A stretch of 16,961 nucleotides of DNA from Candidatus Hydrogenedentota bacterium. Its GTDB lineage: Bacteria > Hydrogenedentota > Hydrogenedentia > Hydrogenedentales > SLHB01. The notes beneath the pieces were generated by a model. It saw only the letters and a list, made by a program, of their open reading frames with translations. It ran no database searches and was not told the origin of the DNA. The position numbers were made by a program, and so were the translations under genes. Of this stretch, positions 1-16,961 are shown piece by piece (position 1 is the first letter of the stretch; each line of letters begins with the position of its first letter). The DNA lies in contig CAVUWV010000035.1 in the NCBI GenBank assembly GCA_963745075.1, forward strand, positions 1 through 16,961, given 5' to 3'.

Positions 1-953
1 CGGGGTCGTCACCCGGGAATTTAATGAATCGGACGTGTCCATCCATGTAGAGCACGTTGCAACCGCCCGGAATATGATTGAAGTTTTCAATCGCGACGGC
101 AACGCGATCCCACATAATGGGGACTTCACTTTGTGCTTTCGCCGAACCAGCAGGATTGTTGATGTCGGTGATGAGGAATCGCTCAATCCCCTCTCGGAGA
201 CGGGGCTCGATCCCTCCTGTTCCCATCGGCGGAACCCCGAGCGCTGCGCCAGCAGCAGACATCACATCGTTAACGTCGATATCAGAATCCGCGAGTTCGT
301 CATATGACGCATATCCCAGTATCGCTGCACCAAGATCATCATCGACGACAGTTCTCACGGCAAACATCGCTGCCAGGACATCGTAAGACATTCCGGTGGA
401 AGCAATTGCAGTGAGAAGTTTTGCCGTACTGGAATCCCGATTCAGCGTGGTAAAAGCGGTCGCGTTCAGGGTTTCTTTGGGCTGCCCTTGAAGCGTGTCT
501 TCTGGCTTAAGGAGCCAGCCGAAGTAGTTGTAGGACTCATTGTCGAACTTGCAGGGTAGAATCGGAAGATTCGGATCGCCGCCGACATGCCAGTCCTCTT
601 TCAACGTCTTCTGGCCTTCAGCATCCGAAGGGCAGATCGAATACCCGCATCCGTCAGGTATTCCGGATACAGTTCCGCCCCTTCAAAGAAGAATCCTGCC
701 CCGCTGGGTAGATCGCATACACCCGGCGTAGTCCCCTCAGTCATCGTCGACATGTGGGGATACTTCTCCCCTTCGATTCATTGGAGTACATCTTAAAGAT
801 AATGCCCATTTGCTTGAGATTGTTCTGGCAGCTTGCCCGCCGAGCCGCTTCCCGCGCCCGTGCCAACGCGGGCAGCAGGATCGCGGCCAGAATGCCGATG
901 ATGGCGATTACCACGAGCAATTCGATAAGCGTAAACCCTCGTTTGCCCTTCAT
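1..953 (-). CDS. Prepilin-type N-terminal cleavage/methylation + DUF1559 (SBP_bac_10)/H-X9-DG-like protein, copy 1; two apparent -1 frameshifts; runs off the window start
   Basis: ATG at 953 after RBS GGAAAGGGA; begins [48 protein letters not shown]. Adding one base at the C4 run (768-771) and one near 638-640 gives a continuous frame: SKGEKYP...LYPEYLTD...ICPSD...ESYNYFGW...[32 protein letters not shown]...[27 protein letters not shown], colinear with copies 2 and 3. Confidence 0.88.
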
Positions 954-1002
954 AATAGTTGTCCCTTTCCAGTTCTTCTTACTGACTCACGACACCGATA
1001 TG

Positions 1003-1041
1003 AACCGCGGCATTCGTCTGTGACGAACACGTACCACGGAA
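1003..1041 (-). ncRNA. Candidate cis-regulatory 5'-UTR hairpin, copy 1
   Basis: mRNA reads UUCCGUGGU ACGUG UUCGU CACAG ACGAA U GCCGCGG UU; same two-stem fold as 2816-2853 and 4391-4429. Confidence 0.6.
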
Positions 1042-1156
1042 TGCGCACCTCGAAAACTCGCTTCACGCCCAAAACTCGATATTCGTCACAATTGCCCTGA
1101 GGTCCCAATCATCCAACCCGGTTACCGCGCCCGGTACGGAACCCCGGCGGACGTGA

Positions 1157-1170
1157 CGACATCGTTGTCA
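1157..1170 (-). promoter_or_regulatory. LacI-type operator TGACAACGATGTCG (copy 1)
   Basis: Identical 14-mer at 2970-2983 and 4568-4581; imperfect palindrome with central CG; starts 6 nt downstream of the -10, over the predicted TSS. Confidence 0.75.
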
Positions 1171-1176
1171 TTCCCT

Positions 1177-1205
1177 AATGTAGCAGGGATTCCGGTTTCT
1201 GTCAA
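1177..1205 (-). promoter_or_regulatory. Sigma70-type promoter TTGACA-N17-TACATT, extended -10 (TGc)
   Basis: -35 at 1200-1205, -10 at 1177-1182, 17-bp spacer; the architecture repeats upstream of all three paralogs. Confidence 0.8.
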
Positions 1206-1668
1206 TGGGAAAGAAAGGGCGAAAATTCCCTGTTTTTTGCCCTTTTCCCGCGTCTCGTCCCAAGAAACGGCATTTCTTGGCGTGCCCAAATTCGGTCTTG
1301 GAGTCGTCCTGCCCCGCGCACCCCCGCCTTTGCGATCCTGAGCAGGGATTCTCACGCGCACAGCGTACCCACATCGCAACCTCTTTGTGTGTTGAGACTT
1401 CGGACAATAGCCGCACTCCCCGGACTATATGGTGTGCGTGCGAAAATCCCGAGAAAGACTGTAGGCTCACTGTAGAACACGAATCCTGGATTCTGGTTTG
1501 CGGTGAATCAGAGTTTTTGACGACGGTGTTCGCCGCGCGCAGCTATCTCGAAAGACTCACTCGCACGATTCGTCCAATTCCTGCCGAAGCTTCCAGCAGT
1601 GGCCGGCGTCTCGCATGTCGCATTGTCGGCATGGCGCTTTCCGATGGAAGCGGGCCGCTCCAACGGAC

Positions 1669-1696
1669 AAAAAAGGGCCCGGCCGAAGCCGGGCCC
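1669..1696 (-). terminator. Intrinsic terminator of DUF1559 copy 2
   Basis: Minus strand GGGCCCGGC-UUCG-GCCGGGCCC-UUUUUU, 28 nt after the stop codon. Confidence 0.9.
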
Positions 1697-1724
1697 GAAA
1701 CGAATTGGATGCTGAGACTGAACG

Positions 1725-2774
1725 TTAGTCGTTGGCAGCGACGATGACCGCCATGCTCTTGTTCACAACCGTACCGGTCGGATACTTCTCGAATTTGACA
1801 TGCCCGTCCATGAATAGCACGTTCGAACCGCCCGGAAGATGGTTGAAGTTCTCGGGGTGCGCCGAAACCAAGTCCGCCATGACGAAAACTTCGCTCTGGG
1901 CTTTGGCGCCGGCAGCCGGGTTGTTGATGTCGGTAATCAGGTAGCGCTCGATCCCTTCGCGCATACGGTAGATCGTGTCGCTATTCCCGTTGCCATGACC
2001 GGCGCCAGGGCCACCGCCCAGGTCCAGATTAATGTTGGCGGCTTTCGCGGCTACCCGGTTGAGAGTGTCGAAATCGGTCGGCGACACGCCGCCCGTAATC
2101 GCGGCGGTAACGGCTGCTTCGATAGCGTCTGCAACCTGTCCCAACGCAGCCGTAGCGCCAACCACCTGGAGGGACAACAACTCATCGCCGGTAATCACGC
2201 CTTCGTCAATCAGGTCTTGGACATCGCTGGACAAAGCCGCGACCGTGGACGCCGGGATATCCTGCGAATCGGCCTGATCGATCATCCAGCCGAGGTAGAA
2301 ATAGCTTTCATCTGACGCGCTGGTACCCATATCCGATTGATCGCAGGTGATCCAAAACCAGTTTTCCTTTGTCTCCGGGTTCTCGAGAATCCCCGGGTCG
2401 GATTCCGACGGGCAAACCGTCACATTCGGGTCCGACAGATACTCCGGATAGATGTCGGCAACGCGGGCAAAGAAGGCATCTCCACCGCTTGTGTCCTTCG
2501 GCGGAGCCGCCAGAATATCCGCATTCGAGCCGCCCGCTTCGCAGTCGTACCCTGGGAATCCACCAATTTCGATGATCGGATACACTTCACCGTCGCTTTC
2601 GTTGGCGAACATTTTCAACACCAAACCAAGTTGCTTGAGGTTGTTCTGGCATGACGCTCTTCTGGCCGCTTCGCGCGCACGCGCAAGGGCAGGCAACAGA
2701 ATTGCCGCCAAGATCCCGATGATCGCAATTACTACAAGCAATTCGATCAATGTAAACCCTCGTTTACTCCTCAT
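1725..2774 (-). CDS. Prepilin-type N-terminal cleavage/methylation + DUF1559/H-X9-DG-like protein, copy 2 (349 aa)
   Basis: [19 protein letters not shown] type IV prepilin motif (G-1, F+1, E+5); [16 protein letters not shown]-terminal [17 protein letters not shown]. Start placed at ATG 2774 from RBS GGAAAGGGGA and the alignment with copy 3. Confidence 0.93.
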
Positions 2775-2815
2775 AACACACATCCCCTTTCCATTTTACT
2801 TATGACTCCGAAATA

Positions 2816-2853
2816 AACCGTGGTTTTCGCATTGGCGAACACAGACCACGGAA
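2816..2853 (-). ncRNA. Candidate cis-regulatory 5'-UTR hairpin, copy 2
   Basis: mRNA reads UUCCGUGGU CUGUG UUCGC CAAU GCGAA A ACCACGG UU. Confidence 0.6.
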
Positions 2854-2969
2854 GACACACCAGGAAGACCGACCTACCATTAAGCTATGATGCCCGAATA
2901 TATTGGATTTGTCTTGACGGCGGGGAAACCCCAGTTCTCGCGCCCACTACCGAGCCCCGGAGGGCAACG

Positions 2970-2983
2970 CGACATCGTTGTCA
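2970..2983 (-). promoter_or_regulatory. LacI-type operator TGACAACGATGTCG (copy 2)
   Basis: Identical to copies 1 and 3; here it starts 15 nt downstream of the -10. Confidence 0.75.
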
Positions 2984-2998
2984 CCACCCAACATAGGT

Positions 2999-3027
2999 AA
3001 TGTATCAAGGAATCGGATTTCTGTCAA
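2999..3027 (-). promoter_or_regulatory. Sigma70-type promoter TTGACA-N17-TACATT, extended -10 (TGa)
   Basis: -35 at 3022-3027, -10 at 2999-3004, 17-bp spacer. Confidence 0.8.
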
Positions 3028-3243
3028 TCCGAAAAATGGGGCAAAACACCCGTTTCCGCTCCCGCATCTCGGTTCGTCAGACTTGGCAGTGGTGTTTAGG
3101 GCGGAAAATTAGCGCGGCTGGAAGCCGTGTCTACGCTGGCCGCCGTCTAACTGATAGTAGGTGATGAACTTAGGGAATCCAGGGTCTCGGAAACGGCCAC
3201 CGAGTCCATCGTTCCACGCCGGAAATCCTAGCGTTGTAGGAAC

Positions 3244-3270
3244 AAAAAGGGCCCGACCGAAGCCGGACCC
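3244..3270 (-). terminator. Intrinsic terminator of DUF1559 copy 3
   Basis: Minus strand GGGUCCGGC-UUCG-GUCGGGCCC-UUUUU; differs from the 1669-1696 stem only by changes that give G-U pairs. Confidence 0.88.
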
Positions 3271-3298
3271 TTTACTACACGAAGTCGGAAACTGATGA

Positions 3299-4348
3299 CT
3301 AGTCGTTCGCAGCGACGATAACCGCCATGCTCTTGTTGACAACCGTACCGGTCGGATATTTTTCGAACTTAACATGACCGTCCATGAACAGCACGTTCGA
3401 ACCGCCCGGAATGTGGTTGAAGTTCTCAGGGTGCGCCGAGACCAGGTCTGCGGACACGAAAACCTCGCTCTGGGCTTTGTTGCCGGCCGCCGGATTGTTG
3501 ATGTCGGTAATCAGGTAGCGCTCGATCCCTTCACGGATACGGTAGATCGTGTCGCTTCCACCATTACCATAGCCGGCGCCAGGGCCGCCACCCAGATCCA
3601 GATTAATGTTGGCAGCTTTTGCGGCTACCCGGTTGAGGGTGTCGAAATCGGTCGGCGACACGCCGCCGATAATCGCGGCGGTAACGGCCGCCTCTACGGC
3701 ATCTGTTACCTGTCCCAATGCATCCACAGCACCAATCACCTGGAGGGACAGCAACTCATCTCCGCTAATGTAGCCTTCATCAATCAGGTCTTGGACATCG
3801 CTCACCGCAGCGGCAATCGTGGACGCCGGGATGTCCTGCCCATCCGCCCGATCGATCATCCAGCCGAGGTAAAAGTAGCTTTCATCAACAGCGCTGGTAC
3901 CCATATCCGATTGATCGCAGGTGATCCAGACCCAGTTTTCACCGGATTCGGGATTCACAAGAATCCCCGGGTCCGATTCCGACGGACAAATCGTCACGTT
4001 CGGGTCCGTCATATACTCCGGATAAATATCGGCAACGCGGGCAAAGAAGGCGTCCCCACCGTTTGTGTCCTTCGGCGGTGCGGCCAGGATGTCCGCGTTG
4101 GTGCCACCCGCTTCGCAGTCGTATCCGGGAAATCCCCCGAGTTCGATGAGGGGGAAAACTTCTCCTTCACTTTCGTTGGCGAACATCTTGAAAATCAGCC
4201 CGATTTGTTTCAGGTTGTTCTGGCATGACGCCCTTCTGGCCGCCTCGCGCGCACGCGCCAAGGCGGGCAACAGGATTGCCGCCAAAATACCGATGATCGC
4301 GATTACCACGAGCAATTCGATCAACGTAAACCCTCGTTTACTCCTCAT
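3299..4348 (-). CDS. Prepilin-type N-terminal cleavage/methylation + DUF1559/H-X9-DG-like protein, copy 3 (349 aa)
   Basis: Same motifs as copy 2; by manual alignment about 36 substitutions in 349 aa (about 90% identity) and no indels. Start ATG 4348 follows RBS GGAAAGGGGA. Confidence 0.93.
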
Positions 4349-4390
4349 AACTCTCTTCCCCTTTCCAATCTTAATTATGACTCCGTCATG

Positions 4391-4429
4391 AACCGCGGTT
4401 TTCGCACAATGCGAACACGCACCACGGAA
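4391..4429 (-). ncRNA. Candidate cis-regulatory 5'-UTR hairpin, copy 3
   Basis: mRNA reads UUCCGUGGU GCGUG UUCGC AUUGU GCGAA A ACCGCGG UU. Confidence 0.6.
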
Positions 4430-4567
4430 AACACACTGTACAATTCTGCCTACCGTTAGGTAGAGCCGAACAGGCCCTGTATGCGTTTTGCCAGGAAGGA
4501 AATCCCCGAAATCCCCCGCATTAACCCCCAATTGCTCGGGCCCGCAACCGAACCTTGCCGAGCACCG

Positions 4568-4581
4568 CGACATCGTTGTCA
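4568..4581 (-). promoter_or_regulatory. LacI-type operator TGACAACGATGTCG (copy 3)
   Basis: Identical 14-mer, 6 nt downstream of the -10. Confidence 0.75.
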
Positions 4582-4587
4582 ATACAT

Positions 4588-4616
4588 AATGTAACAGGGT
4601 TCTTGATTTCTGTCAA
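4588..4616 (-). promoter_or_regulatory. Sigma70-type promoter TTGACA-N17-TACATT, extended -10 (TGt)
   Basis: -35 at 4611-4616, -10 at 4588-4593; the IS end lies 10 bp beyond the -35. Confidence 0.8.
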
Positions 4617-4625
4617 TGGGTAATT

Positions 4626-5950
4626 CAGGGCAATCGCATTAAAAGTCATACCTGCATGAGGAGTTCCTCGAGGTAGTCGTTGTTCCATGCGGCTTGCTTT
4701 CGTTTTCCCTTTACGCCGCGTTTACTGGACTTGTTTCTCTTGACGGTGTTGAGGGCAATCTTGCGGATGGTGTTCATGTTTTCGGCGGCGTGTCCGATTC
4801 GTATTCGGGACTGGTCTTCGTTGAAGGCCACGTCGAGCACCCAATGCAGGCTGTTCTCGATGCCCCAGTGGCTTCGGATGCTTTGTGCAATGGTGGCCAC
4901 ATCCTCATCCTTGGCGCTGGTGATGAAGTAGCGGTCTTCGACGGACGTGTCTGCCTTAAGGGTCCGTGTGGCGCGGCACATCACCATGCCACGCAATCCA
5001 GGCCATTTGTCGGCCGTGCCCAGACCCGCGATGTCCTGGGTATACCAGTACTGGCGCTGCTCGATGCGCCCGTGCCCCTTGTCCAGCGTCTCGTGGTAGT
5101 GGTGCTCCATGTGGGCGAAGCCGTCGGCCATGGCGTGCTTGAATTCCATTTCAACGTCCTCGGCCAGGGTCTCCTGGTTGCCTTTTACGGCCAGCAAGTA
5201 GTCGGCGTGGGCGTCGATGATGGTCTTGGCGATCCCGCGCTGACATCCCATCGCGTCGATGGTGACCAGACAGCCCTTCAGGTCCAACTGGCGTACGAGT
5301 TCGGGAATGGCGGTGATCTCGTTGGACTTCTCGTCCACCGTAACCTGCCCCAAGGCCAAGGAAGATTCGCGTGCCCACGCGCTCACTACATGGATGGCCT
5401 TCTTTCCCCTGCCCTGGTCATGGGAACGCCGGGCCGTCTTGCCGTCGATGGCTACTAGGCCCCGGACCCGCCCCTGAATGGCTTTCACCCACTCCCGGAA
5501 GGCTTCCTCGAATTGGTCGGGGTCCAGCAAGCTGAAGACCCGGCCAAAGGTGTCGTGAGAGGGGATACCATTGGGGAGCTTGAGGAAGGTGCGCAGCCAA
5601 TCCTGCTTGGCGTGGCCGAAGTCGGCGATCTCCGTCCAGCTATCGGCGCCGGCGATGGCGGCACAGACGGCGATGGCCATGATGTCGAGCAAGCTATGCT
5701 GCTTCTTGCGGTCCAAGCGGGGGTCCTCGACGCGCCCGAAACACGAAATGAATACGCTGCCATTTTCCGTCATTGGGTTCAATCTCCCTCGTGGTTTGGT
5801 TTCCGGGGAGAGGATATGTTTTCAGATAGTTATATATCAAACTACTATTACTTCGCAGATCGATCCCTCCTGGGAATTCAAGCGGAATACACGGGGTCAC
5901 GGACGCGGAGGCGTAGCTAGCGGCGCAGAACTTTTAATGCGATTGCCCTA
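4626..5950 (-). mobile_element. ISAs1-family insertion sequence (1325 bp)
   Basis: Terminal IRs CAGGGCAATCGCATTAAAAGT (4626-4646) and ACTTTTAATGCGATTGCCCTA (5930-5950), 20/21 match; flanking 10-bp direct repeat ATGGGTAATT at 4616-4625 and 5951-5960; encloses one transposase gene. Confidence 0.95.
4646..5773 (-). CDS. ISAs1-family (H-repeat associated) DDE transposase
   Basis: Motifs DPR...H.L.DI, PNGIPSHDTFGRVF, AIDGK..R.S, KSNEITAIP.L, VTIDAMGCQ, VKGNQ, GHGRIE.R, R.HWGIENSLHWVLDV.FNED; open frame. Start ATG 5773 (alternative TTG 5782). Confidence 0.96.
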   Translation of the reverse strand: MTENGSVFISCFGRVEDPRLDRKKQHSLLDIMAIAVCAAIAGADSWTEIADFGHAKQDWLRTFLKLPNGIPSHDTFGRVFSLLDPDQFEEAFREWVKAIQGRVRGLVAIDGKTARRSHDQGRGKKAIHVVSAWARESSLALGQVTVDEKSNEITAIPELVRQLDLKGCLVTIDAMGCQRGIAKTIIDAHADYLLAVKGNQETLAEDVEMEFKHAMADGFAHMEHHYHETLDKGHGRIEQRQYWYTQDIAGLGTADKWPGLRGMVMCRATRTLKADTSVEDRYFITSAKDEDVATIAQSIRSHWGIENSLHWVLDVAFNEDQSRIRIGHAAENMNTIRKIALNTVKRNKSSKRGVKGKRKQAAWNNDYLEELLMQV

Positions 5951-6132
5951 ATGGGTAATTAAAGGCAAAGCCGAACTCATTTCTTGCTTGGCGGGTAATC
6001 GGCCTCGGCGGGCATTCGGCGCGTAATCTGATTCGAAAGTGGCGCAGGAGACTTTCCGGTATTGAACCGCGAAGCCACGCGGTGCCTAGCGGGCGGGAAT
6101 CCTGGATTCTCCGCTCCAGCCAGCGAAATTCC

Positions 6133-6160
6133 TTGACAACGTTGTCGGGAGTAGGGTAAT
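6133..6160 (+). promoter_or_regulatory. Probable lacI promoter -35 (TTGACA) overlapped by palindromic operator TGACAACGTTGTCG (autoregulatory site)
   Basis: Perfect 12-bp palindrome GACAACGTTGTC at 6135-6146, one mismatch from the three DUF1559 operators. TTGACA at 6133-6138; the -10 is uncertain (GGTAAT 6155-6160). Confidence 0.7.
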
Positions 6161-6319
6161 TAGTAGGGGTAGGGTAACGTGGCCACGGGGCATGCACCGA
6201 TCCGCGTAGGCTGAAGTTTAAGGGGGCGCATCCGAAAAGACGAACGCGAGTCATTGGCAGGCGTCGAAGCTGCGAGCCTTGCCTCCGAAGTCCCATAACG
6301 AATCCTGGGTGAACGTGGA

Positions 6320-7420
6320 ATGACGAAGCAAGTAGACTATGTAGACAAGAGGGACCGGGTGTCTTTCATATGGACCATGCAAGAAATCGCCCGGGAAGTT
6401 GGGGTATCTACCAAGACCGTGAGCCGGGTTGTGAACGGAGAACCCGGCGTGCGCGAGTCAACCCGGTCCCGGGTGTCCGAGTTTATCGAGCGCGTCGGAT
6501 ACCACCCTCACGTCGGTGCGCGCAGTATGCGCAGTCAGTACCGGGATTGCATCGGGTGCACCATTCCGGCTCCCATGAGTGACGTGCCGGTCCACGAAGA
6601 TTTCTTTATTCGGCTCTTTTCACACTTGTATCGCGTTTTCGGGTCTCGCGGGAAGTACATCTGTTTCGATCTGAACCCCTACTTTGGCTCCTCCAATGGG
6701 GATTACGCCCGGGGATTGTTCGAGGGACGGTTTGCCGGTTGCGTACTCTGTGGTCCGTTAAGTCCCGACGACACTGCCATCCACCGGATTCATGGCTCGG
6801 GACTTCCCTATCTCGCGTTTGGACGTCTCGATAGCTTGCCCGAGTGCAGTAGCGCCGCCGTGGATTACGAAGCGGCGATGCGCTTATCGGTTTCCCATCT
6901 GATCGGGCGAGGCCATAAGCGGATCGGCGTGCTCAAGGGGTTTCATGGATATCAGCCCGGCGAGGAGCGCCGCCGAGGGTTTATCCGGGCGCACGCCGAT
7001 GCCGGGGTGAAGGCCGACGAATCGCTTCTCGCGGACGTGTCGTTCGCTGCCAACATTCTCACCGGCGCGGTGCACCGGCTGCTCCTGGACCCCACCGTGA
7101 CGGCGTTAATCGATTCCAGCGGCGCCGAAGATGCCGCGAGTATCCGCGAGGGATGCCGCCTCGCGGGCCGCAAACCGGGCGAAAACGTAGAGATCGTCGC
7201 GTGGACCTATTCCGAAAAGGCCGCCGTGCTTCCCGAAGCCGTGGCGCACGTGTGGCTTCCCGTTTGGGAGGCCGCCACCGAGGGCCTGGAGCGCCTCGCG
7301 GGATGGTTTGATGGCGATGGCGATGGTCCCATTCACGTGTTGTACCCGCCCACGCTTTCCGAGACGTTGACGCTTCATCAGGTGCTGAAACCGCAGCCGC
7401 TCTTTGATGTCAATCCGTAG
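6320..7420 (+). CDS. LacI/GalR-family transcriptional regulator
   Basis: HTH TMQEIAREVGVSTKTVSRVVN, hinge GYHPHVGARSMR, effector-domain motifs VDYEAA...HLIGRGHKRIG and ERRRGF. Start may be GTG 6359 (AGAGGGA upstream). Confidence 0.93.
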   Translation: MTKQVDYVDKRDRVSFIWTMQEIAREVGVSTKTVSRVVNGEPGVRESTRSRVSEFIERVGYHPHVGARSMRSQYRDCIGCTIPAPMSDVPVHEDFFIRLFSHLYRVFGSRGKYICFDLNPYFGSSNGDYARGLFEGRFAGCVLCGPLSPDDTAIHRIHGSGLPYLAFGRLDSLPECSSAAVDYEAAMRLSVSHLIGRGHKRIGVLKGFHGYQPGEERRRGFIRAHADAGVKADESLLADVSFAANILTGAVHRLLLDPTVTALIDSSGAEDAASIREGCRLAGRKPGENVEIVAWTYSEKAAVLPEAVAHVWLPVWEAATEGLERLAGWFDGDGDGPIHVLYPPTLSETLTLHQVLKPQPLFDVNP

Positions 7421-7658
7421 CGTCTGCGGGAGTCGCCGGTATCGACTCGGAAATATCGTGTCACTGGATCGCTGATCGATCCGTAGTCCCGCTGTGATGC
7501 CAAGGCGGACCAATCTCGATACGGCAGTCTGCGTCTCGAATTCGCCGAGCTTTGAATCGCGAGCGCGTCTTTTTCCCGATTTCGGTTCCGATCGTCGTGA
7601 TTCCGCGCTTTGCTCTATGCTAGACTCGGGTTTCAGTTGCGGTGAGGGTAAACGTACC

Positions 7659-8441
7659 ATGGATTATTCGCATCTCGTCCTCGAGTTTTCCGGCCATCAT
7701 GCCACAATTACCTTGAGCCGGCCCAAGGTCAACGCATTGTCATCGGAGTTGATCGCGGAAGTTGGGCGAGCCCTGGATACCAGCGAATCGTACAGCGGTG
7801 TTCGGGCCATCGTCATTACCGGCGGCGAGGGCAAGTTCTTTTGCGGCGGGGCGGATATCCCGGCGCTGAAGGAGTCGCTGGACAACCCGTTTGGCCCGGG
7901 ATCGCCGTTGCCCGCGGGGATTGAGCTGATGGAGCGAATCGAGTCGAGCGCAATCCCCGTTATCGCCGCCATCAACGGTTTTGCGCTTGGCGGCGGTTGC
8001 GAGTTGGCGATGGCTTGTCATGTGCGGATCGCTTCGGATGCCGCCGTCTTCGGGCAACCCGAGATCAATCTGGGCATCGTTCCCGGCTGGGGCGGGTGTC
8101 ATCGATTGCCCCGGCTGATTGGTGAATCCCGAGCCGTCGAGTGGCTGTTGACGGGGCGAATGGTCAACGCGCAGGAAGCGTTGGAATCGGGATTGATCGC
8201 GAAAGTCGTTCCGGGAGAACAGCTTCCGGAAGCGGCTTCGGAAATGGCGGAAATGTTAGCGGCGAAGCCGCCGGTCGCGGTGAAGGCGATTCTGCGTGCC
8301 GTGCATGAACGGGCAAGTCATCCGGAGGCCGGCAAATCCCTGGAAGCGGAAGCCTTTGCCGAATGCGCCGCCAGCGTGGATGCTCGTGAAGGTATCGCGG
8401 CGTTTCTGGAGAAACGCGCGCCGCAGTTCCAGGGGAAATGA
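7659..8441 (+). CDS. Enoyl-CoA hydratase/isomerase (crotonase family)
   Basis: TITLSRPKVNALS, FFCGGADI, PVIAAINGFALGGGCELAMAC, FGQPEINLGIVPGWGG (both catalytic Glu positions present), DAREGIAAFLEKRAP. ATG 7659 follows GAGGG. Confidence 0.95.
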   Translation: MDYSHLVLEFSGHHATITLSRPKVNALSSELIAEVGRALDTSESYSGVRAIVITGGEGKFFCGGADIPALKESLDNPFGPGSPLPAGIELMERIESSAIPVIAAINGFALGGGCELAMACHVRIASDAAVFGQPEINLGIVPGWGGCHRLPRLIGESRAVEWLLTGRMVNAQEALESGLIAKVVPGEQLPEAASEMAEMLAAKPPVAVKAILRAVHERASHPEAGKSLEAEAFAECAASVDAREGIAAFLEKRAPQFQGK

Positions 8442-8442
8442 C

Positions 8443-10776
8443 TTGCGTTTCGTATTAGTCCCGCTGATCACATTGATCGTCGTCTGCGACGCCGGCGCGT
8501 TTGAAGCGGGCGCCGCGAAGGTGGAAATCACGCCCCCTCTTGGCACCCCTCTGAACGGCTACTACGACCGATTGGGCCGAGGCGCCGCCGATGTGCACGA
8601 TCCGGTTTGGGTGCGCTGTCTTTACATCAGCGACGGCGAAACTGCCGTCTTCCTGTTGAATGCCGATCTGTGCATCATCAACCGGGAACTGCACGACCGG
8701 GTTCTGGAACTTGCGCCGGAGATCGTGCCGCCCGAAAACATCATCATGACCGCGACGCACACGCACAGCGCGCAAGGGGCTATGAACCATGAGTTGCTCG
8801 CACGGTCAATCACCGGGCGGTACATGCCGGAGATTTTGGAGTCCACCGCCCGGCGTTTTGTCGAAGCCATGGGTTCCGCCTACGACAAGCGTATGCGCGC
8901 CACGATCGGTTACGGCACGACGAAGCAGGAAGGTCTCACCGAAAACCGTCAGATTCCGGACGGGCCGGTCGACGAACAGGTTGGCGTGATTCGGGTGGAA
9001 GATTCCGACGGAAACGCCATTGCCATTATCGGCAACCTCGCGGCACATCCTACAACCGTCGGGGGCGACGACAAGTTTTCCGTGTCGGCGGATTATCCCG
9101 GGTACTTCTACGATGAAGTCGAGCGCCAGGCGGAGCCGGGGTGCGTCGCCATGTTCTTGAACGGCGCCGAAGGCAACCAACGCCCTGCGAACCCGAAAAA
9201 CCTTTCGGGATGGGCGCGCACCGAATCCGTCGGTAAAACGCTGGCCGCACTGGTGCTCGAAGCCTCGGAAAAGATTGCGTGCAAGGAGGCCAAGCTCCAC
9301 GTCGGGTATGCGACGCCCGCGCTGCCGCCCACAATTGCCAGCGCGTTCATGCCGGAGCAAACCATCCTCCAGACGCTGGAAATCGACAATCTCCTGCTCA
9401 CCTTTTTCCCGGGTGAACCGTGTGTCGAAATCGGACTTGAATTGCGGCGCCAAGCGCGCAGCCGCGGATACGGCAATCAGTTCACGGTCGGACTCGCGAA
9501 CGACCACCTCCTGTATTTTGTGCCGGAGGAACTCTACGGAACGCTCACCTACGAGTGCGGCATGAACATGTACGGACCTCGAATCGATCGCTGGTTCTAC
9601 GATCGATTCGCGGAACTTATGACCAAGGGAGACCTTGCCGAGCCGCCGGCTGCGCCCGAACCGGCCAAAATCGAAGCGATCGACGGCGCCGAGCAGCTTC
9701 GATTGAAGGGCGATGCCTATGCGCAGGGTTATGCGCGCGGCGGGGCTTTTGGCGAGGCAATTCAGTCCGCTTACGACGATTACGTCGTTGCCCGCTGCAC
9801 GTCCGGCGAGTGGATTCCGAGCACTGGTCTCTGGTCGTGGGCGCCGCCGTTCTTTGACCAGACGCCTCTCGCGCTCCCGAGGCTGGCAATCGGCGCACGA
9901 CCGATGCTGGCCGGACTTGCGCCCGAGCGGCTCAAAGAGATCGAGGGCATTGCCGACGGCACAGGGCTCCCCTTCGATGCCATCTGGCTTACGCAGTGCG
10001 CGCCGACGTACGCCGCCCGAACCGATGTGACTACCCTGTACCGTTCGCCGTTCTGCACCATGGTCGCCGCCGTGGGCGATAAGGCCGGCGCCGACGATTG
10101 TGTGGTCGGGCGGAATTTCGATTGGTCCGAGCCGGAGTCCCCGGTGGTACTGGACACGTATCCCCAGGGCGGCCGGCACTTCATTGCGATTGGATTTCCG
10201 TGGAGCGCGGGCGTCTTCACCGGGATGAATGACGCCGGTGTCGTCGTTTCGGTCGAGCGCGTGGAAAATCGGGGAGAACCGTCGCTGGACGTGCCGCCCA
10301 TCGAATTCCTCGTTCGGGACGTGCTTGAGACGGCCGCCGACCCAGCTTCCGCGATAGAGATGCTAAAGGCCAACGCGAAAACCAGTGGATACCACGTGCT
10401 TGTTGCCGGGCCTTCGGGAGTGGAATCCCGAGTGCTGGAATTGGGAAGCACCGTGGTCGTGCGTGAACCGGTAGACGGGGTTCTCCTGGGCATCGATCCC
10501 GCTTCCGGCGCGGGTGACGAAGACGCGGTAGCCCGCTACCAGCGCATCGCGGAACTTGTTTCGACGGAACGCATCGTTTCCGCGGACGAAATGGGCGCTT
10601 TTCTGCAGGATCGCGCGGCCGGCCGGTCCGGGCAGGCCACCATACGCAACGAATGGACAAGGTATAGTGTTGTCTTTGAACCCAAATCCCGAAAACTGCT
10701 CGTCGCCGTACTCGACGGTTTGGCGGGCGAGGCGCAGTACCGCGCCCTCTCGCTCGTCGGGGGGAACGCGCCATGA
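8443..10776 (+). CDS. Secreted two-domain amidohydrolase: N-terminal neutral/alkaline ceramidase domain fused to C-terminal Ntn-hydrolase (peptidase C45/acid-ceramidase-like) domain
   Basis: TTG 8443 after AGGGGA gives the signal-like MRFVLVPLITLIVVCDAGA|FEAG. N-domain: GAAKVEITPP...LNGY, HDP, ATHTHS, AAHPT, SADYPG, NGAEGNQ, PGEP, GLAND..Y. C-domain: G.AYAQGYARG, EIEGIADG, F-C-T nucleophile site (TGC 10054-10056), VGRNFDW, GVFTGMNDAGV. Confidence 0.82.
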   Translation: MRFVLVPLITLIVVCDAGAFEAGAAKVEITPPLGTPLNGYYDRLGRGAADVHDPVWVRCLYISDGETAVFLLNADLCIINRELHDRVLELAPEIVPPENIIMTATHTHSAQGAMNHELLARSITGRYMPEILESTARRFVEAMGSAYDKRMRATIGYGTTKQEGLTENRQIPDGPVDEQVGVIRVEDSDGNAIAIIGNLAAHPTTVGGDDKFSVSADYPGYFYDEVERQAEPGCVAMFLNGAEGNQRPANPKNLSGWARTESVGKTLAALVLEASEKIACKEAKLHVGYATPALPPTIASAFMPEQTILQTLEIDNLLLTFFPGEPCVEIGLELRRQARSRGYGNQFTVGLANDHLLYFVPEELYGTLTYECGMNMYGPRIDRWFYDRFAELMTKGDLAEPPAAPEPAKIEAIDGAEQLRLKGDAYAQGYARGGAFGEAIQSAYDDYVVARCTSGEWIPSTGLWSWAPPFFDQTPLALPRLAIGARPMLAGLAPERLKEIEGIADGTGLPFDAIWLTQCAPTYAARTDVTTLYRSPFCTMVAAVGDKAGADDCVVGRNFDWSEPESPVVLDTYPQGGRHFIAIGFPWSAGVFTGMNDAGVVVSVERVENRGEPSLDVPPIEFLVRDVLETAADPASAIEMLKANAKTSGYHVLVAGPSGVESRVLELGSTVVVREPVDGVLLGIDPASGAGDEDAVARYQRIAELVSTERIVSADEMGAFLQDRAAGRSGQATIRNEWTRYSVVFEPKSRKLLVAVLDGLAGEAQYRALSLVGGNAP

Positions 10777-12353
10777 GCGACACCGTACGCAATTACACCG
10801 GTCAGGCAGGATCCCTTCGTTCCAGTGGGCGACGCCGGAGTGGTCGCCACGTTATCCGCAGAATCGTCTTGCCGTTGCTCGTTCTGTTAGTCCTCGCGGG
10901 ATGGTGGGTGACGCGCGATACCTATGAATTTACGGACTGCATACCGGGAGGCCAGCGATTCACGATGGTTCTCGCCGAACCGTTGCAGGCGCGGGATCGA
11001 ATCGTGCAGTCGCGCGTGTGGCAAGCGATACCCGCGTCGTGGACCGGCCCGGTGCGGCCCGACACGCTATCATCGGATCTGGGGTTGCCGGAATGGGTTC
11101 TGAACAACATCGTTCACCAGCGCGTCATTTTAACGGGCAATCGCGTAGATGAGTCCCCGGATATCGTCGCGCTGACCCGTATGACGCGCATAGGAACCAT
11201 CCTCGAACGGTTCCACGGTTGGTTTTCGGGAGTGGAAGACGACTACGCCGGTGGACTTCGACTGCGGTCGATTCCCGAGCAGGATTTGTATTACGCCGTG
11301 CGGGGTAGAATTCTGGTGGCCAGCCCGTCGCGAAGTGCGTTGATACGAGCCCTCACCCTTACCGGAGCGGACACGTTACGGCCGGAGAAATTCGACGAAC
11401 TCGTCCAAGCCGGCAACGAGGACCTTCGCGGCACGTGGACCACCCTGGCGGGATCTCCACTCGCGGACACCTTCGAATCGATCGCTTTCGCGGTTCGCAT
11501 CGATGCGGACTCCGCCAAGGCGAAATGCCGGGGACGTCTCCGGCCGGACGCCGCCAATCGGCTGGCCGCGGTTGTGAACGAGGCACGACCGGTTACGCTC
11601 GAGCAACCTCCCCCGGGGATGATCGAGTTGTCTGCCAACTTGGGTCGACCGATTCGGGACATGTGGGGGAGCCTTGGCGAGATCGCGGGGGTGTCGTGGT
11701 TGTCCGATGCCCAATGGAAAGCCTGGGAAGAGGGCGATCCCGACCGACCGCCGGGGATCGCGCAGTTCATTACGAACTTGCTGGGTGAAGCGGGACCGGG
11801 TATCCGGTTGTCACTCACCGGTGTCGACGTAAACGAGATGGTCCCGATGCCGCTGCTCGCGGGTACGGTGGATGCGGACCCCAATCGAATCGAAAAGGAT
11901 TTTGAATCGATTCCGCCGGCGCCGGATTCGGTCAAGCCGTGGGATTCTGTTCCCCGGTACGAAGCGGACGAACGGTTGGCGTACGTGCCGATGATTGGCG
12001 GGCCATCACTCGAACCCGCCGCTACGTTCTATCACGACGCGTTGCTGGTCAGTAGCAGCCGAAAGGTCGCCGAGGCCATCCTGGCAACAAACGAGCCGGA
12101 ACAGGATTTGTCCGAACCGGGGAATCTGTTTATCCGGGTTCATCCCGCTCCGTTGGTCGAAGCGATTACGGAATCGGGCCGTTTGTTGGCCGAATTCAAC
12201 GGACTTCGCGGGTATACCGGCGATTCCTTCGAAGATGCAGCGGCCCAATGGAAGGCGTCTGCGTCGGTCGTCAAGGAAGTCTCGGCCCTGGCGTCCATTG
12301 ACGAAGGGGCGATCGATCTGGAATTGCGCGTCGTTTGCGGCGACGCCAGCTAA
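10773..12353 (+). CDS. Hypothetical membrane-anchored protein (526 aa)
   Basis: ATGA overlap with the upstream gene; basic N-terminus followed by one hydrophobic helix (IVLPLLVLLVLAGWWV) and a long soluble domain; family not recognised. Confidence 0.8.
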   Translation: MSDTVRNYTGQAGSLRSSGRRRSGRHVIRRIVLPLLVLLVLAGWWVTRDTYEFTDCIPGGQRFTMVLAEPLQARDRIVQSRVWQAIPASWTGPVRPDTLSSDLGLPEWVLNNIVHQRVILTGNRVDESPDIVALTRMTRIGTILERFHGWFSGVEDDYAGGLRLRSIPEQDLYYAVRGRILVASPSRSALIRALTLTGADTLRPEKFDELVQAGNEDLRGTWTTLAGSPLADTFESIAFAVRIDADSAKAKCRGRLRPDAANRLAAVVNEARPVTLEQPPPGMIELSANLGRPIRDMWGSLGEIAGVSWLSDAQWKAWEEGDPDRPPGIAQFITNLLGEAGPGIRLSLTGVDVNEMVPMPLLAGTVDADPNRIEKDFESIPPAPDSVKPWDSVPRYEADERLAYVPMIGGPSLEPAATFYHDALLVSSSRKVAEAILATNEPEQDLSEPGNLFIRVHPAPLVEAITESGRLLAEFNGLRGYTGDSFEDAAAQWKASASVVKEVSALASIDEGAIDLELRVVCGDAS

Positions 12354-12374
12354 AAGCGCAAGAGTGCCCGGTCC

Positions 12375-12383
12375 TGGTATACT
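12375..12383 (+). promoter_or_regulatory. Possible extended -10 promoter (TGgTATACT) for scpA
   Basis: TGnTATACT in the intergenic gap, directly before the repeat array; no clear -35. Confidence 0.4.
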
Positions 12384-12473
12384 GGGGCGCGCAGGGCCCC
12401 ATCACGGGGCACGCAGGGCCCCATCACGGGGCACGCAGGGCCCCATCACGGGGCACGCAGGGCCCCATCACGG
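12384..12473. repeat. Tandem repeat, 4 x 22 bp GGGGCACGCAGGGCCCCATCAC
   Basis: Units start at 12384, 12406, 12428 and 12450; the first has one substitution; no spacers. Confidence 0.95.
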
Positions 12474-12528
12474 AAGAGTTGTGAAGGGGGATTGACATCC
12501 CCGAACTGGAACCGTTTCAGGACGACCT

Positions 12529-13368
12529 ATGACCGAGGAATTACAAGGGGCCTCCGGCAATCCGGAGGGTTCCGTTGAAGCCGAGTTTATCGTTGACGAA
12601 GCGACAGACGAAGTCCTTCGGTTGCACCTCGACAAGTTCGAGGGGCCGCTGGAGGTGCTTCTCTATCTCATTAAATCACAGGAAATCGATATCCTCGATA
12701 TTCCCATCGTGACGATTACGGAGCAGTACCTCCGTTTTCTCGAACTGATGCACGAAGAGAATCTGGACGTTACCGGCGATTTCCTCGTCATGGCGGCGAC
12801 CCTCATTCAGATCAAGTCCCGCATGCTGCTTCCCGCCGACGTTGAAACGGATGAGGAAGAAGAGTTCGACGAGGAAGACCCGCGGTTGGAGTTGGTGGAT
12901 AAGCTGCTCGAGTACCGGCGATACCGGGAAGTGACCGAGCGGTTGAAGTTTTTGGAACAGGAGCGGCAGCGTTGGTTTGCCCGGGAAGTGAAGCCTGTCT
13001 TTGAAAAGCCCTCCGAGGAGGAAGAAGAACTCCTGGAGGTCACACTCCACGATCTCGTACAGGCCTTTCGCGGGGTGTTGCGGTTCTTTACCGACGATCT
13101 GGTCCACACCATCGAAGGTGAAGGCGCGTCCGTCGACGAGAAGATCGAATACATCGAGGATCGACTCGCCCGCGAAGGCAGCGTGGCCTGGACGGAGATC
13201 TTCAAGGACTGTCGCAGCCGCATGGAGTTGGTGTGTTGTTTCCTCGCCATCCTCGAGATGTGCCGAATGGGCCGGCTCCGCGCGCATCAACACCATGCGT
13301 TTGAGGAAATCCGGCTGTTCCCGCCCGCCGAGCAGTTGGAGGCCGCTGCGGAGAACGCTTCTGCGTGA
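12529..13368 (+). CDS. scpA: Segregation and condensation protein A (SMC kleisin)
   Basis: LDKFEGPLEVLLYLI...DI.DIPIV.ITEQYL, GDFLVMAATLIQIKSRMLLP, EDPR.ELV.KLLEY, C-terminal FLAILEM...Q...FEEI. Confidence 0.95.
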   Translation: MTEELQGASGNPEGSVEAEFIVDEATDEVLRLHLDKFEGPLEVLLYLIKSQEIDILDIPIVTITEQYLRFLELMHEENLDVTGDFLVMAATLIQIKSRMLLPADVETDEEEEFDEEDPRLELVDKLLEYRRYREVTERLKFLEQERQRWFAREVKPVFEKPSEEEEELLEVTLHDLVQAFRGVLRFFTDDLVHTIEGEGASVDEKIEYIEDRLAREGSVAWTEIFKDCRSRMELVCCFLAILEMCRMGRLRAHQHHAFEEIRLFPPAEQLEAAAENASA

Positions 13369-13751
13369 AGTGGCCCTGGACCAAACGCGAACGCAAGCCG
13401 CTGGGACGGCGCGGAGAGGATCTCGCCGCTCGTCATCTCAAACGTTCCGGCTACCGTATCCTCGAACGAAACGTGGTCTTGGGCCGGTATGAAATCGACA
13501 TCATCGCCCGGGAAGGCGATACCGTTGCTTTCGTGGAAGTGAAGACCCGCGTCACCGACAGCTTTGCCGATCCCGAAGCCAACGTAACTCCCGATAAGCA
13601 GCGCCGCATTCGTCAAGCCGCGCACCGTTATATGGACGCGCAAGACGACCCCAACATGTATTATCGTTTCGACATCGTCTCCGTTCTCATTCCGGACGAC
13701 GGACCGCCGACGGTTACGTTGCACCGCGATGCGTTTGCAGACAGTCGCTGA
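13365..13751 (+). CDS. yraN: YraN family (UPF0102) endonuclease-like protein
   Basis: LGRRGEDLAARHL...GYRILERN...EIDIIAREGDTVAFVEVKTR...KQRRI..AA..Y...RFDIVSV...DAF; GTGA overlap with the scpA stop. Confidence 0.93.
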   Translation: MKWPWTKRERKPLGRRGEDLAARHLKRSGYRILERNVVLGRYEIDIIAREGDTVAFVEVKTRVTDSFADPEANVTPDKQRRIRQAAHRYMDAQDDPNMYYRFDIVSVLIPDDGPPTVTLHRDAFADSR

Positions 13752-13757
13752 CCGAAT

Positions 13758-15957
13758 CTATGCGATGATCGCGACCGGCACTTTTTTGAACGCCGGGGTG
13801 CGCGACGCGGGATCGTGCGTGCGCGGCACGAGCACATTCGCCTCGGGGTAGTACATGGCCACGTTGCCGGGACGGATCTCCAATTCGCGTACAAGCACGT
13901 TGCTCAGCGCTCCTGCGGACGTACGTACCGTCACCGGCTGATCGAGTTGCAGGCCGAGCCGTTCGCGGTCGGACGGGTGCATCATGATGACGTCGCGCCG
14001 ATCCTGGCCGCGATAGACGTCTTCCTCTTCGTACACCACCGTGTTGAATTGTCCTTCCGAACGCAGCGTCATCAGCGTGAGACCGCTTTCCACTCGTGCG
14101 GGTGGCAACGACAGGGCGTGGAACTGCGCCTTGCCGGACGGCGTTTTGAACTTCGGGCTCATGGAACGTGCGGCCGCCGATCTGAAATTCCTGTTTGTGG
14201 CCGGCCACGTGTTCGATGGCCTCGTACCCGGGGATGATCTTGGCGATGACGGCGCGGATGCCGTCGTGTTCTTCCATCGCGTGCCAATCGATTGGGCCAT
14301 CCTTGTCGAAGAGCTTCTGTGCCAGGGCGGCGACGATTTCGACCTCGCTCCGCGGACCCTCGTACCGCGCGGGGCCGCCGTCGCTCAGGCGGACGTAGTT
14401 GAACATGGACTCCTGCGTCGTGGATTGGCGCTCCTCGTCCCGCGCGAGGACGGGCAGGATGATGGTTTCTTTGCCGAGTCCCATGGCGTGGCCGGTATTC
14501 AATGTTGTGCTCAGATACACGACGAGGTCGATCTTGCTCAACGCTTCTCGCGCGAAATCCGCATCCGGATTCGCACCATAAAGGTTCCCTCCCACGCAGA
14601 AGGCGAACCGGACTCCACCTTCCGCCGCGCGCTCCATACTCGCTAACGTGTCGAGTCCTGGAGTCGTCGGTGCGGTGAATCCGAAATTCTCCTCAAGGCG
14701 TTTTAACACCGCGGTCTTCAACTTCGGCGTGACCCCCATCGAACCGATACCTTGCACATTGCTGTGCCCGCGAATGGGAAGCAGTCCCGCGTTGGGTTTA
14801 CCCACCATGCCGCGCATCATCGCGAGATTCGCCAGCATCTGTACGTTCTGTACGCCGTGCTCGTGATGGGTGATGCCCATGGCCCAGGCAAAGATGGTGC
14901 CCTTCGACTTGGCATACATCTCGATGACGCGCGCCATCGTCTCGCGATCCACACCGGAAGCTTTGACAATGTCCTGCCACGTCAACCCATTCACCCAATC
15001 GCGGAACGCTTCCCAGTGTTCGCAATGTCCTTGAATGAAGTCGTGATCCAACGTGTATTGCTCGCGATCGAGTAATCCCTTCGCAATGCCCGCGAAGAAG
15101 GCAATGTCGGCGCCGATGTGCGGTTGCACGTATACATCGGCAATGGGTGAACCAAACAACATGCTCCGCACCTTCGACGGCACGCGGAAGTTTACAAGGC
15201 CCACTTCACGGATGGGGTTGACCACGACCACCTTGCCGCCGCGGGCTTTCATGTTGACGATGGTCGACATGAGCCGCGGATGGTTCGACGCCGGATTCGC
15301 GCCCACAAGGAATAGCAGATCGCAGTGCTCAACGTCGTCCAAAACGACGCTGGCCGTGCCGGAGCCGTACACGCTCGCGAGGCCGACCCCGGACGCTTGG
15401 TGGCAGTAGTACGAGCAGTTGTTCACGTTGTTCGTGCCGTACTGCCGCGCAAACAATTGGAGCAGAAAACCGGCCTCGTTCGACGAACGGCCGCTGAAGT
15501 AGAAGAAGGAGTCATCGGGCCGGTGGTCTTCAGCTTCTCCGCGATGCGGTCCAAGCGCGGCGTCCCACGAGATCGGCCGGTAATGCGTGGCGCCCGGCTC
15601 TGCCGTCACGGGTTCGACAAGGCGTCCAGAGGCTTCCATTTCACGGGAACTGAACCCTTGGAGGTCGGCGAGGCTGACGGTGCGGAAGAAGTCCTCGCGC
15701 ACGCGGCCTTGCATATCCGCCACCATGGCCTGAATAGATTTCTTGCAGACCTCCGGGAAATGGCCGCGCTCGTTCACCATGCCGCCCAGTTGACCGCCCA
15801 TGCCCAGCGCACAGGTCTTGCACGCATTCTTGCTACGCAACGCCGTGAACAACGCGAGGAATCCGCCGGCCTGCCGCGCCTTCCGCAACGTATAGAGAAT
15901 CGACGGCCAGCCACCGCCGGATTTGGGTTTGGGGCGCGCAGAACAGGAATCGGACAT
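13758..15957 (-). CDS. FdhF/YdeP-family molybdopterin oxidoreductase alpha subunit, with apparent frameshifts
   Basis: ATG 15957 after GGAG; GGGW, CKTC...EVCKK, YFSGRSSNEA, GTNNVNNCSYYCHQASG (Cys-His site), GANPASNHPR, WAMGITHH, PIRGHSNVQG. The C-terminal part (KFKTPSGKAQF...LMTLRSEGQFNTVVY...D.YRG...YYPEANVLV...DPASRTPAFK) is in the 13758..14300 frame, joined by a +1 shift at GGG 14155-14157. Confidence 0.9.
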
Positions 15958-16015
15958 GGTGGTTCTCCAGGAACGGAATTCGGACGAATTGCTTGCTTCG
16001 CAACCTTGCAGGATC

Positions 16016-16044
16016 ATTATCGCGCCGTCGCGCGGAGTTGGCAA
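16016..16044 (-). promoter_or_regulatory. Sigma70-type promoter TTGCCA-N17-GATAAT for the FdhF/YdeP gene
   Basis: -35 at 16039-16044, -10 at 16016-16021, about 60 nt upstream of the ATG. Confidence 0.55.
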
Positions 16045-16055
16045 GTGTGGGACCC

Positions 16056-16115
16056 CGGACGGACACGGACCGGCACGGACGGACTCGGACGGACTCGGAC
16101 CGGCACGGACGGATT
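16056..16115. repeat. Tandem repeat, 6 x 10 bp (CGGACGGACW / CGGACCGGCA)
   Basis: cggacggaca cggaccggca cggacggact cggacggact cggaccggca cggacggatt; three degenerate ATGGACnnnn units follow at 16131-16156. Confidence 0.85.
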
Positions 16116-16369
16116 GCAGTACGGGCAGGTATGGACGAACATGGACCTAGATGGACCCGCCTTGGTTGGAGAGCTGTGGTGTGGTGGAGGTTGGCTCGGT
16201 GGATTGAGACTCGAAGTGGCCGGTGGGTGGGCCGGTGTATGTGGACTCGGCGTGGGCTCGGAGGGGAGAGCCGATGGGGAAGGCTTTGGGAGGCGTTCGG
16301 GGCCTTCCAAAAAGTGTTTACCCTACGAAGTTGCCTCGGTCCCCTTCGTCTTTTCTTTTCTGATACTGC

Positions 16370-16398
16370 TTGACCCCCTCGCACAATCCCACCATAAT
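16370..16398 (+). promoter_or_regulatory. Sigma70-type promoter TTGACC-N17-CATAAT
   Basis: -35 at 16370-16375, -10 at 16393-16398, T-rich UP-like tract upstream. Confidence 0.6.
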
Positions 16399-16405
16399 TC
16401 GTCCC

Positions 16406-16961
16406 ATGGAGTCTGCACAGATCGGCGAACCGGCTACCACTGATCCATTCGGGCGCGTATTACCCACAACCTCATCCTGCCCACAATTCTCTTCGCGGCC
16501 CTGGGTGCGATGACTTGGGCGGTACGGGGTTGTTCCGGGTTGGCGGGTCGTCGGGCTGCATTTTTGCGGGGGTCACGTGGGGCGCCGCGTGGTGGTTTAT
16601 CGCGCGCGATCCGAGTGGCACGCAGTCGCGCCGGTATACGTCCGGCTGGATTATCCTGGCGATGACGTTCGGTATCGGCATGGCCGGCGCGCGGGGGTGG
16701 ATGCAGTGGTCCAGCTTTTTTGAGGGACATCTGCAAACCAACTCTGCGGAAGGCGAGTTCGTTCCTATCTCGCGCGCTTATGGGTTCCTCTGGCTCTTCA
16801 TCGCGGGGGTGCCGTGGGCCGGTATCGGGGCGTGTATGCTCGCGTGGTGTGGTTCCGCACGACGCACGACGATTTGGCACTGGATACTGCGCATCGGTTG
16901 CGGAGTTGGTGGCGCTTGGCTAGCCGTTACGCTTTTCAACCATCTGCCGCAAGTGTTCCTT
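16406..16961 (+). CDS. Hypothetical polytopic membrane protein, truncated by the window end; two apparent frameshifts
   Basis: Manual translation: MESAQIGEP.. / RITHNLILPTILFAALGAMTWAVRGCSG / GGSSGCIFAGVTWGAAWWFIARDP...SGWIILAMTFGIGMAGARGWMQWSSFFEGHL...YGFLWLFIAGVPWAGIGACMLAWCG...; shifts near 16445-16455 and 16540. Absent from the ORF track. Confidence 0.65.

Follow-up and report, generated by a model that had tools for sequence, protein, structure and literature searches.

A LacI-family regulator predicted to control pilin-like DUF1559 genes and its own gene in Candidatus Hydrogenedentota

Four palindromes in a 16,961-nt stretch of DNA from a Candidatus Hydrogenedentota bacterium (the window) are likely LacI-type operators of the adjacent LacI, judging from their sequence and placement (Table 1). 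In the proposed mechanism, this LacI would act as repressor of its own gene and of three pilin-like genes, each transcribed separately, a small-molecule signal would change its binding and lift repression, and the pilin-like proteins may be surface subunits for nutrient capture. Taken whole, from operators and repression to signal release and nutrient-capture subunits, this explanation is one that we consider likely. The mechanism is ordinary, a textbook switch; the targets are unusual. Planctomycetota and several uncultured phyla carry large numbers of DUF1559/H-X9-DG proteins, a greatly expanded family of unknown function, with at least 41 genes per Planctomycetales genome (partial text of PMC8567305). 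No regulator of DUF1559 genes was found in the literature searched; subscription papers and supplements may describe such regulons.

The exact 14-mer TGACAACGATGTCG has three copies in the 6.8-Mb genome, every one in the window, and the fourth site, TGACAACGTTGTCG, is a one-mismatch variant. With up to 3 mismatches allowed, seven matches are observed versus 2.09 expected, and 0/200 shuffles reach seven. The first-pass annotation had placed the three exact copies just after each -10 and the variant over a TTGACA upstream of lacI; both placements are seen, and the minus-strand orientation of the exact copies is added here. The variant was also described as symmetric, which holds for its inner 12 bp and not for its outer positions, and the promoter-like site scan called no consensus -10 behind the lacI TTGACA. 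All window sites have a central CG and the pattern T/C-G-ACA, and the G at NT-6 accompanies a TVSR helix with Arg at AA-20, which follows the LacI/GalR rule of PMC2978694. The flanks, reported earlier as diverged, have done so only partly: the upstream regions of genes 1-3 are alignable paralogues with a mean column identity of 68%, and their -35 and leader blocks are conserved equally with the 14-mer. The three pilin operator copies are not independent because duplications gave rise to the pilin copies (90% identity between genes 2 and 3). An Rfam scan of 900-6400 returned six matches, all far under the gathering score and all on a terminator hairpin, and no riboswitch; whole-leader folding z-scores of -0.8 to 0.1 are not significant for a leader hairpin.

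Table 1. Features of the window (prepilin-type genes are DUF1559/H-X9-DG).
Feature	Position	Strand	Remarks
Gene 1, prepilin-type	1..953	-	two frameshifts in assembly, near 770 and near 640
Operator 1, TGACAACGATGTCG	1157..1170	-	starts 6 nt after gene 1 -10
Gene 1 promoter-like site	1177..1205	-	TTGACA-17-TACATT
Intrinsic-terminator-like hairpin after gene 2	1675..1696	-	
Gene 2, prepilin-type	1725..2774	-	intact, 349 aa
Operator 2, TGACAACGATGTCG	2970..2983	-	starts 15 nt after gene 2 -10; 9-nt insert between
Gene 2 promoter-like site	2999..3027	-	TTGACA-17-TACATT
Intrinsic-terminator-like hairpin after gene 3	3246..3273	-	
Gene 3, prepilin-type	3299..4348	-	intact, 349 aa
Operator 3, TGACAACGATGTCG	4568..4581	-	starts 6 nt after gene 3 -10
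Gene 3 promoter-like site	4588..4616	-	TTGACA-17-TACATT
ISAs1 element	4626..5950	-	1325 bp; transposase 4646-5773; 10-bp target duplication 4616-4625 and 5951-5960
Operator 4, TGACAACGTTGTCG	6134..6147	+	overlaps TTGACA 6133-6138; likely autoregulatory
LacI-family regulator	6320..7420	+	366 aa; recognition helix TK-TVSR; hinge A67/M70; remodelled effector domain

Scored with a matrix built from 17 sites of relatives, the window sites take ranks 1-4 in a scan of 6.8 Mb, operator 4 being the highest. The motif is not randomly spread. Rank 5 goes to C8:214400, a site on a different contig that precedes a pair of DUF1559 genes; the earlier view of pilin-like genes as the local output is thus apt for the window genes and too narrow as a purely local account. 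The alignment position of this distal site differs from those of the sites at the syntenic G003 and G004 loci, and its location is common to relatives while orthology by position is not supported. Further high-scoring sites in the same genome (G000; C8:397459, C33:37201, C10:175782 and others) fall outside the claimed regulon. Genome-wide, a LacI-type palindrome just after the -10 occurs at 5/303 promoter-like sites, four of which belong to two lacI/pilin cassettes. Two LacI HTH genes are present in the genome, and operator type follows regulator clade on a quick tree of the regulators; prediction of that type from the effector domain succeeded in 29/31 new loci that have a site. In the window's TK/IK subclade, each of the seven members carries a GAC-type site at its own promoter, and the AN clade has TTATCGATAA sites and includes the paralogue on contig C13 (AN-TVSR, own site AATTATCGATAATT). 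Since operator type tracks clade, the sites would belong to the window LacI rather than to the single paralogue. Published IK-TVSR sites, taken from the raw site list of PMC2978694 Dataset S1, include TGACAACGTTGTCA and one-letter variants and match the window motif (Camas et al. 2010, PMC2978694); the TK class has 0 matches in the published recognition code. A two-residue code is insufficient here: AK occurs with GTA and with GAC/GTC sites, and a TK-TVSH protein with a GTA site is a further exception. The three operator classes extend the data for the LacI recognition code and show that specificity depends on more than residues 15 and 16. We place high confidence in the prediction that the window LacI binds all four sites. 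Binding over the transcription start is very likely to repress the pilin promoters, and binding over the lacI -35 probably results in autorepression. Site placement, matrix ranks and clade-specific operators all point to the arrangement put forward in the first-pass annotation, with LacI as the likely repressor of its own gene and of the three pilin-like genes.

Related regulators are widespread in the phylum, with the LacI subfamily present in 86/135 genomes of Ca. Hydrogenedentota. The subfamily gene is divergent from a DUF1559 gene at 63/109 loci (31/53 in the first set, 32/56 in the second), against a background of 161/5596 genes within 3 kb. A palindrome follows 51/81 pilin promoters in subfamily loci (26/40 in relatives, 25/41 in the second genome set) and 0/7 beside other regulators; the relatives are kin, and many nearest neighbours in the second set are >80% identical, so counts overstate independence. 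By the rule used, 25 of the 56 second-set loci have no classifiable site, and six more rows with an unmatched HTH pattern were left out. Footprinting is strong, with the motif present in orthologous lacI promoters. In relatives with a compact layout, a single operator would serve both genes: it is placed 5-6 nt behind the pilin -10, and its TGACA half provides the -35 of the opposite-strand lacI. Across five genomes, each of the 16 exact GTA-class sites either lies at lacI or precedes a DUF1559 gene; 26/31 distal GAC-class sites are not before pilins, and 22/31 are flagged inside called ORFs. Among the 192 of 280 picked neighbour ORFs that were scanned, subfamily loci have no conserved catabolic or transport target, and each sugar-related family near subfamily genes occurs in a single locus.

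LacI proteins dimerise, and N246 and D274 of LacI are polar sugar contacts. The window protein has an N-terminal LacI HTH (PF00356, 57.9 bits vs a cut-off of 27) with the recognition helix VSTKTVSR, hinge residues A67 and M70 that align with LacI A53 and L56 in the expected Ala-plus-hydrophobic pattern, and an effector domain of periplasmic-binding-protein type (PF13377, 32.7 bits). Its AF2 model (pLDDT 84.8) has Foldseek matches to CcpA, CelR and PurR, with E 4e-20 to 3oqo CcpA and a profile E of 4e-42 to 1zvv; the two-domain fold is common to the CcpA, PurR, CelR, RbsR and LacI structures, although identity to them is only 18-24%. The protein scores under every NCBIfam equivalog cut-off (best 76.7 vs 442 bits), and an ESM Atlas search gave generic LacI clusters only, with no ligand clue. 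In the subfamily, the N246/D274-type sugar contacts of LacI, RbsR and GalR are replaced: the N246 region is S-G-T, and D274/D275 become T or S/Y, with W[TS]Y in 111/113 members (W295-T296-Y297 in the window regulator vs Y-D-D in LacI). The D149 register is ambiguous between two alignments, and Asp is absent there in both. The PBP fold is kept, and so is the R197 equivalent (112/113 members). A modified sugar could still be the ligand because Cra also lacks the N246 and D274 residues.

Local LacI/GalR regulons share with the window the TVSR-helix HTH, the hinge helix, a CG-centred 14-bp palindrome, a divergent gene pair and autoregulation (partial text of PMC4052901; PMC2978694), the last of these in 72% of LacI factors (Ravcheev et al. 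2014, PMC4052901, partial text). Such regulons control sugar transport and catabolism in 176/182 groups with an assigned pathway (PMC4052901, partial text), whereas here lacI itself and DUF1559 pilin-like genes are the targets; the main text of that paper does not contain 'pilin', 'pili' or 'Planctomycet'. A LacI regulon of almost only pilin-like genes, coupled with a changed effector pocket, departs from the sugar transport and catabolism rule. Sugar induction and substrate capture, close to the metabolite induction and capture role advanced in the first-pass annotation, stay proposals. The absence of a conserved catabolic or transport target in the scanned subfamily loci and the replaced N246/D274-type contacts count against sugar induction. 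We lean towards a ligand that induces rather than co-represses, give an even chance to its being a carbohydrate or derivative, and hold substrate capture by the pilins as a tentative proposal.

The proteins of genes 1-3 share with Planctomycetota DUF1559 (PF07596 SBP_bac_10)/H-X9-DG (TIGR04294) proteins a G|FTLIE class III signal, the DUF1559 start and a C-terminal H-X9-DG motif. The signal has the form G|F-x3-E (PF07963, TIGR02532), and PF07596 is matched at 43.5-45.3 bits (cut-off 23.3) over positions 2-27 only of the 268-position model; 'solute-binding' for DUF1559 is an annotation and not a tested function (partial text of PMC2754498). TIGR04294 scores are 26.5-33 bits (cut-off 19), including 33 bits on 2-604 for gene 1, whose 3' end is cut by the contig end. 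The AF2 model of the gene 3 product has a 52-residue N-terminal helix. Foldseek gave no match for this model at E<=0.001, which is no evidence for a new fold; VIA-align places EpsG best (Z 5.9, rmsd 3.2, 95 aligned residues), and every one of its 12 best rows is a pilin or pseudopilin. The genome has 29 DUF1559/H-X9-DG matches, one prepilin peptidase match (PF01478), seven secretin matches (PF00263) and only two TonB-receptor matches. Dextran-binding pili-like fibres of Planctomycetes are a possible functional analogue in macromolecule uptake (Boedeker et al. 2017, PMC5394234, partial text), although they belong to a different phylum, itself rich in DUF1559 genes, their subunit is unnamed in the partial text of PMC5394234 and a link to the window pilins is speculation.

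Operators and repression could be real while the LacI reads general metabolic or envelope state, as Cra, PurR and CcpA do, or a partner protein, and the pilins are interchangeable subunits for adhesion or pilus variation and do not capture substrate. Such an account, which we consider unlikely, would suit a regulator that targets almost only pilins, with no sugar-using enzymes or transporters among them, and whose effector residues are unlike those of LacI, RbsR and GalR, with Cra as precedent. The fast-diverging pilin heads (mean column identity 28%) and the scatter of regulated pilins over more than one clade (10 changes on the pilin tree) also agree with it. CcpA is the best profile and fold match, but at only about 24% identity. 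The kept PBP fold and R197 equivalent count against this account. So do DUF1559 genes beside other LacI/GntR regulators in the phylum, which immediately precede GH42, DUF2961/esterase/GH116, GH32 and beta-helix/ABC genes and lend indirect support to a glycan role; in a tree made with FastTree only, five such pilins cluster with five from subfamily loci at 98% local support.

Another regulator, either the paralogue on C13 or one whose gene the assembly lacks, might instead bind the sites and leave the adjacent lacI a mere neighbour. At 89.7% completeness the assembly may lack another LacI, and G004 (72% complete) has a site before a DUF1559 gene with no subfamily gene found, but the paralogue's place in the AN clade and the consistent GAC-type sites of the TK/IK subclade make this very improbable. 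Still less credible, and largely refuted, is the idea that the repeats are relics of tandem promoter duplication and the palindrome a by-product of back-to-back TTGACA. Paralogous upstream regions with other equally conserved blocks, and a half-site overlapping TTGACA, are in keeping with it; yet other clades have CG-centred palindromes at equal -10 distance with arms lacking TGACA (GGTAATCGATTACC, TTATCGATAA), distal copies stand before unlinked pilins, and the background is 1/299 among other promoter-like sites.

Beyond repression by the adjacent LacI and its release by a small molecule, a broader reading would make the phylum-wide LacI subfamily a dedicated DUF1559 controller whose rebuilt pocket senses an undescribed ligand, with interchangeable subunits as uptake adaptors that replace TonB receptors. 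We regard this as doubtful; if true, it would describe a pilus-based nutrient-capture family with a separate nutrient-specific switch for every subunit. The rebuilt pocket in that reading comprises W-T-Y, R-x-x-G and conserved His, Arg and aromatic residues. A soluble LacI whose operator is predicted lends itself to production in E. coli and ligand screening, which turns a question about an uncultured phylum into a routine experiment, and the ligand, once found, would be a lead on the role of the pilin-like proteins.

The ISAs1 element is outside the regulon. It inserted between the gene 3 promoter and lacI, 9 bp ahead of the gene 3 -35, and it has two further full copies (99.8%).

The association of palindromes with the lacI gene and the pilin-like DUF1559 genes is a real feature of this contig (G000:C35), which the window spans in full. 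Sequence search confirmed, as in the first-pass annotation, that the 14-mer TGACAACGATGTCG recurs unchanged at three sites, with a variant near lacI. These are its only exact copies in the 6.8-Mb genome (G000), and at ≤3 mismatches the window holds 7 matches against 2.09 expected, a count reached in 0/200 shuffles. A promoter-like TTGACA-17-TACATT site occurs 5′ of each exact copy, which lies 6, 15 and 6 nt past the -10 (genes 1, 2 and 3) and so would cover the transcription start. Terminator-like hairpins end genes 2 and 3, which makes it likely that the pilin genes are separate transcription units. Flanking sequence had also been described as diverged, which holds only in part: the -35 and leader blocks are conserved to the same degree as the 14-mer. 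Repetition by itself is weak evidence because the sequences upstream are themselves paralogous and the genes are copies (90% identity between genes 2 and 3; about 39% for gene 1 across its C-terminal part). As assembled, gene 1 is broken by two frameshifts and truncated by the contig end. A leader hairpin (CCGTGGT...TTCG-loop-CGAA...CCRCGG), with inner pairs that vary between copies, is conserved in all three pilin 5′ regions; it has no Rfam match and no significant folding z-score, and in a relative (G003, L031) two pilins have a similar element upstream.

Coordinates of features in the window and, where a contig or locus is named, elsewhere
Feature	Position	Strand	Remark
TGACAACGATGTCG, exact copies	1157, 2970, 4568	minus	sequence search
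One-mismatch variant of TGACAACGATGTCG	6134	plus	sequence search
Leader hairpins	about 985-1035, 2800-2850, 4375-4425	minus	
ISAs1	4626-5950 (1325 bp)		between gene 3 promoter and lacI; 10-bp target duplication
Alkaline-ceramidase-like/acyl-transferase (C45) fusion, then 526-aa membrane-anchored protein	8296-12353		
Tandem repeat, unit roughly 20 bp	12385-12475		5′ of scpA; by eye
Molybdopterin oxidoreductase gene	13758-16044		apparent frameshift near 14200
Tandem repeat, 10-bp unit	16055-16115		upstream of oxidoreductase gene; by eye
Second cassette (L111)	G000:C13:71791-74143		AN-class LacI divergent from DUF1559 gene
Distal DUF1559 pair (L112)	G000:C8:211741-214413		CGACAACGTTGTCG about 95 nt past TTGCCA-17-TACACT site
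Two operator-bearing DUF1559 genes, then GH38 gene (G007)	L334:3146-8600	same strand	
Perfect GAC-type site (G012)	L318:1107-1629		overlaps promoter-like element
ExbB-ExbD-ExbD (G032)	L040:10414-11929	same strand	700 nt past two pilins that carry operators

The window LacI belongs to a tight subfamily (at least 44% identity) found in 86 of the 135 genomes of the phylum Ca. Hydrogenedentota. A scan of all species genomes gave 60 loci, of which 42 are listed as Ca. Hydrogenedentota (or -es, -ales), eight Nitrospiraceae or Nitrospirales and one Bathyarchaeia, with labels as deposited. Subfamily genes are divergent from a pilin gene in 31/53 cases in a first set, in which the window lacI is scored as not divergent owing to the insertion sequence, and in 32/56 in a second, which leaves out six rows with no HTH pattern match. 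A pilin lies within 3 kb of 36/53 genes (first set), against a background of 161/5596 genes; pilins are also frequent close to other LacI/GntR-type regulators of the phylum (within 3 kb in 16/34 rows). Footprinting of orthologous loci, proposed as a check in the first-pass annotation, bore the pattern out: palindromes recur past 26/40 and 25/41 pilin promoters of subfamily loci in the two sets (26/50 and 24/50 per pilin), most often 5-7 nt past the -10, and past 0/7 at control loci, counts that describe relatives and are not tests because kin are not independent.

A genome-wide scan of the kind also proposed there gave a concordant result: with a matrix of 17 operators from relatives, G000 left out, the window's four sites rank 1-4 and C8:214400, at the distal DUF1559 pair, ranks fifth. 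The first gene of this pair has its nearest relative inside the lacI cassette of G002. TGACAACG-type sites lie within 450 nt of 4/37 prepilin-type genes of G000 (genes 1-3 and C8:213220), and LacI-type palindromes at -2 to +16 from the -10 occur at 5/303 promoter-like sites, four of them within two lacI cassettes. G000 has two LacI-HTH genes, and both are paired divergently with a DUF1559 gene; the paralogue on C13 (AN-TVSR) carries its own, distinct palindrome, AATTATCGATAATT, found past the lacI promoter of the second cassette, with a degenerate copy past the pilin -10.

Three operator classes track the tree (a quick IQ-TREE of 51 rows): GAC/GTC in the window's clade, GTA (GGTAAYCGRTTACC) and TTAT in the AN clade, to which the C13 paralogue belongs. 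In new loci having a site, the effector domain predicted the right class in 29/31, and 25 further new loci had no classifiable site. The recognition code alone is not sufficient, because AK occurs with two operator classes. In the available portion of the site data of PMC2978694, the IK-TVSR class contains TGACAACGTTGTCA and variants that differ by one letter (15 rows), and no site belongs to the TK class. In compact relatives, a single operator past the pilin -10 overlaps the lacI -35 (TTGACA-18-TAYCAT), and this shared operator supports putative autoregulation despite the window lacI promoter, which has no consensus -10. Most likely, a LacI dimer would occupy each CG-centred palindrome, stop initiation at the three pilin promoters, occlude lacI's own -35 and respond to a ligand. 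Such a standard operator switch resembles known LacI systems as covered in the sections available of PMC4052901, from which the phylum-wide subfamily, pilin-only targets and rebuilt effector domain differ; the accessible text of the literature searched (including PMC8567305, PMC2754498 and PMC10866078) contained no paper on this subfamily.

The regulator has PF00356 and PF13377 domains, a LacI fold, a TK-TVSR helix and an A/M hinge. Residues R197, N246/D247 and Y273-D274-D275 of LacI have ligand roles. In alignment with E. coli LacI, PurR, RbsR, GalR and Cra, the R197 equivalent is kept in 112/113 subfamily members, W-[TS]-Y replaces Y273-D274-D275 in 111/113 (WTY in 0/32 control regulators) and S-G-T stands around the N246/D247 position. 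Because Cra, like the subfamily, is without N246 and D274, a phosphorylated or otherwise modified sugar is a possible ligand, judged from these residues, and the label ‘sugar-inducible’ cannot be assumed for the subfamily. Members at L053, L062 and L047 have a degenerate hinge helix (e.g., GPHLMP instead of GARSMR); at L053 and L062 the pilin promoter bears no palindrome, and these two regulators are possibly decayed.

Exact GTA-class sites in five genomes are all located either at lacI or ahead of DUF1559 genes (16/16). Eight of these are distal sites of G007, whose lacI has no adjoining pilin; two of its distal loci are near-identical copies. Five other genomes hold 39 GAC-class sites: 8 fall at the cassette, 5 stand ahead of distal pilins, and 22 of the 31 distal sites are flagged within called ORFs; within the genus, G003, G004 and G005 have distal sites ahead of DUF1559 genes. 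Cassette neighbours are not conserved outside the genus; among the neighbour ORFs scanned (192/280), sugar-related families (GH38, GH116, GH127, DUF2961, RhaA, RhaM, YdjC, alpha-amylase and others) turn up at a single locus each, amid housekeeping genes. By contrast, at control loci (80/210 ORFs scanned, mostly from loci having a pilin), DUF1559 genes immediately precede glycoside-hydrolase or ABC genes in seven cases (L072, L076, L077, L081, L089, L101 and L107), beside other LacI/GntR-type regulators; the downstream genes are GH42, DUF2961 + esterase + GH116, GH32 or beta-helix + ABC. The GH38 alpha-mannosidase gene of L334 is the one direct glycan link seen among the subfamily's distal targets. 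The L318 site, between a BD-FAE esterase and a secreted protein without Pfam match, is a possible non-pilin target in a single case, and the ExbB-ExbD-ExbD arrangement was seen once.

PF07963, TIGR04294 and the start of PF07596 are present in genes 2 and 3. The AF2 model of their protein (pLDDT 81.7) has a long N-terminal helix; its pilin-fold matches are weak (best Z 5.9, rmsd 3.2, 95 aligned), and a Foldseek search with it gave no match. G000 has a prepilin peptidase, 7 secretin matches, 2 TonB-receptor matches and 29 PF07596 matches. The pilin-like products would be cut by prepilin peptidase and built into a fibre of type IV or T2SS type. As their role we favour substrate capture, tentatively and at slightly less than even likelihood, because of glycosidase-linked pilins in the phylum, few TonB receptors and the analogy with dextran-binding fibres, which the available part of PMC5394234 describes for Planctomycetes.

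The ISAs1 insertion is recent and sits upstream of gene 3, 9 bp from the -35, with its transposase reading toward the gene; it has two more copies at 99.8% and could delete an upstream promoter element of gene 3 or give read-through. Transposases adjoin other cassettes too (L031, L065 and after the C13 lacI). There are hints of assembly indel errors in gene 1, in the molybdopterin oxidoreductase gene, which we take to be FdhF/YdeP-like, and in split DUF1559 genes on C10 and C24. The 526-aa membrane-anchored protein has no Pfam match, and it and the neighbouring C45 fusion gene are syntenic with lacI within the genus only.
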